A stretch of DNA of 64,000 nucleotides from the sequence record PV295200.1, one strand, 5' to 3'. This DNA is from Escherichia phage vB_Eco_BCPEco_001. The translations under genes were made by a program, and so were the position numbers. Every line of letters starts with the position of its first letter. Positions within the stretch are counted from its first letter, which is position 1. This document shows positions 1 to 64,000 of the stretch, piece by piece. The notes under the pieces are model-generated. The model saw nothing but the letters and a program-made list of their open reading frames with translations. It was not told the origin of the DNA and did no database searches.

Positions 1-1
1 A

Positions 2-406
2 TTATGGGAAAATGCTCGTTCAAAAAATCTCTATAAATTTAAAGAAGTAATTGATGTTGATTTAAAAATTGTAGGAATTTATCCTCACCGTAAAGACCCT
101 ACTAAAGCAGGTGGATTTATTCTTGAGTCAGAGTGTGGAAAAATTAAGGTAAATGCTGGTTCAGGCTTAAAAGATAAAGCCGGTGTAAAATCACATGAAC
201 TTGACCGTACTCGCATTATGGAAAACCAAAATTATTATATTGGAAAAATTCTAGAGTGCGAATGCAACGGTTGGTTAAAATCCGATGGCCGCACTGATTA
301 CGTTAAATTATTTCTTCCGATTGCGATTCGTTTACGCGAAGATAAAACTAAAGCTAATACGTTCGAAGATGTATTTGGTGATTTTCATGAGGTAACTGGT
401 TTATGA
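2..406 (+). CDS. 30: DNA ligase (gp30), C-terminal fragment; 5' end lies outside window
   Basis: Open frame from window edge; translation ...VDLKIVGIYPHRKDPTKAGGFILESECGKIKVNAGSGLKDKAGVKSHELDRTRIMENQNYYIGKILECE...FGDFHEVTGL matches recalled T4 DNA ligase C-terminus. Confidence 0.85.
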   Translation, partial: LWENARSKNLYKFKEVIDVDLKIVGIYPHRKDPTKAGGFILESECGKIKVNAGSGLKDKAGVKSHELDRTRIMENQNYYIGKILECECNGWLKSDGRTDYVKLFLPIAIRLREDKTKANTFEDVFGDFHEVTGL

Positions 407-591
407 AAGCTTACTTAGAAACAATTGTCGTGGCTCAAAAAGAAGGTGGAGATGTTTCTACTTCTGTATCACAAATCATGATTGAATTTATCGATGCATA
501 TGCTTATAATAAATTCACAGAAACTTTTGATGCTTATGAAAAAGGTCCAAAGTTTGAAATATATCGTACTCTCTTACCTATAGATTATTAA
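403..591 (+). CDS. hypothetical small protein (62 aa) between ligase and alt
   Basis: ORF overlapping ligase stop (ATGA), followed by hairpin terminator; no recognisable motif. Confidence 0.45.
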   Translation: MKAYLETIVVAQKEGGDVSTSVSQIMIEFIDAYAYNKFTETFDAYEKGPKFEIYRTLLPIDY

Positions 592-610
592 AGGCCTTCG
601 GGCCTTTAAT
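590..610 (+). terminator. hairpin terminator
   Basis: AGGCC-TTCG-GGCCT stem-loop followed by T-rich run. Confidence 0.55.
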
Positions 611-612
611 TT

Positions 613-620
613 TATAAATA
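613..620 (+). promoter_or_regulatory. T4 late promoter box TATAAATA (alt)
   Basis: Exact TATAAATA 21 bp upstream of alt ATG. Confidence 0.7.
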
Positions 621-640
621 GAATAAACACTAGAGAGGAT

Positions 641-2731
641 ATGATGGAACTCATTACAGAATTATTTGACGAAGATACTACTCTTCCGATTACAAACTTA
701 AATCCAAAGAAGAAAATACCACAAATTTTTTCAGTTCATGTTGATGATGCAATTGAACAACCAGGCTTTCGTTTATGTACCTATACATCTGGAGGTGATA
801 CTAATCGCGATTTAAAGATGGGCGATAAAATGATGCATATTGTTCCTTTTACATTAACTGCTAAAGGTTCAATTGCTAAATTGAAAGGTCTTGGTCCAAG
901 CCCAATTAATTATATCAATTCAGTTTTTACTGTTGCAATGCAAACAATGCGTCAATATAAAATTGATGCCTGTATGCTCCGTATTCTTAAGTCTAAAACC
1001 GCTGGTCAAGCTCGACAAATTCAAGTTATTGCTGATAGACTTATCCGTAGTCGTTCAGGTGGCAGATACGTCCTTCTTAAGGAACTCTGGGATTATGATA
1101 AAAAGTATGCATATATTCTTATACATCGCAAAAATGTATCACTAGAAGACATTCCAGGAGTTCCGGAAATTAGTACTGAGCTCTTTACTAAAGTTGAATC
1201 GAAGGTCGGTGATGTTTATATCAATAAAGATACTGGAGCTCAAGTAACTAAAAATGAGGCAATTGCAGCATCTATTGCACAAGAAAATGATAAACGTTCT
1301 GACCAAGCTGTAATTGTTAAAGTTAAAATTTCACGTAGAGCAATTGCGCAAAGTCAATCGTTAGAGTCTTCTAGATTTGAAAGTGAATTATTCCAGAAGT
1401 ATGAATCTACCGCAGCTAATTTCAATAAACCTGCTACCGCTCCTTTAATTCCCGAAGCAGAAGAAATGAAGCTTGGAATTAATTCATTAGCTTCTAAAAC
1501 TAAGGCAGCAAAAATTATTGCCGAAGGAACTGCGAATGAACTTCACTATGACTATAAATTCTTTTCAAAAAGTGAGGTTGATGAAGTTTCTGAAAAAATT
1601 AAAGATGTAATTCTTAACGCAATCAAAAATGAACCAACTACTTCAATAAAATGTTTAGAGAAATACGCAGCAGCTGTTAATAAATTCTTTGAAGAATATA
1701 AAGATAATTGGCTTGATAAACATAATAAAACTCGTAAAGGGCAACCAGATGAAGTCTGGGGAGAAATAACTAAAAATGCCTGGAATGCAGCAAAAACTAA
1801 ATTCCTCAAACGAATGATTTATAGTTTTTCTGGAATTGGTGCTGGTCCAATGATTGATATTACTATTGCCCGTGATGGTTCTAAATATACTCCATCACAA
1901 AAGCGCGGCATTAGAGAATATTGTGGCTCAGGATATACAGACATTAATAATCTTCTTTTAGGTCGTTACAATCCAGAACGATATGATGTAATGAGTGAAA
2001 AAGAAATTGAATCTGCTATAAATAATTTAGATTCAGCTTTTGAAAATGGTGACCGTATACCGGAAGGCATTACAGTTTATCGTGCTCAAAGTATGACTGC
2101 TCCTATATACGAAGCACTAGTTAAAAATAAAGTGTTCTATTTCAGAAATTTTGTATCTACTTCTTTAACTCCTATCATTTTTGGACGTTTTGGAATTACA
2201 CATGCTGGTATTGGTCTTTTAGAACCAGAAGCTCGCAATGAATTAACAGTTGATAAAAATGAAGAAGGAATAACTATTAATCCAAACGAAATAAGAGCGT
2301 ATAAAGAAAATCCTGAATACGTTAAAGTTCAAATAGGATGGGCAATTGATGGAGCTCATAAAGTTAATGTTGTATATCCAGGAAGTCTCGGAATAGCAAC
2401 AGAAGCTGAAGTTATTCTACCGCGCGGATTAATGGTTAAAGTTAATAAAATAACTGATGCTTCTAATAATGACGGAACAACATCTAATAATACAAAACTC
2501 ATTCAAGCTGAAGTTATGACCACAGAAGAACTCACCGAATCGGTAATCTATGACGGAGACCATTTAATGGAAACTGGTGAATTGGTTACAATGACAGGTG
2601 ATATAGAAGATAGAGTTGACTTTGCATCATTTGTTTCATCAAATGTTAAACAGAAAGTAGAATCATCTCTTGGAATTATTGCGTCTTGCATAGATATTAC
2701 AAACATGCCTTACAAGTTCGTTCAAGGATAA
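641..2731 (+). CDS. alt: Alt ADP-ribosyltransferase, packaged head protein (696 aa)
   Basis: N-terminus MELITELFDEDTTLPITNL matches recalled T4 Alt; C-terminal ART motifs (YR, FVSTSL STS motif, EAEVILPRG); late promoter TATAAATA 21 bp upstream. Confidence 0.9.
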   Translation: MMELITELFDEDTTLPITNLNPKKKIPQIFSVHVDDAIEQPGFRLCTYTSGGDTNRDLKMGDKMMHIVPFTLTAKGSIAKLKGLGPSPINYINSVFTVAMQTMRQYKIDACMLRILKSKTAGQARQIQVIADRLIRSRSGGRYVLLKELWDYDKKYAYILIHRKNVSLEDIPGVPEISTELFTKVESKVGDVYINKDTGAQVTKNEAIAASIAQENDKRSDQAVIVKVKISRRAIAQSQSLESSRFESELFQKYESTAANFNKPATAPLIPEAEEMKLGINSLASKTKAAKIIAEGTANELHYDYKFFSKSEVDEVSEKIKDVILNAIKNEPTTSIKCLEKYAAAVNKFFEEYKDNWLDKHNKTRKGQPDEVWGEITKNAWNAAKTKFLKRMIYSFSGIGAGPMIDITIARDGSKYTPSQKRGIREYCGSGYTDINNLLLGRYNPERYDVMSEKEIESAINNLDSAFENGDRIPEGITVYRAQSMTAPIYEALVKNKVFYFRNFVSTSLTPIIFGRFGITHAGIGLLEPEARNELTVDKNEEGITINPNEIRAYKENPEYVKVQIGWAIDGAHKVNVVYPGSLGIATEAEVILPRGLMVKVNKITDASNNDGTTSNNTKLIQAEVMTTEELTESVIYDGDHLMETGELVTMTGDIEDRVDFASFVSSNVKQKVESSLGIIASCIDITNMPYKFVQG

Positions 2732-2734
2732 ATC

Positions 2735-4792
2735 ATGGAACTTATTACAGAATTATTTGACGGCGCTTCGGCGCCGGTTGTTAACTTAAATCCTAAGCAT
2801 AAAATACCACAAATTTTTGCTATCCAAACCGGCGAAGAAAGCGTGCTTCCTGGATTTAGATTTTGTACATACACCTCTGGTGGTGATACGAATAAAAACG
2901 TTAAGCCAGGCGATAAAATGATGCATATCGTAATGATAGGTGTCAACGAGAAATTATCGCTGGTTAAGCTTAGAAACTTGGGTGGAAATCCAATTGGCGT
3001 CATTAATGCTGTTTTTGATACTGCTCTTCAAACAATGAAGCAGTATAAAATCGACGCATGCTTATTCCGCGTACTAAAAAGTAAAACAAATGGCGCAGCT
3101 CGTCAAATGCAAGTTATTGCTGACCGTTTAGTACGTACTAAAGGAGCAGGTCGATATGTTCTTTTAAAGGAAATCTGGGACTATGATAAAAAGTATGCAT
3201 ATATTATGGTTTACCGTAAAAATGCCAATTTAGAAGACATTCCAGGTGTACCTCCTATTTCAACTGAGTTATTCACAAAAGTTGAATCAAAGGTCGGTGA
3301 TGTTTATGTAGATGTTAAAACAGGTGATGCTGTTCCTAAAGCTGTCGCTGTTGCTGCTTCTATTGCTTTAGAAAATGATAAGCGCACGGATCAAGCTGTT
3401 ATTCAGAAAACTAAAATTAGTCGTCGATTAGCAGCACAAGCTCAATATTCTACTGTTGATGCTTCACTTCAGGGTGATAGCTTCGCTGCTAAGAAATATC
3501 AAGAGTTTGAATCTAAAGTTCCGGTATATAAAGCAGAAGGACCAATGAACTCTGGCGTTATTCAGATTGGTTCAAACTTCAACAAAGGAGCTATCGGTGG
3601 TATGAGAAGTGCTTCTCGTTTTAAATCTAGCGATTATGAACTAGAAAACTTCCGAAATCATATTGCATTAGCCCATGCACGTTTACGTGATCCATCTATC
3701 AAGTTGCAGAGCGATATAACATATCAAGGTTCTCAAGAATATTTAAAGAATAAAGAATTCTTTGATTATAAAACTGATAAAATTTTAAGCGATCTTGCTG
3801 ACATTAATATTTCTAATAGCTTTGATGTTATTAAGAAAATTATCAATGATTTGGTTAAAGGTTCTAATGCTACGCCAGATGAAAAGACAGCTATTATTCA
3901 ATTTGTCATGAATGGCATTTATAAATTGATTAATGAATCTGCTGCTCAGGCATATGAATATGCAAGTACTGAAGTAACTCCAAAAGGACTGACTCAGGCT
4001 GAGTCTGATGTAATTGAAGATTATTGTGCAGATTCATATGTTGAAATGAACTCGTTCCTTTTGGGTAAACCAGATTCTACCCGTGAAGAATATATGGAAC
4101 GAGCTATTAAGCACATCGAGACGTTGGATTCTGCCTTTGCCAAAGGATCAGTTCTTCCTCCAGGAACTACACTTTACCGTGGACAAGAAGTTACCTTTAA
4201 AACTTTGCGTCATAACATTGAAAACAAAATGTTCTATTTCAAGAACTTCGTATCCACATCGCTTAAACCAAATATCTTCGGTGAGCATGGTAAAAACTAT
4301 ATGGCTCTAGATGATTCCGGCGCAGTATTTTCTGGTGAAGGAGAAGGTTCCGTTGATGCAGAAGATTTGATGCATATGGGTAGTCATTCTACATATGCTA
4401 ATGAAGATGCTGAAACTAGCGTGGGTATGGTAATTAAAGGAGCTGAGCGAATCAAAGTTATCGTTCCAGGTCATTTATCAGGATTTCCATCAGAAGCTGA
4501 AGTTATTCTACCGCGTGGAATTTTACTGAAGATTAATAAAGTAAGTACGTACTTTATGAAAGAAACTGCTTATAACAAGTATCTAATCGAAGGTACAATC
4601 GTTCCTCCTTCTGAACAATTAGAAGAATCAGTATATGATGGCGACCATCTAATGGAAACTGGTGAAGTTCGTCCAATGGTTGGATTTAATCAATTCCTTG
4701 TAGAAGAATCAAAAGAAGAGGAAAACGAAGTTTCTCAAATCTTGGCTTCTTTGGTTAACATCAACGGAATGTCTAAAAAGTTCAAAATGTAG
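2735..4792 (+). CDS. Alt-family ADP-ribosyltransferase paralog (685 aa)
   Basis: Shares conserved N-terminal 230 aa and C-terminal ART motifs (TLYRGQ, FVSTSLKP, EAEVILPRG) with upstream alt; central region diverged. Confidence 0.85.
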   Translation: MELITELFDGASAPVVNLNPKHKIPQIFAIQTGEESVLPGFRFCTYTSGGDTNKNVKPGDKMMHIVMIGVNEKLSLVKLRNLGGNPIGVINAVFDTALQTMKQYKIDACLFRVLKSKTNGAARQMQVIADRLVRTKGAGRYVLLKEIWDYDKKYAYIMVYRKNANLEDIPGVPPISTELFTKVESKVGDVYVDVKTGDAVPKAVAVAASIALENDKRTDQAVIQKTKISRRLAAQAQYSTVDASLQGDSFAAKKYQEFESKVPVYKAEGPMNSGVIQIGSNFNKGAIGGMRSASRFKSSDYELENFRNHIALAHARLRDPSIKLQSDITYQGSQEYLKNKEFFDYKTDKILSDLADINISNSFDVIKKIINDLVKGSNATPDEKTAIIQFVMNGIYKLINESAAQAYEYASTEVTPKGLTQAESDVIEDYCADSYVEMNSFLLGKPDSTREEYMERAIKHIETLDSAFAKGSVLPPGTTLYRGQEVTFKTLRHNIENKMFYFKNFVSTSLKPNIFGEHGKNYMALDDSGAVFSGEGEGSVDAEDLMHMGSHSTYANEDAETSVGMVIKGAERIKVIVPGHLSGFPSEAEVILPRGILLKINKVSTYFMKETAYNKYLIEGTIVPPSEQLEESVYDGDHLMETGEVRPMVGFNQFLVEESKEEENEVSQILASLVNINGMSKKFKM

Positions 4793-4821
4793 TTTACAAG
4801 TTCCTTATGTTGTGTTATAGT
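4792..4821 (+). promoter_or_regulatory. early promoter (GTTTAC -35, TTATAG -10)
   Basis: GTTTAC, 17-bp spacer, TG-extended -10 region, about 30 bp upstream of ORF 4853. Confidence 0.5.
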
Positions 4822-4852
4822 AGTCTTACTGACATAACATGAGGAACACAAA

Positions 4853-5143
4853 ATGAAATCTTCTTTGCGCTTTTTAGGTCAAGAACTTGTAGTTGAAGGC
4901 GTTATTCCTGCTGATAACGTTTTTAATGAAGCAGTTTACGATGAATTTATCAAAATTTTTGGAACAGATAAAAAGTTCGGAATTTTTCCTTCTGAAAATT
5001 TTTCAAAGCCAGAACAGACTGAAAGTATTTTTCAGGGTGTAGTAACAGGTAAATTTGAGTCAGAAGCTCCGGTAAAAATTGAAGTTTATATTGAAGACAG
5101 TTTAGTTGCTTCAGTTGCTGCTTTCATTTCATTCCGTAAATAA
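4853..5143 (+). CDS. hypothetical protein (96 aa), alt-downstream small ORF
   Basis: ORF with early-type promoter upstream and bidirectional hairpin downstream. Confidence 0.5.
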   Translation: MKSSLRFLGQELVVEGVIPADNVFNEAVYDEFIKIFGTDKKFGIFPSENFSKPEQTESIFQGVVTGKFESEAPVKIEVYIEDSLVASVAAFISFRK

Positions 5144-5149
5144 AAATAT

Positions 5150-5167
5150 GGGGACCGAAAGGTCCCC
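5150..5167. terminator. bidirectional hairpin between convergent genes
   Basis: GGGGACC-GAAA-GGTCCCC between + strand ORF 4853 and minus strand gp54. Confidence 0.6.
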
Positions 5168-5171
5168 ATTG

Positions 5172-6137
5172 TTATATTGCTCCTAATATTTTACTCTGCG
5201 AATTGACAATTCCTGTCATAGTATTAATGTTTGAAATGCTTCCTGCAGTTCCCCCTAATCTACTGAGTCGTGAAAGCGAATTAGATAGTCCAGTAACACC
5301 TCCACTATTTCCGAGAACGCTTTGAATACCATTTATAGCAGCAGATTCAAGCCATTCAAGCGCAGCTTGTCTATCAACTGCTCCAGCCTGCATGACTCTA
5401 TACGCAAAAGTAACATCAAATGTAGTTATTTGGTTATCTCCATCATATGATAATTCAGGAGCGCTCACTGACACTGGAATGCATCCGATGAACATTACCG
5501 CAGTATGAGGTAATCCATTGCGAGAATGAAGATTAACCTGAATATCTGCCTCGACATCTTGCGGCAAAGCACGCAATCCAGTTACTGGGTCTTGAACAGA
5601 GTTAACCCAGTCTTGCATTGCACGATAGTTACAAGCTTCTGAATCCATTCTAAATGAAATAACCAAAGGGTCTAATTCTCTTCCGGTTATACGAATATTA
5701 GGAGAATTATAGTTCCAGTCAGTTTCATAGGATAATCTATTCTCTGGCATTTTTACAGAATATATCATCAATCCAGATGAGTTATATGCCATGTTAAAGA
5801 AGTCAATTAAATATGTACCAACTGTAAATGAGCCCAATAAACTTTGAACTGTACGTTGACTCATGGCACCAATAAGATATTTACTAACCCCTGATTTTCT
5901 TATCAGTTTTTGTGTGCCAGCTGTAATTAGCGTGGTAATTCCCTGATTAATATCACCTTGAGTTAATCCTAGCCAATCTGAATTTAGGCCCAAGTTATTA
6001 TAAGAAAAGTTGCTAATTGAACTTATCAACGAAGAGCTTTTAGTTGATGGAGTTGTTGCAAAAACGCAGCTAAACATATTATTACGTTGGAAATCTGCGT
6101 TTATTGCTTGATTATTAAATTCCTCTAAAGAATACAT
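5172..6137 (-). CDS. 54: baseplate tail tube initiator gp54
   Basis: 321 aa, position upstream of 48-29 block as in T4; size matches gp54. Confidence 0.85.
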   Translation of the reverse strand: MYSLEEFNNQAINADFQRNNMFSCVFATTPSTKSSSLISSISNFSYNNLGLNSDWLGLTQGDINQGITTLITAGTQKLIRKSGVSKYLIGAMSQRTVQSLLGSFTVGTYLIDFFNMAYNSSGLMIYSVKMPENRLSYETDWNYNSPNIRITGRELDPLVISFRMDSEACNYRAMQDWVNSVQDPVTGLRALPQDVEADIQVNLHSRNGLPHTAVMFIGCIPVSVSAPELSYDGDNQITTFDVTFAYRVMQAGAVDRQAALEWLESAAINGIQSVLGNSGGVTGLSNSLSRLSRLGGTAGSISNINTMTGIVNSQSKILGAI

Positions 6138-7231
6138 TAAAAAGTCCCCGCATATAAAGAAGCACGGTTTAACGTGATAATTTCTCTCATAGTAATCTCG
6201 AGAGTAAATGTACTAGGGAGGTTTGGAGCAATAGCTAATCCGTTAAAGTTACCATTAGGTGTTTTATCAAATCTGATGCTTTGTATTTGGCATGGGCCAA
6301 ATATTTCCGTTTTTCCATCAAACTTAGATGTTGCACCAAAGTTTTTCACCATCCAAATTGTCGGGTTTGAAACTACTAGAACGTTAGTTAAACTCGATGT
6401 CATTTTCTCAAATAGTGTTTTATTTTTAGCTGCGTCTTCTGGAGATAAAGGTTCAATTAACGTAGAACGATACCAATCATCTAAATACCCCTTTATTTCA
6501 GCAGCATATTGAGATTTACCCGTTTCACCATAAGAAAAATAGTTAAAATATTGATAGATATTAATAATAGCCATTAAATCTTCTGTTGAACGTGGAGTCA
6601 AATCCCATGTAAACACTTTAGTTCTATTTTCAGCACCACCATACATACTTCTGGCTGTCGTATAAATCTGTTCATTATTATCAGCCATTATACCTTGTGT
6701 TATACTTTCCAGTGCCCCAAATACTGCGGTTGAAGCAATATTACTTAGCACACCAGTAGCAGTACCTCCGCCTCTGCTGATAAGACTTTCTTGAACATCA
6801 TTAAATCTATGTGATGATGTATCAACATCAGATTTAGATCTCGGTAAAAGAATGTTTGCGACAGGAGCTTTACTTATTGTTCCTGAATTATTGTTTGATA
6901 TTAATCCATTTGATAGTTTTGATACTGTACTACTAATAGTGTTTCTTGCTGTACTTAAAATACTCGAAGATGAAGAAGAGTAGTTAGATCTCATCGATCT
7001 AAGACTTCCAGAATCCCTAGATGACATATTGTATGCAGTAAATAATAATCCATTCTTATACAGATCTGTTACCTGGAAGTCCCCTGTAGTGTCATTACCA
7101 CTAGCACGCCCAGTTGGAAACTGGGCTGTGTATGTTTTAGTTCCTACTTCTGATTTAGTACTCTGTCCGGCTGAAATTTTCTCACCGGACTTTTTAATTA
7201 AATCAGCAGTTATTTCTTTAACAATTGCCAT
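6137..7231 (-). CDS. 48: baseplate tail tube cap gp48
   Basis: 364 aa, synteny 54-48-29, size matches T4 gp48. Confidence 0.85.
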   Translation of the reverse strand: MAIVKEITADLIKKSGEKISAGQSTKSEVGTKTYTAQFPTGRASGNDTTGDFQVTDLYKNGLLFTAYNMSSRDSGSLRSMRSNYSSSSSSILSTARNTISSTVSKLSNGLISNNNSGTISKAPVANILLPRSKSDVDTSSHRFNDVQESLISRGGGTATGVLSNIASTAVFGALESITQGIMADNNEQIYTTARSMYGGAENRTKVFTWDLTPRSTEDLMAIINIYQYFNYFSYGETGKSQYAAEIKGYLDDWYRSTLIEPLSPEDAAKNKTLFEKMTSSLTNVLVVSNPTIWMVKNFGATSKFDGKTEIFGPCQIQSIRFDKTPNGNFNGLAIAPNLPSTFTLEITMREIITLNRASLYAGTF

Positions 7232-7239
7232 ATTATTCC

Positions 7240-9012
7240 TTAATTAACTCCAGTCGCATCAAATACACCAGGAGCAGTCGTGCTCGTTACGGGTGTCATA
7301 TTATGAACGACAGTATTTTTCTTAATAACATTATTAGTATTATTGATCGAAGGAGATGCTTGTTGAACAGGAGCTTGCTGTGCTTTATTCTTTTCTATTA
7401 CCTGGACTTGTTTTGCTTCTGGTGATTTAGCAGAAGTTTCAGGTTTGGCATTAGGCTGATTTTTCTTGAGCTCTTGATAAGTAGCATCAATTTTAGAAAA
7501 TCTAGCAGCAAGTTCTTTTTTAACTGCTGGTGAATTATTTAAATCCGGGTCATCCATCCGTTTTTTAAGGTCTTCATAGGCAGATTCAACTGATTTAACT
7601 GTTGAGTCTTTACTCATATCAGCTGAATCGGCATATTTTTCAAAACGAATCATCGCGGCACGTGCTTCATTAGCCTTCATTAAAGCATTTTTTCTTTCTT
7701 CAGGTGAAAGCTGCTTTAATTTTTCTTCTTCTGCTGCACGTTCTTCGTCGGTAGTTAGTGCTTCTTTATTATCAACGCCACGAATCCAGTTAGATGCACG
7801 AGTTTTCCAATTAGCAATTTTATCTAATCCTTTTGCTATCGGACCAAGGTCTCCATTCATTCGTTTATCTTGATAATTTGCAACTTTTTCCTGGTCTTCT
7901 TTATTGAGAGATGCTCCAGTAGAATTTTGGAAATTTTCCAGCGCTCTTCCTTCTACTTCATCAGCGGTATCCTTCATACCAGGAATGACTCGAAGAATTG
8001 CAGCAGATAATTTAGCCATACCTAATTGAATAAGCTCTCCTAAATTAAAAAGAACACTTCCGAGTCCTTCTACGATAGCTGCTGTCAATCCACCCCAATC
8101 TCCCGCTTCCCAAAGTTGTTTAATTTTATCAATAGAATCAAAGATGCTCTGTAATAAAGGACCCCAAGTTCCGGTTTCGCTAGAGAATTTAGTAAAGTCA
8201 GTATTAAATAAATCCCAGGCTTTTGAAAATTTATCTGACCAATATTTAAAGTGAACCATCAGCAGATCTATTCCAACAACAACAGCCAATATCATTGCAG
8301 TCATTTTAGCGGCTTCAATAGCAGCACTGATGGTGTACTTAAATAACATGCTTGATATTTTATCACTAATTGAAATGGATTTCTTAAATCCAAAATCAAC
8401 AGTCTTTGTTAATTTATCTAAAGCTTGAGATAATTTTAAGTTAAATGCTTCTTTTTTCTGTTTTTCTTCTGGTGATTCTTGTTTGGGTTCAACTGGCTGA
8501 GGGGTAGGGAAAAAATCAGCGTCAGGATCATTATTAACTGCTTCAGGAGCTGGTAATAAAGGACCCACAGATTCAGCAGTATCATCCTCAACGACTTTAA
8601 CAGGAATAGCGCTTTCAACAGTGGCTAAACTAGTTCCAGTCTGTTGAATTCCAGCTGTCTGGATTTTTTGCTCTAATAAACTTGTTAATTTATCTAATTT
8701 GCTTCCGAGCGATTCACCGATTTCTTTATTAATATTATTGCCAATTTCGACAGTTTCAGCAATTAACTCAGAACCAGCAGTAGTATCACTCACTGCACTT
8801 TCTACATTGTCAATTGCTCCAATTATTTCATTCGATTTTTCTTCGACAGTTTGAGCTATTAATTCAGAAGCAGCTTGAGCATCATCCAATTTCGTAGATA
8901 TATCATTAAGTCCAGATAAAGTGTTAGAAGCGGATTTAGCCGCTTCCTGTGTTGGTTTATTATCTGAAATAACTTTTCTACGCATCGTTTGCATTTCTTG
9001 TGGCTTTTTCAT
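7240..9012 (-). CDS. 29: tail tube tape measure / baseplate hub protein gp29
   Basis: 590 aa, extended low-complexity helical protein, synteny and size match T4 gp29. Confidence 0.85.
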   Translation of the reverse strand: MKKPQEMQTMRRKVISDNKPTQEAAKSASNTLSGLNDISTKLDDAQAASELIAQTVEEKSNEIIGAIDNVESAVSDTTAGSELIAETVEIGNNINKEIGESLGSKLDKLTSLLEQKIQTAGIQQTGTSLATVESAIPVKVVEDDTAESVGPLLPAPEAVNNDPDADFFPTPQPVEPKQESPEEKQKKEAFNLKLSQALDKLTKTVDFGFKKSISISDKISSMLFKYTISAAIEAAKMTAMILAVVVGIDLLMVHFKYWSDKFSKAWDLFNTDFTKFSSETGTWGPLLQSIFDSIDKIKQLWEAGDWGGLTAAIVEGLGSVLFNLGELIQLGMAKLSAAILRVIPGMKDTADEVEGRALENFQNSTGASLNKEDQEKVANYQDKRMNGDLGPIAKGLDKIANWKTRASNWIRGVDNKEALTTDEERAAEEEKLKQLSPEERKNALMKANEARAAMIRFEKYADSADMSKDSTVKSVESAYEDLKKRMDDPDLNNSPAVKKELAARFSKIDATYQELKKNQPNAKPETSAKSPEAKQVQVIEKNKAQQAPVQQASPSINNTNNVIKKNTVVHNMTPVTSTTAPGVFDATGVN

Positions 9013-9542
9013 TCAAATAATCCAATAATATTGCCAATTCCAGTTATTGGACCATTAGGGCCAGGAATTGCTAAAGTTGTAAAAATATCATTTGCCCATT
9101 TTAAAACGAATGCTGGCATCTCAAGAAAATTAATTTCTTTAACTTCATCGTTGACCTTAAGCAAGCATTTAGATAACATATCGCTCACCGTTAAAAATTG
9201 TTCAAATTTTCCAGGAGGTCTAAAATAAAATGTATTTCCTTGGTATTGAAATTCTAATCTTTGGCATACATAAACATCATTAATGTCATAAGTATAGCCA
9301 TCTATTTCTTTACGAGATTTAATCTTTCCATTAAATTCCAATAAATGAATAGAAACGAAATCAACTTCTGCCGGTGACAAATTCGGACAAATAGAATCAA
9401 TAAGAAGTTTTAAATTTTCATCAGGGCCTTTAACATCTTTTAAAATGTTATAATGTTTAAGACCCATTTTAGGAATAGAAACTTCTTTATTGCTTATTGG
9501 AAGAACTACTTTCTTCAGTGGTAGTATCAGATTTAAATTCAT
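9009..9542 (-). CDS. 28: baseplate hub distal subunit gp28
   Basis: 177 aa, synteny between 29 and 27, size matches T4 gp28. Confidence 0.8.
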
Positions 9543-10662
9543 TTTTAACCTTAACTGGGTCTATTGTTTCCAGTTTCGTTGCATTAGTGAACATATATAG
9601 ATGAGTTACTGAATTATTATTGGATAATTCATGGATAACTTCATCAACGTAAAATTCTGTTTTAAATTGGTTTTTACTATCATTAAAAATAATTTTAACA
9701 CCAGGAGTCAAGTTAAAATTACCGACAGTAGAACATTTAGCATAGCCGTCATATTGTGCCATAGTTTGAAGACGAATAGCTTCTTCATATCCATTCCTAT
9801 AAGTCATTTCAGAATAAGCACCTGACCTTGACACTACAATAGAGTTTTCACCCTTTCCTGTAGTAATCATTGGCAATGAAGAATCTAAAAATGAATGCGC
9901 ATAGATAGTAGCGTTTTTCATTGGGTCACGTTTGTGAGGATTCGATTTAGTCAACCAAACAAAATCATATGCTAATGGATATTTTAATTCTTGGACAAAT
10001 TGACCTATTAAAGATGGCTCACCGACAATCATTGGATATGGTTCTTGATTTATCATCATATCATAGTCCATCATGTTAACTCCCATGATGTCTTGCCATA
10101 CAAATACAAATTTGTCGCTTCCTACAGCTAGAGCAACTTCTCTTACATAGGACAAATAGTTTTCAAATGTGCTAGTCCATGGAATATCAGGAACATAAGC
10201 ATTTATAGCATTTATCGCTGGAGTTAATAATGTACGGTCTTGATAAATGACGCCAAGCATTTCTTTTATAGATTCACCTGCATCAGGGAAAAATGGTCTA
10301 CCAAATTTAAGATTTTCTATAGAATGAATAGTTCCCAATTCAATAGCAATGATGTTATCGCCTTTTGAATCTACTGACACGGAAAAATGCTTGCATCCAT
10401 AAATTCGTGTTTTAACATTATTAATATCGTTTGCATTAGCTACAGAAATTTGAATTATTTCATTTCCATCCATTTTTGTGTGGATATTTTTAGAATCATA
10501 AAACTGCAGCATTCCTTCATTTCGACCATAAAGAGAGTCACGCATAGTTAATGTGGTAATAGTAGCAGCTAATTCAACAAATCTATTATTACTCCAAGCG
10601 TCATAACTCTCAAATAATTTAACGCTGAGATTTGGATATCCAGGACGTTGTAACATACTCAT
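9487..10662 (-). CDS. 27: baseplate hub protein gp27
   Basis: 391 aa, size and synteny match T4 gp27. Confidence 0.85.
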
Positions 10663-11411
10663 TGATGTTTATCCTTCTCAATCAGTTTTAATACGAATCC
10701 GCGCTCGGCAGGAATCATTTTCATTATTGAATTTAAGCTATAATTACTTTTTACAAGCGTGTGATTAATTTGATAAAAAGTAAATATCTCATCTGGATTA
10801 ACTAATAGCTTAAACACATCTACTATATCAGTGTATTTTTTAATGTACTTATCACAACACGACATGTGCAATGTTAAATTAATAGGATTCATTGCATCGA
10901 GAATTTTTTCTAATGTTTCTATCTCGATGGCGTCAACTAGTTCTATTTGACTGGACTCGCTAATTTCCTTCCAATCATACCATATTTCATCTACTTGAAC
11001 AGAATGAATATTTTCAGTAATCATCTTTGCTTTATTTTCATAAAACTCAGAAGGAAACTTTAATTTAATTTTAACATTAGCTACATCAAAAACAGGTTCC
11101 TTTAGTTCTTTTTGATATATTTCAAATGGAACTGTCTTTTCTTTTTTACATTTTGGACATACAAATGTGACCGGTACTTTAGTTTTACCTATTGAACCTA
11201 CAAATACCTGCAAAAATATAAATGGTTGCCAAGTCTTCGGATAGTCTCCAAAATAATCATCAATTAAATCAGTAATTATTTCTTTTTGTTCTTGTGGTGA
11301 CCGATGTTCTATATCGTTTCGAACTAACAAAAAATCTCGATAATCTTCTACCGTAAATGGTTTAAAACGATGAACACCATCTGGTAATTTACAACGAATA
11401 ATGTTTGCCAT
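10659..11411 (-). CDS. 51: baseplate hub assembly catalyst gp51
   Basis: 250 aa, Cys pairs (CPKCKK, CCDKY), synteny 27-51 divergent from 26. Confidence 0.8.
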
Positions 11412-11428
11412 AGATGCTCCTTTTATTC

Positions 11429-11436
11429 TATTTATA
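11429..11436 (-). promoter_or_regulatory. late promoter TATAAATA (gene 51)
   Basis: Exact box on minus strand upstream of gp51 start; part of palindromic TATTTATAAATA. Confidence 0.6.
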
Positions 11437-11440
11437 AATA
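11433..11440 (+). promoter_or_regulatory. late promoter TATAAATA (gene 26)
   Basis: Exact box 21 bp upstream of gp26 ATG. Confidence 0.65.
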
Positions 11441-11461
11441 TGATAAATAAAGGAGCTAAAT

Positions 11462-12088
11462 ATGTATGAATACAAATTTGATGTGAGAGTTGGTTCTAAA
11501 ATAATCAATTGTCGCGCATTCACGCTTAAAGAATATCTAGAACTTATTACTGCCAAAAATAATGGTTCAGTAGAAGTAGTTGTTAAAAAGCTAATCAAAG
11601 ACTGCACAAATGCAAAAGATTTAAACCGCCAAGAATCAGAACTATTGTTGATTCATTTATGGGCACATTCTCTCGGTGAAGTTAATCACGAAAACTCCTG
11701 GAAGTGCACCTGTGGAACTGAAATACCAACCCATATAAATCTATTACATACGCAAATAGATGCACCAGAAGACCTCTGGTATACACTGGGTGACATTAAA
11801 ATTAAGTTCCATTACCCCAAAATTTTTGATGATAAAAATATAGCCCACATGATAGTATCATGTATAGAAACGATTCATGCTAACGGGGAAAGCATTCCAA
11901 TTGAAGACTTGAATGAAAAAGAGTTGGAAGATTTATATTCTATCATCACAGAGTCAGATATTGTAGCTATAAAAGATATGCTTTTAAAGCCTACTGTTTA
12001 TTTGGCTGTTCCAATTAAGTGTCCAGAGTGTGGAAAAACCCATGCTCACGTAATAAGAGGACTCAAAGAATTCTTTGAGCTATTGTAA
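11462..12088 (+). CDS. 26: baseplate hub protein gp26
   Basis: 208 aa, size and position match T4 gp26; late promoter upstream. Confidence 0.8.
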
Positions 12089-12486
12089 TGGCAAATATTA
12101 ATAAGCTTTATTCTGATATTGACCCAGAGATGAAAATGGATTGGAACAAAGACGTTTCAAGATCACTTGGATTAAGGTCAATTAAAAATAGTCTTTTAGG
12201 AATTATTACAACAAGAAAAGGTTCAAGACCGTTTGACCCTGAATTTGGATGCGATTTATCTGACCAACTTTTTGAGAATATGACTCCTCTTACTGCTGAC
12301 ACGGTTGAGCGTAATATCGAAAGCGCAGTAAGAAACTATGAGCCACGTATTGATAAATTAGCAGTTAATGTAATACCGGTTTATGATGATTATACTTTGA
12401 TAGTAGAAATACGCTTTTCAGTCATCGATAACCCTGATGATATTGAGCAGATAAAACTACAACTGGCTTCCAGTAATAGAGTATAA
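12088..12486 (+). CDS. 25: baseplate wedge protein gp25
   Basis: 132 aa, start overlaps gp26 stop (TAATG), size matches T4 gp25. Confidence 0.85.
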   Translation: MANINKLYSDIDPEMKMDWNKDVSRSLGLRSIKNSLLGIITTRKGSRPFDPEFGCDLSDQLFENMTPLTADTVERNIESAVRNYEPRIDKLAVNVIPVYDDYTLIVEIRFSVIDNPDDIEQIKLQLASSNRV

Positions 12487-12512
12487 TGCTTCACGTATAA
12501 ACGTGGTATAAT
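12485..12512 (+). promoter_or_regulatory. MotA-dependent middle promoter (uvsY)
   Basis: MotA box AATGCTTCA centred near -30 and TG-extended -10 TATAAT (12507-12512), 40 bp upstream of uvsY. Confidence 0.65.
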
Positions 12513-12552
12513 GAATCTAAGTCCATCCAATAACAATTGAATAGAGAACAAT

Positions 12553-12966
12553 ATGAGATTAGAAGATCTTCAAGAAGAATTGAAGAAAGATGTGTTTATA
12601 GATTCGACTAAATTACAGTATGAAGCAGCTAATAATGTGATGTTATATAGTAAATGGCTTAATAAGCATTCAAGTATTAAAAAGGAAATGCTTAGAATTG
12701 ATGCACAGAAAAAAGTTGCTCTTAAAGCTAAATTAGACTACTACTCGGGACGAGGAGATGGTGATGAATTTAGTATGGATCGTTACGAGAAATCAGAAAT
12801 GAAGACAGTTCTATCAGCTGATAAGGATGTTTTAAAGGTTGATACCTCGTTACAGTATTGGGGGATTTTATTAGATTTCTGTAGCGGAGCTCTTGATGCT
12901 ATTAAATCACGTGGATTTGCTATTAAGCATATTCAAGACATGCGAGCATTTGAGGCTGGAAAATAA
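12553..12966 (+). CDS. uvsY: recombination mediator UvsY
   Basis: 137 aa, matches T4 UvsY size; MotA-type middle promoter upstream. Confidence 0.9.
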   Translation: MRLEDLQEELKKDVFIDSTKLQYEAANNVMLYSKWLNKHSSIKKEMLRIDAQKKVALKAKLDYYSGRGDGDEFSMDRYEKSEMKTVLSADKDVLKVDTSLQYWGILLDFCSGALDAIKSRGFAIKHIQDMRAFEAGK

Positions 12967-13190
12967 TGAGATATAACATTGATGATGCTTTTAATTATGA
13001 AGAAGAATTTGAAACGGAAATTCAATTCTTAATGAAAAAGCATAATCTTAAGCGTCAGGATATTTGTATCCTGGCCGACCACCCGTGTGGTGAAGATGTC
13101 CTTTATATTAAAGGAAAATTTGCCGGATATCTTGATGAATATTTTTATTCTAAAGATATGGGCATTGATATGCATATGAGAGTTGTATAA
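12966..13190 (+). CDS. hypothetical protein uvsY.-1-like (74 aa)
   Basis: ORF immediately downstream of uvsY, start overlaps uvsY stop. Confidence 0.6.
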   Translation: MRYNIDDAFNYEEEFETEIQFLMKKHNLKRQDICILADHPCGEDVLYIKGKFAGYLDEYFYSKDMGIDMHMRVV

Positions 13191-13218
13191 ATAGATATAT
13201 AATTCAGAGGAGACAATC

Positions 13219-13386
13219 ATGTCAGATAAGATTTGTGTTGTCTGTAAAACTCCAATCGATTCTGCATTGGTTGTTGAAACAGACAAAGGTCCTGTACATC
13301 CTGGGCCTTGCTATAATTACATTAAAGAACTACCAGTTTCAGAAAGTTCGGAAGAACAATTAAATGAAACACAACTTTTGCTATAG
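13219..13386 (+). CDS. hypothetical small Cys-containing protein uvsY.-2-like (55 aa)
   Basis: ATG at 13219 with GAGGAG Shine-Dalgarno; translation MSDKICVVCKTPIDS...PGPCYNY; not in ORF track (below length cutoff). Confidence 0.5.
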   Translation: MSDKICVVCKTPIDSALVVETDKGPVHPGPCYNYIKELPVSESSEEQLNETQLLL

Positions 13387-13441
13387 TGTGACCTTTAGTC
13401 TATAGTTTTGGCCCTTCCTTTTTGGTTGGGCCTTTTTTAAT

Positions 13442-13684
13442 TTAAAAGCTTTCTTCTACTTCATCATCTGAATCTTCTAATTCAGCTCTTTTTCCTGCCA
13501 AAGCATCTCTCACAGAGATGTCATCAGTATCTTTTAATTCAGTTTCTTTGACTCTTTTCTTATAATAAGCTTCAAGTTCTTCTAAACCTTCTAATGTTTG
13601 ACAAGAGGCAATTTTACCCATAAATTCATCAATAGAAGCTTCATAAAGAAATTGTTTAAATTCTAGTAACATCTTTTTCTCCAA
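13442..13684 (-). CDS. uvsW.1: UvsW.1 small acidic protein
   Basis: 80 aa ORF directly downstream of uvsW on same strand, as in T4. Confidence 0.7.
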   Translation of the reverse strand: MEKKMLLEFKQFLYEASIDEFMGKIASCQTLEGLEELEAYYKKRVKETELKDTDDISVRDALAGKRAELEDSDDEVEESF

Positions 13685-13697
13685 AGGGCCGAAGCCC

Positions 13698-15209
13698 TTA
13701 TAAATTAACTGTTTTCATTACGTAATTAAATTTTTCATCTGCGTAGCGCTGAATACGATCAATGCCGTGTTTTAAAAGATAGTTCAAATGAACATATTTC
13801 TTTTTTGTATTAGCAGATTTTGGCTTAACACCGCAATCATCTATGAGGTCCCAGACTGTTGCTATTGTCTTAGAACCATGCTTACGTAATACACGACCGA
13901 TTGTTTGCAATACAATGATTTTTGATTTAACACCGTGCGCTAAAACAACGTGATGCAGATTTTTAACTGAAATACCAGTAGAAAATACACCATAACTAGC
14001 TACTATAATTATTCCTTTACCATTTTCAGCTAAGGTTTTCATTATATTGCGGGTTTCGGTATCAACTTCCCCTGATACGTAATAAACTTTATCGTATTCA
14101 TTTTTAATTAAATCGAAAATAGCTTTACCGTGCGATACATGTTTAAACATGACAAAAGCGTTTTCATCTTTTTGCGCAAGCTTAATAGCTAATTTAGCGA
14201 TCCATTTATTTCTTTTACTAAGCCCAGTAATAATTTTTATTTCTTCTTGGTAAGTTTTTCCCTTTAATTTAGTAGTGAACTCATCGGGATAGCGAAGAAA
14301 AATACTATTAATTTTTAGCTCAGTTACTTGTCCATCTTCCATTAATTTAGAAGTCGTTACTGGCTTAAATATTTCACCAAACATTCCAACATACTGCATG
14401 ATATTGGCTTTGCCATCACGTAATGAACCTGATAGACCAAATTTAAACATACAGTTATTTAATCCTGATATGATAGATGAAATACTTTTTCCTGTAGCAA
14501 GATGGCATTCATCATTCATCATCATTCCAAACTGTGAGAACCATTCTTTTGGTTGTTTAACTACAGTTTGCCATGTACCAACGACGACTGGTGCATCATT
14601 TTTATATTTATCATCTTTTGATGCTCCGCCACCGATTTTCTTTATCATTGCATGACTGAATAAACGATAATCAACAAAGTCATCAGCCATCTGAGTTGTC
14701 AGAGCAGTTGTTGGAACAATGATAAGAATTTTACCTTCATAATTTTCCAAATAATATCGCGCAAGCAAAGCTTGAATTAAAGATTTACCCGCAGATGTTG
14801 GAAGATTAAGAATTCTACGACGATTAACTAATCCTTCGAACACTGCATCTTTTTGATACCAGTGTGGTTCAATTCTTTTATTTCCTGAATAGATTTCTAA
14901 TTTAGAAAGCCATTCATCAAAATCTTTTCTTGATAATTCTTCTTTTTCGTTAATTTGCGGGTCAATCCAGGCTTTATAGCCAAAATTATCACAGAACTTT
15001 TTAATTTGCCCGACTAAGCCGAATGGAAGAAGACGATTATAATCTAAAAGACGGATTCGTCCATCCCAGTTGCCATATCTGAAGCGAGGATTAAACCTAT
15101 ATCCATCAGCTTCAAAGCTAAAGAAATCACGGAGTTCATGAAATGTACTTTCTTCACAATCAATTCTCACGTGACTAAAATCATAAAAATGTACTTTAAT
15201 GTCAGTCAT
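13698..15209 (-). CDS. uvsW: UvsW DNA/RNA helicase
   Basis: 503 aa, SF2 helicase motifs (PTSAGKS Walker A, DECH box), late promoter TATAAATA upstream. Confidence 0.9.
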   Translation of the reverse strand: MTDIKVHFYDFSHVRIDCEESTFHELRDFFSFEADGYRFNPRFRYGNWDGRIRLLDYNRLLPFGLVGQIKKFCDNFGYKAWIDPQINEKEELSRKDFDEWLSKLEIYSGNKRIEPHWYQKDAVFEGLVNRRRILNLPTSAGKSLIQALLARYYLENYEGKILIIVPTTALTTQMADDFVDYRLFSHAMIKKIGGGASKDDKYKNDAPVVVGTWQTVVKQPKEWFSQFGMMMNDECHLATGKSISSIISGLNNCMFKFGLSGSLRDGKANIMQYVGMFGEIFKPVTTSKLMEDGQVTELKINSIFLRYPDEFTTKLKGKTYQEEIKIITGLSKRNKWIAKLAIKLAQKDENAFVMFKHVSHGKAIFDLIKNEYDKVYYVSGEVDTETRNIMKTLAENGKGIIIVASYGVFSTGISVKNLHHVVLAHGVKSKIIVLQTIGRVLRKHGSKTIATVWDLIDDCGVKPKSANTKKKYVHLNYLLKHGIDRIQRYADEKFNYVMKTVNL

Positions 15210-15238
15210 GTCTAAATACCATGTAATAAATATATCTA

Positions 15239-15246
15239 TATTTATA
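15239..15246 (-). promoter_or_regulatory. late promoter TATAAATA (uvsW)
   Basis: Exact box on minus strand 30 bp upstream of uvsW ATG. Confidence 0.7.
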
Positions 15247-15259
15247 CTGAGGAAATATT

Positions 15260-15940
15260 ATGATAGATAAAGATTATATTGCAGAGCTGAAGGCTCTTGA
15301 TGATAACAAAGAAGCTAAAGCTAAATTAGCTGAATATGCTGAACAGTTTGGTATAAAGGTCAAAAAGAATAAATCTTTTGATAATATCGTTGTTGATATT
15401 GAAGAAGCCCTCCAGAAGCTCGCTAGTGAACCTATGCCGGAGACTGATGGGTTATCTATTAAAGACTTAATTGATGCTGCTGATGCTGCAGAGGGGTTAA
15501 AATATGACGATGAAGAAGTCAATCCAGAAGCAGCACTTCTGATTGATTCTCCGGTTAAATCTGACATTAAAATTGAAGTAGTAAAAACGGATAAAATTCC
15601 TGAAAATACCTCAGTTTTGATTGAAGATACTCCTTTTGTTGAAGAAAAATTCGAACAGGCTGTAGCTGAGATTATTGAATCTGAAAAGCCGTCTGTATTT
15701 ACTCTTCCGGAAAACTTTAGCCCAAATCTTCAGCTGATTGGAAAAAATCCAGGATTCTGTACTGTTCCTTGGTGGATTTATCAATGGATTGCTGAAACTC
15801 CGGATTGGAAATCTCACCCAACTAGTTTTGAACATGCGTCAGCACACCAAACTTTATTTAGCTTAATTTATTACATTAACCGTGACGGATCAGTTTTAAT
15901 TCGTGAAACACGCAACTCTTCTTTCGTAACATTAAAATAA
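15260..15940 (+). CDS. inh: Inh, inhibitor of prohead protease gp21
   Basis: 226 aa, size and position next to hoc match T4 inh. Confidence 0.8.
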   Translation: MIDKDYIAELKALDDNKEAKAKLAEYAEQFGIKVKKNKSFDNIVVDIEEALQKLASEPMPETDGLSIKDLIDAADAAEGLKYDDEEVNPEAALLIDSPVKSDIKIEVVKTDKIPENTSVLIEDTPFVEEKFEQAVAEIIESEKPSVFTLPENFSPNLQLIGKNPGFCTVPWWIYQWIAETPDWKSHPTSFEHASAHQTLFSLIYYINRDGSVLIRETRNSSFVTLK

Positions 15941-15949
15941 GGATAACTT

Positions 15950-17370
15950 ATGACTTTTACAGTTGATATAACTCCTAAAACACCGACAGGGGGTTATTGA
16001 TGAAACTAAGCAGTTTACTGCTACACCCAGTGGTGAAACTGGAGGCGGAACTATTACATATGCTTGGACTGTAGATGATGCTCCACAAGATGGAGCTGAA
16101 GCAACTTTTGATTATGTATTAAAAGGACCTGCTGGACAAAAGACTATTAAAGTAGTTGCAACAAATACAGTTCCAGATACTGATGCTGAAACAGCAGAAG
16201 CTACTACAACTATCACAGTTCAAAATAAGACACAAACGACTACCTTAGCTGTAACTCCTAATAGTCCTCCGGAAGGAGTAATCGGAACAGCTGTTGAATT
16301 TACCGCTGCCTTAGATTCGCAGCCACCTGGCGCATCTGCTACGTATCAATGGCACGTTGACGGTTCTCCTGCGGGCGAAGCAACTTCTGCTACATTCAAT
16401 TACACTCCTACCACAAGCGGAGTTAAAACAATTAAGTGTGTGGCTCAAGTAACCGCAACAGATTATGATGCAAAAGAAGTTACTTCTAATGAAGTGTCAC
16501 TGACTGTTAATAAAAAGACACAGACAACTACCTTAGCCGTAACTCCTGATAGTCCTTCAGCTGGAGTAATTGGAACCCCCAGTTCAATTTACTGCTGCCT
16601 TAGCTTCTCAACCAGTTGGAGCGTCTGCTACGTATCAGTGGTATGTAGATGATTCACAAGTTGGTGGAGAAACTAACTCTACATTTAGCTATACTCCAAC
16701 TACAAGTGGAGTAAAAAGAATTAAATGCGTAGCCCAAGTAACTGCTGAAAATTACAATGAAAAGGAAGTTACTTCTAATGAAGTATCATTAACGGTTAAT
16801 AAGAAGACAATGAATCCACAGGTTACATTGACTCCTCCTTCTATTAACGTGCAGCAAGATGCTTTGGCTACATTTACCGCTAATGTCACTGATGCTCCAG
16901 AAGAAGCGCAAATTGCGTATTCATGGAAGAAAGATTCTTCTCCTGTAGAAGGGTCAACTAATGTATATACCGTTGATACCTCATCTATTGGAAGTCAAAC
17001 TATTGAAGTTACTGCAACTGTTACTGCTGCTGATTATGATAGCAAAACTATTACGGCAGAAGGTCAAGTTCAGGTAACTGATAAAGTTGCTCCGGAACCA
17101 GAAGGTGAATTACCTTATGTTCATCCTCTTCCACACCGTAGCTCAGCTTACATCTGGTGTGGTTGGTGGGTTATGGATGAAATCCAAAAAATGACTGAAG
17201 AAGGTAAAGATTGGAAAACTGAAGATCCAGATAGTAAATACTACCTGCATCGTTACACTCTTCAGAAGATGATGAAAGACTATCCAGAAGTTGATGTCCA
17301 AGAATCACGTAATGGATACATCATTCATAAAACTGCTTTAGAAACTGGTATCATCTATACCTATCCATAA
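15950..17370 (+). pseudogene. hoc: hoc (highly immunogenic outer capsid protein) with extra Ig-like domain, interrupted by two +1 frameshifts
   Basis: Start MTFTVDITPKTPTG, C-terminus ...YIWCGWWVMDEIQKMTEEGKDW...GIIYTYP match recalled T4 Hoc; reading frame shifts at G5 run 15989-15993 and C5 run 16576-16580. Confidence 0.8.
16228..16803 (+). repeat. tandem 288-bp imperfect duplication encoding two Ig-like domains within hoc (16228-16515 and 16516-16803)
   Basis: Both copies encode KTQTTTLAVTP...YTPTTSGVK.IKCVAQVTA..Y...EVTSNEVSLTVNKK. Confidence 0.85.
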
Positions 17371-17376
17371 TCGTAA

Positions 17377-17396
17377 GGGGCTTCGGCCCCTTTCTT
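17377..17396 (+). terminator. hairpin terminator after hoc
   Basis: GGGGC-TTCG-GCCCC followed by TTTCTTCATTTT. Confidence 0.6.
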
Positions 17397-17459
17397 CATT
17401 TTGAAAGCATACAAAACACAACTTGAGATTGATGTATATAATGGCACCAACTCGATAAC

Positions 17460-17675
17460 ATGAGATTGATTATGAGAACTGAGGTTGTGGTGTTTACTCT
17501 TCATGAGTCTGGAAAGTCATTCATTGAAATTGCTCGTGAATTAAACTTACAGGCAAAGGAAGTGGCTGTATTATGGGCTCGAGCTATGACTGCTAAGAAT
17601 AAATTTGAAACTCGAGAAAAAGTTGTCTATAGAAAAAGACATATCAATAAAAAGGTGAAAAATGGAACAGTATGA
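17460..17675 (+). CDS. hypothetical protein (24.3-like, 71 aa)
   Basis: ORF between hoc and rnlB, position as T4 24.3. Confidence 0.5.
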   Translation: MRLIMRTEVVVFTLHESGKSFIEIARELNLQAKEVAVLWARAMTAKNKFETREKVVYRKRHINKKVKNGTV

Positions 17676-17940
17676 TCTTTATGAAAATGAATCTTTTGCT
17701 AATCAATTACGCGAAAAAGCATTCAAAAGTAAACAGTTTAAGCTAGAGTGTTTTATTAAAGATTTTTCAGAACTTGCTAATAAAGCAGCTGAACAAGGTA
17801 AAACATATTTTAGTTATTATTGTACTGCTCGCGATAAATTGATTACTGAAGAAATTGGTGATTGGTTGAGAAAAGAAGGATTTAATTTTAAAGTCAATAG
17901 TGATCAGCGTGATGGTGATTGGTTAGAAATTACATTTTGA
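17662..17940 (+). CDS. hypothetical protein (24.2-like, 92 aa)
   Basis: ORF immediately upstream of rnlB, position as T4 24.2. Confidence 0.5.
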   Translation: MEQYDLYENESFANQLREKAFKSKQFKLECFIKDFSELANKAAEQGKTYFSYYCTARDKLITEEIGDWLRKEGFNFKVNSDQRDGDWLEITF

Positions 17941-17949
17941 GGATTAATT

Positions 17950-18954
17950 ATGTTTAAAAAGTATAGCAGTCTTGAAAATCATTACAACTCTAAATTTATT
18001 GAAAAACTTTATAGCTTGGGATTGACTGGTGGGGAGTGGGTAGCTCGTGAAAAGATTCACGGCACAAATTTCTCATTGATTATTGAGCGTGATAAAGTAA
18101 CTTGCGCTAAACGTACTGGACCGATTCTTCCTGCTGAAGATTTCTTTGGGTATGAAATTATTCTAAAGAATTACGAAGATTCTATTAAAGCAGTACAAGA
18201 TATTATGGAAACCTCAGCGGTTGTATCTTATCAAGTCTTTGGCGAATTCGCTGGACCTGGCATTCAGAAGAATGTCGATTATGGCGATAAAGATTTTTAT
18301 GTATTTGACATTATTGTCACTACAGAAAGTGGTGATGTGACTTATGTCGATGATTATATGATGGAATCATTTTGTAATACATTTAAATTTAAAATGGCTC
18401 CACTTTTAGGTCGCGGTAAATTTGAAGAGCTTATTAAATTGCCAAATGATTTAGATTCTGTCGTCCAAGATTATAATTTTACAGTAGACCATGCCGGATT
18501 AGTTGATGCAAATAAATGCATTTGGAATGCCGAAGCAAAAGGCGAAGTATTTACCGCTGAAGGATATGTATTGAAACCTTGTTATCCTTCTTGGCTTCAT
18601 AATGGAAATCGTGTAGCCATCAAATGCAAGAATTCCAAATTTAGTGAAAAGAAAAAGTCTGATAAGCCTATTAAAGCTAAAGTTGAACTATCAGAAGCTG
18701 ATAACAAATTGGTGGGAATTTTAGCTTGCTACGTTACACTGAACCGAGTAAATAACGTTATTTCTAAAATTGGTGAAATTGGTCCGAAGGATTTTGGAAA
18801 GGTGATGGGACTAACTGTTCAAGATATTTTGGAAGAAACTTCTCGTGAAGGTATTACTCTAACTCAAGCAGATAATCCTTCTTTGGTTAAAAAGGAATTA
18901 GTTAAAATGGTACAAGATGTACTTCGTCCGGCTTGGATTGAATTGGTAAGTTAA
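17950..18954 (+). CDS. rnlB: RNA ligase 2
   Basis: 334 aa, nucleotidyltransferase motif I KIHGTN, size identical to T4 Rnl2. Confidence 0.9.
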
Positions 18955-18960
18955 ATAAAA

Positions 18961-18985
18961 AGGGACCGAAAGGTCCCTTTGTTTT
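18961..18985. terminator. bidirectional terminator between rnlB and gene 24
   Basis: AGGGACC-GAAA-GGTCCCT flanked by A-run and T-run. Confidence 0.65.
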
Positions 18986-20267
18986 ATTCATCAACGATAA
19001 TTTTTGGTAGCTTAACACCTAATAAAACAGACAAATCTGAACGACCCGCCATTTTATCCATGTCTCCACCATCAATTACTCTTGCTTCTTTTTCATCTTT
19101 TGCTACGGTGTAAGGATTTGCAGATAAAGCATATCTAACTAATAAACCGATAGATGGCTGCAAACTTTCTGGGTCAACTACAACTTTAAATGCACCTACA
19201 TGTTCAGGGTCATCTAAGTCAAGACCTTCTGTATACGGAGCATAGAAAATTGACCCAACAATTTCTTTTTCACCGATATTTTCTACTACGCCAACGATTA
19301 CATAATCTAATGGGCTGTTAGTATCGCAATAAAGCGGTAAACCATTAGCTAAGAACCCGTAGGCATTTTGTGAAAGATACTTATCATCTTCTGGTTTATG
19401 TTTTAACCAACCAGATGCAGCAAGAATCGCAGCGGCACGAGCTGAAGCAACACAGAACGTTGCCGTATAAGTTGATTCTTTTTGGATATGCGAAACCATT
19501 TCACATACCATTCGGTATAATGAACGACCAGCTTCAGGTGCAGATGCATAACTCAAATCAATGAATCCAGTATCAGTAATTCCTGTAACTTTATAACGTT
19601 TTGATACTGTAATCAAAGACTGCAGAATATCTTTATTGATTTCATCTGCCATTTCAGTTGCAAGCAAATCTTCCAAGAAATTAGGAGCATCGAATCCATT
19701 TGCTTCTAAATCTTGCGCTAATTCAACTGTGATACCAGTTTTAAGTTTACGAGATTTAACTGCGGTTTGCCATTTATTAATCTGGAATCTAGCATCCGCA
19801 ATTTCACTATCAGAGCTTTCAAATTTGCTTGTTGACGCTGCGTCAGAAAATAGACGAACCTTTAAAAGAACAATTGCAATCTGAAGAGCTAATTCTAAAT
19901 CGCTTTCTTCAATATCAGCAAATGGTGTATCTTCTAATACTTTATAAACGATATTATTATATTTGAATAAATCGCCCTTATTGAGAGTTAATTTAGACTC
20001 TTCTGTTAATTCTGTGATTTGTTCTCGGTCTACATATCCAGCTTCGCCAGCGTAAGTAGCACCAGTTTTAAATGTAAATTCGTTGTCTGGGTTAAGGTAT
20101 TTGATACCATAAAAAGCAGCAACAGGTTGATTAGTTCTTTGCGTTGCTACAATGTCAGAATATATTAATTTAGTGGTAGCGCGAGTCAAAGCAACGAGAT
20201 TTGGGCGACCGATTGAGTTGCTATTCGTTGTGGTTGATTCGCGCAGAAGTTCGTTGATTTTAGCCAT
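18984..20267 (-). CDS. 24: head vertex protein gp24
   Basis: 427 aa, gp23-like fold paralog, late promoter upstream, synteny next to 23. Confidence 0.9.
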   Translation of the reverse strand: MAKINELLRESTTTNSNSIGRPNLVALTRATTKLIYSDIVATQRTNQPVAAFYGIKYLNPDNEFTFKTGATYAGEAGYVDREQITELTEESKLTLNKGDLFKYNNIVYKVLEDTPFADIEESDLELALQIAIVLLKVRLFSDAASTSKFESSDSEIADARFQINKWQTAVKSRKLKTGITVELAQDLEANGFDAPNFLEDLLATEMADEINKDILQSLITVSKRYKVTGITDTGFIDLSYASAPEAGRSLYRMVCEMVSHIQKESTYTATFCVASARAAAILAASGWLKHKPEDDKYLSQNAYGFLANGLPLYCDTNSPLDYVIVGVVENIGEKEIVGSIFYAPYTEGLDLDDPEHVGAFKVVVDPESLQPSIGLLVRYALSANPYTVAKDEKEARVIDGGDMDKMAGRSDLSVLLGVKLPKIIVDE

Positions 20268-20294
20268 TGTATTTTCCTTGTTGAAATATAATAC

Positions 20295-20302
20295 TATTTA
20301 TA
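20295..20302 (-). promoter_or_regulatory. late promoter TATAAATA (gene 24)
   Basis: Exact box on minus strand 28 bp upstream of gp24 ATG. Confidence 0.75.
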
Positions 20303-20307
20303 AAGTT

Positions 20308-20338
20308 ATTTACAAGACCAAAGTAATATGATATTATA
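20308..20338 (+). promoter_or_regulatory. early-type promoter (segD)
   Basis: ATTTAC -35-like, 18-bp spacer, ATATTA -10-like, upstream of segD ATG 20367. Confidence 0.4.
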
Positions 20339-20366
20339 TTCATATACAAATGGAGTAGTGTTTAAA

Positions 20367-21029
20367 ATGAAATATTTAATATATCAAATTACTAATATCA
20401 TCAATGGAAAAATTTACATCGGAGCTCATGCTACTCTTGACGAAAACGATGGTTATATGGGTTCTGGCGTAAACATCAAAAAATCCATCAAAAAATATGG
20501 TATTCATAACTTTAAAAAAGAAATTCTTTATTCTTTCTCCTCATCTGAGGAGATGTATAAAATGGAAGCTTTACTAGTCAATGAGGAATTCGTTATGAGA
20601 ACTGATACTTATAATGCTGCTATTGGTGGTAGAGGAAATCCAGTTATAGTTCATTTGCAAGATCCTTCATATCGTAATATGTTATCAATGCGAACAAAAG
20701 AAGGAATGACTGCGGAAGCTAAACGAAAAATATCAAAGGCAAAAACAGGCGTTAAGCAATCTGATGAAACTATTACGAAGCGAGTTAAAGGGCGCAATGA
20801 ATATTATAAAACACATGTTCATCCACGAAAAAATAAACCTATATCGATTTCACATCGTAAAGCTATTTCTGAAAAACTTGGTGGTATTAAAAAATTTATT
20901 CCAATATGTATAAAGGGCGTTAAATTTGATAATCCTGATTACGCAGCGGAGCATTTTAAAGTTAGTCCTAAAACTATTCGCAATTGGATAAATGCGGATG
21001 ATATGCCTGATTGCTATCGTATAAAATAG
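20367..21029 (+). CDS. segD: GIY-YIG homing endonuclease, SegD-like
   Basis: N-terminal KYLIYQITNIINGKIYIGAH...DGYMGSG GIY-YIG motif; located between 23 and 24 on opposite strand as T4 segD; start taken at ATG 20367 with GGAG SD. Confidence 0.8.
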   Translation: MKYLIYQITNIINGKIYIGAHATLDENDGYMGSGVNIKKSIKKYGIHNFKKEILYSFSSSEEMYKMEALLVNEEFVMRTDTYNAAIGGRGNPVIVHLQDPSYRNMLSMRTKEGMTAEAKRKISKAKTGVKQSDETITKRVKGRNEYYKTHVHPRKNKPISISHRKAISEKLGGIKKFIPICIKGVKFDNPDYAAEHFKVSPKTIRNWINADDMPDCYRIK

Positions 21030-21034
21030 AAAAA

Positions 21035-21052
21035 GGGAACCCGAAGGTTCCC
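21035..21052. terminator. terminator after gene 23 (and segD)
   Basis: GGGAACC-CGAA-GGTTCCC; T-run follows on the minus strand. Confidence 0.65.
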
Positions 21053-21078
21053 TAAAATTGTGTTTCTATCGTTAGAGA

Positions 21079-22644
21079 TTAGATACCTTTAACATATACA
21101 CGTCTAAAGTAAGCGTTTTTACCAAGGCTATTCAGAATAGAAGGCATACCGCTCTGGATGCGAGAAGCCGGAGCCTGAGCAGCGGATTCTGCAAATGGGT
21201 TGATACCGATACCGTAACGAGTTTTGAATCCCATTACCGGTTGGAAGTTCTTCGGATCGGAACCACGCAGCGGAGTCAGAGCTACATATGGAGCATAGTA
21301 AATACCAGCATCCATTTCGTTCGGACCTTTATAACCTACAGTGAAATAATCCTGTTTAGCATACTGGTCGATATATACACGGTATTTACCACCCAGAACA
21401 CCAGCAAATACTGACTTGGTAGTATCAGTGTTGAAGCCAGTAGCCAGACCCTGTGCAGCATAAGAAATGCCGGTATCAACTGAAGCCAGAACGTTAACTA
21501 CGTTACGGGAAGCGATAATGAAGTTACCTTCACCACGACCAGTCTGACGAGCAATTTCAACTGCTTCTTTGTCAATCTGGAACAACAGAGCTTTAAAGGA
21601 TTCACCTGCCCAGCGAGCACCACGAATATCGATTGGGTCTTGGAAGTCAAATACACCAGCTTTAGAACCCGGAGTCAGGGTCATACCAGATTTACCAACC
21701 TGAGCTGAGTAGTTAATCCAATCAACAACTTCACGGTTGATTTCCAGCATAATTTCTGTAGCCAGAATACCAGACAGTTCAGCATCAGCATCCATACCGT
21801 GAACAGCGCGGAGGTCTTGTGCTAATTCGATAGAGTAAGCAGCTTTCAGCTGACGAGATTTAGCTTCGATAACTTGTTTATCGATACGGAAGCCCATTTC
21901 ATTCCATGGGTTATCGGTAGAACCGTTGAAACCTTCCTGAAGTTCAGCGATAGAAGTAGCCATACCTTCAGCGATTTCTACCAGTACACCAGCTTCCATT
22001 TGTTTCTTAACTTCGGCATCTAATTTAGCAGCATCAGTCGCACCAGCATCGATTGTTACTACAGCGGAAGCTTGCAGATACACGGTACCAGTTTCCTGGA
22101 AGAAGTGAGTATAGATATCACCTACAACGGTTTGTGTGCTAGCAGCCAGAGCTGGGAATTTCTTAGCAGCACCCTGACCAGAGAACATTGCATCTGGACC
22201 ATACATCGGATGGAATGCTTCTTTAGCACCGGAAGCGATTGGATCTTTACCATATACTGCGCGCAGTGCGAATACCTGGCCAGTCGGGCTGTTCATCGGC
22301 TGAACACCACAAATATCGAAAGCAATCAGGTTAGGAATAGCACGACGTACCATACCCATAACAGCTGGGCCAATCTGAGTCACTGCGCCAGAAGTCTGAC
22401 CAGCAGCGATGTTAGTAGCATTGTAACCGTGGTCACCACCGATTTCAGCTTCTGTTAAGAAAGAACCGAATGCCTGAGCAATTTTTTCGTCTTTATATTC
22501 CGGAGCTGTCTGGAAATCTTTTTCCTGGTTTTCAAAGATTTTAGCGATAATCGCTTGTTTGCTATTAGCAATTTCCGGTAAACCTTCACCTTCCAGTAAT
22601 GGCTTCCATTTGTTCAAAAGTTCAGCTTTAGTTTTGATAGTCAT
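21079..22644 (-). CDS. 23: major capsid protein gp23
   Basis: 521 aa, N-terminus MTIKTKAELLNKWKPLLEGEG matches T4 gp23; high-expression codon usage; strong terminator downstream. Confidence 0.95.
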   Translation of the reverse strand: MTIKTKAELLNKWKPLLEGEGLPEIANSKQAIIAKIFENQEKDFQTAPEYKDEKIAQAFGSFLTEAEIGGDHGYNATNIAAGQTSGAVTQIGPAVMGMVRRAIPNLIAFDICGVQPMNSPTGQVFALRAVYGKDPIASGAKEAFHPMYGPDAMFSGQGAAKKFPALAASTQTVVGDIYTHFFQETGTVYLQASAVVTIDAGATDAAKLDAEVKKQMEAGVLVEIAEGMATSIAELQEGFNGSTDNPWNEMGFRIDKQVIEAKSRQLKAAYSIELAQDLRAVHGMDADAELSGILATEIMLEINREVVDWINYSAQVGKSGMTLTPGSKAGVFDFQDPIDIRGARWAGESFKALLFQIDKEAVEIARQTGRGEGNFIIASRNVVNVLASVDTGISYAAQGLATGFNTDTTKSVFAGVLGGKYRVYIDQYAKQDYFTVGYKGPNEMDAGIYYAPYVALTPLRGSDPKNFQPVMGFKTRYGIGINPFAESAAQAPASRIQSGMPSILNSLGKNAYFRRVYVKGI

Positions 22645-22662
22645 TTGTGTTAACCTTTAAAA

Positions 22663-23472
22663 TTAGAAACGAGATGCGACTTTCGCATATACACTTACAA
22701 TATCTTCTGCACCCTGTGCAGCTTTATCTTCTACAGCTTCAGTGACGAAATTCAGTCCGGCTGCTTCAGTATCAGGAGTATTTATACTCTCAGTAATAGT
22801 GCTTTCATCTTTATTAGATTTCTTCACCATTTCTACGATTGCACTCAATTTACTTGAGAATGCATCTGAATAATCCATACCTTCGACCAGAGCAGAGACT
22901 TTTTCTTTTTGAGACTCAGTCAGATCTTTAGTACTTTCGCTCAATGCCACTTCACGCTGCACATAATTGATATATGCGTCACGCTTATTGAGTTCTTCGA
23001 ACAGACGAGCTGATTCTTCTTTATGTTCTTGCAGCTCTTCTTCCATTTCAGCTACAACATCAACTGATTCTTCTGGAACAACAACGTTGTGTTCAACAAA
23101 GAGCTCTTTTAATCCACCAAGCATGGATTCAAACAGTTCGGCTTTGATACCTTTATCAACTGCTAATTTATTTTCAGCGAGCCATTCTTTCGCAAGATGG
23201 TCAAGGAATTTAGAAGCTTGCTCAGCGATTTTCTTCTCAGCTTTTTCTTCGGCTTCTTCTTTATTTTTTTCTACTTCTTCTTCTGCTTTTTCAGCAATTT
23301 TAGCGATATGAGATTCAGCTAATTTAACGGCGTGCTGCTTGACGGTAGCTTCGAATACAGTGCCGAAAGTTTCTTTTGCTTCCGGAGAAATATTAACTGA
23401 TTCGAAAATACTATCAAGAGCAACGGAAGCATCAATTTTCTGCGCTTCGGCAATCAGTTGTTCTTTAAGCAT
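22663..23472 (-). CDS. 22: prohead core scaffold protein gp22
   Basis: 269 aa, acidic helical scaffold, synteny 21-22-23. Confidence 0.9.
   Translation of the reverse strand: MLKEQLIAEAQKIDASVALDSIFESVNISPEAKETFGTVFEATVKQHAVKLAESHIAKIAEKAEEEVEKNKEEAEEKAEKKIAEQASKFLDHLAKEWLAENKLAVDKGIKAELFESMLGGLKELFVEHNVVVPEESVDVVAEMEEELQEHKEESARLFEELNKRDAYINYVQREVALSESTKDLTESQKEKVSALVEGMDYSDAFSSKLSAIVEMVKKSNKDESTITESINTPDTEAAGLNFVTEAVEDKAAQGAEDIVSVYAKVASRF
22779..22786 (-). promoter_or_regulatory. late promoter TATAAATA (gene 23), inside 3' end of gene 22
   Basis: Exact box on minus strand about 135 bp upstream of gp23 ATG. Confidence 0.65.
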
Positions 23473-23499
23473 TTTGTAGTCCTGTTGTTTAGATAATAA

Positions 23500-23507
23500 T
23501 ATTTATA
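23500..23507 (-). promoter_or_regulatory. late promoter TATAAATA (gene 22)
   Basis: Exact box on minus strand 28 bp upstream of gp22 ATG. Confidence 0.75.
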
Positions 23508-24141
23508 ACGCTTTTTTCATGGCCTCTGCGAGAGCCATATAGGCGTCATCGGCACTTGTATCGGCTTCCGCCGTCTGTGATTCGGTAATTTCCTTAGGAG
23601 TTACCCATGCATCTGGAGCACTTGGACCCCATACTGCATCAACACCTACAGTTAATTTGAATCCTTCGTTTACGATACGATAACCTTTATTTGTGTCAGT
23701 CAATGAACCTAATCCACGAGAAGAAACTCCTGGAATCCATCCGGCACGAATATTAGCTGCTAATTTATCTCCAGGACCGTGGTCACCTTCAATAACACGA
23801 GCTCGTCCGTATACGTCATTTCCTTTCCACCACATATCTTCTATAATGATAGCGGCTTGCATCGGGTCAACATTAGCGCGTGGAGGATGATTTAATTCTC
23901 CGAGAGCTTGTTTAGTTAAAACTTGCTCATTAATATAGTCTTTTACCGCTTTTTCTAATATACGTTTTGGATAAAGACGTTTATTTCTATTGACGACTTC
24001 CGCTTGCATGAATATTCCTTCGATGTATAAACCCGGTTTTAAACCTAAGTCTTTTCCATCATGAGATTCAAGCATTGGTACGCCATCAATAATTTCGCCA
24101 GGTTGACCCCAAGTTTCAATTAGTAATTGGGGTTCATTCAT
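23503..24141 (-). CDS. 21: prohead core protease gp21
   Basis: 212 aa, size and synteny match T4 gp21. Confidence 0.9.
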   Translation of the reverse strand: MNEPQLLIETWGQPGEIIDGVPMLESHDGKDLGLKPGLYIEGIFMQAEVVNRNKRLYPKRILEKAVKDYINEQVLTKQALGELNHPPRANVDPMQAAIIIEDMWWKGNDVYGRARVIEGDHGPGDKLAANIRAGWIPGVSSRGLGSLTDTNKGYRIVNEGFKLTVGVDAVWGPSAPDAWVTPKEITESQTAEADTSADDAYMALAEAMKKAL

Positions 24142-24566
24142 TAGCTTAATCCTAATGCTTTACGGCGTTTAAGAGCTTTTTTACGCTTACGCTGAGCACG
24201 AGATTGACCTGCTGGATTGGCAATCTTCGTTTTGGTAGCTTTACGAGCAATTTGTCTACGTTTTGCTTTAGACAACCCGGTAGTTTGAAATGCATTACGT
24301 TCGCGGGTTTTGCGATCTTTAGTGCGAGTAATTTCACCACGGGCAGAAACATGTTTAACGATAAATTCATTTAACGGCATATTTTCATTAATAGAAGCTA
24401 ATGCAACCGCTAAATCAGTTTCATCATCAAGCATATTCTCGACAATTGTATTTATATCGTCTTTATTTAAAGCAGAAGACAATTCGTCAAAGCGACCCTG
24501 TGCTTCAGGAATAAGTGCTTCGACATTCTCGAGAACTAATTCATGAGTTTCAGGGATCAGAAGCAT
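24141..24566 (-). CDS. 68: prohead core protein gp68
   Basis: 141 aa with basic C-terminus, position between 21 and 67. Confidence 0.8.
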
Positions 24567-24798
24567 TATTCATCATCCTCGTCTTCGTCAGAGTCTTTGT
24601 CTTTTTTGTCGTCTTTATCATCACTATCTTCGTCATCATCCTCGTCATCAGGTTCTTCACCTTCGATTAAGAAATTACGAGCGATAGCGATTTTTTCTTC
24701 TTTAATTAAATCAGTCGTTCTTGCAGCCATGGCTTCAGCAAATAATTTACGAGCGGCTACGAGGTCGTTTGATTTAATAGCTTCAATTAAACCTTCCA

Positions 24799-24799
<1 letters not shown>
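24566..24799 (-). CDS. 67: prohead core protein gp67
   Basis: 77 aa with poly-D/E acidic tail, position between 68 and 20. Confidence 0.8.
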
Positions 24800-26424
<1,625 letters not shown>

Positions 26425-26456
26425 TTAAGCAGGATGGGGATTTCTCCCCATTCATT

Positions 26457-26948
26457 TTATTCCCAATAATCGAGAGCGAGAGTTACTTCAAAGGTTTGGA
26501 TTTCATTGTTTGAATCCCAATCTAATTGAAGTTCACCCACGTTAGTAGGCCACAGACCTTTAATTTCAATTTCTTTTGTTACTGTTTTAGCGTCACGAGC
26601 ATATTGACGAACGATAGCGCTCTTTTTATACTCTGCAGGTTTTCCACCAGTAATTTCGTTTCCTTGACCAGCAGCAATGCTTTGCCAATCAACAAACTTC
26701 TGGCGAGCATCATGAGCTTCATCGTTCATTACTGTAACAGTCCAGTCATCGAATGTACGATCGCCTGCTACGTTAATTTTACGGTTCATAAATCCGACTG
26801 GAATTTTTTCTACAATACCAGCTGGTAAAGCAGTGGCTTTACATTGGAATGTAAAATTTTGTCCAAGATAAGAAATTTCTACTTGGAATAAGTTAGGTCG
26901 AGCAAAATCACCAGATTCAAACGCTCGTGTTACATCATCTACAAACAT
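26457..26948 (-). CDS. 19: tail tube protein gp19
   Basis: 163 aa, size identical to T4 gp19, late promoter upstream. Confidence 0.9.
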   Translation of the reverse strand: MFVDDVTRAFESGDFARPNLFQVEISYLGQNFTFQCKATALPAGIVEKIPVGFMNRKINVAGDRTFDDWTVTVMNDEAHDARQKFVDWQSIAAGQGNEITGGKPAEYKKSAIVRQYARDAKTVTKEIEIKGLWPTNVGELQLDWDSNNEIQTFEVTLALDYWE

Positions 26949-26962
26949 ATTAGCCTCTGTAG

Positions 26963-26970
26963 TATTTATA
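26963..26970 (-). promoter_or_regulatory. late promoter TATAAATA (gene 19)
   Basis: Exact box on minus strand 15 bp upstream of gp19 ATG. Confidence 0.7.
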
Positions 26971-27064
26971 TCCCTATGTTTAACCTAGGGCATATAGAAT
27001 TAAAGAATTAAGGATATAGTGTATTTATATGGCCTGCCGAAACAGGCCTTTAGAATGCACCATA

Positions 27065-29044
27065 TTAACCAGCAAGACCAGTTAACTCATCGAAATCTGC
27101 ACCAGTAGCAGTCGCAACGAAGTTAAGCTGGATATAATTTATACTGCGCGCCGGTTGGATGTAGAATGTTGCAACAAACTCATTTCTATCAATTACTGAC
27201 GGAGTGTTATTTGTTGTATCGCAAACTACACGATATTCATAAATTCCGCCAAGAGCTTTAATTCCTTGCAAGTACTGAGCAGTTTCTGTACGGAATGAAG
27301 AACGAGTAAACGCATTGTTTAATTCGAACAAACGATATTTTGAACTACGTCCGATATTCGTTTTCAACATATTAAACAGACGACGAACGTTAATACGATC
27401 AAACGGAGAAGGAACAGAAGTAGCTGTTTTATCACCATACAATACGTAACCATCACCACCTGTACCAGTTACCGGGTTGATAGCTTCTTGGTATAAACGG
27501 TCGCGCTGAGCCTGGCGAGTTTCAATAGCCAGTTTAATAACGTTCAAAATTTGGCCACGATTATAACCAGCTGGAGACATCCAAGTCTGAGATACGTTAT
27601 CAGTTCTTGCGCATAAACCAGCAATATCAGCTGCTAATGGAACCCAACGATTCACATCATTATATTTGTCATACTGATATTTGTAGTTACCATCAATTGC
27701 TGCGTAGGTTGAACTAATATTAAAGTTATTATCAGTATATGAACCTGTGGCAGTTCTCCAATTGACTAAGTTATCAACAGCACGGGTTACAGGAATTCCA
27801 ACTACAGTTTCACGCGGAGGAGAGCACAATACTAAGCAATCTTGGCGAGCATCCCCAATTGAAACGACGTGTTTTTGGACAGTAGATGCTGTTTCTAAAG
27901 ATTCACCGGCACAAGAACCCGCAATAAACAGTTGAACATCAACAGATTCACGGTCAGCAAAGAAGTCCCAAGCTTCCATCAAATCTCCTGCTGTAACTTC
28001 AGCATTTGATGATAATCCACCAGAAAGAGTTAAAATTCCAGAGAATCCTTCTGGCCAGTTTTGTGCAGTTGCAAAAATATATTCTGAACCACCTTTTGCG
28101 AAAAAGTCATCGATATAGATGTTACTATCGTAAATATCTTTTTCACCACGCTTAGTTGAAAGAACAACGCTTTGAACAATAGCATCATTTCGACGAACTA
28201 TAATAGCGTACTGTGAGTCAGTCTGCGGCCCATATCCAAATACTGCCTTGGCAGTAGATGCACGAGTACCACCACCTGGATAAATTGGCAGTAATGCAGA
28301 AGCGCCTTTCGCATAGTCAGCTTTAGATACGATTTCAATTTCAATTTTATCGCCTAATTCGCCTGGATAGAGAGCTACTACTCCTGGAATTCCATATTTT
28401 TCAAGATTTGCCTGAAAATCAACTGCTGTCATAGCAGTTTCAGCGCTCTCGATTTCAGCTAATAAAATACCGGAATCAGTAATAATTTTTCCAAGAGTTA
28501 TTACTGCAGCTAAACCGGAAGAAGATGAAGAAATTTCTGCAGTCCAGTTAGAACCTAATGTTGGGTATTCGCCAACTTCTTTAGCTTTAGCAATAATTTT
28601 TGCAGTAGGAATATTAATTTTCTTAATTTTTCCATCAGCATCTACTTCGGTAATTTTACCTTCTGTTTCAACATCTTCTGAAACATATTTGACCGTGATT
28701 TTATCTCCAACCGCGTAGTTACTACCTGGGGTAGAAATTGTGTATTCAATATTACCAGCAATCGGAGATGAGTTTTTAGCGGTATCTCTATCGACAGCGC
28801 GCACAACTCGCAAATCATTTCCATATTGTAAGAAATTCATTGCAGACATAAAATAGTCAGCAGTTTCAGCTGTAGGTTGACCAAAAGTATTAACTAAATC
28901 TACTTCGTTTGTAACCTGTTTAATCTGAAAAGCAGGACCCCACTGGAATTTACCGGCCAAAGCTGCTGTACCAGTAGAGTTATTAACCACGGTGCTTTGA
29001 ACCGTAGTTTCTTTGAGCTCAATGCCCGGAGATAATAAAGTCAT
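27065..29044 (-). CDS. 18: tail sheath protein gp18
   Basis: 659 aa, size identical to T4 gp18, late promoter upstream. Confidence 0.95.
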   Translation of the reverse strand: MTLLSPGIELKETTVQSTVVNNSTGTAALAGKFQWGPAFQIKQVTNEVDLVNTFGQPTAETADYFMSAMNFLQYGNDLRVVRAVDRDTAKNSSPIAGNIEYTISTPGSNYAVGDKITVKYVSEDVETEGKITEVDADGKIKKINIPTAKIIAKAKEVGEYPTLGSNWTAEISSSSSGLAAVITLGKIITDSGILLAEIESAETAMTAVDFQANLEKYGIPGVVALYPGELGDKIEIEIVSKADYAKGASALLPIYPGGGTRASTAKAVFGYGPQTDSQYAIIVRRNDAIVQSVVLSTKRGEKDIYDSNIYIDDFFAKGGSEYIFATAQNWPEGFSGILTLSGGLSSNAEVTAGDLMEAWDFFADRESVDVQLFIAGSCAGESLETASTVQKHVVSIGDARQDCLVLCSPPRETVVGIPVTRAVDNLVNWRTATGSYTDNNFNISSTYAAIDGNYKYQYDKYNDVNRWVPLAADIAGLCARTDNVSQTWMSPAGYNRGQILNVIKLAIETRQAQRDRLYQEAINPVTGTGGDGYVLYGDKTATSVPSPFDRINVRRLFNMLKTNIGRSSKYRLFELNNAFTRSSFRTETAQYLQGIKALGGIYEYRVVCDTTNNTPSVIDRNEFVATFYIQPARSINYIQLNFVATATGADFDELTGLAG

Positions 29045-29072
29045 TTTTAATCCTCTTTAATATGCTTTAATA

Positions 29073-32213
<3,141 letters not shown>

Positions 32214-32254
32214 GATTTCTCCTAATCTGGGCTTTAATTAGTTTATAATATTTA

Positions 32255-34765
<2,511 letters not shown>

Positions 34766-34796
34766 TTAAAATCCTTTGGGGCCTTGCGGCCCCATG

Positions 34797-36254
34797 TTAT
34801 GCTGGTGATAAAAAGGTAGAAAGTAGTACCCATTCGCCGTCTTTACGAACGTAAGCTTGCCCATCTCTTGGAGCTTCAGGAATATAACCTGCTTCTTGTA
34901 GATCTTGAACGCTGCTCTGTAAAGAGGATATATCGTCTTTAACTGTATTTACTTCCTGCGTGACTGCCGCAATGTTAGTTTCATTCGTTTTTACAGAATT
35001 AGTTAATCCTCGTTCTTCAACAGTTGATCCGTCAGGATTATTTCCATTTATAAGTGAAGTAAGTTCAATAACTTGACCTTTAATTCCTGTTCTATTATTT
35101 CCTATTTCAACTTGTATATTTTGAACATTATTGTTTAAAACTGAAACTTCTCCTTCAAGCACTGAAACTTTATTTAATAGAGATCCAGAAGGAGACGGTT
35201 GTCCTCCGCTGGAGTCAGTTCCAACAATTTGATTTAACCACGAAACATTCGCTCTTAAACCAGACGAAGTGTTTTCACCAACAATTCCGTTTAAAGACTC
35301 AATAGAAGTTGTGTGATTTTTAATTTTTCCTTTAATACTAGAAGGAATATCATCTGAACCTATAGAAGTTTCAATAGCCGTTAAGCGCTGTTTAACACCT
35401 TCACTCTGATTTAATTCATTATTAATAGATTCAATGCTACTTTTGTTATTATTAATTTCTGTTATTATAGAAACATTTTCTGGGTATCCAATAGAAGATT
35501 TAATTTCTGCTATATCAGAATTTATTAAAGTTTGTTTATCATCTATAGTGTTTAATCTATTATAAATATTTGGTCCAAAATCTACTGGTTTATTACCAAG
35601 TTCATCGCGTAATTTACCAACTTCAACCGTCAATGATCCTACGTCAGATTCAGTAAATTTATTTTCTAATTCACTTAAACGAATGCCTTGTGAAGATAAT
35701 AATGTACTATTTGTTATTATTCTATGTTTCATTCCTGTGCTAGCATTACCAACAACAGGAAGACCGTTAATGTCTTGGCCAGAATATTGCCCTAGTTCTT
35801 GTTTAATCCACAATAAATCATTTCTAATTGTTCTATAAACAGAGTTTTCTTCATCATTAAATGGACCTATATCAGCAATAATTTTGTCAACTGTATTATT
35901 AGTTCCAGTTAATATATCAGTGTGTTCATTAGTAAGTGTCTTTAAATTTGATATGTCATTTTTATTAACACTGATCTGCGATAGTGCTTCTATATCTCCT
36001 GATACATCTAAAACTCCTTGAATTGTTTTAATATCTTTCTGCGATGTTTCAATGGCAGTTTTAAGAATTCCTATATTTTCGTCAAGAACCTCAACATTTT
36101 TAAACACGGAAACAATTGGTCTATTCATTGATCCATCGTTTCCATACTTAGTGCTAGCTCCTAGTATTTCTTCACCATTTTTAATCCATGAAATACGTTC
36201 CTGACCTTCATCAGGAACGCTATCAACAAAAGGTAACTCTTTTAATTCAATCAT
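34797..36254 (-). CDS. wac: fibritin (whiskers)
   Basis: 485 aa coiled-coil ending in foldon [27 protein letters not shown]. Confidence 0.95.
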
Positions 36255-36263
36255 TTGTAATCC

Positions 36264-37814
36264 TTAGTAATGAATTTTAATAATATAGTTTAATGATATA
36301 TTCCATGGTCTAGTTTCATAACCAATTAATCCTTCACGATTAAGTGTACCATGAGCATCTCTCGGTCCACCTAATTCAAATCCATCATTAGTGAAGTATG
36401 AAGCATTATCCCAGTCGGAATATTTTCTAGTTCCAAGATATCCTTGATAAACTGACGCGCCAAATGGACCTTCACTTCTGTTATATTCTCCCCAACCACC
36501 GGCGTGTTTATGGTATGACATTTGTTGTGCCTGGACACCACCAACATGCATTCCGTCACATCCTACACCAAGTCTATCCTTTCCATAACCATCTTGTCCT
36601 CGTTGATTTAAAATATGACCGCCAGTACCGGCTCCTCTGACGAAAAGACCTCGCATATCAGGAATACCAGGATTATTCCAATCACCACCAAATCTTGATC
36701 CAACTACGTTTCTATAATCAGGAAATTGGTCACCTGACACGGTTCCACCGTGACACATAATCCAACCTGGAGGTGCTGAATCACCCGCAAACATCATAAT
36801 AGTTCCAACCGGAACTCGTTCGGACGCATATCTTTCAGTGGCAACAGGTTGATCGCCATTTTTCCACATTCCGCCGCGCGACCAAATTCCGTTTGCTGTA
36901 AGATGGTCTAAATTTAAAGAACCATTAATAGTTTGTCCACCACGCGTATTAATTACATCTGCGTTCCACGCTAATGCTCCAGAACTATCACCTTCAGGGG
37001 CAATACCGGCTTGCGTCGTTAATTTAACTACTCCACGCATAGAACCAGTAGCTCCTCGACCATTTAGTGTTTCACCTGTTACTGCAACATCTCCTAAATT
37101 ACTGTTAATTTCCGATTGTGTTCCTAAACGTATAACACCCTTATATTCTTGTGTTGCAACAGAATTCATAAAGGTATACGGAGAAATTGCATATCCTTCG
37201 CGGAGAGTTCCTTGACGAGTTTGCGCAACAGTTGATAATTGAACCACACCTCTCACAGATTCTGATGCAGTATCTTCGGAAGGAGCTATTTGTGAAATTA
37301 ATTTTATTGCGAGTTTTTGGGTTTTTAGCGGAGTCATCGCCGTAGTATCATCAACACCAGCCAAAGCTGCAGGTGTTGATGATATTTTAATAACCCCGTT
37401 TGATGACTCAGACGAATATCTATTTTGGAACACATCGTCAGTATGGTATTTCAGTTTTTGTGGCGTTATTGATGAATTATTATCTGAGCCTTCTAATGTT
37501 TCTTCATTTGTTGAATAGCGCGTTAAACCATACTTAGTTTCAGTAGCATTTGGATACAATAGTCTTGTTGCTAATGTAGCTGGTGTAACGATTTTAGAAT
37601 TATTTGTTCCATCTAAAACCTCTTGCTCCGATGCAATCATTGCTATTCCTTTAACTTCCATAGTTGCATCAGGAATACCATTTACGCCGATATTACTTAT
37701 TTTTGATAATGCAGACTGCACTGTCGTAACAGTGTCAGGAAAATTCGATCCTACTGGATCGAATTTAACATATTTTGATTCATTTGATACGTGCTGATAT
37801 GTATTGTTACTCAT
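36264..37814 (-). CDS. 12: short tail fiber gp12
   Basis: 516 aa, Gly-rich C-terminal receptor-binding domain with zinc-site His (HKHAGGWGE), synteny 11-12-wac. Confidence 0.9.
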
Positions 37815-38470
37815 GCTATTCTCTCAAAATAATAAAATACTGTAGGTTGTGTGTGACTATCTAGCGTGACAGTTTGCGCACCTAATAATTGCCACGTTCC
37901 GTACCCAGGTTTAGAAGGAGAAATTATTTCCTGTTTGAAAGTAATTCCTTTATCAGAGTATTGTTCTAAGATATGTTCTTGGTTATCTAAATACTTAACT
38001 TGTATTTTATTTCCTATGGTAGGATGGTCTTCAAATGAATCAATTGCAATAAATTTTACAACCATTTCCTGTAGAGCTATTCTAACAGCACTAGTAAATT
38101 CGATTGAAGTCATTCCATTAGTAGCTTTAACTGGAATACCAAACATGTTAACAATAACTGGATCACCTGGTTTGGCTGAAGTATCAGTAACGGTTCCTTC
38201 AAATGACCAATAGTCGGTTTGTTGCACGCCAGTAGGAGATACGCCGCTTATATTAATTAATACAGCTCCAACCTGTTGCTCTGCCATATTTCTAACATCA
38301 TTGATAGCAGATTCTACATTTGAGTCATAAAAACCTTTTGCTATTTGTGAAATTGTTACAGCGCCTACCGGCTGATTATTCATAACCGAAATATCATTTT
38401 TCTTAGTTCTAAAACCAAGAAAATCTGCTAAGCGGGAAATAACTCCCGCTTTATTATTAAGTAAACTCAT
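37811..38470 (-). CDS. 11: baseplate wedge / short fiber connector gp11
   Basis: Start taken at ATG 38470 overlapping gp10 stop (TAATG) giving 219 aa as T4 gp11. Confidence 0.85.
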
Positions 38471-40275
38471 TATGCAATCCTTATCCAACGGTATACAGTA
38501 ATAGACGGTTGAATATTACTAATATTAGTAGGAGGAGTATGTGAAGAGTTTGTTGTTGCGTAGTCTTCACGATATTTTGTATATATAGGACCAGTTTCGT
38601 CTGGGTCATATTGACATCCTCCAATAATAACTGATCCATTTTCGTCTTCAATTAAAACTCTTTCATCAGTTTTAGTCGCAGGAAGATTTGCGTTTTCAAG
38701 CGTTACTGATGTTGTACCAACTGTTCCACCGGCAGTATGTGAAGGATTTCCGCTAGAATCTAAATCATTATTGTTTAAAGCAAAGTTTGGATCCGTAACA
38801 TCATCATTCCATCCTACTAAAACTTGTCCTTTACCAAATAATTTCCATGAACCAAATCCCATATAAGTCACCGGATTATTTGGGTTTATAGCATTTTCAT
38901 AAATTGAACCAACAGGATAAATGCTGTCGAAAATAGATGATATTGAATTATATGTTCTAGTATAAGAATCAACTTTTTCAACATTTGGCCAACCGATTTT
39001 ATCAAAATCTGTTAAGGCTACATCCCCAGTAACTTCAGTAGATGATCCTTTACTAACATAACGGTCATCAGTTAATTCAATAATGTCATCTTTTTCTAAA
39101 AGAGTTCCTAAATCATTATTAAACCATGTTATAACGATTATATCACCTGATTCAAATTTTCTATCAAATAAAAGACTGACAGGTTTTCCATCTTCATATT
39201 CTATAGAATAATCTGTGTTCGATTCTTTCCATTCACCACCAAGAGATATACATCCTGCTTGCGTATCTGAGTTAGCACCTTCACACAAAAACAGAGGATA
39301 TCCTGCTGTTCCAGCTTGTTGTTGTAAAATTCCATTAAAACGAACTTCAAGAGAATTAGGATTAATAGGTTCTCCAGGAATTAATCCAAATGCAGAGAAT
39401 GGAATTGATTTCATTGTTGATAAATCAGTAACGTAAATACTTCCTTCTAAAGAAGTTTTTGACGTTAATTTTGAATCTAATACTTTTATTTGGCGTCTTG
39501 TATATGAACTTCTCCATTGTGATATACCATCCATAAATGTTTCAATTTGAACAGTGTCACCAATATTACAAGGCTGTCTTAACCTAATATTAAATCCATC
39601 AAGAGGAATCAATTCTCCTTCATTTTCCCCAGGAGAGCCAAAGTCACTGTTTTCACTAAATACATCGCCGTAATATAATTCATTACCACGGTGTTTTACT
39701 CGGATGTTATTAACATTATAGCTAGTTCCGCGGAAAACATCTAAAAAGTCTGTTTGTCCTTGAACTTCGACTAAAAATTCTTTACGTGCTACATTACTAA
39801 TATCTGAACTAATAATTTTGTCAATTTGTTTGTTTTTGACATATTCCCAGCGTCCTGGAGCACAATAAACTAACTCTAAATCGCTAAATTGAACATTAAT
39901 TTCAACTGATGACGATGATCCTTTAATAGTATCACCAGAAGCGGCTACTAGAGTAACTGGATTAACATTCCATGTTGCAAATACATCCCTAGCTTTAATT
40001 ACTTTATTATAATCATTAACGGTTCCTTTAGGAAGTTGTAGAGTTACTCTTCCAGATGAAGTGTTAATAGCATATGATTTTCCCCATTCTGCTGTTAATG
40101 TTTGTCCTGATGAAGCATTATAAGTTTTCCAGGCACCGGCTGAATATGGAACATCTCCATCACCAAGCTCGTAATAAAGTTCATCAAAGTTTTCATTTAT
40201 TTTTATACCACCTTTACGCAGGTAGTCACCGGTACCATCATCAACAACATTACCGATATTAATATTTTGTTTCAT
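38470..40275 (-). CDS. 10: baseplate wedge protein gp10
   Basis: 601 aa, size and synteny match T4 gp10. Confidence 0.9.
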
Positions 40276-41141
40276 TATTGAGCCACCCCGATTTTCTGCG
40301 TAGCGATAACTTTAACTGCTGCTCTCATACCGACAGTTGAAGAACTTATAGTCGCTGTTACATAATTTGTTTTAATACTAAATGCAATATTAGCGATTTC
40401 GTCTTCTTCGGTTTCATTCCCAACTCGCATGACAGCATATTCAGAAGAAATGACCTCTGAATTAACATTATCCACAAGAATATTTATTTCTGCTGTTTTA
40501 ATTTTTCTTCCATCTATCGATTGGCACGTAACTAACAATTTAGCCATGTTATATTCAGTACGGTGAAATAGTGGAATGTCAACTGATCCAGATGTAGAAA
40601 TATTCCATGTACCTTCAGCTGGTGATTCCTTTTGTCCAAACATACTTTCAATAGAATAATTCCAAACAGATGTAGAATTATCAGATGAAATACATCGTAA
40701 AGTAACTTTACTATATGGGCTAGTTACTACCAAATTACCCGAAACGCCTTTGATTGAATCAATAGCCTGAATTGTTAAAGGATTAGTAACTGATATTGAT
40801 CCATTTGAGTTAATAAATTCAACACAGTCGCCAAGTTCGCCTTTTTCAATGATAACTTTAACACCTACAGTAGAGGTATCAATATCATGTCTAGTGCCAA
40901 CTTTTACTGGAGTTGCGTACTCTGCTATAGAGTGCTTTTGATAATATCCAGTAGCATGGATAATTTGGCCATTTGCTCCAGTGCCATTTGCTACTGCCAT
41001 TTTGCGCTGATCGCCAAACGCATTATAAATTGCGTTAAAATCACTATTAATTTTATTACCACCGTCGAATAAGATATCACCAGTAGAAGCGTTACCAATT
41101 TCGCCGGTATCAATCAATTTCTTTGGTTCTTGAATGAACAT
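40275..41141 (-). CDS. 9: baseplate wedge / long tail fiber socket gp9
   Basis: 288 aa, size identical to T4 gp9, late promoter upstream. Confidence 0.9.
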   Translation of the reverse strand: MFIQEPKKLIDTGEIGNASTGDILFDGGNKINSDFNAIYNAFGDQRKMAVANGTGANGQIIHATGYYQKHSIAEYATPVKVGTRHDIDTSTVGVKVIIEKGELGDCVEFINSNGSISVTNPLTIQAIDSIKGVSGNLVVTSPYSKVTLRCISSDNSTSVWNYSIESMFGQKESPAEGTWNISTSGSVDIPLFHRTEYNMAKLLVTCQSIDGRKIKTAEINILVDNVNSEVISSEYAVMRVGNETEEDEIANIAFSIKTNYVTATISSSTVGMRAAVKVIATQKIGVAQ

Positions 41142-41165
41142 AGCGGTTTCCTTATGAGTTTATAA

Positions 41166-41173
41166 TATTTATA
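41166..41173 (-). promoter_or_regulatory. late promoter TATAAATA (gene 9)
   Basis: Exact box on minus strand 25 bp upstream of gp9 ATG, just after gp8 terminator. Confidence 0.75.
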
Positions 41174-41183
41174 AAGAAAAAAA

Positions 41184-41201
41184 GGGAGCCCATGGGCTCC
41201 C
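41184..41201 (-). terminator. terminator after gene 8
   Basis: GGGAGCCC...GGGCTCCC hairpin followed by T-run on minus strand. Confidence 0.6.
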
Positions 41202-41206
41202 TTAAT

Positions 41207-42211
41207 TTAAAATGTAAACAGAATATTGATTTCTTCTGTTTGATCCATTGCCATAATAATAGGTGGCCTATTTTCCATATAAATCATTTCGCCCGAATGC
41301 CTCATTAAATCTTCTGGGTCATAATAATCCTTTTCAGCTTTAACGTTTGGGTCATTTGGATGAGCTTTAGCTTCAAGAGGATTCGTGATTATTGATATTT
41401 GTCTAAATCCTTTATTTCCTGGCAATGCAGCATCAGGAAAATAAACTGAATCTAAATATGCTTTAAAACGGATAGTATTTGCCTTAACCCGGTAAATTAA
41501 TCCAAAATCATCTTGCTGCCAAGTGAGATTATCTTCATATCCCCATCTAGTCGGGTCTTCTTTTAATTCCTCAGGCCAAGGAACCACAATATATTCATTC
41601 GTGCATCTATTTATAGATACATCGGGTGGAATCTCAAAAAGATATTCCCATACATACCCGTCCCCAGGTTCAATTGTTCCTTCAGCATCTCCTCGACCTT
41701 CAGGAGGAGTCATTGACCTAACAGAAGGTGTCCATTTTCCGCCTAATTTAAGGCATTCATCCTTATCAGTTAAAGATGCAATTGAACACATTCCAGTATC
41801 AGGAACATCTAAACAACGATATACTAACCAGCCTGCGCCTGATTCAGTAGCGTTGTAAGGAGCTGAGTTACACACTACAATATCGTTAATTCTAAATGTG
41901 TATGGATCCGGATATCTAGTATCTCCCCAATCTCGACGAGGAATAACTGCGTCAAGCATTGATGGAAGAACCTTTACTGTTCCCATCATATGCGTCCACA
42001 TGTCAGTTACGCCTAATACAGAATCAGTTGGATAAGGTGGAGCAAAGCCCACCTCATTTTCATTTGATGACCACGGTTCTGATCTTCCAAATGTGATAAA
42101 GATAGTGTTTTTATCCGGACCACTCCCAATTGAATTATAAAAATTCAACATTTTTTCTGTTCTAAATTTTGAAGTAACTATCGCACGATAGATAACACTT
42201 GAATCATTCAT
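41207..42211 (-). CDS. 8: baseplate wedge protein gp8
   Basis: 334 aa, size identical to T4 gp8, terminator hairpin downstream. Confidence 0.9.
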   Translation of the reverse strand: MNDSSVIYRAIVTSKFRTEKMLNFYNSIGSGPDKNTIFITFGRSEPWSSNENEVGFAPPYPTDSVLGVTDMWTHMMGTVKVLPSMLDAVIPRRDWGDTRYPDPYTFRINDIVVCNSAPYNATESGAGWLVYRCLDVPDTGMCSIASLTDKDECLKLGGKWTPSVRSMTPPEGRGDAEGTIEPGDGYVWEYLFEIPPDVSINRCTNEYIVVPWPEELKEDPTRWGYEDNLTWQQDDFGLIYRVKANTIRFKAYLDSVYFPDAALPGNKGFRQISIITNPLEAKAHPNDPNVKAEKDYYDPEDLMRHSGEMIYMENRPPIIMAMDQTEEINILFTF

Positions 42212-45200
42212 CTATTTTAACCTGTGTTGGATTTTCAGGGTCTCTTGGATTTCCTATATTGTCTTTTAGACGTTTATTAACTAAATCTCTAAATTGTGCA
42301 AATGTTGTTCCAGAAGCATCAAATAGAGGACTCATTAATTTACGTCGTTCAGACGGCAATTGACCTTGAAACATTGAATTATTATTTTCAGCATTATAGT
42401 CATCAGGAAGAGGATATTCTACACCAGCCATTGGGCCAGGTTCATAAATTGCTTCTCCTGTTACTGAATCATGTTCAATTTCGCCAGTTGGAGTTAATTT
42501 AGCTACTCTATCAGCATATTCAGTAGGCAATCCAGAATCCCATTTGTAGTTTTTGTATTTATTAATTATAGTCTCTGTGTGTTTAAGAGTTAAACCAACA
42601 TTAATAAACATCGTTAAAAGGGTAATTGCTATAAATCCAAATCCTACTGGATGAACAAAACGAATAACGTCAGATTTCCAGCGAGAAGAAGGTAAATTGG
42701 ATTTAATTTTCATTACATAATATGATCGGCTTCTATTAATATAGTCTATATTATTTTGAAGCAAATCCTTTCCTTTAACCCCACGAATAATTTCGCCTTC
42801 AAAACTAGGAAGTCTTTCTGCTTTAACTTCTTGACCAGCAATTAATCTTCCCAAAAGATTATGAATAGTTACGGTCCATTGCAATTTACCATTAGAATAA
42901 CTTCTTTCTATATAAGTAACATTACATCTTCCTGTGGATGTATAAATCGTTTGTCCTACTAAATCTTCAGTCAAAGAATCAGATTGAACGATTATGTCAT
43001 ATTCAGTACCAGCCCCAGATTCAATTTCAATTTCAACTTCTTCATTATAAAGAACTTTAAAAAGAAACTTGTATGATGCTTCAATTCCTTTAGTAGAATA
43101 AAAATCATAGCTACGTGATTCAAAAAATCTTGCAACAGCATCTCGCTTATCCGCGTTCAAATAAATGTTTCTTTTATATATCTCTGACCACAAATATTCC
43201 CATGCATGCTCTTCTCGTGGATACTGATTACGAATTAAATTTCGTAAATTGTTATACTGAGTTCCATATCCATCAGAAAGATACTGAATATATGCTTCGC
43301 AAAATGCCTCAAAATTCGAATCCTGCAACAAATAAGAATCAGGCATCATTGTGCCAATTAATGGTCTTAAATCAGGATCAGCTAATCCATGCTCTTCTTC
43401 TGGTGACCAAGGAGTCTCATGCTCTTGGTTTTGTAAAAATGCTTTTAAAAATACTCCAGTCGGCTTCCAAATAATTTCTACTGTATCTCTCACACGATAG
43501 TTAAAATCATAGTAAGAAATTATTTCACCAGAGGCTTTATAGAAAAGCATTCCTGATGCATATTTTTTAAATCCAGTGAATTTAACATTTGGCATTACTA
43601 TAGTGCAATCACCATCATCCCAGTATTCATGAACTAATCTATCTGGTGATGTTTCCGGAATATTTTCTATAACTTTAGTGTATTTTAAATCAGCATAAAC
43701 TACTACAGCTCTATCAGAATTGTTTATCCAACAGCGTGTGTTAGATTTTTTAGACCAGTTAAAGAACGGTTCTGCGTAGTATTTCATTGGTTGAGGAGTA
43801 AAAGTCTCCCAATCAGATTTTTCATCCGCTATAAATGCCATCATATGATAATGCTTATCAGCTAACCATTCACGAGGAAATTCATATTTAACAGCACCGA
43901 TTAACTGATATTTTGCTGCAGTTTCAGGGTCATTAACAATGTTATCACTTAAAAATTTAAAATTACTCGAAGATAGAGAAACTAATTTACCGTCAGTTGA
44001 CATATTCGCATATCCGGGTTGAATACGTCTTCTTTCTTCTTCGGTATTACCGAAAACTCTTTTCCATGTTTTTTCGTCATGATTTAAAACATATATTCCT
44101 TTATCAGCAGAATCAATTATTTTTGAAGTTCTCGGATTGGCATTTAATGTTTCAACTTCACCAATAATAAGAGCAAAAACTTTATCACCGATAGAATCCA
44201 TTTTATAGCATACTGCTTTAGGATTTCCAGTTATAGTCATTGTATCAGGTTCAAAAAGTCTTTCCGAATATGTTGGAGATAATGGATCAGAATCTATAGG
44301 TGCATTACTCGTTTTTATGTATCTAACTTTATCTCTGGCGACAACGTAAATGTAATCATCGGTGCAAGTAATAGCTTCTGCAATGCGGTATACATTCGCT
44401 GGTAAAGTCGCGTAAGTGGCAAAAATTTCTACATCAAACCCTAGATGCAATTGGTCACCAAGTTTAGCAAATGTTATATCATGCGAACTAAATCTGACAT
44501 CATCGGCTGACCATCTAACATCAGTAGATTTACGGCCGTAGAAAATCTTGTCGTATCCTAGAACGTATGTCGTGTTTGCAGATTGGTAATATACTGTCTT
44601 AGATAAAGGATATCCTACACGGTCATTGAAGAGCTTTACAGCTTTCCAGGTTTGTCCTTTATCATTAGATACTTTAACCACGGGTTGATAACGCTCAAAA
44701 AGATATAGAATCCCTTCTGATTCCATCAAATAAACTCGGTTAATATCCTTACATACTTGCTGAATGGAACCTTGTATTTCATGATACTCATTTTCACCAA
44801 TAATAAAATTACTGATTGATGAAACATCAACATATGATGGGCTGAATTGGAACGATTCATTCATCAATGCAGCCATTATAGTGTCATTATTAAAATTGAC
44901 ATAATTAGAATTGTTAAGAGTAAATTTTTCCTGAATGAATTTATTGGCTAATTGCATTTCAATCATGTTTTGAAATGTGTAAGCATTCGTAGCAAAAGTT
45001 TCAAACTCTTCCGTATAAACCCAATCAGATTGCTCAAAATCTTGTGCAGCTGTAGCTACTCTAATGATGTATGATGTTAGTGGATCAGCATCATCAAAAA
45101 AGAAACTATTGTTTGCTGTATATCCTAAATTAATCCAACGATATTGATCACTCGGGAGATTTTCCCCCGAGTCTGTTTTTGTCTCAGCGATTTCTACAAA

Positions 45201-45302
45201 ATAGTAGAAATTAGCACCAACGTCATCCCAGCGTACTTGCACCTGATTTGCGGATAACTTGGAAATTCTGAGACTAGTGACTGAAGGTGCTTTTACTGTC
45301 AT
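42204..45302 (-). CDS. 7: baseplate wedge protein gp7
   Basis: 1032 aa, size identical to T4 gp7. Confidence 0.9.
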   Translation of the reverse strand: MTVKAPSVTSLRISKLSANQVQVRWDDVGANFYYFVEIAETKTDSGENLPSDQYRWINLGYTANNSFFFDDADPLTSYIIRVATAAQDFEQSDWVYTEEFETFATNAYTFQNMIEMQLANKFIQEKFTLNNSNYVNFNNDTIMAALMNESFQFSPSYVDVSSISNFIIGENEYHEIQGSIQQVCKDINRVYLMESEGILYLFERYQPVVKVSNDKGQTWKAVKLFNDRVGYPLSKTVYYQSANTTYVLGYDKIFYGRKSTDVRWSADDVRFSSHDITFAKLGDQLHLGFDVEIFATYATLPANVYRIAEAITCTDDYIYVVARDKVRYIKTSNAPIDSDPLSPTYSERLFEPDTMTITGNPKAVCYKMDSIGDKVFALIIGEVETLNANPRTSKIIDSADKGIYVLNHDEKTWKRVFGNTEEERRRIQPGYANMSTDGKLVSLSSSNFKFLSDNIVNDPETAAKYQLIGAVKYEFPREWLADKHYHMMAFIADEKSDWETFTPQPMKYYAEPFFNWSKKSNTRCWINNSDRAVVVYADLKYTKVIENIPETSPDRLVHEYWDDGDCTIVMPNVKFTGFKKYASGMLFYKASGEIISYYDFNYRVRDTVEIIWKPTGVFLKAFLQNQEHETPWSPEEEHGLADPDLRPLIGTMMPDSYLLQDSNFEAFCEAYIQYLSDGYGTQYNNLRNLIRNQYPREEHAWEYLWSEIYKRNIYLNADKRDAVARFFESRSYDFYSTKGIEASYKFLFKVLYNEEVEIEIESGAGTEYDIIVQSDSLTEDLVGQTIYTSTGRCNVTYIERSYSNGKLQWTVTIHNLLGRLIAGQEVKAERLPSFEGEIIRGVKGKDLLQNNIDYINRSRSYYVMKIKSNLPSSRWKSDVIRFVHPVGFGFIAITLLTMFINVGLTLKHTETIINKYKNYKWDSGLPTEYADRVAKLTPTGEIEHDSVTGEAIYEPGPMAGVEYPLPDDYNAENNNSMFQGQLPSERRKLMSPLFDASGTTFAQFRDLVNKRLKDNIGNPRDPENPTQVKIDE

Positions 45303-47281
45303 TGTGATATAGGCTCCAAATCGATAGTTAAGTATTGCGGACGTAAATCATTTTCAAATACAATCAGTGAACCATCACGGGTAAAGATAACATCATCGGT
45401 TGGGTCAGAATATAATTCAATAGTCTGAACCTCAAATTTTTCAGATGTTAAATTAATTTTAGCGATATTCCAATAAATCATGTCAGTCGGATAATTTATT
45501 TCACCGATAACATAGTATTTGTCGCGTCCATCAGAATTTGCTAATTTATTAAAATCATTGCCTGTATATGGCTGAATGTTTTCATTTTCTGTAACATCGC
45601 CAGAAGCAAATGGACCAATAATAACTTTACCAATTCCTTTAGAATCTCGGTCTGTTGATACTATACGAACATCATATAATACATCTTCTTCTAAACCAGT
45701 ATCAGGATTTACAACCTTTCGTCCAGAATTAAATGAAAACGTATTAGATTCCATAGAACGATCTTTTATTTGATTATTATATTTAATACCCGCTTCAGGC
45801 GTTTTATAGAAGTTTTGTACTTCACGAACCATTTGAATAGTCGCTGATGAACCAATGACAGAATGATCTGCATCATCTACATATGTCAACATCTTAGATT
45901 TAGCGAAAGACGAGTTAAAAATTTCTACATCTTCGGTATAATAGCGATCAATTTTATCAATTATTTGACCTTCAAGCCACTGTTCGGATTCTTGCAGCTT
46001 ATTTAAAGCATATGTGACTTTTAAATTAGTCTTAATAAAAAGGTAATTAGGAGAAATAATTGATGGTGTAATAGGAGCTAAATTATAGTCTTTGAGATAA
46101 TTTTTAATATCTTCACGCTGTACGGTAGTTAAATACAGACCTGATTTAGGTTTAGCAGCAATAAATGCATACCCAGGTTTAGTAGAATCAGTGAAAGTTT
46201 GAACAGCTTGAATAATAGAACCAAATCTCTCTGAAACGAATGTATCATAGTCAGTCGCAGTTACGCATCGTTGCTGGGTTTCGCGTTTAATAGTACCCAA
46301 TTCGCGAATACGCTCAATATCTTCTGGATCACCGCCTCCATCTGCCCCAACAAAATCTGGGTCACCGTTTGGATTTTCATTAATATTGATGACAGTTATA
46401 TTTGTTAATGTGTCTGCGTATGAAAATCCGACTGCTCCGTTCGCGTCAGCACCATTAGTACTAATGTACTCAATAACAATCGTAGAGTTCTGAGTAGGTT
46501 TAAGACCTCCAATATAATTAGCAGTCAAAGCTCCTTCAGAAGCATTAACAGAAATTTCACCTTCACCAAAATAGAATTCAGTGTTTCCATCAATAGTTTC
46601 ACGCATATAGTAAATCGTTGATGTTGAACCAGCATGAACCATTGACTTTCTCGTCCAGTTAATCCATTCCGCTCCATCAACATATAATTTAACCTGGTTT
46701 CTATCAATATTTTTATCATAAATGATAATAGGTGTTAATTTATCATAAATGATTTCAGTTCTTACTATACGTCCCTGGGCCAATTTTAAACGTGGAAAAT
46801 ATTGGTTATTTTTATCACGAATAGCAATAACGTCTTCGGTAGAAACGAAGTTATATGGATTAACAGAAGTATCTTTTGCATATGCTAAAAAGCGAGTTCC
46901 GCGAGGAATTGTAATGTAATTCCTATTCAATGCGTCGGTGCATGTTAACATAATTTCGGTTTGCGCAGCGGATTTTGAAGTAGGTAAATATCCGTTATCT
47001 TGTGCAGCTTGAACAACTGAGCTTCGTAAGTTAGCAGTACGCATAAAGCTTTCATATACAGCAGCATTACCAAACTGCTGAATGTACAGCGTATTATAAG
47101 CCAAAAGGTCACACAGAACGTTTAATCTTGAGCCTTCAAAATCATAATCCAAAAATTCATTTTGGCCATTAAGCCATTCAATGAGGTTTTGTTTTATTTC
47201 AGCAAACGTACCCCCGACGAATATCTCGGGAATAGCATTTGCTGTTCTTGTTAATTGATAATTTACAGGGGTATTTGCCAT
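45299..47281 (-). CDS. 6: baseplate wedge protein gp6
   Basis: 660 aa, size identical to T4 gp6. Confidence 0.9.
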   Translation of the reverse strand: MANTPVNYQLTRTANAIPEIFVGGTFAEIKQNLIEWLNGQNEFLDYDFEGSRLNVLCDLLAYNTLYIQQFGNAAVYESFMRTANLRSSVVQAAQDNGYLPTSKSAAQTEIMLTCTDALNRNYITIPRGTRFLAYAKDTSVNPYNFVSTEDVIAIRDKNNQYFPRLKLAQGRIVRTEIIYDKLTPIIIYDKNIDRNQVKLYVDGAEWINWTRKSMVHAGSTSTIYYMRETIDGNTEFYFGEGEISVNASEGALTANYIGGLKPTQNSTIVIEYISTNGADANGAVGFSYADTLTNITVININENPNGDPDFVGADGGGDPEDIERIRELGTIKRETQQRCVTATDYDTFVSERFGSIIQAVQTFTDSTKPGYAFIAAKPKSGLYLTTVQREDIKNYLKDYNLAPITPSIISPNYLFIKTNLKVTYALNKLQESEQWLEGQIIDKIDRYYTEDVEIFNSSFAKSKMLTYVDDADHSVIGSSATIQMVREVQNFYKTPEAGIKYNNQIKDRSMESNTFSFNSGRKVVNPDTGLEEDVLYDVRIVSTDRDSKGIGKVIIGPFASGDVTENENIQPYTGNDFNKLANSDGRDKYYVIGEINYPTDMIYWNIAKINLTSEKFEVQTIELYSDPTDDVIFTRDGSLIVFENDLRPQYLTIDLEPISQ

Positions 47282-47289
47282 TTTAAATC

Positions 47290-47583
47290 CTATTTAATGA
47301 ATACTTTAGATGATGCCTGAGCCACAGTATCACCACATGATATTGGATCAGCCATTTGAACAGCTTTCTTTCCAGTGACATATACCTTAGAAGTTCTGGG
47401 TTGTGTCACTCCGCCATGTGTTTCATATGGCTTTTTAATTTCTGTATGTTCTGTAATTGGATCGCCTTCTACTAGAACAGCAATTCCTCCAGTGAATACT
47501 TTACTTTGCGTAGCATTCACAACTGTTGGAGGCCACGCTTCATGGCCAGCAGTAACACACTTATCATAACTCAATCCTGACAT
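47290..47583 (-). CDS. 5.4: PAAR-like baseplate spike tip gp5.4
   Basis: 97 aa, PAAR-type small beta protein, position between 5 block and 6. Confidence 0.85.
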
Positions 47584-48167
47584 TTATAATACCCCGCTTT
47601 AACTCGCCCCTTTAAGGTACTATAATTTATATTAAGAGCTTTAGCTGCGATTTTAATACTTTTATATAAAACGCCGTTGATAATAACAGATTTAGCATTA
47701 GGGGCTATTTTGCCATACCTTGGGTTATTGGCGCCACACATCTTCAGAGTTTTACCTCTAGGCCCTCTAGGCCCTCTTTTTCTAGACGATTTAATGCTAA
47801 TTTTCAATCTAGTTTCACGCGAATGAGATTTACCGTAAAATCCATTTTTAGCACCCGCTGTGTTATGTTTTGGGAAGCCACCGATACCGCCTAGTTTCAT
47901 ATTATAAGTTTTCTTAGATTTAACAAATTCCTCTGTGACTATTTCTGCCTCTGCGTCATACATAGCTTTTTCAGATTCAAAGAATTTTATAATATGCTTA
48001 TAAAAATTATCTATGCCATATTTTTTAATGGCATTTTTAATGGCAACGCCAGAACCCATATACCCATCATCCAAATTTGAAGTTTTGTGGACGCCTACAT
48101 AAATTTTTCCTGTTGTTTTATTAGTTATTGAATACAAATAAAAATATTTATGGTCTTGCATAGGCAT
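47571..48167 (-). CDS. segC: GIY-YIG homing endonuclease, SegC-like
   Basis: N-terminal [20 protein letters not shown]...DGYMGSG motif; overlaps both flanking genes. Confidence 0.8.
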
Positions 48168-48705
48168 ATTCTCTCAATTTATTAGCCCAACGACTCCAAT
48201 TTCCAACTATAGTTTTTGTGTAATTTTTAACAAGAGTTTTTCTTATTGGAGCTGGAGGATCAGTTGGTTCAGTGGTATCAGAAGATGACCTAGAATTACT
48301 ACCAGAACCTCCAGATTCACTTTGTTCTTGGTAGTCATATATTAATGTTACTTCGTAAGTGAATGTCTTCTGGAGGTTCTGAGGAGCTTTCCATAAATAC
48401 AATTGGGTATTAGAATCAGTTGGAAGGTCTTCCCATGAAGCAGCAGTTTTAAATTCATTATCTAAACGATATTTCAACGCATCATTTCCAAATCCAAATA
48501 CAGATTCATACGTTCCATATAAACGATTTTCTTCTACTAAAACTCCAGGAGTTTCTTCGTAACTAGTTATATTTATAGATACTAACGTTTCACCTGTTTC
48601 TAATTGAGCGGTAAAGGTGACGTCGATAGAAGAACCTTCCATGGATTCTCCTAAATCAGCGCTCATTGGAAGTATATTAGCCAATGTCAATCCTCGATCC
48701 ATCAA
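48148..48705 (-). CDS. hypothetical protein downstream of gene 5 (5.1-like, 185 aa)
   Basis: ORF overlapping gp5 3' end; Ser/Gly-rich linker; position as T4 5.1. Confidence 0.55.
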   Translation of the reverse strand: MMDRGLTLANILPMSADLGESMEGSSIDVTFTAQLETGETLVSINITSYEETPGVLVEENRLYGTYESVFGFGNDALKYRLDNEFKTAASWEDLPTDSNTQLYLWKAPQNLQKTFTYEVTLIYDYQEQSESGGSGSNSRSSSDTTEPTDPPAPIRKTLVKNYTKTIVGNWSRWANKLREYAYARP

Positions 48706-50404
48706 TTGTGTATTGACCAGATGAAATAGAACTCATAGATGCCATTTTTTCCGTCCAATCACCACCAACGTCCCAATCAACTGTCCCAGCAACTTTCCAA
48801 GAAAGATTTCCATTTACTGTATTAGTCTGATTTCCTTCAACTAAAGTGGTAGCATCTCCTTTAACTGTAATGTCAGCATTACCTTCAACTACGATAGTAA
48901 CATTACCTTTGACTAGGATAGTTCCATTACCTTCAACCGTCTTAGTTTCATCGCCACGTACAAATATTGTATTGCTTCCATCTATTTGGTGAAGACGATT
49001 ATCCATGTTGTAATAAATTTCTGATCCACCGACGTTAGTCTTTTTATCACCGGCTACCAAAAAATTACCATCAGCGTTGGTTATATCATACAAATTATCA
49101 ACAGTTTTTCTTGTTCTTCTTCCTGAGGGTGATACTTCCTCATATGTTCCAGTCGGATGAACTAATCTGTATCGTTCTTGCCCAGGGGTATCATCAAATT
49201 CCTGAATATGACCGCTTTCAGTTTCCATTGTGTGAACATACGGATATTCACCTTTATATGAAGAAACAGGTTCTTTAAATAAAATTCTCGAATCATTCGG
49301 AATAGGAGGATCAGCTGGATCAGAAGACTTTGCTACAGTAGCAGCCATTGCTGACAAAGACCTAGACGGTGTTTTCACTTCAATACCGTATGATTCCAAA
49401 TTACCTGTAAGAATAATCATGGTAACACGAGATGCACGGCCTTTTGTTTGTTGATACCACAATGAATCACGACCAGCTTTATATGCCTTTTCCCAATCTC
49501 CGGCTAACATAGCAGTTAACATTGTGTTAAATTTAGCTACACCACCAACACCCATCTGAAATGCCATATTTTCTAATGCCATTTGACGAGAACGGTTGAC
49601 AGCTTGCCAGACTGGTCCTACTTTAGAATGTGATTTAATGTCACGTTGCATATCAGCCAAATCACGCTCAAATAAAGTTACCGCTTCTTCCATTGTAATA
49701 GAACCTGGATTTCCGGTAATTTCACGACCAACTTGTTTTGATAAAACTTTATTAATTTGGGTCATATCACGAACTGGCTGCTTCATGATAAGATGACCAA
49801 TACCAATTGTCGGATATCCTTCAGTATCCCAATAAACTTTTAGTCTTAATCCTTCATCGCGGCGAAGCATTTCAGCCATTGACATATTTGGATTATCATC
49901 AGTTGGAATCTCTGATAGTGGTCTATCATCAGGATTTATCGCAGTGTCTAGATTGCTATCTTGGATAATATTAGAAGACGAATCATATCCTACTTCTCCG
50001 CCTTGGTTTAATACGTTAGTATCATTTCCTAGACGTCTAGGATACTGTCCAGTCGGATCAGAAAATCCTTCGAGTCTATTAGGCTTTTCGCGAACTATTC
50101 CACCATACGTGCCAAGGACAATTCCGTTAGTTTTCCATTTGTCTAAAAAATGACCATAGACTCTAGTTCCTTCTACCGGACCAGTAACGGAGCCTCCAAT
50201 TCCAGACATTGCTGCGGAAGTTATGGGTTGAATAACTGACATCCACGGTAATTTATCAGTTGGAATACCCATTACATCGCCTTGTGCTCTTTGAGGTGGA
50301 TGCAGACCAACTACACGAACACGAACACGACCTAATTTTAATGGGTCCATTCTATCTTCAACAACACCAACAAACCAATTAAGGTTATTACTTATCATTT
50401 CCAT
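48677..50404 (-). CDS. 5: baseplate hub + tail lysozyme, cell-puncturing device gp5
   Basis: 575 aa; internal lysozyme domain (RRDEGLRLKVYWDTEGYPTIGIGHL) and C-terminal VxGxxT beta-helix repeats. Confidence 0.95.
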   Translation of the reverse strand: MEMISNNLNWFVGVVEDRMDPLKLGRVRVRVVGLHPPQRAQGDVMGIPTDKLPWMSVIQPITSAAMSGIGGSVTGPVEGTRVYGHFLDKWKTNGIVLGTYGGIVREKPNRLEGFSDPTGQYPRRLGNDTNVLNQGGEVGYDSSSNIIQDSNLDTAINPDDRPLSEIPTDDNPNMSMAEMLRRDEGLRLKVYWDTEGYPTIGIGHLIMKQPVRDMTQINKVLSKQVGREITGNPGSITMEEAVTLFERDLADMQRDIKSHSKVGPVWQAVNRSRQMALENMAFQMGVGGVAKFNTMLTAMLAGDWEKAYKAGRDSLWYQQTKGRASRVTMIILTGNLESYGIEVKTPSRSLSAMAATVAKSSDPADPPIPNDSRILFKEPVSSYKGEYPYVHTMETESGHIQEFDDTPGQERYRLVHPTGTYEEVSPSGRRTRKTVDNLYDITNADGNFLVAGDKKTNVGGSEIYYNMDNRLHQIDGSNTIFVRGDETKTVEGNGTILVKGNVTIVVEGNADITVKGDATTLVEGNQTNTVNGNLSWKVAGTVDWDVGGDWTEKMASMSSISSGQYTIDGSRIDIG

Positions 50405-50978
50405 AAGATTTCTCCATTATACGTATAAGGTCGTTCATAAATGAATTGATGTCTGATTTTGCTATTATTTTTATTTGACGAAGTTTTTCATTTTCAAGAA
50501 CAGCAGCTTCATACGTATCGACCGCAGCAAGTGCTCCTTCATATTGAGGATATTTTCTAGCTTTATCGCCTTTGTCATACCAAACATATGGATTATCATC
50601 GTATGATATTAAATTATAAAATTTTTCACCGTTCTCATTCACATGATATACTATTTGGTCTCCACCTACGTTTTTGTATTTTTGTATAGATGCTTGATAA
50701 GCAGCTTCTTGCGAAGTAATCCATCCATAATACGGATCATAATTATCATTACACATCAATAAAACCCAATACAACTGCGGATTTCCATATATAGCATTTG
50801 CTAATTCTTCCGGGCGCGGTGAACCTTTAATATAATAAGTACGTAAGCGGTATCCCGCAAGAGCACGTTTGAAATAGTCTTTATAGTTTCTAAAAATATC
50901 TGTCATAGGAATAGTCGGCGCGTTTTTATTCACCGTTTTGGCCGCATATTCAATCGGATCAAAAAATGTAAAGAGCAT
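50388..50978 (-). CDS. 53: baseplate wedge protein gp53
   Basis: 196 aa, size identical to T4 gp53, late promoter upstream. Confidence 0.9.
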   Translation of the reverse strand: MLFTFFDPIEYAAKTVNKNAPTIPMTDIFRNYKDYFKRALAGYRLRTYYIKGSPRPEELANAIYGNPQLYWVLLMCNDNYDPYYGWITSQEAAYQASIQKYKNVGGDQIVYHVNENGEKFYNLISYDDNPYVWYDKGDKARKYPQYEGALAAVDTYEAAVLENEKLRQIKIIAKSDINSFMNDLIRIMEKSYGNDK

Positions 50979-50991
50979 GGGCCCTCCTGTT

Positions 50992-50999
50992 TATAAATA
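50992..50999 (+). promoter_or_regulatory. late promoter TATAAATA (gene 4)
   Basis: Exact box 27 bp upstream of gp4 ATG. Confidence 0.7.
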
Positions 51000-51006
51000 T
51001 ATTATC

Positions 51007-51014
51007 TATTTATA
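51007..51014 (-). promoter_or_regulatory. late promoter TATAAATA (gene 53)
   Basis: Exact box on minus strand 29 bp upstream of gp53 ATG; divergent from the gene 4 promoter. Confidence 0.7.
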
Positions 51015-51025
51015 AGGAGAATCCA

Positions 51026-51478
51026 ATGGCATATTCTGGAAAATGGGTTCCTAAAAATATATCAAAATATAGAGGTGACCCTAAAAAAATTACGTATAGA
51101 TCAAATTGGGAAAAATTCTTTTTTGAATGGTTAGATAAAAATCCAGAAATTATTGCATGGGGTAGTGAAACAGCAGTAATTCCTTATTTTTGTAATGCAG
51201 AAGGGAAAAAACGTAGATACTTCATGGATATTTGGATGAAAGATTCTTCTGGACAAGAATTTTTTATTGAAATAAAACCTAAAAAAGAAACACAACCACC
51301 AGTTAAACCAGCACATCTAACAACTGCAGCGAAGAAAAGATTTATGAATGAAATTTATACATATTCCGTTAATACTGACAAATGGAAAGCAGCGCAATCT
51401 TTAGCTGAAAAGCGTGGAATAAAATTTAGAATTTTAACAGAAGATGGATTACGAGCTCTTGGCTTTAAGGGGGCATAA
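51026..51478 (+). CDS. 4: head completion protein gp4
   Basis: 150 aa, size and divergent position from 53 match T4 gp4. Confidence 0.85.
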
Positions 51479-52302
51479 TGGCTATTTTTCAAATAATTAA
51501 TGAAAGCACTCCCCAAGTTCCAAAGGTTAAGCAATCATTAAACGAAAAGAAATGGATTCAGATAGGTCTTGAATACAGAAAGGCCAAAGCAAAAGGAATG
51601 ACAGGAAAGCAATTTGCCGAAGAAAGAGGAATCAAATACTCTACGTTTACTTCAGCAATGTCAAAATATGCTTCAGGAATTAAAACAGCTGAAAAGATTC
51701 AAAAGCTTGAATCAAAACCAATGAATAAACTCAATAAGCAAGAAAGACAACTGCTTATGATAAATTCATTCAGACAAACATTGCGCGATAAAATTCGTAA
51801 TGAAGGCGCAGCAATTAATAATAAAACCAGAAAGTGGTTTGCTGAAACTATTAAGCAAGTAAAAGGACATAAAGTTGTTCGCCCGCAGCCGGGACGAATA
51901 TATGCTTTTGCTTATGATGCTAAACACAAGGAAACTCTTCCTTACTGGGATAAATTTCCTTTGATAATTTACCTTGGTTTAGGTAAGCATAACTTAATGT
52001 ACGGATTGAACTTGCACTATATTCCACCTAAAGCTCGTCAGCAATTCCTAGAAGAGCTTTTAAAGCAATATGCAAATACACCTACTATTACTAATAAAAC
52101 GAAATTAAAAATTGATTGGAGTCAAGTGAAAGGATTTAGGGGCGCAGACCAAATGATTAAGGCATATATACCTGGTAATATTATGGGTAGCCTTGTTGAA
52201 ATCGCCCCGAAAGACTGGGCGAACGTTGTGTTAATGCCACTTCAGCAGTTCGTTTCAAAAGGAAAACGTTTCTCTGCAAACAAAGTCTGGTCAAATATCT
52301 AA
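51478..52302 (+). CDS. 2: DNA end protector protein gp2
   Basis: 274 aa, size identical to T4 gp2. Confidence 0.85.
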
Positions 52303-52408
52303 TTCTATTATCTTCCATTCTTTTCTGTTGTTTGTTCTAAATGGAATTGAATGGAAGGGACTTAGACCCATTATACCACCAACAGTTATAAAGCATTATG
52401 AGGAATAT

Positions 52409-52939
52409 ATGTCGCAAGCTCTGCAACAAATTTTTAACCAAGCAAATACAACTAACTTTGTAGTATCAATACCACATAGTAATACTACGTCTGCTTTTAC
52501 TTTAAATGCTCAGTCAGTTCCTATTCCAGGAATTAGAATACCTGTTACTGATACCGTGACTGGGCCGTTTGGACTGGGCCGAGCACAACGTCCAGGTGTT
52601 ACATTCGAGTATGATCCACTCATTGTGAGATTTATAGTTGATGAAGAACTTAAGTCGTGGATAGGAATGTATGAATGGATGCTAGGAACTAGCAACTATC
52701 TTACAGGTGAAAATACTGCCCAAAAAACAGGTCCTGAGTACATTACGCTTTACATCTTAGATAATAGCAAAACTGAAATCGTGATGTCAATAAATTTTTA
52801 TAAGCCTTGGGTTTCTGACCTGTCTGAAGTAGAATTTAGCTACACGGAAGATTCAGACCCGGCTTTAGTATGTACAGCAACGATTCCTTACACCTATTTT
52901 CAAGTAGAAAAAGATGGAAAAATTATAGCAGAAGTTTAA
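52409..52939 (+). CDS. 3: tail completion / sheath terminator gp3
   Basis: Start taken at ATG 52409 (MSQALQQIF, GAGG SD) giving 176 aa as T4 gp3. Confidence 0.85.
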   Translation: MSQALQQIFNQANTTNFVVSIPHSNTTSAFTLNAQSVPIPGIRIPVTDTVTGPFGLGRAQRPGVTFEYDPLIVRFIVDEELKSWIGMYEWMLGTSNYLTGENTAQKTGPEYITLYILDNSKTEIVMSINFYKPWVSDLSEVEFSYTEDSDPALVCTATIPYTYFQVEKDGKIIAEV

Positions 52940-52988
52940 TGCTTCAGTTTTGTGTGTTATAATCTTAATTAAATTTGAGGAGAAACAC

Positions 52989-53713
52989 ATGAAACTAATC
53001 TTTTTAAGCGGTGTAAAGCGTAGTGGAAAAGATACTACTGCTGATTTTATCATGAGCAATTATTCTGCAGTTAAATACCAACTTGCTGGTCCTATTAAGG
53101 ATGCATTGGCTTATGCATGGGGAGTATTTGCTGCAAATACCGACTATCCTTGCTTAACTCGTAAAGAGTTTGAAGGAATTGACTATGATCGTGAGACTAA
53201 TTTAAATCTGACTAAATTAGAAGTAATCACGATTATGGAACAAGCATTTTGCTATCTTAATGGTAAAAGCCCAATTAAAGGTGTGTTTGTTTTTGATGAC
53301 GAAGGAAAAGAATCAGTTAATTTCGTAGCATTTAATAAGATTGCTGACGTTATAAATAATATTGAAGATCAATGGTCAGTCCGTCGTCTGATGCAAGCCC
53401 TAGGTACGGATTTGATTGTTAATAACTTCGACCGCATGTACTGGGTAAAATTATTTGCTTTAGATTATCTTGATAAATTTAACTCAGGTTATGATTATTA
53501 TATCGTTCCTGATACCCGTCAAGATCATGAAATGGATGCGGCTAGGGCGATGGGTGCTACAGTAATTCATGTAGTTCGTCCTGGTCAAAAATCCAATGAT
53601 ACACATATTACAGAAGCTGGATTGCCAATTCGTGATGGCGATTTAGTAATTACAAACGATGGTTCTCTTGAAGAACTTTTTTCTAAAATTAAAAATACAC
53701 TAAAGGTACTATA

Positions 53714-53714
<1 letters not shown>
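52989..53714 (+). CDS. 1: deoxynucleoside monophosphate kinase gp1
   Basis: Start at ATG 52989 (MKLIFLSGVKRSGKDT P-loop) giving 241 aa as T4 gp1. Confidence 0.85.
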
Positions 53715-54399
<685 letters not shown>

Positions 54400-54411
54400 T
54401 TTCACAAAGTT

Positions 54412-54441
54412 GTTTACATACTGATGAGGTAGTGATACTAT
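54412..54441 (+). promoter_or_regulatory. early promoter within stem-loop cassette (first ip gene)
   Basis: GTTTAC, 18-bp spacer, TACTAT; inverted repeat GAGGTA...TACCTC encloses the -10. Confidence 0.65.
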
Positions 54442-54472
54442 TACCTCATCAAAATTAATTAGGAAAATAAAA

Positions 54473-54730
54473 ATGAAAACTTTCAAAGAGTTTGCTACAA
54501 AAACTACTATCACTGAATCTTCCCACGGTATGGAAGTAAAGCTTGGAATGGCTTTAGCTGAAGCTGAGCGTCTTTTCTCTCGTATTAAAGAACTTGCTGC
54601 TGCGGTCGATCCTTCATCTTTTAAAGGAGACCAAACTAAAGTTAAAGCACTTTTAGCATTATGCTCCGATGCAGGAGAAATTGCTAAAAATGGTTCTAAG
54701 ATGAAGAAACGATTAGAAGATTTAAAATAA
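54473..54730 (+). CDS. internal protein (Ip) candidate with capsid targeting sequence
   Basis: N-terminus MKTFKEFATK resembles T4 CTS MKTYQEFIAE; small basic protein with own early promoter, in ipI locus position. Confidence 0.7.
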   Translation: MKTFKEFATKTTITESSHGMEVKLGMALAEAERLFSRIKELAAAVDPSSFKGDQTKVKALLALCSDAGEIAKNGSKMKKRLEDLK

Positions 54731-54732
54731 TT

Positions 54733-54762
54733 TCACAAAGTTGTTTACATAGGGTTTTAGTT
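54733..54762 (+). promoter_or_regulatory. early promoter within stem-loop cassette (second ip gene)
   Basis: GTTTAC, 18-bp spacer, TACTAT; inverted repeat ATAGGG...CCCTAT. Confidence 0.65.
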
Positions 54763-54806
54763 GTGATACTATTACCCTATCAAAACAAAACCAAATGGAA
54801 ATCAAA

Positions 54807-55040
54807 ATGAAAACTTTCAAAGAGTTTATCGCTGAAACTGCTGATGTAAAAGTTGAGTTTATTTACACTGGCAAGAAAGATAAAATGGGTGAAATGCCTC
54901 ATGGAGTTCTTCGTGATGCATTAGATAATTTCGGTCAACTCGCCGCAGAAGATTACGGTGATAAAATTGTTGTTACTGGTCCTGCTGCAGTTATTGAAAA
55001 ATGGGCAGCAGAAAATAAATCAATTTTTCGTAAAAAATAA
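54807..55040 (+). CDS. internal protein (Ip) candidate with capsid targeting sequence
   Basis: Start taken at ATG 54807 giving MKTFKEFIAE (near-exact CTS); own early promoter. Confidence 0.7.
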   Translation: MKTFKEFIAETADVKVEFIYTGKKDKMGEMPHGVLRDALDNFGQLAAEDYGDKIVVTGPAAVIEKWAAENKSIFRKK

Positions 55041-55070
55041 GTTTACTTTTAGATGGGGTAGTGATACTAT
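55041..55070 (+). promoter_or_regulatory. early promoter within stem-loop cassette (small membrane ORF)
   Basis: GTTTAC, 18-bp spacer, TACTAT; inverted repeat GGGGTA...TACCC. Confidence 0.65.
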
Positions 55071-55098
55071 TACCCTATCAACTATTGAGGAGAATAAA

Positions 55099-55284
55099 AT
55101 GAAACGTTGTGAATTAATTCGAAATGTTGCTATTGCAATTTCTGCTTCTGCTTTCAGTTTTTCAATGTTTGTTGGATTTATATGCGGATTATTAACTACA
55201 GCAGAAAATGTGTTTTCACTTGTAGTAGCATTTTTAATTGGTTTAATCGCTATTGTTACGGATAAAATTTCTAAAGGTGAATAA
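55099..55284 (+). CDS. small hydrophobic membrane protein (61 aa)
   Basis: ATG 55099 with GAGGAG SD and early promoter; hydrophobic segments; the longer track ORF from 54958 overlaps the promoter and is likely spurious. Confidence 0.5.
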   Translation: MKRCELIRNVAIAISASAFSFSMFVGFICGLLTTAENVFSLVVAFLIGLIAIVTDKISKGE

Positions 55285-55682
55285 TGAACGTTGAATATTA
55301 TGTATATGCGGATTACGAAAATAATCCGTCTAAAGATGAAGATAATCGTTTAGGTGTAGATGCTTTCGATTGCCCTGCAGCGGCATGGCAATGGGTTGAA
55401 AGAACCGATATTCCTTACCGTTATATTGAAGTGGTTGACCACGCAGGAAACAAGTATCCTAAGGAAGCATATGTTCCTTCCGTGAAGGTAAATTTCCTTT
55501 TGTTTGCAGGTGATAATTATTATCCACGTGGTGGGTATACCGATTTAATCGCTAAAGCATTCTCTGAAGATGAACTCCGTGACATTATCAAAGAAAATGA
55601 AAACAAACCGATGGGTTCTAATCGCTTTGACTGGTGGCAAATCGTAAATGCTCATACTCATGCTATTGTTGATAGAGGTTGA
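55284..55682 (+). CDS. hypothetical protein (132 aa)
   Basis: ORF with TAATG coupling to upstream gene. Confidence 0.5.
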   Translation: MNVEYYVYADYENNPSKDEDNRLGVDAFDCPAAAWQWVERTDIPYRYIEVVDHAGNKYPKEAYVPSVKVNFLLFAGDNYYPRGGYTDLIAKAFSEDELRDIIKENENKPMGSNRFDWWQIVNAHTHAIVDRG

Positions 55683-55972
55683 TAATGATTCTTTATGCTA
55701 AAGTATCATCCATTGAAAATGGATATAAATATGATCAAGAAGCAGCTAAAGCCTTGATTGATGATTATGGCATTTTAACCTGTTTTGAAGTTGAAAAGGT
55801 TTACATTGACCGTTCATCTTCTCAAGTTAAATTAGTGAAGGAAGACCGTAAATTTAATACAGTAAATTTTGATTTCTTTATTGAAACGGAAAAAGGTCCT
55901 CTTGAATATAATATTTTCAAGAATCCTTTGGGTCTTGAATGTATCGTAAATACGTATTATCATAAATGGTAA
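55679..55972 (+). CDS. hypothetical protein (97 aa)
   Basis: ORF overlapping upstream stop. Confidence 0.5.
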   Translation: MIMILYAKVSSIENGYKYDQEAAKALIDDYGILTCFEVEKVYIDRSSSQVKLVKEDRKFNTVNFDFFIETEKGPLEYNIFKNPLGLECIVNTYYHKW

Positions 55973-56069
55973 ATATGCTTTAAGAATTATTTGTTATTAT
56001 TAACTCATACCGCACTGATTAATACCCTCTATCATCAAGGGTTCTTGTTAGAGAGCCTTTGTTAATAAT

Positions 56070-56142
56070 TGGGAATTAGCCAAGTTGGTAAGGCATAGCA
56101 CTTTGACTGCTAGATGCAAAGGTTCGAGTCCTTTATTCCCAG
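56070..56142 (+). tRNA. tRNA-Gln (anticodon UUG)
   Basis: Cloverleaf: acceptor TGGGAAT/ATTCCCA, anticodon loop CTTTGAC, T-loop TTCGAGT. Confidence 0.85.
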
Positions 56143-56143
56143 C

Positions 56144-56230
56144 GCGAGAATGGTCAAATTGGTAAAGACACAGCACTTAAAATGCTGCGGAATGATTTCC
56201 TTGTGGGTTCGAGTCCCACTTCTCGTACCA
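56144..56230 (+). tRNA. tRNA-Leu (anticodon UAA), long variable arm, CCA encoded
   Basis: Acceptor GCGAGAA/TTCTCGT, anticodon loop CTTAAAA, T-loop GGTTCGAGTCC, 3' ACCA. Confidence 0.85.
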
Positions 56231-56236
56231 AAGTTT

Positions 56237-56308
<72 letters not shown>

Positions 56309-56320
56309 AAATTTAATTTA

Positions 56321-56394
56321 CTTCGTGTAGCTCAGTTTGGTAGAGCGTCTGCTTTGGGAGCAGAATGTCGCAGGTTCAAATCCTGCCGCGGAGA
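56321..56394 (+). tRNA. tRNA-Pro (anticodon UGG)
   Basis: Anticodon stem-loop TCTGC-TTTGGGA-GCAGA, T-arm GCAGGTTCAAATCCTGC; acceptor with two G-U pairs. Confidence 0.8.
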
Positions 56395-56396
56395 CT

Positions 56397-56483
56397 GGAG
56401 GCGTGGCAGAGTGGTTTAATGCACCGGTCTTGAAAACCGGCAGTCGCTCCGGCGACTCATAGGTTCAAATCCTATCGCCTCCG
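56397..56483 (+). tRNA. tRNA-Ser (anticodon UGA), long variable arm
   Basis: Acceptor GGAGGCG/CGCCTCC, anticodon loop CTTGAAA, T-arm TAGGTTCAAATCCTA. Confidence 0.85.
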
Positions 56484-56490
56484 TAATTTC

Positions 56491-56563
56491 GCTGATTTAG
56501 CTCAGTAGGTAGAGCAACTCACTTGTAATGAGAAGGTCGGCGGTTCGATTCCGTCAATCAGCA
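56491..56563 (+). tRNA. tRNA-Thr (anticodon UGU)
   Basis: Acceptor GCTGATT/AATCAGC, anticodon loop CTTGTAA, T-arm GGCGGTTCGATTCCGTC. Confidence 0.85.
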
Positions 56564-56569
56564 TATCAA

Positions 56570-56641
56570 GGCCCTGTAGCTGGAAGGTTCAAGCAAGCGA
56601 CTCATAATCGCCAGATGGTGGTTCAATTCCACCCAGGGCCA
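56570..56641 (+). tRNA. tRNA-Ile (anticodon CAU, presumably lysidine-modified) or tRNA-Met
   Basis: Acceptor GGCCCTG/CAGGGCC, anticodon loop CTCATAA; T4 tRNA-Ile is known to carry a CAU anticodon. Confidence 0.8.
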
Positions 56642-56682
56642 TATTTTGAGAACATAAATACTCTTAGAAATAGGAGATATTT

Positions 56683-57348
56683 ATGTTCTATTACATTTAT
56701 AAAATAACAAATAAAATTAATAATAAAATCTATATAGGCGCTCATTCTACCGAAAATTTAGATGATGGATATATGGGTTCTGGTAAATTATTAAAAAGAG
56801 CCCAAGATAAGTATGGTATAGAAAATTTTTCTAAAGAAATATTAGAGTATTTTGACGATAAAACCTCTATGTTTGAGTCAGAAAAGAATATTGTGGCTGA
56901 AGAGTTTTTAAAGCGCCCTGATGTTTATAATTTGAAATTAGGTGGTGAAGGTGGTTGGGACCATTTAAACACTAAAGAATATTTGGATAAAAAGAAAGAA
57001 GCTTCCTTAAAAGGAGCTGCCGCTTTTAAAACCAGATTTGAGAACGACCCAGACCTTAAAGAAAAATATCGTAAAATGGGTTCAGAAAGGTTTAAACAGC
57101 TTTGGGATAATCCTAAGTATAGAGAGAAATTTTTAAATACTAAATCTTTCTTGGGTAAGACCCATACTCCTGAAACTATTAATAAAATGAAAGAATCTCA
57201 CGCCAGAAATAAACACCAACAAGGTGAAAAGAATTCCCAATTTGGTATGATGTGGATTCATTCATTAGATGAAAAAGTTTCTAAACGTATTAAGAAAACT
57301 GACCCAATTCCAGAAGGATGGTTTAAAGGTCGAAAAATGAAATTTTAA
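56683..57348 (+). CDS. segB: GIY-YIG homing endonuclease, SegB-like
   Basis: 221 aa, N-terminal YYIYKITNKINNKIYIGAH...DGYMGSG motif; embedded in tRNA cluster as T4 segB. Confidence 0.85.
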   Translation: MFYYIYKITNKINNKIYIGAHSTENLDDGYMGSGKLLKRAQDKYGIENFSKEILEYFDDKTSMFESEKNIVAEEFLKRPDVYNLKLGGEGGWDHLNTKEYLDKKKEASLKGAAAFKTRFENDPDLKEKYRKMGSERFKQLWDNPKYREKFLNTKSFLGKTHTPETINKMKESHARNKHQQGEKNSQFGMMWIHSLDEKVSKRIKKTDPIPEGWFKGRKMKF

Positions 57349-57351
57349 TTA

Positions 57352-57428
<77 letters not shown>

Positions 57429-57775
57429 AACAAGAAGCCGGGTCGCTACCGGCAAGTCGTCGGACTGATGTTCCCTGAGTAAGGACTGGCATTAATAAAT
57501 CTTTATGTTTTGTTAATGCCCCCTTATATCACAGCAGAAACGGCGCACCGAATTATCGATTCGAGGAAATATCTTTGCCGTAAGCCGAGTAGCGTTTTTG
57601 ACGGAACGTTCGGATATGGTCAAGATATGGCCTTTTAAAAATATTGAGTAGCGTCAACTGCTTAATAACCGGGTTCGAATCCCGGCGTTTCGTACAAACA
57701 CTTGCCTTAGCAGGTGGAACCCCGACAAGGTTGCCGCAAGGCTCAGTCCCGACCGAAAGGTTGGGGCTTTTTAGT
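57429..57775 (+). ncRNA. structured non-coding region, likely T4-type small stable RNAs (species 1/2, RNA C/D); boundaries approximate
   Basis: About 350 nt without an ORF directly after tRNA-Arg, several strong hairpins including a tRNA-like T-arm CCGGGTTCGAATCCCGG, ending in a terminator. Confidence 0.45.
57748..57772 (+). terminator. terminator ending tRNA/stable RNA transcription unit
   Basis: CCCGACC-GAAA-GGTTGGGG hairpin followed by CTTTTT. Confidence 0.6.
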
Positions 57776-57905
57776 ATCTAGGCCTTTCCGGGCCTCTCTA
57801 GGCATCATTTAGTTTATACCCTTTATAATATATTATCCTACCTTTTAATTGCCCCTCCTGACCCTAGAATTCCCTAAAACTTTTTAAAAATTTTTTCACA
57901 AAACT

Positions 57906-57935
57906 GTTTACAAGACTGTTCTTCTATGGTACTAT
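57906..57935 (+). promoter_or_regulatory. early promoter
   Basis: GTTTAC, 18-bp spacer, TACTAT upstream of ORF 57967. Confidence 0.6.
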
Positions 57936-57966
57936 ACAACTATCAACTACTGATACAGAAAACAAC

Positions 57967-58242
57967 TTGGAGAACGAAATGGATAATTACGGCGAACTGT
58001 TCAACTTCTTTATGAAATGTGTTTCAGAAGATTTCGGTCGTACAGTGAATGATATTAAAGTTATCGGTCCTGACCATCCGATGTTTGAAACTTACGCAGT
58101 AATGGGGAATGAAGATGGTCAGTGGTATACTGTAAAGGTTGTGATTAACATGTTCACTGCTGAAAGTTATGTTAAACTGTCTTCTAAAGTTTACCATGAT
58201 AACGACGAAATCGCAGAAGAATATTTCAATAATATGAAATAA
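57967..58242 (+). CDS. hypothetical protein (91 aa)
   Basis: ORF with early promoter and SD. Confidence 0.5.
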   Translation: MENEMDNYGELFNFFMKCVSEDFGRTVNDIKVIGPDHPMFETYAVMGNEDGQWYTVKVVINMFTAESYVKLSSKVYHDNDEIAEEYFNNMK

Positions 58243-58272
58243 GTTTACATAGGCTCATGATTGAGATATTAT
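58243..58272 (+). promoter_or_regulatory. early promoter within stem-loop
   Basis: GTTTAC, spacer, TATTAT; inverted repeat GGCTCAT...ATGAGCC. Confidence 0.6.
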
Positions 58273-58297
58273 GAGCCCATAATTTGAGGAGAACATT

Positions 58298-58633
58298 ATG
58301 AAACGTAACTTTAGTAAAGCTTTTTGTAATCGAAATTATTATCCTGAAGAGCTTTTTGAATCTAAGGAATTTAAAGAGTTTAACGAACGTTCTCAAAACA
58401 TGCCTGTACAATGGGTATTGGATTATGCTAACCGTATCTTTGAAGGCGTGCGGGATATTTGTCCTGATGATGAAGCTCCTTATTTTAAAAAGGCTTGGGA
58501 ACTTGCTAACCAAGCATATATCAATGCTTTAGAATCTTCTAAAGGCACTGACGATGATTTTACTTTATTGGCTATCAATGATGCCGTTATCGAGGCCATC
58601 GACGTCTTTATCGATGAGCTAGATGAAGAATAA
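58298..58633 (+). CDS. hypothetical acidic protein (111 aa)
   Basis: ORF with early promoter, GAGGAG SD, acidic C-terminus. Confidence 0.5.
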   Translation: MKRNFSKAFCNRNYYPEELFESKEFKEFNERSQNMPVQWVLDYANRIFEGVRDICPDDEAPYFKKAWELANQAYINALESSKGTDDDFTLLAINDAVIEAIDVFIDELDEE

Positions 58634-58665
58634 GTTTACAATCTATTAAAATCTAATTGTATCAA
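58634..58665 (+). promoter_or_regulatory. possible early promoter
   Basis: GTTTAC -35 upstream of ORF 58680; -10 weak. Confidence 0.35.
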
Positions 58666-58679
58666 CCTAAGGAAATACT

Positions 58680-59273
58680 ATGAACACACTGAAGAAAATT
58701 GTTGAGTTTATTCGCACTAAACTTGGTTCTGCAATGGCTAAAAATCTATCTGTTGAAGAACAGTATACTGCTGCAGCAGCAAAACTGCTTGATAAAATTA
58801 AAGACCTAAAAACTGCTTCTGTTAAATCTATTAATGAAGAAAAACGTATTCGTGAACTTATTGTTGAAAAGAATAAGCAGGCCGAATCAAAAGAGCGTGA
58901 AATTCGCAAGCTTCTTTCTGAAGGTCAAGATGTAACAATGCATGCTAAACTCGGTTTACTATATCGTCGAACAGCTGAGCAGTTGACTACTAAAGCTGAT
59001 GGTTATGCTGAAATGCGAATTGAAATCGCCAAGAAAGTAGTTGAGTTAGATGATGCTCGCCAAGAACTTGCAGTTAAATTGGAATATATCCGTGAAACTC
59101 GTGCTGCGAATGCCCTTGGAATTAGTACTGCTGATGATGTAGTTGAAATTGCAGCACTGACTAAAGTTGATATTGAAGATACTCTCGCCCGAGTTGAAAC
59201 CTTTAATGGCAATATTTCTGGGGTTGAAACTACCTCTGCCGATGTTCAGGAATATATTAATTCTCTGAAATAA
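58680..59273 (+). CDS. hypothetical coiled-coil protein (197 aa), PspA/IM30-like composition
   Basis: Long amphipathic helical heptad-rich sequence; hairpin downstream. Confidence 0.5.
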
Positions 59274-59314
59274 TGATAAGGGGCTTCGGCCCCTATTACT
59301 TGGAGTAAGTAGGA

Positions 59315-59923
59315 ATGAAAATGCAAAGTGATTTCAATTCAATGTTTGAAGAGTTCCAAAGGCAGGTTGATGTTCCAGACCAATTGCTAAATGCTCTTAA
59401 ACGTATGGCAGAAGGACGTAATTATTATTGGGGTTCTTCATATGAAACTGATGAAAGTCTTTCTGGAAGATTTTCCAGAGGTAAAAAGTCTTTAATACGT
59501 CCTGGAATACTTATTAACAGTATTGAATCAATTTATTCATTGACATGCGATTTTGATGTTGAATTTACTGATTTCATTTCTCCTGAATGGACAGTTTGTT
59601 ATTTAAACGACGATTTTGATTATCTCGGTGTTTATAGTTTAAGTGACGCATGGTTTAAACGTAACTTACAAAAGTCAAATTTATTCTATATTGATACTAC
59701 AGTAAAATTTCAGGGAAAGAAATATTTCTTTACTCTTATAGTTGATTCTGAAACGAAGCATGAAAATAAACGTATTCTTAGTAAAAAGAATATCTTAACT
59801 ATTGTTGATGATCTTTTTGATAAATTCGTGGAAAATCCCAGTTTTGAAAGCGATTTATTACTAGAAAAATTTGTGAAGGAATGCAGAGAATATGTCAAAG
59901 CCATCAATGTATCTTCCAAGTAA
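59315..59923 (+). CDS. hypothetical protein (202 aa)
   Basis: ORF; C-terminus carries FVKECR junction motif shared with the next three genes. Confidence 0.5.
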   Translation: MKMQSDFNSMFEEFQRQVDVPDQLLNALKRMAEGRNYYWGSSYETDESLSGRFSRGKKSLIRPGILINSIESIYSLTCDFDVEFTDFISPEWTVCYLNDDFDYLGVYSLSDAWFKRNLQKSNLFYIDTTVKFQGKKYFFTLIVDSETKHENKRILSKKNILTIVDDLFDKFVENPSFESDLLLEKFVKECREYVKAINVSSK

Positions 59924-60284
59924 ACCGTTGAAGTATGAATTAAAGCGCCAGCTAATTTCTACTGATGTATTAATAGGTCCTGTGGTAGCTGTATCATTTG
60001 TAATTCTACTGGGGGTTGGAATAATTATAGATGTTATGACTAATATTGAATCTAATGTAATATTTGCGTCAACACTAATTCTTCCAATGATAGTTCCATT
60101 TTTATTAGTACCTGTAAATTGGATAGGATACTGGTATCAAGGAAGGCATTATCGTAAACGCGTACGTGATTGGAAAGCACAGTGTAAAAAGATTAAAAAG
60201 GAACATCAGCTTAAACTTGCTGCGTATGAATTTGATGAAATTATGAAATTTGTTAAGGAATCACGATGCAAAAGCCAAAACTAA
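59892..60284 (+). CDS. small membrane protein (130 aa), paralog family
   Basis: Two hydrophobic helices, basic cytoplasmic tail ending FVKESRCK. Confidence 0.5.
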   Translation: MSKPSMYLPSKPLKYELKRQLISTDVLIGPVVAVSFVILLGVGIIIDVMTNIESNVIFASTLILPMIVPFLLVPVNWIGYWYQGRHYRKRVRDWKAQCKKIKKEHQLKLAAYEFDEIMKFVKESRCKSQN

Positions 60285-60628
60285 ATAAAGTCAAATATTC
60301 GCTTCCTGAGTCATTTTTAATTTTTGCTGTGGCGTTGGCTGCAGCTCTTGCGGGTAGTCTTTTTGGATTGTTAATTGACTGTCTTATTTTAAACATTGAC
60401 GGCACAGTAAATATAATAGAAGTTTGGAGTGAACTTTGTTATACTAAAATTATTTCATTATTTTCATTCTTTGGTACCATGTTATATTTTCATTATGATA
60501 ATTTTAAAATAAATTGGCAAAGAAAAAAAGATTACAAAATACAATTAAAAGAATATAATAGCTACATGTCTTATATTGAAAATGAGTCAATGAAAGAGTT
60601 TGTGAGTGATTGTAGGAAAATTAAATGA
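60266..60628 (+). CDS. small membrane protein (120 aa), paralog family
   Basis: Two hydrophobic helices, tail ending FVSDCRKIK. Confidence 0.5.
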   Translation: MQKPKLNKVKYSLPESFLIFAVALAAALAGSLFGLLIDCLILNIDGTVNIIEVWSELCYTKIISLFSFFGTMLYFHYDNFKINWQRKKDYKIQLKEYNSYMSYIENESMKEFVSDCRKIK

Positions 60629-61113
60629 TTTTAAAAACTCGCTGGTATGATTTAGATGATGGGGATGATGGCATTTCAGTTGATAGAGTTGACTGGAATG
60701 GTTGTTCCGAAGATATGAAAAATTTGTTGATTAGGGAGTTTAGAATGGGATATCAAGCAGCTAAGCCATTTACTGTAACAGATGATAAGTTCGTATGTAT
60801 TCAAAACGGTCGCGCTAAGTTAACGAACGCTGATTGGTTCACAGATAAAATTATGATTCTGTGGTATATTATTAGTCTTCCTGTGACATCATTCGTATTT
60901 TACTTTTTTATAAAAAATCCAATGGACAGAATAGGAGATTGGATTCTTTTAACCATACTTGTTAATATTTTTACAGCAGCAATATTATCTGGGATATGGT
61001 ACACGTTCATTGAAATGCCATGGCGGCTACGCAGACAACAAAAGATTTTTGATGAAAAGAAATACGTTCAAAATTTAAATAACTTTATCACTGAATGCAG
61101 GAAATTAAAATGA
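60625..61113 (+). CDS. small membrane protein (162 aa), paralog family
   Basis: Two hydrophobic helices, tail ending FITECRKLK. Confidence 0.5.
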   Translation: MILKTRWYDLDDGDDGISVDRVDWNGCSEDMKNLLIREFRMGYQAAKPFTVTDDKFVCIQNGRAKLTNADWFTDKIMILWYIISLPVTSFVFYFFIKNPMDRIGDWILLTILVNIFTAAILSGIWYTFIEMPWRLRRQQKIFDEKKYVQNLNNFITECRKLK

Positions 61114-61550
61114 AAACACTATCAGCTGGTATTATCTTTATGACAGAAGATAGAGATTTATTTATGGGTCGGGTTACTGGTTCTCGTAAGCCTGGAATGA
61201 TGGCACATCGCTGGGATATTCCAAAGGGCCGCGTAGAAAATTCTGATTTGAATGCACTGGAAGCTGCAAAAAGAGAATGCTTAGAAGAGACTGGCTTTAG
61301 CAATTATAATCCAGACCTTCTAGAAGACCTAGGTGTATTTAAATATTCTAGTAATAAAGACTTACAGTTATTTTATTATACGATTCCAGTAGAGCATGAG
61401 ATGTTTAGAAATTGTCGTTGCGAGTCTTATTTTGAAAATAAAGATGGTGTTATGATTCCAGAGATGGATGCTTTTGCTCTTATTCCTCGTATTCAGTGGC
61501 AATATGTGATGGGTCCTTCACTTTACCGAATAATGAACAACCTCTTTTAA
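61095..61550 (+). CDS. nudE: Nudix hydrolase NudE
   Basis: 151 aa, Nudix box GRVENSDLNALEAAKRECLEETGF, immediately upstream of e as in T4. Confidence 0.8.
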   Translation: MQEIKMKTLSAGIIFMTEDRDLFMGRVTGSRKPGMMAHRWDIPKGRVENSDLNALEAAKRECLEETGFSNYNPDLLEDLGVFKYSSNKDLQLFYYTIPVEHEMFRNCRCESYFENKDGVMIPEMDAFALIPRIQWQYVMGPSLYRIMNNLF

Positions 61551-62081
<531 letters not shown>

Positions 62082-62085
62082 AGTT

Positions 62086-62115
62086 GTTTACTTTCTCCTA
62101 GAATTGTGATAGTAT
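62086..62115 (+). promoter_or_regulatory. early promoter (denV)
   Basis: GTTTAC, 18-bp spacer, TAGTAT, about 25 bp upstream of denV ATG. Confidence 0.6.
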
Positions 62116-62140
62116 ATTCACAGTTACTTGGAGGGATAAA

Positions 62141-62557
62141 ATGACTCGTATTAATTTGACTTTAGTATCTGAACTTGCTGATCAACATTTAATCGCAGAA
62201 TACCGTGAATTGCCGCGTGTTTTTGGTATAGTTCGTAAGCATGTGGCAAACGGTAAGCGCGTTAAAGATTTTAAAATATCTTCTAAATTTATTTTAGGTT
62301 CTGGTCATGTTACTTTCTTTTACGATAAGTTAGAATTTTTGCGAAAGCGTCAATCGGACATTATAACGGAATGCTTAAAACGCGGGTTCAGTATAAAAGA
62401 TACTGAAGTTCCTGACATCAGCGATATTCCAGCAGAATGGAAAAATGATTATAACCCATGCAAATCGGCTATTAAATTGAGTCAACAACGACTCGATGAA
62501 AAAATTTTAATGAAGCCACACTGGTATAAATACTACGGCAAAAATATTTACATTTAA
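62141..62557 (+). CDS. denV: endonuclease V, pyrimidine dimer DNA glycosylase
   Basis: 138 aa, [28 protein letters not shown]...WYKYYGK matches recalled T4 EndoV; early promoter upstream. Confidence 0.9.
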
Positions 62558-62703
62558 ATAACATGGGAATAACCTGGACCTCATGATTCTGTGAGGGATT
62601 CCCGCCAACCTGTAATAAGGTCGAGCCCAAGTGCGGTAATGGGTAAATACAGAAATGGACAATTCATGCGCCATGGAATGGCCCAAACCTAGAGAGAACA
62701 AAA

Positions 62704-63243
62704 ATGAGAACATTTTTAACTGGTCCTTATCTATCCCTGATGAATGCTTTTACACACCATTCTGATGCTAGAGTAGAAGAAATTTGTAAAAACGATTATA
62801 TCCTATCATTTGAAGACTTACTTAAACAGTATTGCACACTTCGACTAGATGGTGGACGTCAATCCGGTAAATCAATTGCTGTGACTAACTTTGCTGCTAA
62901 TTGGTTGTATGATGGCGGAACAGTTATTGTTCTTTCTAATACTTCAGCTTACGCTAAAATTTCTGCAAATAACATCAAAAAGGAATTTTCGCGTTATTCT
63001 AATGATGATATACGTTTTCGTTTATTTACTGATTCTGTACGCAGTTTTATTGGTAATAAAGGAAGCAAGTTCAGAGGTTTATCGCTTTCGCGAATTTTGT
63101 ATATAATTGATGAGCCTGTCAAATCTCCTGATATGGATAAGATTTATGATGCTCATATTGACACTGTACAGTACTGCTGCAATAGTAAATGCTGCATTGG
63201 CGGTATTACTCGTCCGCAGTTTTTCGTAATTGGAATGCAATGA
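62704..63243 (+). CDS. hypothetical protein with P-loop-like motif (179 aa)
   Basis: GGRQSGKS Walker-A-like motif; Cys-rich C-terminus CCNSKCC. Confidence 0.5.
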   Translation: MRTFLTGPYLSLMNAFTHHSDARVEEICKNDYILSFEDLLKQYCTLRLDGGRQSGKSIAVTNFAANWLYDGGTVIVLSNTSAYAKISANNIKKEFSRYSNDDIRFRLFTDSVRSFIGNKGSKFRGLSLSRILYIIDEPVKSPDMDKIYDAHIDTVQYCCNSKCCIGGITRPQFFVIGMQ

Positions 63244-63569
63244 TGACAGATACGCAACTTTTCGAATATCTTTATTTTTCGCCAAAAACTATTAAAAATA
63301 AATTGGTGAATCATTTTGAAATTTTGGCAAATAACAACGTCTTGAGCGAATTTTATCCCAAGCAATACAAATTACAAAAAGGTGTATTCAAAGGATGCAG
63401 AGTTTTGTGCACTGCTCCTAATGCAAGATTAATGAATAAAATTCCATATTTTACCATGGAATTTATTGATGGACCATTTAAAGGATTAATTACTCAAAGT
63501 TTAATGGCATATGATTCTGAGCCATTTTTAATTAAAGAACAATCTTGGATAAAATTATTTTCTAATTGA
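63240..63569 (+). CDS. hypothetical protein (about 109 aa)
   Basis: Start taken at ATG 63240 overlapping upstream stop (ATGA); track ORF from 63189 overlaps the upstream gene. Confidence 0.45.
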   Translation: MMTDTQLFEYLYFSPKTIKNKLVNHFEILANNNVLSEFYPKQYKLQKGVFKGCRVLCTAPNARLMNKIPYFTMEFIDGPFKGLITQSLMAYDSEPFLIKEQSWIKLFSN

Positions 63570-63575
63570 GGTTAT

Positions 63576-63938
63576 ATGAAAGCATATCAAATTCTTGAAG
63601 GCACACATAAAGGTACTATTTATTTTGAAGATGGTATTCAAGCACGAATTATTGTCTCTAAAACCTTTAAAGAGGACTCTTTTGTAGACCCAGAAATTTT
63701 CTATGGTTTGCATGCCCGTGAAATTGAAATTGAGCAACAGCCTACAGTTAAAATTGAAGGTGGTCAACACCTGAACGTTAACGTTCTGCGTCGTGAAACT
63801 CTGGAAGATGCAGTTAAGCATCCGGAAAAATATCCGCAGCTGACCATCCGTGTATCCGGTTATGCAGTTCGCTTTAACTCTCTGACTCCGGAACAGCAGC
63901 GCGACGTTATCGCTCGTACCTTTACCGAGAGTTTGTAA
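63576..63938 (+). CDS. autonomous glycyl radical cofactor, GrcA/YfiD-like (T4 Y06I-like)
   Basis: C-terminal 60 aa [60 protein letters not shown] is the glycyl-radical domain (RVSGY glycine motif). Confidence 0.85.
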
Positions 63939-64000
63939 TGGCAAAGATAATTATTGAAGGTTCTGAAGATGTGCTAAATGCTTTCGCCGAGTGGTTTAGT
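63938..64000 (+). CDS. hypothetical protein, N-terminal fragment (runs off window)
   Basis: ATG overlapping upstream stop (TAATG); [20 protein letters not shown]... Confidence 0.35.
   Translation, partial: MAKIIIEGSEDVLNAFAEWFS

Follow-up and report, generated by a model that had tools for sequence, protein, structure and literature searches.

The species 1 and species 2 RNAs of phage T4 have been known since the 1970s, and RNase III cleavage of species 1 RNA as well as a dimeric precursor have been described (neither is used as evidence here). In the T4 genome (AF158101), two genes are annotated directly after tRNA-Arg, namely rnaD (species 2 RNA, 119 nt) and rnaC (species 1 RNA, 139 nt), and the genome of RB33 (KM607001) is annotated likewise, again directly after tRNA-Arg. 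The T4 cluster is transcribed from a middle promoter just upstream of it into a ~1.75-kb transcript, which terminates after species I and is the precursor of eight tRNAs and of the species I and II RNAs (PMC2330249). RNAC of T4 has been seen on a Northern blot as a discrete RNA that accumulates late in infection (PMC9697503). The function of rnaC and rnaD was stated as unknown in papers of 2010, 2022 and 2025 (PMC9697503 and PMC12685909 among these), and we found no later functional claim for either RNA in the literature.

rnaD and rnaC downstream of tRNA-Arg

We analysed a 64,000-nucleotide (64-kb) stretch of Escherichia phage vB_Eco_BCPEco_001 (PV295200.1), referred to below as the window; all positions are those of the window, and the elements from tRNA-Arg to the terminator all lie on its + strand. 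The window is a 100% match to Shigella phage SHFML-11, a T4-like phage of the genus Tequatrovirus. The GenBank record of SHFML-11 holds no annotation from tRNA-Arg to the next CDS. Eight tRNA genes are found at 56070-57428 (ARAGORN and Rfam), the last of which is tRNA-Arg(UCU) at 57352-57428 (called by ARAGORN, 73.2 bits with the Rfam tRNA model). The first-pass annotation, made from the letters alone, had flagged 57429-57775 as a structured non-coding region following this tRNA and as the probable counterpart of the two stable RNAs of T4.

The structured and non-coding character of the region was confirmed. As compared to dinucleotide shuffles, the + strand folds with z-scores of -3.64 (57430-57549), -4.04 (57556-57694) and -3.39 (57695-57780), and none of the 200 shuffles folds as well, whereas the - strand reaches z-scores of only -0.48 and -1.37; the structure of 57430-57780 is thus above chance, and on the + strand only. 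The three hairpins that had been singled out are all present: 57437-57453 holds GCCGGGTCGCTACCGGC, 57488-57520 is a long A/U-rich hairpin (GGCATTAATAAATCTTTATGTTTTGTTAATGCC), and 57669-57685 holds CCGGGTTCGAATCCCGG. No ORF longer than 45 aa overlaps 57429-57775, in keeping with the earlier remark that no plausible ORF is found there, and the longest of them, with TTG or GTG as start codon, cross the boundaries of the elements described below.

The boundaries of the two RNAs, which had been thought impossible to set from the sequence alone, were obtained by homology transfer, using a three-way alignment of the window, T4 (AF158101) and RB33 (KM607001); the mature ends given here are the T4 annotation carried over by homology. 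By this alignment, rnaD (120 nt) occupies 57430-57549 and starts 1 nt after the 3' CCA of tRNA-Arg, and rnaC (139 nt) occupies 57556-57694, with an A/U-rich 6-nt spacer (GAAUUA, 57550-57555) in between. The rnaD of the window shares 88.1% identity with that of T4 over 118 nt, and rnaC shares 97.8% identity over 139 nt. With covariance models of the two RNAs (their E-values are rough), model R2 (rnaD) gives 140.6 bits at 57430-57549 and model R1 (rnaC) gives 162.6 bits at 57556-57694, each being the sole match of its model in the 64-kb window. Judged by these sequence comparisons, rnaD and rnaC of the window are the orthologues of T4 species 2 and species 1 RNA, respectively. The T4-counterpart reading is therefore correct, because the annotated genes of T4 and RB33 map here and each model has one match.

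The two loci are alike in the position and lengths of the RNAs (119 and 139 nt in T4, 120 and 139 nt in the window), and the gene order (tRNA-Arg, rnaD, rnaC, trailer, terminator) is identical. They differ in several positions at the tip of the apical hairpin of rnaD, in the 3' end of rnaD (...CACCA in T4 vs ...CACCG in the window), and in the upstream tRNA-Arg, which in the window is a different allele that cannot be aligned with that of T4.

rnaC is followed by a conserved 3' trailer (57695-57744; 93% identity with T4), which consists of a near-invariant block at 57697-57731 containing a hairpin (57699-57716), and then a small variable hairpin. The block is almost invariant across Tequatro-, Dhaka- and Gaprivervirus, also at loci without rnaC, and both the small hairpin after it and the terminator show compensatory changes in relatives. 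The intrinsic terminator of the tRNA/segB/stable-RNA transcription unit lies at 57745-57773 (a 10-bp stem at 57745-57768 with six G-C pairs and a GAAA loop, and a T run to 57773), close to where it had been placed (57748-57772). The flagged interval does contain both RNAs, but its last ~80 nt (57695-57775) are trailer and terminator and belong to neither of them. It is very probable that the interval comprises the rnaD and rnaC stable non-coding RNA genes, followed by the trailer and the terminator that close the tRNA-segB unit. The two RNA genes and the operon terminator are an already known feature, found here in a close relative of T4.

A covariance-model search against RNA family databases had been proposed as a check, and it returned no rnaC or rnaD family, as neither RNA is represented by a family in Rfam 15; only tRNA-Arg passes the gathering threshold. 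Sub-threshold Rfam matches (E up to 10) include tRNA-Sec, isrK, a snoRNA and RT-6, and were treated as chance. The best Rfam match inside the interval is tRNA-Sec (16.3 bits vs a threshold of 47), anchored at the T arm of rnaC. The other proposed check, structure prediction, came out in favour: both RNAs fold beyond shuffles, on the + strand only, and with the covariation support given below.

Consensus structures of rnaD and rnaC

The rnaD alignment comprised 25 unique copies, taken from Tequatro-, Dhaka- and Gaprivervirus and also from two phages of the Vequintavirinae. The consensus (RNAalifold and pair counts) has 23 pairs, nine of which show compensatory changes, with related sequences counted as independent. 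In these pairs 97.7% of the cells are paired, as against 28-48% when the partners are slid, and the slid controls show 0-3 compensatory pairs. From 5' to 3', rnaD is predicted to consist of a 7-nt tail, the hairpin P1, a 2-nt linker and one long hairpin. P1 (57437-57453) is a 5-bp hairpin with the 7-nt loop GUCGCUA, is 100% paired in the 25 sequences, and has compensatory changes at three of its five pairs. The long terminal hairpin (57456-57548) is made up of P2, an internal loop, P3, P4 and an apical hairpin. P2 is near-invariant and pairs 57456-57462 (GUCGUCG) with 57541-57548 (CGGCG.CA); the internal loop, GACUGA (57463-57468) opposite GAAA (57537-57540), is invariant in the 25 copies. The apical hairpin (57477-57532, enclosing the hairpin at 57488-57520) is variable: at least four unrelated sequence types are found, each of which folds alone to one architecture, and diverged rnaD copies fold to the same architecture. 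Homologues are 120, 115 or 101 nt long. In this model, rnaD has a 5' hairpin and then a long one, whose core is invariant and whose tip can be exchanged.

Two known designs were considered for rnaD and rejected. As a CCA-ended tRNA-like RNA it fails at its 3' end, where ACC is followed by A in T4 only and the last C is A in four copies; for an acceptor/T minihelix, moreover, P1 stands on the wrong side of the terminal helix. A kink-turn at the internal loop was dismissed by inspection, the non-bulged strand being GAAA with no GA adjoining the stem.

GenBank phages, IMG/VR and metagenomes supplied the rnaC homologues, initially 19 and finally 27 unique copies, which come from Tequatro-, Karam-, Winkler- and Moonvirus. 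The RNAalifold consensus has 42 pairs, half of which (21/42) show compensatory changes, again with related sequences counted as independent. In rnaC 97.4% of the cells are paired vs 36-49% with partners slid by 1-3 columns; the slid controls show just 2-8 compensatory pairs, and no shuffle equals the observed values. One of the alignments used (A6) was fitted to the model.

The predicted fold starts with a 7-bp acceptor-type stem, in which CGAUUCG (57557-57563) pairs with CGUUUCG (57686-57692) through five Watson-Crick pairs and two U.U mismatches. Its third-position A-U pair is replaced by G-C in eight of 19 sequences, and the other four pairs are invariant. At the position of the D loop stands a long hairpin of ~60 nt (57569-57628), closed by a 3-bp stem and ending in the invariant apical loop UUGACG (57598-57603); four sequence versions of its stem are found, and helices 3-5 show compensatory changes in 12 of 19 pairs. 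A junction GG (57629-57630) stands just before the 3' strand of the 3-bp stem. At the anticodon-arm position there is a 10-bp arm (57642-57667; seven of the ten pairs with compensatory changes) with the invariant 6-nt loop CGUCAA (57652-57657). It is followed by a canonical T arm, CCGGG-UUCGAAU-CCCGG (57669-57685), whose middle pair is G-C, U-A or A-U. The T stem and the acceptor-type stem show one compensatory pair per helix.

Two long-range contacts can be proposed from this alignment. The loops UUGACG and CGUCAA are exact reverse complements, remain unchanged in all 27 unique copies, and are the only invariant runs outside the acceptor and junction segments; as a bare duplex they would have an energy of -5.5 kcal/mol. 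Their complementarity suggests that they form a 6-bp kissing contact, which covariation cannot prove because neither loop ever varies. The second contact concerns the junction GG at 57629-57630, a candidate equivalent of G18 G19 of tRNA that would contact the T loop at the elbow. GG occurs with U-U-C in the T loop in 24 unique copies and CG occurs with U-G-C in three, a joint change as expected from a tRNA-type elbow (G18-pseudouridine-55 and G19-C56), which may reflect one single evolutionary event. GAUUCGA in the 5' strand of rnaC could seemingly pair with the T loop, but this was rejected as a by-product of the palindromic TTCGAA, as the pairing is lost in T-loop variants.

The likeness of rnaC to tRNA (RF00005) lies in the 7-bp acceptor-type stem set directly on a 5-bp T stem with the 7-nt loop UUCGAAU, in the possible G18/G19-type elbow, and in a placement within tRNA arrays with tRNA-like spacers. 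rnaC is unlike tRNA in having a ~60-nt hairpin closed by a 3-bp stem instead of a normal D arm, a 10-bp stem with a 6-nt loop where the anticodon arm has a 5-bp stem and a 7-nt loop, two U.U mismatches in the acceptor-type stem, and no encoded CCA (...CGUUUCG-UACAAAC). No anticodon loop is found in the fold, and the Rfam tRNA model has no match on rnaC. ARAGORN calls a tRNA in three of 27 intact copies, with inconsistent anticodons, and in none of the 27 once the hairpin is deleted; the calls depend on a fortuitous pairing of ACGGAACG with the 3' end, which is lost in Karam-type and fGh-type copies. rnaC was therefore rejected as a true tRNA, and the 'tRNA-Met' (phage PG7) and 'tRNA-Phe' (ARAGORN, Pet-CM3-4) reported over rnaC homologues are artefacts. 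According to the model, rnaC is tRNA-shaped in part only, namely where the acceptor-type stem sits on the T arm.

In tmRNA, with its tRNA-like domain, and in the bacterial Y-RNA-like YrlA, a mimic of the acceptor/T arm is joined to extra domains unrelated to it, and tRNA enzymes act on these RNAs. The E. coli sponge RNA 3'ETS-leuZ, which is active in trans, comes from the 3' external spacer of a tRNA precursor. The likeness of rnaC to the former two is one of general design only; rnaC is not a tmRNA, for which the window yields no ARAGORN call, no tag reading frame and no Rfam match (E up to 10). rnaD resembles 3'ETS-leuZ in starting just after a tRNA 3' end, but it is much more structured and has no sequence relation to it, the likeness again being one of design only.

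Occurrence in other genomes

About 800 phage records match the region, and 679 of them cover at least 80% of it. The homologous records are mostly unannotated, have a spurious 'hypothetical protein' CDS on top, or occasionally carry tRNA calls. The two RNAs do not always travel together. Dhakavirus has tRNA-Arg, rnaD and the trailer without rnaC. In Karam-, Winkler- and Moonvirus, rnaC is found between two tRNA genes with spacers of 5-8 nt, and so it fills a 'tRNA slot'; the Karam- and Moonvirus arrays also contain a diverged rnaD-like element right after another tRNA, found only by covariance model (26-30 bits, E ~1e-6, a rough value). In Vequintavirinae (rV5-like) phages rnaD directly follows tRNA-Met or tRNA-Tyr, and it is present twice in phage A5-4. 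The rnaD core also matches RB69 and phages of Klebsiella, Raoultella, Erwinia and Pectobacterium. rnaD and rnaC are independent modules, always within phage tRNA arrays.

No rnaD- or rnaC-like sequence was found in 5,426 complete E. coli genomes. A scan of bacterial genomes with a loose gapped pattern gave 120 matches, about the number expected by chance, and none of the 100 tested fits model R1. One IMG/VR locus (L014) was discarded as a chance match of the pattern, without a T arm and with no tRNA genes nearby.

Biogenesis and possible roles

Upstream of tRNA-Gln, at 55974-56001 on the + strand, we found a middle-promoter consensus of the MotA-box type (TATGCTTTA, 12 nt, TATTAT; pattern match only), which is likely the start of the precursor transcript, in agreement with the middle promoter of T4 (PMC2330249). 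A late-promoter motif (TATAAATA) at 55724 is likewise a pattern match only. The host tRNA-processing machinery would then excise rnaD and rnaC from the precursor. RNase P would set the 5' end of rnaC as it does for the neighbouring tRNAs, taking as its substrate the 7-bp acceptor-type stem stacked on the canonical T arm. For rnaD, endonucleases probably cut the A/U-rich spacers that flank it, with GAAUUA (57550-57555) as a putative processing site, and an exonuclease probably trims it back to the terminal helix P2. With its start always 0-12 nt from the 3' end of a tRNA gene, rnaD effectively amounts to a structured 3' trailer of that tRNA.

A hint at function comes from phage BW-1. When BW-1 adapted to the host E. 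coli ECOR34, the sole shared mutation was a T-to-C change at 164264 (PMC12685909). That paper reads the BW-1 locus in reverse orientation. Read along the transcript, A is replaced by G at nt 76 of rnaD, whose partner is C66, and where the apical helix had a C.A mismatch it now has a C-G pair, a pair already present at 66/76 in the relatives G2540 and IME341. With the mutation the consensus-fold energy of rnaD goes from -24.8 to -31.0 kcal/mol (6.2 kcal/mol more stable), and the pairs of the long hairpin have a mean probability of 0.51 instead of 0.22. Because the sole convergent BW-1 SNP restores a helix pair, this argues that the fold of rnaD is of importance for growth on one host at least, the tie between SNP and phenotype being correlative.

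We tentatively favour a joint mode of action in which rnaC would be a non-decoding tRNA mimic, with a tRNA elbow and an acceptor/T limb and with its anticodon-position loop probably closed by the kissing contact, and both RNAs would bind a tRNA-recognising or other host or phage factor, with an effect dependent on the host strain and no base-pairing to mRNAs. A trans-acting mechanism of structured RNAs, which we regard as possible, is ranked above an inert by-product, a purely cis-acting element and an mRNA-pairing sRNA. If the RNAs were inert, i.e. spacers of the tRNA precursor that persist only through their tight folding and lack a function of their own, it would be easy to see why both sit exactly at spacer or trailer positions, why no function has been found in ~50 years, and why the T4 tRNA region has been described as not essential for phage development (PMC2330249). 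This is nevertheless unlikely, as the loops and junctions of rnaC and the internal loop of rnaD stay invariant while the surrounding stems vary, each RNA is kept alone in different genera and in another phage subfamily, and the helix-restoring SNP in rnaD is the sole convergent change in the host adaptation. The invariant loops also weigh on the idea that rnaC and rnaD act in cis, for 3' maturation of the upstream tRNA, protection of the operon 3' end or tuning of segB, since a simple structural barrier does not require them; moreover, late in infection RNAC builds up as an RNA species of its own (PMC9697503), and in Karamvirus rnaC stands mid-array, where 3'-end protection is needless. We hold a cis role to be improbable too, even though rnaD always directly follows a tRNA gene, the trailer and terminator stay conserved behind either RNA, and the whole unit is one precursor (PMC2330249).

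Recent papers loosely call the RNAs 'small regulatory RNAs' (PMC9697503), and the conserved single-stranded hexamers and loops could be taken for unpaired segments that base-pair with host or phage mRNAs. We think this quite improbable: the T4-derived 3' ends of rnaD (57549) and rnaC (57694) precede the sole terminator, so that neither RNA ends in the hairpin and U tail typical of Hfq-dependent sRNAs, the best-conserved loops of rnaC are complementary to each other and are not free seeds, and no target or chaperone has been reported in the literature. Hardly any weight is given to the view that rnaC is the remnant of a tRNA gene, a pseudogene carrying an insertion, and that small proteins are encoded in the region. 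It can draw on the T arm and acceptor-type stem of rnaC, on pipelines that call 'tRNA-Met' or 'tRNA-Phe' in some homologues, and on the 'hypothetical protein' CDS laid over the region in many GenBank records. But the constraint on rnaC extends far beyond its tRNA-like part (21 compensatory pairs and the invariant loops), and the ARAGORN calls begin inside the hairpin with inconsistent anticodons. As for coding, the ORFs have at most 45 aa and a TTG or GTG start codon, and they run over the borders between rnaD and rnaC and between rnaC and the trailer; the length differences among homologues are not multiples of three, and the neighbouring elements are not the same in all genera.

Apart from the favoured mode of action in trans, there is some chance, smaller still, that rnaD, and perhaps rnaC, are host-range or anti-defence decoys neutralising a factor of some host strains only. 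rnaC would then be a tRNA mimic of a 'self-capped' kind, the kissing contact sealing the loop at its anticodon position, and the swappable apical hairpin of rnaD would set specificity. The hints for such decoys are the BW-1 SNP, the anti-defence tRNA locus and the occurrence of rnaD in an unrelated phage subfamily. The tRNA/segB region of T-even phages reportedly supplies tRNA-Tyr against the Septu defence system (PMC13096335), and phage tRNAs evading anticodon nucleases are described in two other papers (PMC10264068, PMC11555353). Anti-defence phage tRNAs share their genomic neighbourhood with rnaC and rnaD, but they decode, replacing cleaved host tRNAs, which rnaC and rnaD cannot do; an anti-defence role of the two RNAs is put forward as a hypothesis only.

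Few non-coding RNAs without a known function are as old as species 1 and species 2 RNA. As far as the window is concerned, the outcome is a corrected annotation and no discovery. What the analysis contributes are covariation-backed structures for two RNAs without an Rfam family, candidate kissing and elbow contacts in rnaC, and a modular distribution in which rnaD crosses into Vequintavirinae. The adaptive SNP of BW-1, re-read as a repair of an rnaD helix, offers a testable phenotype for a 50-year-old question.

Annotation of the locus and its transcription signals

In most GenBank phage records, rnaC and rnaD (the orthologues of the T4 species 1 and species 2 RNAs, respectively) are either unannotated or overlain by a "hypothetical protein" CDS (e.g. 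RB69ORF150c), and such CDSs are annotation artefacts. The same holds for the 95-nt tRNA-Met that is annotated over part of rnaC in phage PG7 (positions 1054-1148 of its locus, L031), and for the 96-nt tRNA-Phe predicted by ARAGORN in Pet-CM3-4 (1054-1149 of its locus, L033).

Upstream of tRNA-Gln, the late-promoter consensus TATAAATA is found at 55724-55731, and a middle-promoter consensus of the MotA-box type (TATGCTTTA, 12 nt, TATTAT) at 55974-56001; both are pattern matches only. Downstream of rnaC, the 3' trailer contains a 35-nt block, AACACUUGCCUUAGCAGGUGGAACCCCGACAAGGU (57697-57731, including a hairpin at 57699-57716), which is nearly invariant in Tequatro-, Dhaka- and Gaprivervirus, even at loci that lack rnaC. 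In many relatives the terminator T run leads straight into the late-promoter sequence TATAAATA, after which come an ORF of 474 nt and then the terminator once more (in the loci L001, 2020-2536; L010, from phage BW-1, 1887-2398; and L011, 1885-2401). This insertion is absent from the window (57769-57800) and from T4.

Internal repeat and SegB motif in rnaC

Two copies of the 9-mer GAGTAGCGT are present in rnaC (57588-57596 and 57646-57654), one per hairpin arm, and the GCGUUUU strand of the hairpin is similar to the 3' strand GCGUUUC. From their sequences, these likenesses may be the vestige of an internal duplication, and it is because of them that ARAGORN proposes a spurious alternative acceptor pairing in rnaC. 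The published cleavage motif of SegB, RAWTSGAAC (PMC13096335), matches the T-arm DNA (57673-57681, GTTCGAATC) in reverse complement, so this neighboring homing endonuclease may cut within rnaC. Such cutting could account for the behavior of rnaC as a movable cassette.

Apparent exchange of tRNA-Arg and of rnaD

The tRNA-Arg(UCU) gene of the window (57352-57428) cannot be aligned with T4 tRNA-Arg(UCU), even though its neighbors, segB on the upstream side and rnaD on the downstream side, closely resemble their T4 counterparts; RB33 carries the same allele as the window. Apparently, one isoacceptor gene cassette has been exchanged for another at this site. Elsewhere in the cluster, 56570-56641 is tRNA-Met(CAT) according to ARAGORN and the SHFML-11 record, and its T4 homologue is annotated as tRNA-Ile.

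The report of the convergent BW-1 SNP (PMC12685909) sets rnaC upstream of rnaD and describes this SNP as lying at "position 41 in the 3' end", an orientation that is the reverse of the transcribed sense. Read in the transcribed sense, the SNP (L010 1574, i.e., record position 164264) is nucleotide 76 of 115 in rnaD, where it restores a C-G pair.

Copies of rnaD are also present in Vequintavirinae (rV5-like) phages (1105-1205 and 1999-2118 of locus L029; 2005-2105 of locus L030). Phage A5-4 has two copies, which differ in their apical hairpins and each lie directly 3' of a tRNA gene. This distribution therefore implies horizontal exchange of rnaD between unrelated phage groups.

Follow-up and report, generated by a model that had tools for sequence, protein, structure and literature searches.

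The capsid targeting sequence (CTS) of the internal proteins of T-even phages is an N-terminal peptide, MKTYQEFIAE, that is cleaved by the gp21 protease. It resembles the tail described here in two ways: a brief conserved peptide stands at one end of proteins whose bodies are otherwise unrelated or change rapidly, and the genes belong to the plastic part of T-even genomes that also holds e.5–e.2. One such sequence (MKTYNEFIAES...) is found in one of the loci that we compared, and the F-I-A-E core of the CTS is also present in the e.5 tail of the gapriverviruses. The CTS, however, is N-terminal, belongs to late head proteins and is proteolytically removed, whereas the tail of e.5, e.4, e.3 and e.2 is C-terminal, occurs on cytoplasmic and membrane proteins made early and also supplies the ribosome-binding site of the next gene. 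An assignment of the tail to the internal-protein CTS module was rejected because of its C-terminal position on such proteins.

T4 also offers a precedent for unrelated proteins that reach one partner through a similar short C-terminal peptide: gp43, gp33 and gp55 carry C-terminal docking tails for the gp45 sliding clamp. Their sequence is unrelated to that of the e.5–e.2 tail. PeSLs are likewise short gene-boundary repeats in hyperplastic regions, where genes are gained, lost and replaced by recombination, but they lie between genes and combine a strong σ70 promoter with a terminator hairpin. The junctions studied here were rejected as PeSL shuffling cassettes since they lie within coding sequence and have no hairpin, and since promoter-like matches in the region are at chance level (23 against 18.7 ± 4.1 in shuffled sequences). 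The superinfection-exclusion proteins Imm and Sp of T4 are small early membrane proteins like e.4, e.3 and e.2, yet they lack the tail motif, and blastp finds no similarity between either of them and the cluster proteins (best E = 0.4).

In T4, e.5, e.4, e.3 and e.2 correspond to UniProt entries P39223, P39222, P32274 and P32273, which are orthologues of the four genes considered here. The database entries read 'conserved hypothetical' or 'predicted membrane protein' and are split over four separate families. Papers searched by gene name, by UniProt accession and through T4 screens gave no shared tail or function for e.2–e.5 (the T4 review of Miller et al., 2003, lay outside the scope of this search), and the tail common to e.5–e.2 has apparently not been described previously.

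The e.5–e.2 cluster and its neighbourhood

The region (Table 1) is 100% identical in DNA sequence to Shigella phage SHFML-11, a Tequatrovirus, and lies within a 64 kb stretch of DNA that was analysed as a whole and is referred to as the window. The four open reading frames, which have exactly the coordinates and C-termini given in a first-pass annotation made from the letters alone, are T4 e.5, coding for a soluble protein, and e.4, e.3 and e.2, coding for two-helix inner-membrane proteins. That annotation had pointed to the e region of T4 as a useful comparison without recognizing that the genes are e.5–e.2 themselves. The proteins are 90–94% identical to their T4 counterparts and match full-length PHROG profiles 2607 (e.5, E = 5e-108), 2604 (e.4, 3e-69), 2330 (e.3, 8e-60) and 2203 (e.2, 2e-78). 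The order e.5, e.4, e.3, e.2, nudE is annotated alike in T4 and RB14, where the position of the cluster between e.6 and nudE/e is conserved; the T4 orthologues have e.6 upstream and nudE and e downstream, as here. A 1 nt deletion truncates e.2 in the T4 reference. The five genes e.5>e.4>e.3>e.2>nudE overlap one another in an early gene chain.

Table 1. Features of the e.6–nudE region, in window coordinates
Feature	Position	Strand	Remarks
e.6	58680..59273	+	197 aa, coiled-coil-like soluble protein; PHROG 1203; RB14/T4 annotation; no tail motif; upstream neighbour
Hairpin GGGGCUUCGGCCCC (UUCG tetraloop)	59279..59294	+	Between e.6 and e.5; no T run 3' on + strand; the terminator-like call of the scan is on the - strand
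e.5	59315..59923	+	202 aa, soluble, no hydrophobic segment; PHROG 2607
e.5 tail module L-E-K-F-V-K-E-C-R-E	59861..59890	+	e.4 start codon next, at 59892
AAGGA, candidate Shine-Dalgarno for e.4	59876..59880	+	K-E codons of e.5 tail; 11 nt 5' of ATG
e.4	59892..60284	+	130 aa; PHROG 2604; 32 nt overlap with e.5
e.4 tail module I-M-K-F-V-K-E-S-R	60240..60266	+	Degenerate, S for C
AAGGA, Shine-Dalgarno for e.3	60255..60259	+	K-E codons of e.4 tail; 6 nt 5' of ATG
e.3	60266..60628	+	120 aa; PHROG 2330; 19 nt overlap with e.4
e.3 tail module M-K-E-F-V-S-D-C-R-K-I-K-stop	60590..60628	+	ATGA overlap with e.2
AGGA, Shine-Dalgarno for e.2	60614..60617	+	R-K codons AGG AAA; 7 nt 5' of ATG
e.2	60625..61113	+	162 aa; PHROG 2203 'membrane protein'
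e.2 tail module L-N-N-F-I-T-E-C-R-K-L-K-stop	61075..61113	+	ATGA overlap with nudE
AGGA, Shine-Dalgarno for nudE	61099..61102	+	R-K codons AGG AAA; 7 nt 5' of ATG at 61110
nudE, Nudix hydrolase	61110..61550	+	Pfam NUDIX E = 5e-13; RB14 annotation; last of the overlapping chain; no tail motif

Pfam and NCBIfam searches of the four proteins returned nothing significant, although the precomputed family PF26876 is present on relatives of e.5. A candidate assignment of e.4 to the Bfi1 immunity family was discarded, since the match scores 19 bits where the cut-off is 100. Homologue searches with e.3 retrieved only its Tequatrovirus relatives, and those with e.5 its Tequatrovirus relatives plus one cluster representative at 46% identity. 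An exhaustive hmmsearch of 1.84 billion representatives with a combined e.3 and e.4 profile gave six clusters, all of them T-even e.3 or e.4; this family is confined to T-even coliphages. For the neighbouring e.6, a PspA/IM30-like identity, which would have made the cluster psp-like, was dropped as a profile search of the PDB and Pfam gave no support; the match to an approximate sequence of Escherichia coli PspA is colinear but weak (pairwise blastp, E = 0.03).

In T4, e.5–e.2 are represented among the early RNAs and all of the proteins have been detected (PMC9697503, supplement). Knock-downs of e.2–e.6 in T4 showed no effect on fitness. This, together with the truncated e.2 of the T4 reference, indicates that any function of the cluster is accessory.

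A common C-terminal module

The proteins end in ...EKFVKECREYVKAINVSSK (e.5), ...MKFVKESRCKSQN (e.4), ...KEFVSDCRKIK (e.3) and ...NNFITECRKLK (e.2). All four C-termini contain the module [L/I/M]-x-x-F-[I/V]-x-E-C-R-[K/E], with Ser, Ile or Val in place of Cys in e.4. The repetition of a C-terminal motif in four consecutive genes, which was noticed in the first-pass annotation, therefore holds, but in its literal form, F-x-x-E-C-R-K, the motif is found only in e.2; e.3 has Asp for Glu, e.5 has Glu for Lys and e.4 reads S-R-C-K. Counts in the window, in the genome and in related loci exclude chance. In all six frames of the window [ED]CR[KE] occurs three times, each time at one of these C-termini. 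In the whole reassembled 170 kb genome F[IV]x[ED]x[RK] is found among the last 25 residues of a long open reading frame in these four genes only, while 0.2–0.55 occurrences near protein ends are expected (P = 5e-5 to 2.5e-3). The strict form with Cys is seen three times against an expected 0.006 (P = 4e-8), and the probability that four random genes are consecutive by chance is about 1e-6. All 43 motif matches in 172 kb of related loci are orthologues of e.5, e.4, e.3 or e.2, with no false positives, and a scan of IMG/VR for TTTATTNNNGAATGYMGNAAATGA returned 14 matches, comprising 11 orthologues of e.2 or e.3 and three chance hits.

The motif is kept in orthologues from five genera at 22–45% overall identity. 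Among 20 tail sequences Phe and Ile/Val are present in all, Glu in 17, Cys in 15 and Arg in 18. In 36 Tequatrovirus cluster representatives of e.3 the Phe, Asp, Cys, Arg and Lys residues of the tail are invariant, while the transmembrane segments vary. A codon alignment of 16 tails from the five genera shows Phe encoded by TTT or TTC, Cys by TGC or TGT, and Arg by AGA, AGG, CGT, CGC or CGA. Since the motif persists at 22–45% identity despite this synonymous turnover, these comparisons show a tail module maintained by selection on the peptide and not on the DNA alone.

The Cys-Arg pair might be a chemical site, either a metal or redox centre formed between several tails or a target for covalent modification such as ADP-ribosylation. 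Cys, where present, is always followed by Arg or Lys, and in the tequatroviruses the overlapping chain is closed by nudE, coding for the Nudix hydrolase NudE that acts on ADP-ribose. Several features make such a site decidedly unlikely. All five tails without Cys belong to e.4, so that Cys is not universally needed; the tail has no second ligand-like residue; and a helical Cys would be expected to share the hydrophobic face with Leu, Phe and Ile/Val. Moreover, e.3 does not adjoin nudE in the dhaka- and gapriverviruses, where another gene lies between e.2 and nudE.

The proposal that the last three genes encode two-helix membrane proteins of one architecture is borne out by transmembrane prediction. 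We define a two-helix protein by two hydrophobic stretches of 17 residues or more together with a positive-inside charge bias. Both features are found in e.4, e.3 and e.2; two hydrophobic helices are also present in all of their orthologues, and none in e.5. Kyte–Doolittle maxima in a 17-residue window are 2.1–2.8 for e.4, e.3 and e.2, with a weaker second helix in e.3 (1.45). The predicted transmembrane helices span residues ∼30–46 and ∼56–73 in e.4, which are followed by a basic cytoplasmic C-terminal domain, and residues 17–44 (strong) and 57–78 (weaker) in e.3, which are followed by a long cytoplasmic helix. In e.2 a soluble N-terminal domain of ∼75 residues precedes helices 76–92 and 107–124 and a basic cytoplasmic tail. 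The cytoplasmic C-terminal tails of e.4, e.3 and e.2 contain 9–15 Lys and Arg residues, and this charge distribution points to an N-in/C-in topology. By the positive-inside rule all tails are thus predicted to be cytoplasmic. The AlphaFold2 model of e.3 consists of helices 13–45 and 50–118, with pLDDT values of 81–88 for the last 30 residues; in that of e.5, which is of low confidence (pLDDT 56), the tail is part of a terminal helix of residues 181–196.

The C-terminal position, the predicted helicity and a moderate amphipathicity (hydrophobic moment 0.3–0.6) would also suit an amphipathic helix lying on the membrane surface, as in targeting of the MinD/FtsA type, which would bring e.5 to the membrane and lay the tails of e.2–e.4 onto the bilayer. 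We consider this very unlikely: the mean hydrophobicity is negative, the hydrophobic face comprises only four or five residues, an invariant acidic residue lies within the motif, and the tail forms the end of a cytoplasmic helix of ∼40 residues that, in the model of e.3, is directed away from the membrane.

Dual use of the tail DNA

Along the chain, the e.5/e.4, e.4/e.3, e.3/e.2 and e.2/nudE pairs overlap by 32, 19, 4 and 4 nt, with Shine–Dalgarno (SD) sequences 6–11 nt 5' of each ATG. An overlap or abutment of the next ATG with the stop codon, as initially described, is found for e.3/e.2 and e.2/nudE (ATGA). At e.5/e.4 and e.4/e.3, in contrast, the next ATG lies just past or within the motif and the upstream frame runs on for a further 32 and 19 nt; the ATG of e.3 begins in the final base of the Arg codon of the e.4 module. 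The SD resides in the x-E codons when these read AAGGAA or GAGGAA. In tails whose x-E codons do not resemble an SD, the R-K codons (AGGAAA) provide it, and the tail is two codons longer, which preserves the spacing. Thus, the position of the SD co-varies with the length of the tail, CRK-stop going with AAGGAA and CRK[IL]K-stop with AGGAAA. With an SD and a start codon inside the tail DNA, the idea that the junction is also the initiation region of the following gene is supported, and comparison of the coding and start signals shows the same 20–25 nt to encode the tail module and the predicted translation-initiation region of the next gene. Each tail is in that sense a dual-coded junction, and the stop/start overlaps suggest that the five genes from e.5 to nudE are translationally coupled.

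ATGA-type coupled pairs are common in T4, and e.3/e.2 and e.2/nudE, with the SD within the upstream gene, are built like 40 other pairs of the present genome. Only here, however, does the junction, when read as codons, give a conserved peptide common to four consecutive genes. This bears on the possibility that the motif is no more than what a conserved ribosome-binding region yields on translation, in which case an RNA made up of a U/A-rich leader, the SD, an A-rich spacer and the ATGA overlap is selected and the peptide has no role. Most tails do have AAGGAA or GAGGAA as their x-E codons, 6–11 nt from the next ATG, Lys is a frequent last residue at ATGA couplings (15 of the 42 pairs in the genome), and one unrelated gene ends in FVKEGKPK-stop over a AAAGAAGGT SD. 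The ribosome-binding site accounts, at least in part, for the K-E and terminal Lys residues. Nevertheless, the F-[IV]-x-E-C-R core is present in e.3 and e.2 and in none of the 40 other ATGA junctions, so that the motif is not a generic by-product of ribosome binding. Synonymous changes, AGA to CGT among them, affect the Cys and Arg codons without altering the residues; Glu is kept where the SD lies elsewhere (ACT GAA, GCT GAA); and folding of the five junction RNAs gave no structure or hairpin above shuffled sequences (z-scores of −0.7 to +1.4). Selection on the RNA alone is thus very improbable.

A cis-acting nascent peptide that slows the ribosome at the junction and promotes re-initiation on the overlapping start would explain conservation at the amino-acid level, and the next ATG lies at or no more than 9 nt past the motif Arg codon in all 16 junctions. 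Still, the ribosome runs 10 (e.5) and 5 (e.4) codons beyond the motif, a paused ribosome would cover rather than expose the downstream SD and the tail resembles no arrest peptide known to us, which leaves this mechanism extremely unlikely.

Recombination between junctions and a proposed role of the tail

The four genes had been taken for a paralogous family expanded by tandem duplication. This applies to e.4 and e.3, which are the only paralogues among the four that profile comparison can detect. Their profiles align colinearly over the full length (hhalign probability 88%, P = 3e-6 over 115 columns), a score reached by none of 200 segment-shuffled controls that preserve the architecture, and e.3 matches the e.4 PHROG with E = 0.024. 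After removal of the tails the match remains colinear but is weak (P = 0.004). For e.2 and e.5 similarity is confined to the tail, with matches limited to ∼20 residues for e.2 and to 7–19 residues for e.5, and once the tails are removed no pair that includes either of them is significant (P = 0.03–0.8). The first-pass annotation had itself tied paralogy to similarity beyond the short tail, and e.5 shows none. The T4-type e.5 and the 'e.5' of the gapriverviruses have nothing detectable in common except the tail; in Gaprivervirus and Dhakavirus the protein body that bears the e.5 tail is an unrelated one.

No e.4 is present in the dhakaviruses, in which the junction between e.5 and e.3 combines features of two gapriverviral junctions, e.5/e.4 and e.4/e.3, and is thus a hybrid. 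This comparative evidence supports the earlier suggestion of a recombination site and shows the repeated junctions to be substrates of recombination events that remove, add or swap gene bodies; the two unrelated 'e.5' bodies with one and the same tail are a further example. The longest direct repeat of the region pairs the e.2 tail with the e.5 tail. The Arg codon class (AGR or CGN) and the choice between Val and Ile follow the phage lineage across paralogues, a pattern that gene conversion between the junctions, and not selection on each of them independently, could have produced.

It could then be asked whether tandem duplication simply left the motif behind as a passive remnant that gene conversion keeps homogeneous, with repeats that persist through cassette shuffling and a neutral peptide; if so, the locus would amount to a cluster of tandem genes that have diverged and are translationally coupled in the ordinary way. 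The paralogy of e.4 and e.3, the hybrid junction and the lineage-tracking of codon class and Val/Ile are all compatible with this, as are the likeness between the e.5/e.4 junction and the e.4/e.3 junction, which extends to either side of the ATG, and the similarity of tails, which is 12.7 of 18 nt between paralogues of one clade and 12.4 of 18 nt between orthologues of different clades. On the other hand, the repeats are just 16–30 nt long and 70–94% identical, and the tails of one genome differ synonymously. The motif also survives on the unrelated e.5 body and in genera where the remainder of the protein is at 22–33% identity, a divergence across which neutral sequence would have decayed. 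A neutral relic is therefore unlikely.

The same helical module lies at the predicted cytoplasmic C-terminus of all four proteins. Its most likely role, judged from conservation and predicted topology, is that of a docking helix that binds one common cytoplasmic partner or mediates mutual association of the proteins; such docking would tether the soluble e.5 to the membrane proteins e.4, e.3 and e.2. Taken together, a set of peptide-selected, dual-coded and recombining tails on a coupled early chain that would serve as docking helices is the explanation that we prefer, with a probability of about 0.5. The existence of natural phages that lack one or another member makes a partly redundant arrangement around a shared partner more likely than an obligate four-subunit complex.

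More tentatively, and with odds clearly below even, the tail may be a portable C-terminal address peptide. Early proteins that can replace one another, unrelated soluble bodies among them, would be directed by it to a single inner-membrane target of host or phage origin. It is possible, although again doubtful, that such a peptide is the cytoplasmic counterpart of the CTS in T-even phages. Swapped-in bodies would gain expression and targeting in one step, because the DNA of the peptide is also the start signal of the next gene and a recombination site.

More than 100 T4 genes are still of unknown function, and e.2–e.6 are among those without any lead. A peptide found on four adjacent early proteins that survives replacement of the protein body provides a concrete handle, which could lead to a common partner and to a pathway for the whole cluster. 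Some 25 nt are in triple use as protein motif, ribosome-binding site and recombination junction, and the locus illustrates one way in which small accessory genes can duplicate, be swapped and vanish in plastic regions while expression persists.

Organization of the e.5–e.2 genes

The region 59200–61200 of the window is 100% identical to Shigella phage SHFML-11 (Tequatrovirus), and about 500 other T4-like phages are 90–98% identical to it. The four ORFs are named e.5, e.4, e.3 and e.2 after their annotated relatives in RB14 and T4 and are followed by nudE and the lysozyme gene e. Their C-terminal sequences agree with those read in the first-pass annotation. Successive genes overlap by 32 (e.5/e.4), 19 (e.4/e.3), 4 (e.3/e.2) and 4 nt (e.2/nudE), from which translational coupling is inferred, and a promoter scan and RNA folding of the junctions gave no promoter-like excess, terminator or RNA structure between the genes. 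Each gene matches its own PHROG (E 1e-60 to 1e-108), all four of which are labelled as unknown function, while Pfam-A and NCBIfam searches returned no significant match. The match of e.4 to the NCBIfam 'Bfi1 family immunity protein' stays below threshold (E = 1e-3; 19 bits, cut-off 100); it spans the two membrane helices and is probably compositional.

Features of the locus and of related loci fetched for comparison (L numbers; L002, T4 reference)
Feature	Coordinates	Remark
e.6	58680-59273	Upstream neighbour of e.5
Hairpin	59279-59294	Between e.6 and e.5; GGGGCUUCGGCCCC, UUCG tetraloop
e.5	59315-59923	
e.4	59892-60284	
e.3	60266-60628	
e.2	60625-61113	Full 162-aa gene
e.2 acidic stretch	60649-60675	Residues 9-17; orthologues in L006, L007, L009
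e.2 A6-run region	60880-60960	L002 3615-3695 in T4
Tail cores F-[IV]-x-E	59870-59881; 61084-61095	
nudE ATG, T4 annotation	61095	MQEIKMKTL..., 151 aa
nudE ATG, RB14 start	61110	146 aa
Region of the two nudE starts	61095-61112	
FIAE of Gaprivervirus e.5	L004 2955-2966	
Internal protein	L009 4881-5192	
Small ORFs after e.3	L003 3731-4527; L004 3691-4752; L005 3562-4821; L008 4896-5186	Outside the window
Acidic 78-aa ORF	L006 1992-2228; L007 4492-4728	
68-aa ORF	L026 6532-6738 (- strand)	SHFML-11 tk region, outside the window

Several features flank the four genes. The hairpin upstream of e.5 has no U run after it on the + strand; a role in RNA stability or processing is therefore more likely than one in termination. 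The e.6 protein resembles a long coiled coil and is 74–88% identical across genera, far better conserved than e.5–e.2; blastp aligned it colinearly but weakly with E. coli PspA (E = 0.03), a match rejected because profile searches of the PDB and Pfam gave no support. The nudE start annotated in T4 sits within the e.2 tail codons, 5' of the AGGAAA Shine–Dalgarno (SD) sequence. The RB14 start, with an ATGA overlap and the SD 7 nt upstream, is the more likely one.

No hydrophobic segment is present in e.5, while e.4, e.3 and e.2 have two each, in agreement with the earlier description of the last three as two-helix membrane proteins of similar architecture. With Lys- and Arg-rich termini and acidic or neutral loops, these three are predicted to be N-in/C-in, 33–56 residues forming the C-terminal domain in the cytoplasm. 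The cytoplasmic N-terminal domain of e.2 contains an acidic stretch, W-x-x-L-D-D-G-D-x-G-I...(V/I)-D-W-x-x-C, that is conserved (37–50% identity across genera) despite divergence of the remaining protein.

A shared C-terminal tail

All four proteins share the C-terminal peptide [L/I/M]-x-x-F-[I/V]-x-E-C-R (the tail), with Ser instead of Cys in e.4 and Asp instead of Glu in e.3. In the six frames of the 64 kb window [ED]CR[KE] occurs three times, always at the ends of these genes. The remainder of the genome was fetched and all six frames were scanned near the ends of long ORFs: F[IV]x[ED]x[RK] lies ≤25 residues from such an end only in e.5, e.4, e.3 and e.2 (0.2–0.55 expected), and the Cys form is observed three times with 0.006 expected (P = 4e-8). 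Given these counts and positions, the shared tail is not due to chance. At the DNA level, the e.5 and e.2 tails form the longest direct repeat of the 2 kb region (30 nt, 70% identity), and the e.5 and e.4 tails have 15 of 16 nt in common. Across 172 kb of related loci, 43 of 43 motif hits near ORF ends belong to orthologues of the four genes.

Using tblastn against 50 697 phage genomes, each gene was found in about 530–680 records, mainly Tequatrovirus and a distant group (<60% identity) that, where loci were fetched, consists of Mosigvirus, Gaprivervirus and Dhakavirus and for e.2 also Kanagawavirus. In the loci examined (ST0, CJ20, VR7, IME341 and KLB31) the tails are retained despite 22–45% overall protein identity.

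Tails in the distant genera (e.5, e.4 and e.3 not seen in Kanagawavirus)
Gene	Mosigvirus	Gaprivervirus/Dhakavirus	Kanagawavirus
e.5	FIMECREY	FIAECREY	
e.4	FVKEIRCK	FIKEVRNGTA (Gaprivervirus only)	
e.3	FIKECRK-stop	FIKECKS-stop	
e.2		FIEECRK-stop	FIKGCRDGSN-stop

In a profile of 20 tails, position -3 is L, I, M or A, Phe (0) and Ile/Val (+1) are invariant, Glu (+3) occurs in 17 and Arg (+5) in 18. Cys (+4) is found in 15, all five exceptions being e.4; chemistry of this Cys is one rival explanation for the tail. Searching 1.84 billion representative proteins exhaustively with a profile yielded six clusters, all T-even e.3 or e.4, and a DNA-pattern scan of IMG/VR yielded 11 orthologues and three chance matches. 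On these searches the family is narrow and confined to T-even coliphages.

Other small genes occur in these loci. In Mosig-, Gapriver- and Dhakaviruses, between one and five small ORFs for soluble proteins (65–101 aa) stand in tandem after e.3. All end in W-x-[SNP]-S-S-x-x-C (WVSSSAMC, WVSSSYEC, WFNSSMTC, WYPSSC) and thus make up another tandem family in which a C-terminus with Cys is conserved. Gapriver- and Dhakaviruses have a conserved, very acidic 78-aa ORF between e.2 and nudE that is ATGA-coupled to e.2 and is absent in the window.

Is the tail merely a by-product of the ribosome-binding site? The x-E codons of most tails read AAGGAA or GAGGAA and lie 6–11 nt 5' of the next ATG. In the window they are AGTGAT (e.3) and ACTGAA (e.2), and the R-K codons AGGAAA serve as the SD instead; these tails are two codons longer (CRKIK and CRKLK rather than CRK), which restores the 7 nt spacing. 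The tail DNA is thus dual-coded with the initiation region of the next gene. A codon alignment of 16 tails reveals synonymous turnover (Phe TTT/TTC; Cys TGC/TGT; Arg AGA/AGG/CGT/CGC/CGA), which shows that selection acts on the amino acids and that the module is conserved at the peptide level. Within Tequatrovirus, e.3 shows no variation at F, D, C, R and K, although its membrane helices are variable. Among the 42 ATGA-coupled gene pairs of the genome, 15 end in Lys, so that a terminal [I/L]-K is a general feature; only e.3 and e.2 carry the core F-[IV]-x-E-C-R. A 68-aa ORF in the tk region ends in ...PDFVKEGKPK at an ATGA junction (SD AAAGAAGGT), indicating that V-K-E plus a terminal Lys can come from ribosome-binding-site coding alone. 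For the tail as a whole, the codon data largely exclude such an origin. The junction consensus proposed in the first-pass annotation is thus correct in part, being a ribosome-binding site on which a protein motif is superimposed. A nascent-peptide effect is a further rival.

Paralogy and recombination

In pairwise Smith–Waterman comparisons against shuffles, z is 3.9 for e.4–e.3 and e.3–e.2, 2.4 for e.4–e.2 and about 0.6 for every pair that includes e.5. Profile–profile comparison, built on orthologues from 3–5 genera, aligns e.4 and e.3 colinearly over 115 columns (probability 88%, P = 3e-6), a score reached by none of 200 controls with columns shuffled within each architectural segment; without the tail the match is colinear yet weak (P = 0.004). 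Both contain an M-x-K-P N-terminus and N-W...R-K-x-x-D-[YW]-K-x-Q after the second helix. The e.3–e.2 match (P = 1e-5 to 3e-6) is limited to 19–21 tail columns and those of e.5 to 7–19; with tails removed, no pair with e.2 or e.5 is significant. T4-type e.5 and the Gapriver-/Dhakavirus protein at the same position have only F-[IV]-x-E-C-R-E-Y-[AV]-K in common (blastp, 16–24 residues; hhalign P = 0.2 with tails removed). By these comparisons e.4 and e.3 are a duplicated pair, and e.2 shares their architecture as well as the tail. In e.5 the tail forms a module on a body that is either unrelated or has diverged beyond recognition; the tail is thus portable between protein bodies. The original observation is confirmed and its interpretation supported in part; the reading as one paralogous family expanded by tandem duplication stands for e.4/e.3 and not for e.2 and e.5, where similarity is confined to the tail.

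The junctions had also been suggested to act as recombination sites, and this is borne out in sequence comparisons. In Gaprivervirus CJ20 the e.5/e.4 junction GCTAAAGGGGTTCATAATGCGAACG resembles the e.4/e.3 junction ATTAAGGAGGTTCGTAATGGAACGG on either side of the ATG. In Dhakavirus IME341, which is without e.4, the e.5/e.3 junction GCTAAAGAGGTTCAAAATGGAACGG resembles e.5/e.4 on its left side and e.4/e.3 on its right, with a chimeric tail FIAECREYAK/EVQNGTA; one IMG/VR genome has a second e.4-less form. The e.4 event may be a loss or a gain. VR7 is without e.5, and in Dhaka- and Gapriverviruses about 4 kb separate e.2 from e.3 and another gene comes after e.2. Some e.2 genes are mosaic, with a Dhakavirus-type N-terminus and a Tequatrovirus-type C-terminus (IMG/VR loci L017 and L020). 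In the T4 reference a 1 nt deletion in the A6 run leaves a 102-aa e.2 that lacks both the tail and the second membrane helix; the protein has its full 162 aa in the window, in RB14 and in most relatives.

The main rival explanation is that the tail is a neutral relic maintained by gene conversion. Across paralogues the Arg codon class and the choice of Val or Ile follow lineage, and same-clade paralogue tails are as similar as cross-clade orthologue tails. This hints at some gene conversion (hypergeometric count by hand, p ~ 0.02), lineage codon bias being a possible cause.

Possible role of the tail

In the AlphaFold2 model of e.3 (overall pLDDT 71), helix 13–45 is followed by one long helix (50–118) that runs from the second membrane segment through the tail, with the highest confidence in the last 30 residues (pLDDT 81–88). 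As a helix, the tail places L(-3), F(0), I/V(+1) and C(+4) on one face and E(+3) and R(+5) on the other. Its hydrophobic moment of 0.3–0.6 and negative mean hydrophobicity fit protein–protein contact better than a membrane-targeting helix at the membrane surface. The tail may be a helix through which the four proteins dock on a common partner in the cytoplasm or associate with one another. Since e.5, e.4 or e.2 is each individually absent in some natural phages, we consider a partly redundant arrangement with a shared partner more likely than an obligate complex.

The T4 prohead protease has the consensus L/I-x-E, which the tail core fits, and the FIAE of Gaprivervirus e.5 is identical to the core of MKTY[QN]EFIAE, the capsid targeting sequence (CTS) of internal proteins; both likenesses may be coincidental. 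The N-terminal CTS of T-even internal proteins is, like the tail, a short terminal peptide on variable bodies, but the locus lacks the defining features of a CTS. The similar C-terminal tails with which gp43, gp33 and gp55 bind the clamp are also among the closest analogues, as is, for the junctions, ordinary ATGA coupling. No similarity to the superinfection-exclusion proteins Imm and Sp was found. Promoter and stem-loop (PeSL) cassettes also have junction repeats, which drive modular shuffling (PMC2839356), but their defining features are lacking here.

In T4, e.2–e.6 and nudE are early transcripts and all were found as proteins (PMC9697503, supplementary tables). CRISPRi-ART knock-downs of e.2–e.6, with prior essentiality given as unknown, scored 'Not Fit' (PMC11879866, supplementary tables), which we read as no detectable fitness effect. 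Our literature search found no paper that gives e.2–e.5 a function or mentions the tail; the genes are known ORFs, and the shared tail is apparently undescribed so far.

Although limited to T-even coliphages and without a knock-down fitness effect in T4, the locus is specific, conserved and directly testable. We class it as a tandem accessory-gene cluster with coupled translation, the distinctive feature of which is a portable, selected C-terminal peptide at the gene junction.

Follow-up and report, generated by a model that had tools for sequence, protein, structure and literature searches.

The vs.8-vs.7 gene pair of Escherichia phage vB_Eco_BCPEco_001 may encode a minimal ASCE-type ATPase and its partner behind a conserved pseudoknotted RNA

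What do the two overlapping genes downstream of denV in Escherichia phage vB_Eco_BCPEco_001 encode, and what is the conserved sequence that precedes them? In the window, the 64,000-nucleotide stretch of record PV295200.1 analyzed here, the list of open reading frames (ORFs) gives two plus-strand ORFs at this locus, one of 179 aa with an ATG start (62704 to 63243) and one of 109 aa (63240 to 63569). As stated in a preliminary description, they follow denV (62141 to 62557), which lies directly 5' of the region and is separated from the first ORF by a 146-nt spacer. That description had matched neither product to a recognized protein, which proved to be wrong, since by sequence identity both have named T4 orthologues, the first being vs.8 (NP_049732, UniProt P13318; 96% identity over T4 residues 41 to 219) and the second vs.7 (NP_049731; 97% identity). 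The order denV-RNA-vs.8-vs.7-vs.6, in which vs.6 is GrcA-like and the RNA is the spacer element discussed below, is conserved, and vs.8 also lies between denV and vs.7/vs.6 in T4, SsoM_113, RB69 and SonariX. T4 and the window phage share the denV-vs.8-vs.7-vs.6 order together with an ATGA overlap, whereas ipII and ipIII, located between e and denV in T4, are absent from the window phage.

The T4 genome is among the most studied, and to our knowledge about 130 of its genes still have no function. vs.8 and vs.7 are already named and conserved T4 genes for which we found no recorded function: UniProt titles P13318 [quoted passage not shown], both PHROG families are annotated "unknown function", and a literature search covering gene names, accession numbers and the sequence of the RNA core yielded no relevant paper. 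The earlier view of the pair as early-region accessory genes of unassigned function is supported; of the outcome that was to refute it, well-characterized conserved T4 genes, conservation and naming were found but no characterization. The profile and structure-prediction searches proposed at that stage recovered the PHROG families of both genes but no relatives in Pfam, NCBIfam or the PDB: scans of vs.8 and vs.7 against Pfam (a set without PF26834), NCBIfam and PADLOC gave nothing above threshold, and PDB sequence-profile searches with both families found no relative.

The vs.8 orthologue matches PHROG 1488 with E=4.4e-80 (residues 3 to 179 on profile positions 2 to 177 of 177). The Walker-A-like GGRQSGKS already pointed out in the first ORF is real; it spans residues 50 to 57 (plus strand, 62851 to 62874), and D49-G50-G51-R52-Q53-S54-G55-K56 is invariant across 18 relatives, down to 41% identity, with either S or T at residue 57. 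A Walker B strand, ILYIIDEP, occupies residues 131 to 138 (63094 to 63117), where the 18 sequences agree fully at L132, I134, I135, E137 and P138 and at least 90% of them keep D136, and residues 131 to 136 are modeled as a β strand by AlphaFold2. This segment (L132-Y-I-I-D136-E137-P138) does not appear in the preliminary description. Because Walker A is invariant and Walker B nearly so, the P-loop is genuine and not a chance match. R113 and R124 are also conserved, the C-terminal strand FFVIGxQ carries an invariant Gln, and the N-terminal helix (Y9-F16) is invariant as well.

The AlphaFold2 model of vs.8 (pLDDT 82.5, pTM 0.83) was compared with the PDB by Foldseek, and the matches were the ATPase cores of helicases, RecD, the phi29 packaging motor, F1 and UvsW (prob 0.96 to 1.0, TM 0.40 to 0.48), which are generic similarities (TM<=0.48 to any solved structure) that indicate no substrate. 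In BFVD, many uncharacterized phage proteins of 140 to 175 aa share the predicted fold. By its motifs and its model, vs.8 is predicted to be a minimal single-domain P-loop NTPase of the ASCE type, with a RecA/helicase/terminase-like fold. Its family is narrow and, as far as sequence searches reach, phage-restricted; an HMM search of 1.84 billion representatives returned only 50 proteins, all small and unannotated. Terminase large subunits and FtsK/HerA NTPases share with vs.8 the Walker A/B arrangement and weak profile and fold matches, the latter including the phi29 packaging ATPase and large terminases. The profile similarity to the terminase large-subunit ATPase is weak (phrog_2, 9.3e-6), Pfam Terminase_6N scores 12.6 bits, under its 22-bit cut-off, and the only PADLOC match is a marginal one to HerA (0.007). 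Unlike terminases, vs.8 falls below every curated threshold and is a single 179-aa domain without a C-terminal nuclease or an oligomerization domain; moreover, it is an early gene, while terminase is a late packaging gene.

The vs.7 orthologue (plus strand, 63240 to 63569) matches PHROG 2049 over its full length (E=2.8e-54), and the precomputed Pfam accession PF26834.1 is attached to all 46 of 46 vs.7 homologues. Its AlphaFold2 model is confident (pLDDT 90.3) and predicts two N-terminal helices followed by a small β-barrel that carries G-P-F-K-G-type motifs. The C-terminal barrel superimposes over about 50 residues on KOW/SH3 barrels (NusG/Spt5 KOW, KIN17, ribosomal L24/L26), with Foldseek probabilities up to 1.0 but E values of 0.027 to 0.3 and TM scores of only about 0.3 to 0.35. 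The matches to the KOW/SH3-like folds of KIN17, Spt5 KOW5 and NusG are all weak (E>=0.027), and the best KOW match reaches E=0.027 and TM 0.35 over about 50 aligned residues. In contrast to KOW proteins, vs.7 has no NGN domain and no KOW match at the sequence level (none to the Pfam KOW profile at E<=1 in any of 38 family members), and it has a Pfam accession of its own, PF26834. A KOW/SH3-like fold of vs.7 is thus only weakly indicated by the model.

The coupling of the two ORFs by an ATGA overlap, as described earlier, was found as stated, the ATG of vs.7 (63240 to 63242) overlapping the TGA of vs.8 (63241 to 63243) within the plus-strand tetranucleotide at 63240 to 63243. The junction reads CAATGATG or CAATAATG at 13 of 13 divergent loci inspected, the ends of the vs.8 and vs.7 matches coincide in the tblastn table, and vs.7 lies directly 3' of vs.8 in most T4-like loci. 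Because this stop/start overlap is kept down to about 35% identity, the two proteins are probably made and used as a pair. One distant vs.8 relative was found with neither a vs.7 partner nor the RNA, and hence vs.8, vs.7 and the RNA are separable parts.

We propose that vs.8 would bind and hydrolyze NTP. Through translational coupling vs.7 would be made in a fixed ratio to it, serving as a partner or adaptor that probably provides the contact with nucleic acid or with a host protein. As a pair they would be an early, dispensable accessory ATPase that works on a nucleic acid or nucleoprotein target during host takeover. The whole account, in which vs.8/vs.7 orthologues encode a minimal ASCE ATPase with a coupled partner and the RNA leader is a separate element, has in our judgment an even chance of being right. 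For the proteins it adds a motif- and fold-level description to two T4 genes that had no assigned function, and little else changes.

That the pair serves as a counter-defense device instead of taking part in phage nucleic acid transactions seems unlikely, if still worth weighing; it could be a terminase-ATPase-like decoy or inhibitor of an immune sensor, or an ATPase that disables a defense complex. Both genes belong to the early "vs" cluster, a plastic region whose gene content varies between phages and which also contains vs.4, for which a role as a cyclic-nucleotide sponge of the Acb2 family has been reported. The terminase ATPase is the sole profile similarity of vs.8 above noise, and the narrow, phage-restricted family of 50 representatives would also suit such a role. 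However, a passive decoy needs no strictly conserved Walker A and Walker B catalytic residues, and PADLOC matched nothing beyond the marginal HerA.

The denV-vs.8 spacer contains a conserved pseudoknotted RNA on the plus strand (62565 to 62652), identified by covariance models and covariation; its T4 counterpart is on the minus strand at about 64,800 to 64,910. It lies shortly upstream of the interval covered by the preliminary description, which had missed it. Its elements are helix P1 (62565-70/62598-603, GGGAAU/AUUCCC), hairpin P2 (62579-83/62592-96), helix P3 (62604-07/62640,62642-44, with G62641 bulged), helix P4 (62608-11/62618-21, loop GUAAUA), the joining segment CGA (62622-24), helix P5 (62625-26/62633-34), the joining segment GGUAA (62635-39) and a 3-bp pseudoknot between CUG (62574-76) and CAG (62650-52). 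Further downstream, the alignment shows a second invariant GGA (62657-59), and a hairpin GCCAU-GGA-AUGGC (62670 to 62682), found only in T4-like phages, separates the RNA core from the AGAGAG ribosome-binding site of vs.8 (62691-96); RNAalifold pairs its stem in 18 to 20 of 20 sequences, with no covariation.

Covariance model R1 matches 62600 to 62649 with 69.2 bits and R2 matches 62559 to 62661 with 64.9 bits. The pair counts are to be read with alignments A9 and A10 having been fitted to the model structure, which inflates them for all helices but the pseudoknot: in 30 sequences every P3 pair is formed (100%), with 3 to 5 pair types per pair, and the covariation score was reached by 0 of 500 shuffles; the pseudoknot pairs 19-117, 20-116 and 21-115 are likewise formed throughout (100%) and show up to 4 pair types; the share of paired cells is 93.3% in 37 sequences drawn from at least 8 lineages (77.5% in shuffles, 20 to 46% in slid controls) and 94.6% in an independent metagenome set. 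As judged by this strong covariation, the RNA combines a pseudoknot with an almost invariant three-way-junction core, and the G-U pairs place it on the plus strand. The thermodynamic stability of the window copy is no greater than that of shuffled sequence (z=0.24), so this criterion is uninformative. For P5, the "CGA + GC/GC" model is preferred because Vibrio F88, L164, L165 and L197 pair only there, and the alternative helix from RNAalifold (C-G, G-C, A.G, G-Y, C-G) is disfavored. Pairing of the P3 3' strand with the CCC past the 3' hairpin was inconsistent on inspection, fitting about 7 of 13 lineages.

We found the RNA in 1,117 of 50,697 phage records, its carriers being T4-like, rV5-like, Vibrio and 45-kb coliphages. 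In the window, R1 matches only the copy upstream of vs.8, and the tRNA cluster at 56070 to 57428 has no match. In T4-like phages the RNA is always just 5' of the vs.8 operon, while its copies in other phages are found within or close to tRNA clusters and have promoter-like and terminator-like sites on either side. What follows on the 3' side differs completely by lineage: vs.8, phrog_3330, an HNH endonuclease, an internal head protein or no ORF. Enterobacter phages carry two tandem copies, whereas the model gives one copy per locus in the 46-kb phages, in which no tandem copies were found despite repeated flanks. The RB69 copy was judged to have no promoter directly upstream, because the TATAAT there takes in the stop codon that ends the ORF before it, and the promoter scan was empty. 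Occurrence in bacterial and archaeal genomes (596 Gb) was likewise rejected, with 115 pattern matches against about 280 expected by chance; only 1 of the 115 has the downstream GGUAA, and it scores 28 bits. Mimicry of a host RNA was rejected at the sequence level, since a blastn search of 5,426 E. coli genomes found nothing.

Rfam 15 returned only tRNAs and chance matches (E<=10 for the window, E<=5 for seven diverse copies). About 8,500 candidate structured RNAs from IMG/VR have been catalogued (PMC10690425), and the motif may be among them as an unnamed entry. Among known RNAs, the nested double-pseudoknot topology is shared with HDV-like ribozymes, theta ribozymes included: a 5' helix, a pseudoknot strand, a hairpin, the helix return, a second domain and the pseudoknot return. 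Both are also associated with phages and tRNA genes, theta ribozymes being known for their tRNA association. Conservation, however, runs opposite to that of HDV: the counterpart of the near-invariant three-way junction is P4, which HDV can dispense with, whereas the joining region matching the catalytic-C site is variable (0 to 9 nt), and the loop of the corresponding hairpin is free to vary and even holds an inserted hairpin. Membership in the HDV-like class was rejected, as the L3/P1.1 core and the catalytic C of J4/2 are not conserved, and no Rfam HDV family matched. The T4 gene 32 mRNA pseudoknot, HK022 put and the T4 stable RNAs C/D are likewise structured and located at early-message 5' ends or next to phage tRNA genes, and a protein- or RNA polymerase-binding role would be possible for them and for the leader RNA alike, but they show no sequence or model similarity to it.

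We consider the RNA to be a separate functional element, whose invariant junction core would most simply be a conserved binding surface for a protein or other macromolecule. In T4-like phages it would form the 5' leader of the vs.8-vs.7 message, while in other lineages it apparently stands alone beside tRNA genes; because of this stand-alone position, the role of a dedicated vs.8 sensor is unlikely. The expression of vs.8/vs.7 may still be influenced by the RNA, or their products may bind it. A bolder and tentative possibility is that it represents an unrecognized class of trans-acting phage noncoding RNA, acting as a put-like modifier of RNA polymerase, as a defense or housekeeping decoy for a tRNA- or RNA-directed host factor, or as a ribonucleoprotein partner of vs.8/vs.7. 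The RNA matters more than the ORFs, as an element of about 90 nt in more than 1,000 phages of several families that has no Rfam family and has been annotated as protein. Several carriers (T4, RB69 and rV5-like phages) are genetically tractable, so that binding partners could be quickly accessible. If the RNA targets host RNA polymerase, translation/tRNA biology or defense, it would open a new phage-host interface; if it merely tunes vs.8/vs.7 expression, it would still offer a handle on the function of these genes.

A metabolite-sensing riboswitch governing translation of vs.8-vs.7-vs.6 is improbable. The anatomy, with a pseudoknot and covarying outer helices around a highly conserved junction core, is typical of aptamers, the T4-like copies always precede the vs.8 operon and are followed by a conserved hairpin upstream of the Shine-Dalgarno sequence, and tandem copies such as those of the Enterobacter phages also occur in some riboswitches. 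Against this, the genes downstream, where present, are of unrelated kinds in the different lineages, copies outside the T4-like phages sit in or near tRNA clusters between promoter-like and terminator-like sites, and inspection of the alignment found no conserved alternative pairing to the Shine-Dalgarno sequence.

For the proteins, it is slightly less probable still that vs.8 is a small-molecule or nucleotide kinase of nucleotide metabolism, with vs.7 an unrelated neighbor. Several nucleotide-metabolism enzymes are encoded in T4 early regions, 179 aa with a Walker A motif fit small P-loop kinases, and no match names a macromolecular substrate. Yet vs.8 has an hhhhDE Walker B with an invariant Glu followed by a C-terminal sensor-like strand, every fold and profile similarity is to ASCE motors (helicases, terminase, HerA, F1) and none to kinases, the Pfam and NCBIfam scans gave no kinase match, and the conserved vs.8/vs.7 overlap argues for joint action. 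The preliminary guess of a role in nucleotide metabolism has become less likely because the motifs and predicted fold are of the ASCE (helicase/terminase/RecA-like) and not the kinase type, and a small-molecule nucleotide-metabolism enzyme is an unlikely identity for vs.8/vs.7.

The ASCE-type vs.8 is also shorter than its T4 annotation. T4 RefSeq gives vs.8 as CDS 64253-64912, a 219-aa protein with the N terminus MRDSRQPVIRSS..., and thereby reads the RNA region as a 40-aa N-terminal extension. In the window, the extension frame opens with GTG, is closed by a TAG after 33 codons and, owing to a 7-nt indel, does not share the frame of vs.8. The vs.8 homologues align from an M-R/K-T-F start, and RB69-type, rV5-type and other copies have only the RNA core in common, keeping base pairs and not codons. 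The true start is the ATG of MRTFLTG at 62704, which corrects the vs.8 start codon, and the 40 preceding codons of T4 RefSeq are the conserved pseudoknotted RNA. That the spacer is protein-coding as in T4, with a 219-aa vs.8 and nucleotide conservation due to coding, is hardly credible: the RefSeq CDS and the 189- to 196-aa forms given by several gene callers speak for it, but the TAG and the indel in the window frame contradict it, as do the base pairs retained in other lineages, the M-R/K-T-F start of homologues and the dominance of G-U/G-C and fully compensatory changes. If the trans-acting reading of the RNA is true, an RNA class lay hidden in the T4 reference inside a misannotated CDS.

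The Cys-rich tail remarked on earlier in vs.8, CCNSKCCIGG (residues 158 to 167; plus strand, 63175 to 63204), is present but is not a conserved family feature. It is confined to close Tequatrovirus relatives, and in homologues below about 65% identity the tail cysteines are few, absent or shifted (alignment of 18 sequences). Pfam gave only a sub-threshold conotoxin match for this segment (18.2 bits, cut-off 23.2), and a conserved metal-binding or disulfide motif was rejected, the cysteines not being kept across the family and the pLDDT being low. The sole stretch of the vs.8 model with pLDDT<50, residues 161 to 167, falls inside this lineage-specific segment, which is probably a loop.

The reading frames at 62704-63243 and 63240-63569 (both +) are the T4 genes vs.8 and vs.7. 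The tblastn comparison gave 96% identity of the first to T4 vs.8 (RefSeq residues 41-219) and 97% of the second to T4 vs.7, and both proteins had full-length PHROG matches (phrog_1488, 4.4e-80, and phrog_2049, 2.8e-54; each 'unknown function'). Both are thus conserved T4 genes that already have names, and the view of the preliminary description that neither matches a recognised protein no longer holds. The two ORFs themselves, their ATGA overlap (ATG 63240-63242, TGA 63241-63243) and the GGRQSGKS motif (vs.8 residues 50-57), all reported there, were confirmed. It had named as a refutation the finding that they are well-characterised T4 genes; conserved and named they are, but characterisation was found neither in databases nor in full-text literature searches, which returned nothing relevant on vs.8 or vs.7, and UniProt calls T4 vs.8 'Uncharacterized 25.0 kDa protein in regB-denV intergenic region'. 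For both proteins, Pfam gave no family over threshold, NCBIfam no family and the PDB sequence search no relative; the profile and structure searches proposed earlier provided the PHROG matches and fold models, but only generic or weak structural neighbours. By themselves, both ORFs are ordinary, being known T4 genes that lack an assigned function. One annotated relative labels both 'Vs.8/Vs.7 conserved hypothetical protein'. Some GenBank records name homologues of vs.8 or vs.7 'endoribonuclease' (proteins P0005, P0006, P0029; OP870147.1), a name that none of our results support and that may have spilled over from regB close by. The 90%-identity protein cluster of P0001 (vs.8) contains vs.7 too, though the sequences are unrelated and overlap only at the ATGA; the two were probably chained through ORFs that are fused or mis-called in certain assemblies.

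Over its last 1.9 kb, the window matches Shigella phages SHFML-11 and vB_Shso_BCPShso_001 at 100% identity and hundreds of other Tequatrovirus genomes at 97-98%. On the + strand, nudE (61095-61550), the lysozyme gene e (61587-62081) and denV (62141-62557) are followed by vs.8, vs.7 and the GrcA-like glycyl-radical gene vs.6 (63576-63938). The corresponding strand of T4 reads e, ipIII, ipII, denV, vs.8, vs.7, vs.6; here denV comes directly after e (spacer 62082-62140), and ipIII and ipII (T4 locus L001 4857-6003) are absent. The product of vs.6, third gene in the conserved vs.8-vs.7-vs.6 run, is a 120-aa autonomous glycyl-radical protein of GrcA/YfiD type (Pfam Gly_radical, 2.5e-18).

By comparing 18 full-length vs.8 relatives with identities down to 41%, we found that the Walker A sequence D49-G-G-R-Q-S-G-K56 is unchanged and followed by S or T. 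R113, R124-G125 and, in the Walker B region, L132, I134, I135, E137 and P138 are also invariant (D136 nearly so), as are the N-terminal helix Y9-L10-x-L12-M13-x-A15-F16 and the C-terminal F173 and G177-x-Q179, with F174 and V175 nearly invariant. AlphaFold2 (pLDDT 82.5, pTM 0.83) models the protein as a five-stranded alpha/beta domain, in which strand 131-136 carries Walker B. Both Walker motifs are thus genuine. The Cys-rich tail noted earlier does exist in close relatives, but it is confined to them in the 18-sequence comparison and forms the only low-confidence part of the model, so that it is not conserved and was rejected as a functional motif. Foldseek matched the model in the PDB only to generic ASCE ATPase cores (SLFN11 helicase domain, RecD/RecD2, phi29 packaging ATPase, UvsW and F1; TM<=0.48), and in BFVD to many uncharacterised 140-175-aa proteins from large phages that share its fold. 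Profile similarity rose above noise only for the terminase large-subunit ATPase (phrog_2, 9.3e-6) and, marginally, HerA; Pfam Terminase_6N scored 12.6 bits, below its 22-bit cut-off. The family is narrow: searched exhaustively by HMM, 1.84 billion representatives yielded only 50 proteins. A distant relative, P0060 (166 aa; locus L169, 3001-3501), lies in a T4-like contig between the topoisomerase gp39 genes and rIIA, a locus with neither a vs.7 partner nor the RNA motif described below.

An iterated search retrieved 46 vs.7 homologues, all with the precomputed Pfam accession PF26834.1, whose model is missing from the Pfam copy used for our local scans. They share the core Y-x-F-x-x-G-P-F-K-G ... 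A-P ... P-x-F-x-x-E-F-I-x-G-P-x-K-G-x-I-x-x-S-L-x-x-Y-D, while the N-terminal ~40 residues are variable or absent. The vs.7 model (pLDDT 90.3) shows two helices and then a small beta-barrel; its best neighbours are KOW/SH3-like barrels (KIN17, Spt5 KOW5, NusG), all weak (E>=0.027, TM ~0.35), and PDB sequence-profile and Pfam searches lent a KOW assignment no sequence-level support. The matches to vs.8 and vs.7 abut in almost every T4-like locus (tblastn), and in 13/13 divergent loci inspected a vs.7-type gene has its start overlapping the stop of vs.8, with junctions …GGA ATG CAA TGA TG… or …CAA TAA TG…. The conservation of this overlap points to co-translation of the two genes, and their translational coupling is itself a conserved feature. 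An in-frame ATG at 63189, giving a 126-aa vs.7, was rejected, as homologues and the conserved overlap place the real start at 63240. The overlap also suggests that vs.8 and vs.7 act jointly, and we infer that vs.8 works together with vs.7 as an active NTPase directed at a macromolecular target, rather than as a nucleotide-metabolism enzyme, one of the roles first proposed.

In T4 RefSeq, vs.8 starts 120 nt farther upstream and encodes 219 aa. This upstream stretch is nearly identical between T4 and the window, exceeding the conservation of the adjoining denV 3' end, but the extension frame of the window starts with GTG in place of ATG, contains an in-frame TAG and carries a 7-nt deletion, which close it and shift it out of the vs.8 register. 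A coding extension was rejected on these grounds and because a structured RNA occupies the region, and the start at 62704 is the correct one. The spacer 62558-62703 corresponds to T4 NC_000866 about 64,793-64,938 (minus strand). In T4 RefSeq and many GenBank records, vs.8 reaches 10-40 codons into the RNA (189-, 195-, 196- and 219-aa forms), and these N-termini look like gene-caller artefacts.

The RNA (62565-62652, +) is laid out as P1, J1/2, a P2 hairpin of variable length, P1', P3, P4 (ACCU-GURANA-AGGU), CGA, P5 (a short hairpin with variable loop), GGUAA, P3' with a purine bulge after its first pair, and a 3' strand that pairs back to J1/2 as a pseudoknot. The three-way-junction core is almost invariant, while the peripheral helices alter their sequence and retain pairing. 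In a core alignment of 30 distinct sequences, each of the three inner P3 pairs forms in 100% of them, through 3-5 pair types, and P5 uses C-G, U-A and G-C; 0/500 shuffles reached the covariation score, and slid controls paired in 28-40% of cells. In a MAFFT alignment of 20 RB69- and Enterobacter-type copies, fitted to no structure, the pseudoknot pairs (19-117, 20-116, 21-115) form in 100% of copies, as CG/AU/UA/GC and GC/CG, and P1 pair 14-61 occurs as GC, CG and AU. When 37 copies from at least eight lineages were aligned with guidance from the model, 93.3% of cells were paired (mean of shuffles, 77.5%); 43 independent metagenomic copies, likewise aligned, had 94.6% and add compensatory changes in P2 (locus L194), P5 (L188, L197) and, in the second L161 copy, P4 (GCCU/AGGC). 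Judged by its G-U pairs, the RNA lies on the + strand, like the genes. We conclude that a conserved pseudoknotted RNA exists here, whose core would offer a binding surface for a conserved partner. Its nested double pseudoknot resembles HDV-like ribozymes; however, what is conserved here is the counterpart of the dispensable P4 domain of HDV, while the stretch equivalent to the catalytic-cytosine site is variable, so that the RNA was not classed among them.

Neither the window copy (E<=10) nor seven diverse copies (E<=5) matched any Rfam 15 family, and most phage records leave the site unannotated; the RNA may already be an unnamed entry of the IMG/VR candidate-RNA catalogue (PMC10690425). The denV-vs.8 spacer matched 1,117 phage records (blastn), and a 40-45-nt core is kept at 86-95% identity in unrelated phages, namely rV5-like Vequintavirinae, Vibrio phage F88, the 45-kb coliphages Ivi and EcoPhCCP1, and Enterobacter phage SonariX (a 249-kb partial genome record with T4-like e-denV-vs.8-vs.7 at this site). 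Pattern scans of IMG/VR and metagenomes added further lineages. No match was found in 5,426 E. coli genomes, and 596 Gb of bacterial and archaeal genomes gave 115 pattern matches versus about 280 expected by chance; of the 115, only one has the rest of the motif (28 bits). Low-scoring matches to the RNA models (26-28 bits) outside enterobacterial phages, in a Dehalococcoidales MAG contig (L085 3943-3996) and, at GC 31%, in L183 (5862-5941, from an 871-kb contig) and L204 (11791-11870), may be distant members or chance. The window has one copy. Enterobacter T4-like phages have two in tandem before vs.8 (L161 5077-5309, minus strand; L163 8962-9195; L209 304-537), the first with P3 re-paired as CUGGU/A(G)CCAG and the second of RB69 type, the L161 version being that with the altered P4.

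Among enterobacterial T4-like phages, the RNA is invariably found 5' of vs.8, directly or across an internal-head-protein gene (phrog_2667 in L011, L013 and L019), and in RB69 it does so although three extra ORFs part it from denV. In the interval to the vs.8 Shine-Dalgarno there is a hairpin, specific to T4-like phages, whose loop is GGA; a second GGA in this interval is invariant too. Outside the T4-like phages, what follows the RNA is an unrelated gene or none, and the RNA shares its strand with tRNA genes, lying inside clusters or 200-600 nt upstream. These varied contexts argue that the element can function alone and is not a sensor dedicated to one gene class; at this locus it may regulate vs.8/vs.7, be bound by both proteins, or merely adjoin them. 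In FV3 promoter-like sites flank it; a weak terminator-like hairpin comes immediately 3', and the gene after it has a strong promoter-like site. In Ivi there is a stem-U9 terminator about 120 nt further 3'. Copies beside tRNA clusters include L003 (2466-2559, tRNAs from 3117), L157, L159, L162, L165, L166, L028 and L030, from rV5-like phages, 46-kb phages and others; the window's own cluster (56070-57428) is on the same strand, 5 kb upstream. In rV5-like phages, the gene 3' of the RNA (FV3_00068, L003 2679-3020; homologues in L022, L028, L030 and L035) encodes a 113-aa phrog_3330 protein of unknown function with an Arg-rich KKRRRRGRP, which we take to resemble the arginine-rich RNA-binding motifs of N-type antiterminators.

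Follow-up and report, generated by a model that had tools for sequence, protein, structure and literature searches.

A host-identical patch in the grcA (vs.6) gene of T-even phages and its probable origin by recurrent gene conversion from the host chromosome

Among virulent phages the T-even group is the standard example of host DNA destruction and of modified bases, and little exchange with host chromosomes is expected of it. In marker rescue, or insertion-substitution, the recombination machinery of T4 transfers short stretches of homologous non-phage DNA resident in the infected cell into the phage genome and leaves the flanks undisturbed. Intragenic recombination between host and phage has been described for psbA and psbD of T4-like cyanophages (Zeidner et al. 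2005; Sullivan et al. 2006, PMC1484495). The T4 vs.6 product, Y06I, is activated by the activase of pyruvate formate-lyase (PFL) and rescues oxygen-cleaved PFL, according to the summary in PMC8683613 of Wagner et al. 2001. The conservation of vs.6 had been noted in PMC1524935, which guessed at a role in nucleotide metabolism; in the original T4 GenBank entry, vs.6 is a conserved hypothetical protein without further comment. With both gene and biochemical function already on record, the interest of the case described here is one of evolutionary mechanism. We found no report in the searchable literature of a host-copied patch in this gene or of its recurrence, though an earlier mention may exist.

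The window analysed is a stretch of 64,000 nucleotides (nt) from Escherichia phage vB_Eco_BCPEco_001 (PV295200.1). Its grcA gene lies at 63576-63938 on the plus strand, encodes 120 amino acids followed by a stop codon, and is the orthologue of T4 vs.6 (Y06I, GRCA_BPT4); the coding sequence is 100% identical to that of grcA in Shigella phage vB_Shso_BCPShso_001. The order vs.8-vs.7-vs.6-vs.5 is that of T4, with open reading frames (ORFs) at 62704-63243, 63240-63569 and 63576-63938 and a start at 63938, in the denV-regB block. Unlike T4, this phage has no ipII and ipIII between e and denV. A GAGG motif at 63568-63571 (plus strand), 4 nt 5' of the ATG and overlapping the stop codon of the preceding vs.7-like gene, is a putative Shine-Dalgarno-like element. 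The grcA stop codon in turn overlaps the ATG (63938-63940) of the next, vs.5-like gene. A promoter and terminator scan of 62000-64000 yielded nothing exceeding chance.

The product ends in a GrcA-type radical domain, in agreement with the first-pass annotation of this DNA. Pfam Gly_radical (PF01228) is the sole domain detected, at residues 60-101, where it scores 67 bits (cut-off 22.2). Among PDB structures the top match is E. coli GrcA (6OWR), in which residues 28-127 align with phage residues 22-120. The final 60 residues are identical to E. coli GrcA, as is the RVSGYAVRF fingerprint at residues 92-100. The radical-carrying role of the glycine in this motif comes from the GrcA/PFL literature (PMC8683613), and by analogy Gly95, whose GGT codon has a computed position of 63858-63860 (plus strand), is the predicted radical-bearing residue of the phage protein. 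On the NCBIfam profile TIGR04365 the protein scores 154.9 bits, under the equivalog cut-off of 170 (E. coli GrcA scores 234), because its N-terminal 59 residues have diverged. The 170-bit value is a naming threshold, and RefSeq and UniProt still name the T4 orthologue GrcA. Phage residues 20-120 align with positions 25-126 of this profile; in both the HMM and the PDB alignments homology reaches into the 5' half of the gene, from about residue 20, as in a full-length GrcA homologue rather than a bare domain. The 5' part can therefore be read, from these alignments, as an old, diverged homologue of the N-terminal half of GrcA.

The relation to T4 noted in the first-pass annotation is one of orthology: T4 P13316 and the phage protein fall in the same 90%-identity cluster and share 118 of 120 residues, the two differences being Q54P and R73H in T4. 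E. coli GrcA (YfiD; PDB 6OWR; TIGR04365, IPR011140), known as a spare-part protein for PFL, is likewise a small stand-alone Gly_radical protein, the class being of about 14 kDa, but its N-terminal 59 residues are only distantly like those of the phage protein, which is 7 residues shorter and aligns with gaps. The phage gene sits in an operon of a virulent phage, whereas E. coli grcA lies beside ung.

The gene is a mosaic of a phage-like 5' half and a host-like 3' half, as had been proposed, and its composition is not uniform. The G+C content is 0.34 in the 5' half and 0.49 in the 3' half, with GC3 values of 0.20 and 0.44, respectively. Among 1,449 background segments of 61 codons, taken from 51 long ORFs of the 64-kb window, GC3 has a mean of 0.229 and a standard deviation of 0.062, and the value of the 3' half equals the highest of them; E. 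coli's own grcA 3' half has a GC3 of 0.46, against the 0.44 of the phage. Fit to phage codon usage, scored from the window's own ORFs and used alongside GC3, gives z = 0.03 for the 5' half and z = -2.67 for the 3' half. The E. coli-preferred codons reported earlier in the 3' part are present: five of its six leucine codons are CTG and all three proline codons are CCG, codons that account for 7% of the leucine and 15% of the proline codons of the phage.

A maximum chi-square scan against E. coli grcA placed the breakpoint at nt 179 of the gene, position 63754 of the window (chi2 123.7, permutation p <= 0.0005); identity to the host gene is 81/178 to the left (45.5%) and 181/185 to the right. 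The abrupt switch described in the first-pass annotation is thus real, but its position, "about 63765", was 11 nt too far to the right, and the "first 190 nt" said to be phage-like come to 178 nt. The gene accordingly divides into three parts, all on the plus strand: an AT-rich part of phage codon usage at 63576-63753 (codons 1-59 and the first base of codon 60), a host-identical patch of 172 nt at 63754-63925 (gene nt 179-350), which encodes the glycyl-radical domain (residues 60-117), and a phage-type 3' end at 63926-63938 (third base of codon 117, codons 118-120 and the stop). Host identity ends at 63925 and is followed by four synonymous differences within 13 nt: the phage reads AC-C GAG AGT TTG TAA, the E. 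coli counterpart AC-T GAA AGC CTG TAA. Phages differ widely in how the states at these four sites are combined. This right-hand limit and the phage-type last four codons are additions to the first-pass annotation. T4 vs.6 likewise holds a host-identical patch, with none of 43 synonymous differences from E. coli in codons 61-117, and its host-type tract extends to about nt 356, compared with nt 350 in this phage.

The patch is identical at all 172 positions to an E. coli grcA allele of the SK1144 type. Compared with grcA in each of the 5,426 complete E. coli genomes, the 3' part as a whole (185 nt) has an identity of 97.3-97.8%, and in these genomes the patch was the sole megablast match of the whole 64-kb window. 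Host DNA is present in phage lysates, and a segment so similar to the host could in principle come from host reads mis-assembled into phage genomes. We regard such an artefact as having practically no chance of being the explanation: identical junctions recur in over 600 phage genomes that were sequenced independently, the T4 reference included; the phage-type last codons are conserved, as is the in-frame overlap with the following gene; and several phages carry private substitutions inside the patch.

The earlier suggestion that the 3' part came from recombination with the host was correct as to grcA, but its second candidate, a pfl-type gene, did not hold. PflB ends in a closely related domain, and some phage annotations even read "pyruvate formate-lyase", which is what one would point to in favour of the C-terminus of a full-length glycyl-radical enzyme gene as donor; over the same segment, however, identity is 80% for pflB and 75.9% for tdcE, compared with 97.8% for grcA. 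The donor is for this reason taken to be grcA, and the probability that it was pflB or tdcE is negligible.

Constraint on the protein fails to account for the identity of the patch. Phage PF-CE2 encodes the same C-terminal 59 amino acids, yet it has 26 of 43 synonymous differences from E. coli (dS 1.27), whereas the window phage has 1/43 (dS 0.02) and both T4 and a Mosigvirus, L101, have 0/43; CC31, Roth22 and IME-CF2 behave as PF-CE2 does. An ancient capture, its 3' half held identical to the host by extreme purifying selection on the protein and on features at the codon or RNA level, would be in line with a radical domain that is nearly invariant among phages and hosts. It is very improbable, given the saturated synonymous divergence of these four phages, a patch codon usage that is atypical for the phage and the ordinary synonymous drift of the Mosigvirus MM02 described below; Rfam, moreover, gave no family or other RNA signal in the region.

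The direction of transfer indicated by the sequences is from host to phage, because the composition of the patch is host-type and because the host gene is universal, syntenic and diverging across species in both halves. Between hosts, dS in the two halves of grcA is 0.38/0.63 for E. coli and Citrobacter, 0.60/0.85 for E. coli and Klebsiella and 1.13/0.81 for E. coli and Salmonella. The reverse, in which E. coli and Klebsiella received their grcA 3' halves from T-even phages, has nothing in its favour beyond the shared sequence and appears extremely improbable, since GC3 and codons are those of the host and not of the phage, all 5,426 E. coli genomes hold the segment in a conserved ung-grcA-eamB context, and from one host species to another the 3' half diverges in parallel with the 5' half.

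Comparison across phage lineages shows how recent the patch is. Between the window phage and L101 the flanking genes are 65-70% identical, the 5' half of grcA 90% (dS 0.43) and the last 13 nt 77%, while the patch is identical at 172/172 positions. Synonymous differences between these two phages number 12/37 in the 5' half and 0/43 in the patch (Fisher p = 3e-5). As the patch is identical while flanks and 5' half have diverged, it must be younger than the phage genera. Within Mosigvirus, identity between L101 and MM02 is 98.7% or more in vs.7 and in the 5' half of grcA, but 6 of 172 patch sites differ. The patch of L101 is that of E. coli; the variants of MM02 occur in none of the 5,426 E. coli genomes (best match 95.7%) and are mostly GC-to-AT changes, a pattern which suggests that L101 has been refreshed and MM02 ameliorated.

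Phages of Klebsiella carry a patch of their own. In Jiaodavirus, GC3 rises from 0.22 in the 5' half to 0.61 in the 3' half, and a patch at the same position in the gene has 96% identity to K. pneumoniae grcA, as against 88% to that of E. coli, with a dS of 0.18 and 0.59, respectively; the two hosts differ by a dS of 0.595. The K. pneumoniae grcA used for this comparison came from a PLSDB entry labelled as a plasmid that is in fact a chromosome. In a scan of contigs for host grcA, which gave the best 80 loci, K. pneumoniae and E. coli were not among the matches listed. The Jiaodavirus patch encodes the Klebsiella residues LLDAVE. In one Jiaodavirus contig (L183) the patch equals K. pneumoniae over about 158 nt. 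A sister contig (L182) is identical to it at 177/180 positions of the 5' half, and its patch has nine variants in common with the alleles of a Raoultella metagenome-assembled genome (MAG) and/or Klebsiella sp. WOUb02; the best donor match is the Raoultella MAG, at 91%, and the exact donor was not found among the sampled hosts. Host identity, the breakpoints, the host-to-phage direction and recurrence in several phage lineages with different donors are established at the level of sequence comparison.

Phage records are bimodal with respect to the E. coli patch: 638 are at least 95% identical to it, 8 are at 90-95%, and the rest are at 87% or below. In unconverted phage alleles it is only the 3' segment that retains 80-84% identity to the host, with exact runs as long as 20 nt. 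The 3' halves of other T4-like genera have remained AT-rich and unlike the host; those of Karamvirus, Slopekvirus, Pseudotevenvirus, Krischvirus and T5-like phages are 72-85% identical to any sampled host. No recent patch was detectable in these groups or in Aeromonas and Vibrio phages, at 63-85% identity to about 150 sampled host grcA genes. Searches by blastn and megablast found no Salmonella-type patch in phages, with three records at 90-95% by blastn and no match of at least 90% by megablast. The E. coli patch persists in Tequatroviruses whose isolation host was Yersinia, Citrobacter, Hafnia or Salmonella. The first-pass annotation had left it between a 3' portion "acquired or refreshed"; refreshment is the part that stands, rather than first acquisition, because GrcA homology extends into the 5' half, from residue ~20, and because other genera keep non-host-like 3' halves.

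The same comparisons bear on how often the host has been the donor. One recent acquisition from E. coli, by a single T-even phage, followed by spread from phage to phage across Tequatrovirus and Mosigvirus, would need the host only once per host species. T-even phages recombine intensely among themselves, all E. coli phages examined share one left junction, the patchwork of the last four codons is typical of shuffling between phages, and most phages have the same allele, CGT, at the polymorphic codon of Arg73. Such exchange would, however, have to be limited to exactly the 172 nt that are homologous to the host, next to a 5' half at 90% and a last 13 nt at 77%; one phage, L098, has the alternative E. 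coli allele, CGC, at the arginine codon; and the Klebsiella phages require separate host events, with two Jiaodavirus contigs bearing patches from different donors. We therefore consider a single capture unlikely.

The reading that we prefer, and hold to be very probably right, is recurrent host-to-phage gene conversion of grcA, restricted to the conserved radical domain and followed by drift towards AT. The phage lineage would long have had its own full-length grcA homologue. Because the C-terminal radical domain is highly conserved, diverged phage alleles are still about 80% identical to the host in DNA and match it exactly over runs of 11-20 nt. A tract of chromosomal grcA would be copied into the phage gene in the infected cell, by homologous recombination or by the repair of double-strand breaks, and both flanks would remain phage because gene conversion lacks a crossover. 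The tract would be limited to the homologous part, starting at the E-G-G-Q-H codons and stopping a few codons short of the stop, and would later drift to the AT-rich composition of the phage until the next conversion. The patch at 63754-63925 is on this reading a fresh, unaltered copy of an E. coli allele. As to molecular pathway, the sequence patterns would fit T4 UvsX-type recombination, and the spread of the patch may be due to selection or to conversion pressure alone.

In function, the 120-residue protein would be made from early or middle phage transcripts after infection, and the host radical-SAM activase PflA would place the radical on Gly95. The activated protein would then dock on host PFL after its cleavage by oxygen at the radical glycine of that enzyme, and restore its activity. 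The likely benefit to the phage is that acetyl-CoA, ATP and formate continue to be supplied under the microaerobic conditions of the gut; the anaerobic ribonucleotide reductase of the phage itself also takes formate as its reductant. Activation by PflA and restored PFL activity are published for the T4 protein, as summarised in PMC8683613, so that the rescue of oxygen-damaged PFL put forward in the first-pass annotation is plausible by analogy.

Some points weigh against conversion by the host as we propose it. The evidence consists of sequence patterns, from which we infer the recombination event itself. T4-type phages degrade host DNA and use hydroxymethyl-cytosine (hmC), and exchange with the host should therefore be rare. 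The identical patch of Tequatrovirus and Mosigvirus could in part reflect phage-to-phage spread after fewer host events. The pattern is also absent in some host-phage pairs, there being no Salmonella-type patch and none in Karamvirus, Slopekvirus, Pseudotevenvirus, Krischvirus and T5-like phages. The lack of an exact donor match for the L182 patch and the TIGR04365 score under the equivalog cut-off count on the same side.

A wider reading, which we offer tentatively and rate at slightly below an even chance, is that one half of vs.6, the radical domain, acts as a permanent hot spot at which T-even phages, which contain hmC and degrade host DNA, continue to undergo conversion by the host: the host copy is there in every infection and would replace the phage sequence more quickly than mutation wears it down. 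A match to the PflA/PflB interface of the current host may in addition be selected for, and Klebsiella phages carry the Klebsiella residues LLDAVE. The patch would then record the recent natural host, as a sequence marker, and serve as a natural assay of the frequency of recombination between phage and host chromosome, in a system simple enough for studying the rate and genetic requirements of exchange. An E. coli tract that is unique in 64 kb and common to genera about 30% diverged, together with patches of Klebsiella and Raoultella type, points to repeated homologous exchange with host chromosomes in nature. For annotation it carries a caution, since host-like segments in phage genomes need not be contamination.

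Among described systems, the psbA mosaic of cyanophages is the closest analogue. There too a host-derived metabolic gene has patchy G+C content and statistically supported intragenic exchange with the host, and the cyanophage work also discusses amelioration towards phage composition (PMC1484495). The present case differs in the gene, grcA, in its enteric hosts and in its classical hmC-containing T-even phages; unlike psbA, it offers a perfect 172/172 copy, sharp ends at the limits of homology and patches that can be named as E. coli, K. pneumoniae or Raoultella-like. Marker rescue in T4 has the same outcome as that seen in the grcA patch, but it works in the laboratory with plasmid-borne, perfectly homologous phage DNA, whereas the grcA donor would be a single-copy chromosomal host gene, initially about 80% identical, in an event that took place in nature.

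The 64-kb window derives from a Tequatrovirus, a T4-type phage, and the plus-strand ORF at 63576-63938 (120 amino acids) is the orthologue of T4 vs.6 (Y06I), since the gene order around it is that of T4 and its product shares a 90% cluster with T4 P13316 (UniProt GRCA_BPT4), from which it differs at 2 residues; the T4 homologue named in the first-pass annotation is thus confirmed. Its DNA is 100% identical to grcA of Shigella phage vB_Shso_BCPShso_001, and it is 97-99.7% identical to that of hundreds of T-even phages. Upstream lie a nudE-like gene, lysozyme e, denV, and vs.8-like and vs.7-like genes; downstream is a vs.5-like gene, whose ATG overlaps the vs.6 stop codon. The gene next after lysozyme e (61587-62081) is denV (62141-62557), and ipIII and ipII, which separate them in T4, are absent at this position (61587-62557). 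The vs.8-like ORF has 179 aa, compared with 219 aa in T4, and the 146-nt gap between it and denV (62558-62703; local GC 0.48-0.50 in 90-nt windows) has no Rfam match and, in a scan of 62000-64000, no promoter signal above chance.

Composition divides the gene into a phage-like 5' half and a host-like 3' half, as first described. The 5' 177 nt have a GC of 0.34 and a GC3 of 0.20, and the 3' 183 nt have 0.49 and 0.44, this last value equalling the maximum among 1,449 background windows of 61 codons from the 51 long ORFs of the window (mean 0.229, sd 0.062). Scored for agreement with the codon usage of the phage itself, the 5' half has z = 0.03 and the 3' half z = -2.67; in the latter, the E. coli-preferred codons already remarked on account for five of six Leu (CTG, 7% of phage Leu codons) and three of three Pro (CCG, 15% of phage Pro codons). 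When the alignment with E. coli grcA was scanned by maximum chi-square, the switch fell at gene nt 179 (window 63754), with 81/178 identical sites to the left and 181/185 to the right (chi2 123.7, permutation p ≤ 0.0005); the change is as abrupt as first reported, but lies 11 nt from the earlier estimate of about 63765. Three other stretches are as GC-rich (16226-16457, 21093-22479 and 36700-36913), and none matches E. coli DNA by megablast against 5,426 genomes. The second falls within a 521-aa minus-strand ORF (21079-22644) and, because this is the length of the T4 major capsid protein gp23, its GC may come from the codon bias of a highly expressed gene. Eight tRNA genes at 56070-57428 (Gln, Leu, Gly, Pro, Ser, Thr, one with a CAT anticodon, and Arg), a cluster that T4 likewise has, explain two GC-rich windows.

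The donor of the host-like tract is E. coli grcA. Gene nt 179-363 are matched by blastn in 5,426 of 5,426 complete E. coli genomes, at 97.3-97.8% identity and always in grcA. Over nt 179-350 (window 63754-63925), the patch that encodes the glycyl-radical domain, identity to the grcA allele of E. coli strain SK1144 is 172/172, and the K-12-type allele has CGT/CGC in one Arg codon as its sole difference. The last four codons, after the patch, carry four synonymous differences (phage ACC GAG AGT TTG, E. coli ACT GAA AGC CTG). As a control, the entire window was compared in three pieces with the same genomes by megablast: the first 50 kb had zero matches in any E. coli genome, and the sole match in the last 14 kb was at 63754-63942 (grcA 97%, pflB 80%), making the patch unique within the 64 kb. 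With tdcE at 76% over this segment, pflB and tdcE are both out as donors; the source had been proposed to be host grcA or a pfl-type gene, and the former alone stands.

Because the protein sequence of the radical domain hardly varies, host identity might simply reflect protein constraint, and the proper control is a phage that encodes this protein with independent codons. Enterobacter phage PF-CE2 has the identical 59 C-terminal residues, but 26 of the 43 synonymous sites depart from E. coli (dS 1.27), which rules constraint out as the cause; the corresponding differences number one in the window phage and zero in both T4 and the Mosigvirus contig L101. In CC31 (Karamvirus), Roth22 (Slopekvirus), IME-CF2, Krischviruses, T5-like and Aeromonas phages, the 3' halves are at best 63-85% identical to those of about 80 sampled host species, with GC3 down to 0.08-0.29, so that T4-like phages own an old grcA homologue on which the E. 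coli-like sequence is a later overlay. HMM and PDB alignments extend the GrcA homology into the 5' half, from residue ~20, which makes the gene a partly overwritten full-length homologue and not a fusion of unrelated parts; the 3' portion, first described as acquired or refreshed, was thus refreshed.

Transfer went from host to phage and was recent relative to the diversification of E. coli itself. Every E. coli genome has grcA between ung and eamB, and the GC3 of the patch resembles that of the 3' half of this host gene (0.46). Both halves of host grcA diverge across Enterobacteriaceae in the usual manner (3'/5' dS from E. coli of 0.38/0.63 for Citrobacter, 0.60/0.85 for Klebsiella and 1.13/0.81 for Salmonella), and the phage patch sits inside E. 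coli's own diversity (dS 0.02 inside the species, and 0.05 from E. coli to a cryptic Escherichia clade).

Comparisons among phages indicate that the event recurs. Between the window phage and L101, flanking genes are 65-70%, the vs.6 5' half 90% (dS 0.43) and the last 13 nt 77% identical, whereas the patches agree at 172/172 sites, both equal to E. coli; synonymous differences are 12/37 outside and 0/43 within the patch (Fisher p = 3e-5). Another Mosigvirus, MM02, is 98.7-99.4% identical to L101 across vs.7 and the vs.6 5' half, and the two differ at 6/172 patch sites, L101 matching E. coli and MM02 carrying mostly G/C to A/T variants found in 0 of 5,426 E. coli genomes (best match 95.7%). The MM02 patch looks older and drifting to phage composition, and that of L101 refreshed. 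The Klebsiella phage vB_VIPKPNUMC01 (Jiaodavirus) has a GC3 of 0.22 for its 5' half and 0.61 for its 3' half. Compared with host grcA genes, that 3' half reaches 96% identity with K. pneumoniae, 92% with K. aerogenes and 88% with E. coli, and it has the residues LLDAVE, specific to Klebsiella, as well as many synonymous sites in common with Klebsiella. The patch dS is 0.18 when measured against K. pneumoniae and 0.59 against E. coli, the latter being the host-host distance. The Jiaodavirus-like metagenomic contigs L182 and L183 are identical at 177/180 sites in their 5' halves and at only 153/165 in their patches: L183 equals K. pneumoniae, with zero differences across ~158 nt, and L182 has nine variants in common with grcA of a Raoultella MAG and/or Klebsiella sp. 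WOUb02, pointing to different donors within one genus.

By identity to the E. coli segment, phage records fall into two modes (638 at ≥95%, 8 at 90-95%, the rest at ≤87%), and the K. pneumoniae segment finds 80 records at 95-99% and 58 at 90-95%. Salmonella grcA has no comparable counterpart among phage records by blastn or megablast, so the host-patch pattern is not automatic. The Tequatrovirus phiD1, isolated on Yersinia pestis, matches the E. coli segment at 97.3% identity; PhiZZ6 (a Citrobacter rodentium isolate) and Yersinia phage fPS-2 are 99.4-99.7% identical to the entire window vs.6; IsaacDaniel (Tequatrovirus, Hafnia isolate) was placed with the E. coli-type group solely through its match to the Salmonella query; and 'Salmonella phage PSE-D1' has a K. 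pneumoniae-type patch. A phage's isolation strain may say less about its natural host than the patch does.

All E. coli phages examined share one left junction (…GTTAAAA before it, TTGAAGGTGG… after it), and that of Klebsiella phages is within 2 nt of this position. It coincides with the start of phage-host DNA homology, at the E-G-G-Q-H-L-N codons: upstream identity is ~45%, and downstream even unconverted phage alleles are 80-84% identical, with exact runs of 11-20 nt. The right end varies: the host-type tract stops at nt 350 in the window phage and at ~nt 356 in T4, and OES_C-2 and Shfl2 continue it as far as the stop codon except for a retained GAG codon. The four variable sites of the last codons occur in many combinations across phages, and a phage-type ending is common to all Jiaodaviruses. 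With tracts bounded by the limits of homology and both flanks and the reading frame intact, we infer that gene conversion or double-strand-break repair would copy the tract into the phage gene from host grcA as template. Retention of GAG, the third-last codon, in most phages might, speculatively, reflect a part in the ribosome-binding site of the overlapping downstream gene. Homing endonucleases make double-strand breaks, and such breaks could trigger local conversion; in Escherichia phage MIZ5 (Krischvirus), the region at 564-1619 holds a vs.6 homologue with a diverged radical domain (AGHHLNANV…RISGYATRF) and, directly downstream of it, an HNH endonuclease gene.

The 19-kb 'viral' contig IMGVR_UViG_2706794630_000006 (1345-1797) has a grcA with a host-type N-terminus (MITGIQITKASNE…) and a 3' half 91% identical to that of Yersinia artesiana, representing either host DNA in a prophage-like bin or whole-gene capture. 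The PLSDB 'plasmid unnamed2' CP125156.1 is a 5.37-Mb K. pneumoniae replicon with chromosomal grcA, and in K. aerogenes NCTC10006 (LR134122.1) a frameshifted grcA is annotated as a truncated 'pyruvate formate-lyase'. The 253-kb contig NZ_JBQPOM010000029.1, from a genome labelled Vagococcus (Firmicutes; 'Vagococcus sp. WN89Y'), carries an Enterobacteriaceae-type grcA, its protein 91% identical to E. coli's, and the assembly is probably mislabelled or contaminated.

The product has a Gly_radical domain (67 bits, cut-off 22.2) with the PFL-type fingerprint RVSGYAVRF, Gly95 being encoded at 63858-63860, and the solved structure most closely related to it is that of E. coli GrcA (PDB 6OWR). It scores 154.9 bits against the NCBIfam GrcA equivalog model, under the 170-bit cut-off owing to its diverged N-terminal half. 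According to the summary of Wagner et al. 2001 in PMC8683613, PFL activase installs a glycyl radical on E. coli YfiD and T4 Y06I, whose complex with oxygen-cleaved PFL restores activity. Rescue of oxygen-damaged PFL, as first suggested, is thus published for the T4 orthologue and would extend by inference to the window protein. T-even phages encode a class III ribonucleotide reductase, whose reductant is the formate that PFL produces, and formate may link PFL rescue to this phage enzyme. In Aeromonas phage ZPAH1 (1-1760) the grcA homologue directly follows nrdD and nrdG and precedes thioredoxin and glutaredoxin genes, an order suggesting that the spare-part protein is functionally tied to anaerobic nucleotide reduction.

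What vs.6 is called and what it does biochemically are already known, as is the gene itself. In the original T4 GenBank entry it is listed as a conserved hypothetical protein, with no comment. Nolan et al. 2006 (PMC1524935) counted it as one of 11 ORFs that five T4-like genomes have in conserved form, guessing a role in nucleotide metabolism. Literature found by full-text search makes no mention of its DNA identity with the host, and an earlier remark may still exist. The vs.6 mosaic resembles psbA and psbD of T4-like cyanophages, in which intragenic host-phage recombination leaves patchy G+C (PMC1484495); the vs.6 case, from the classical T-even phages, adds perfect identity, named donors and evidence that the patch was refreshed repeatedly.
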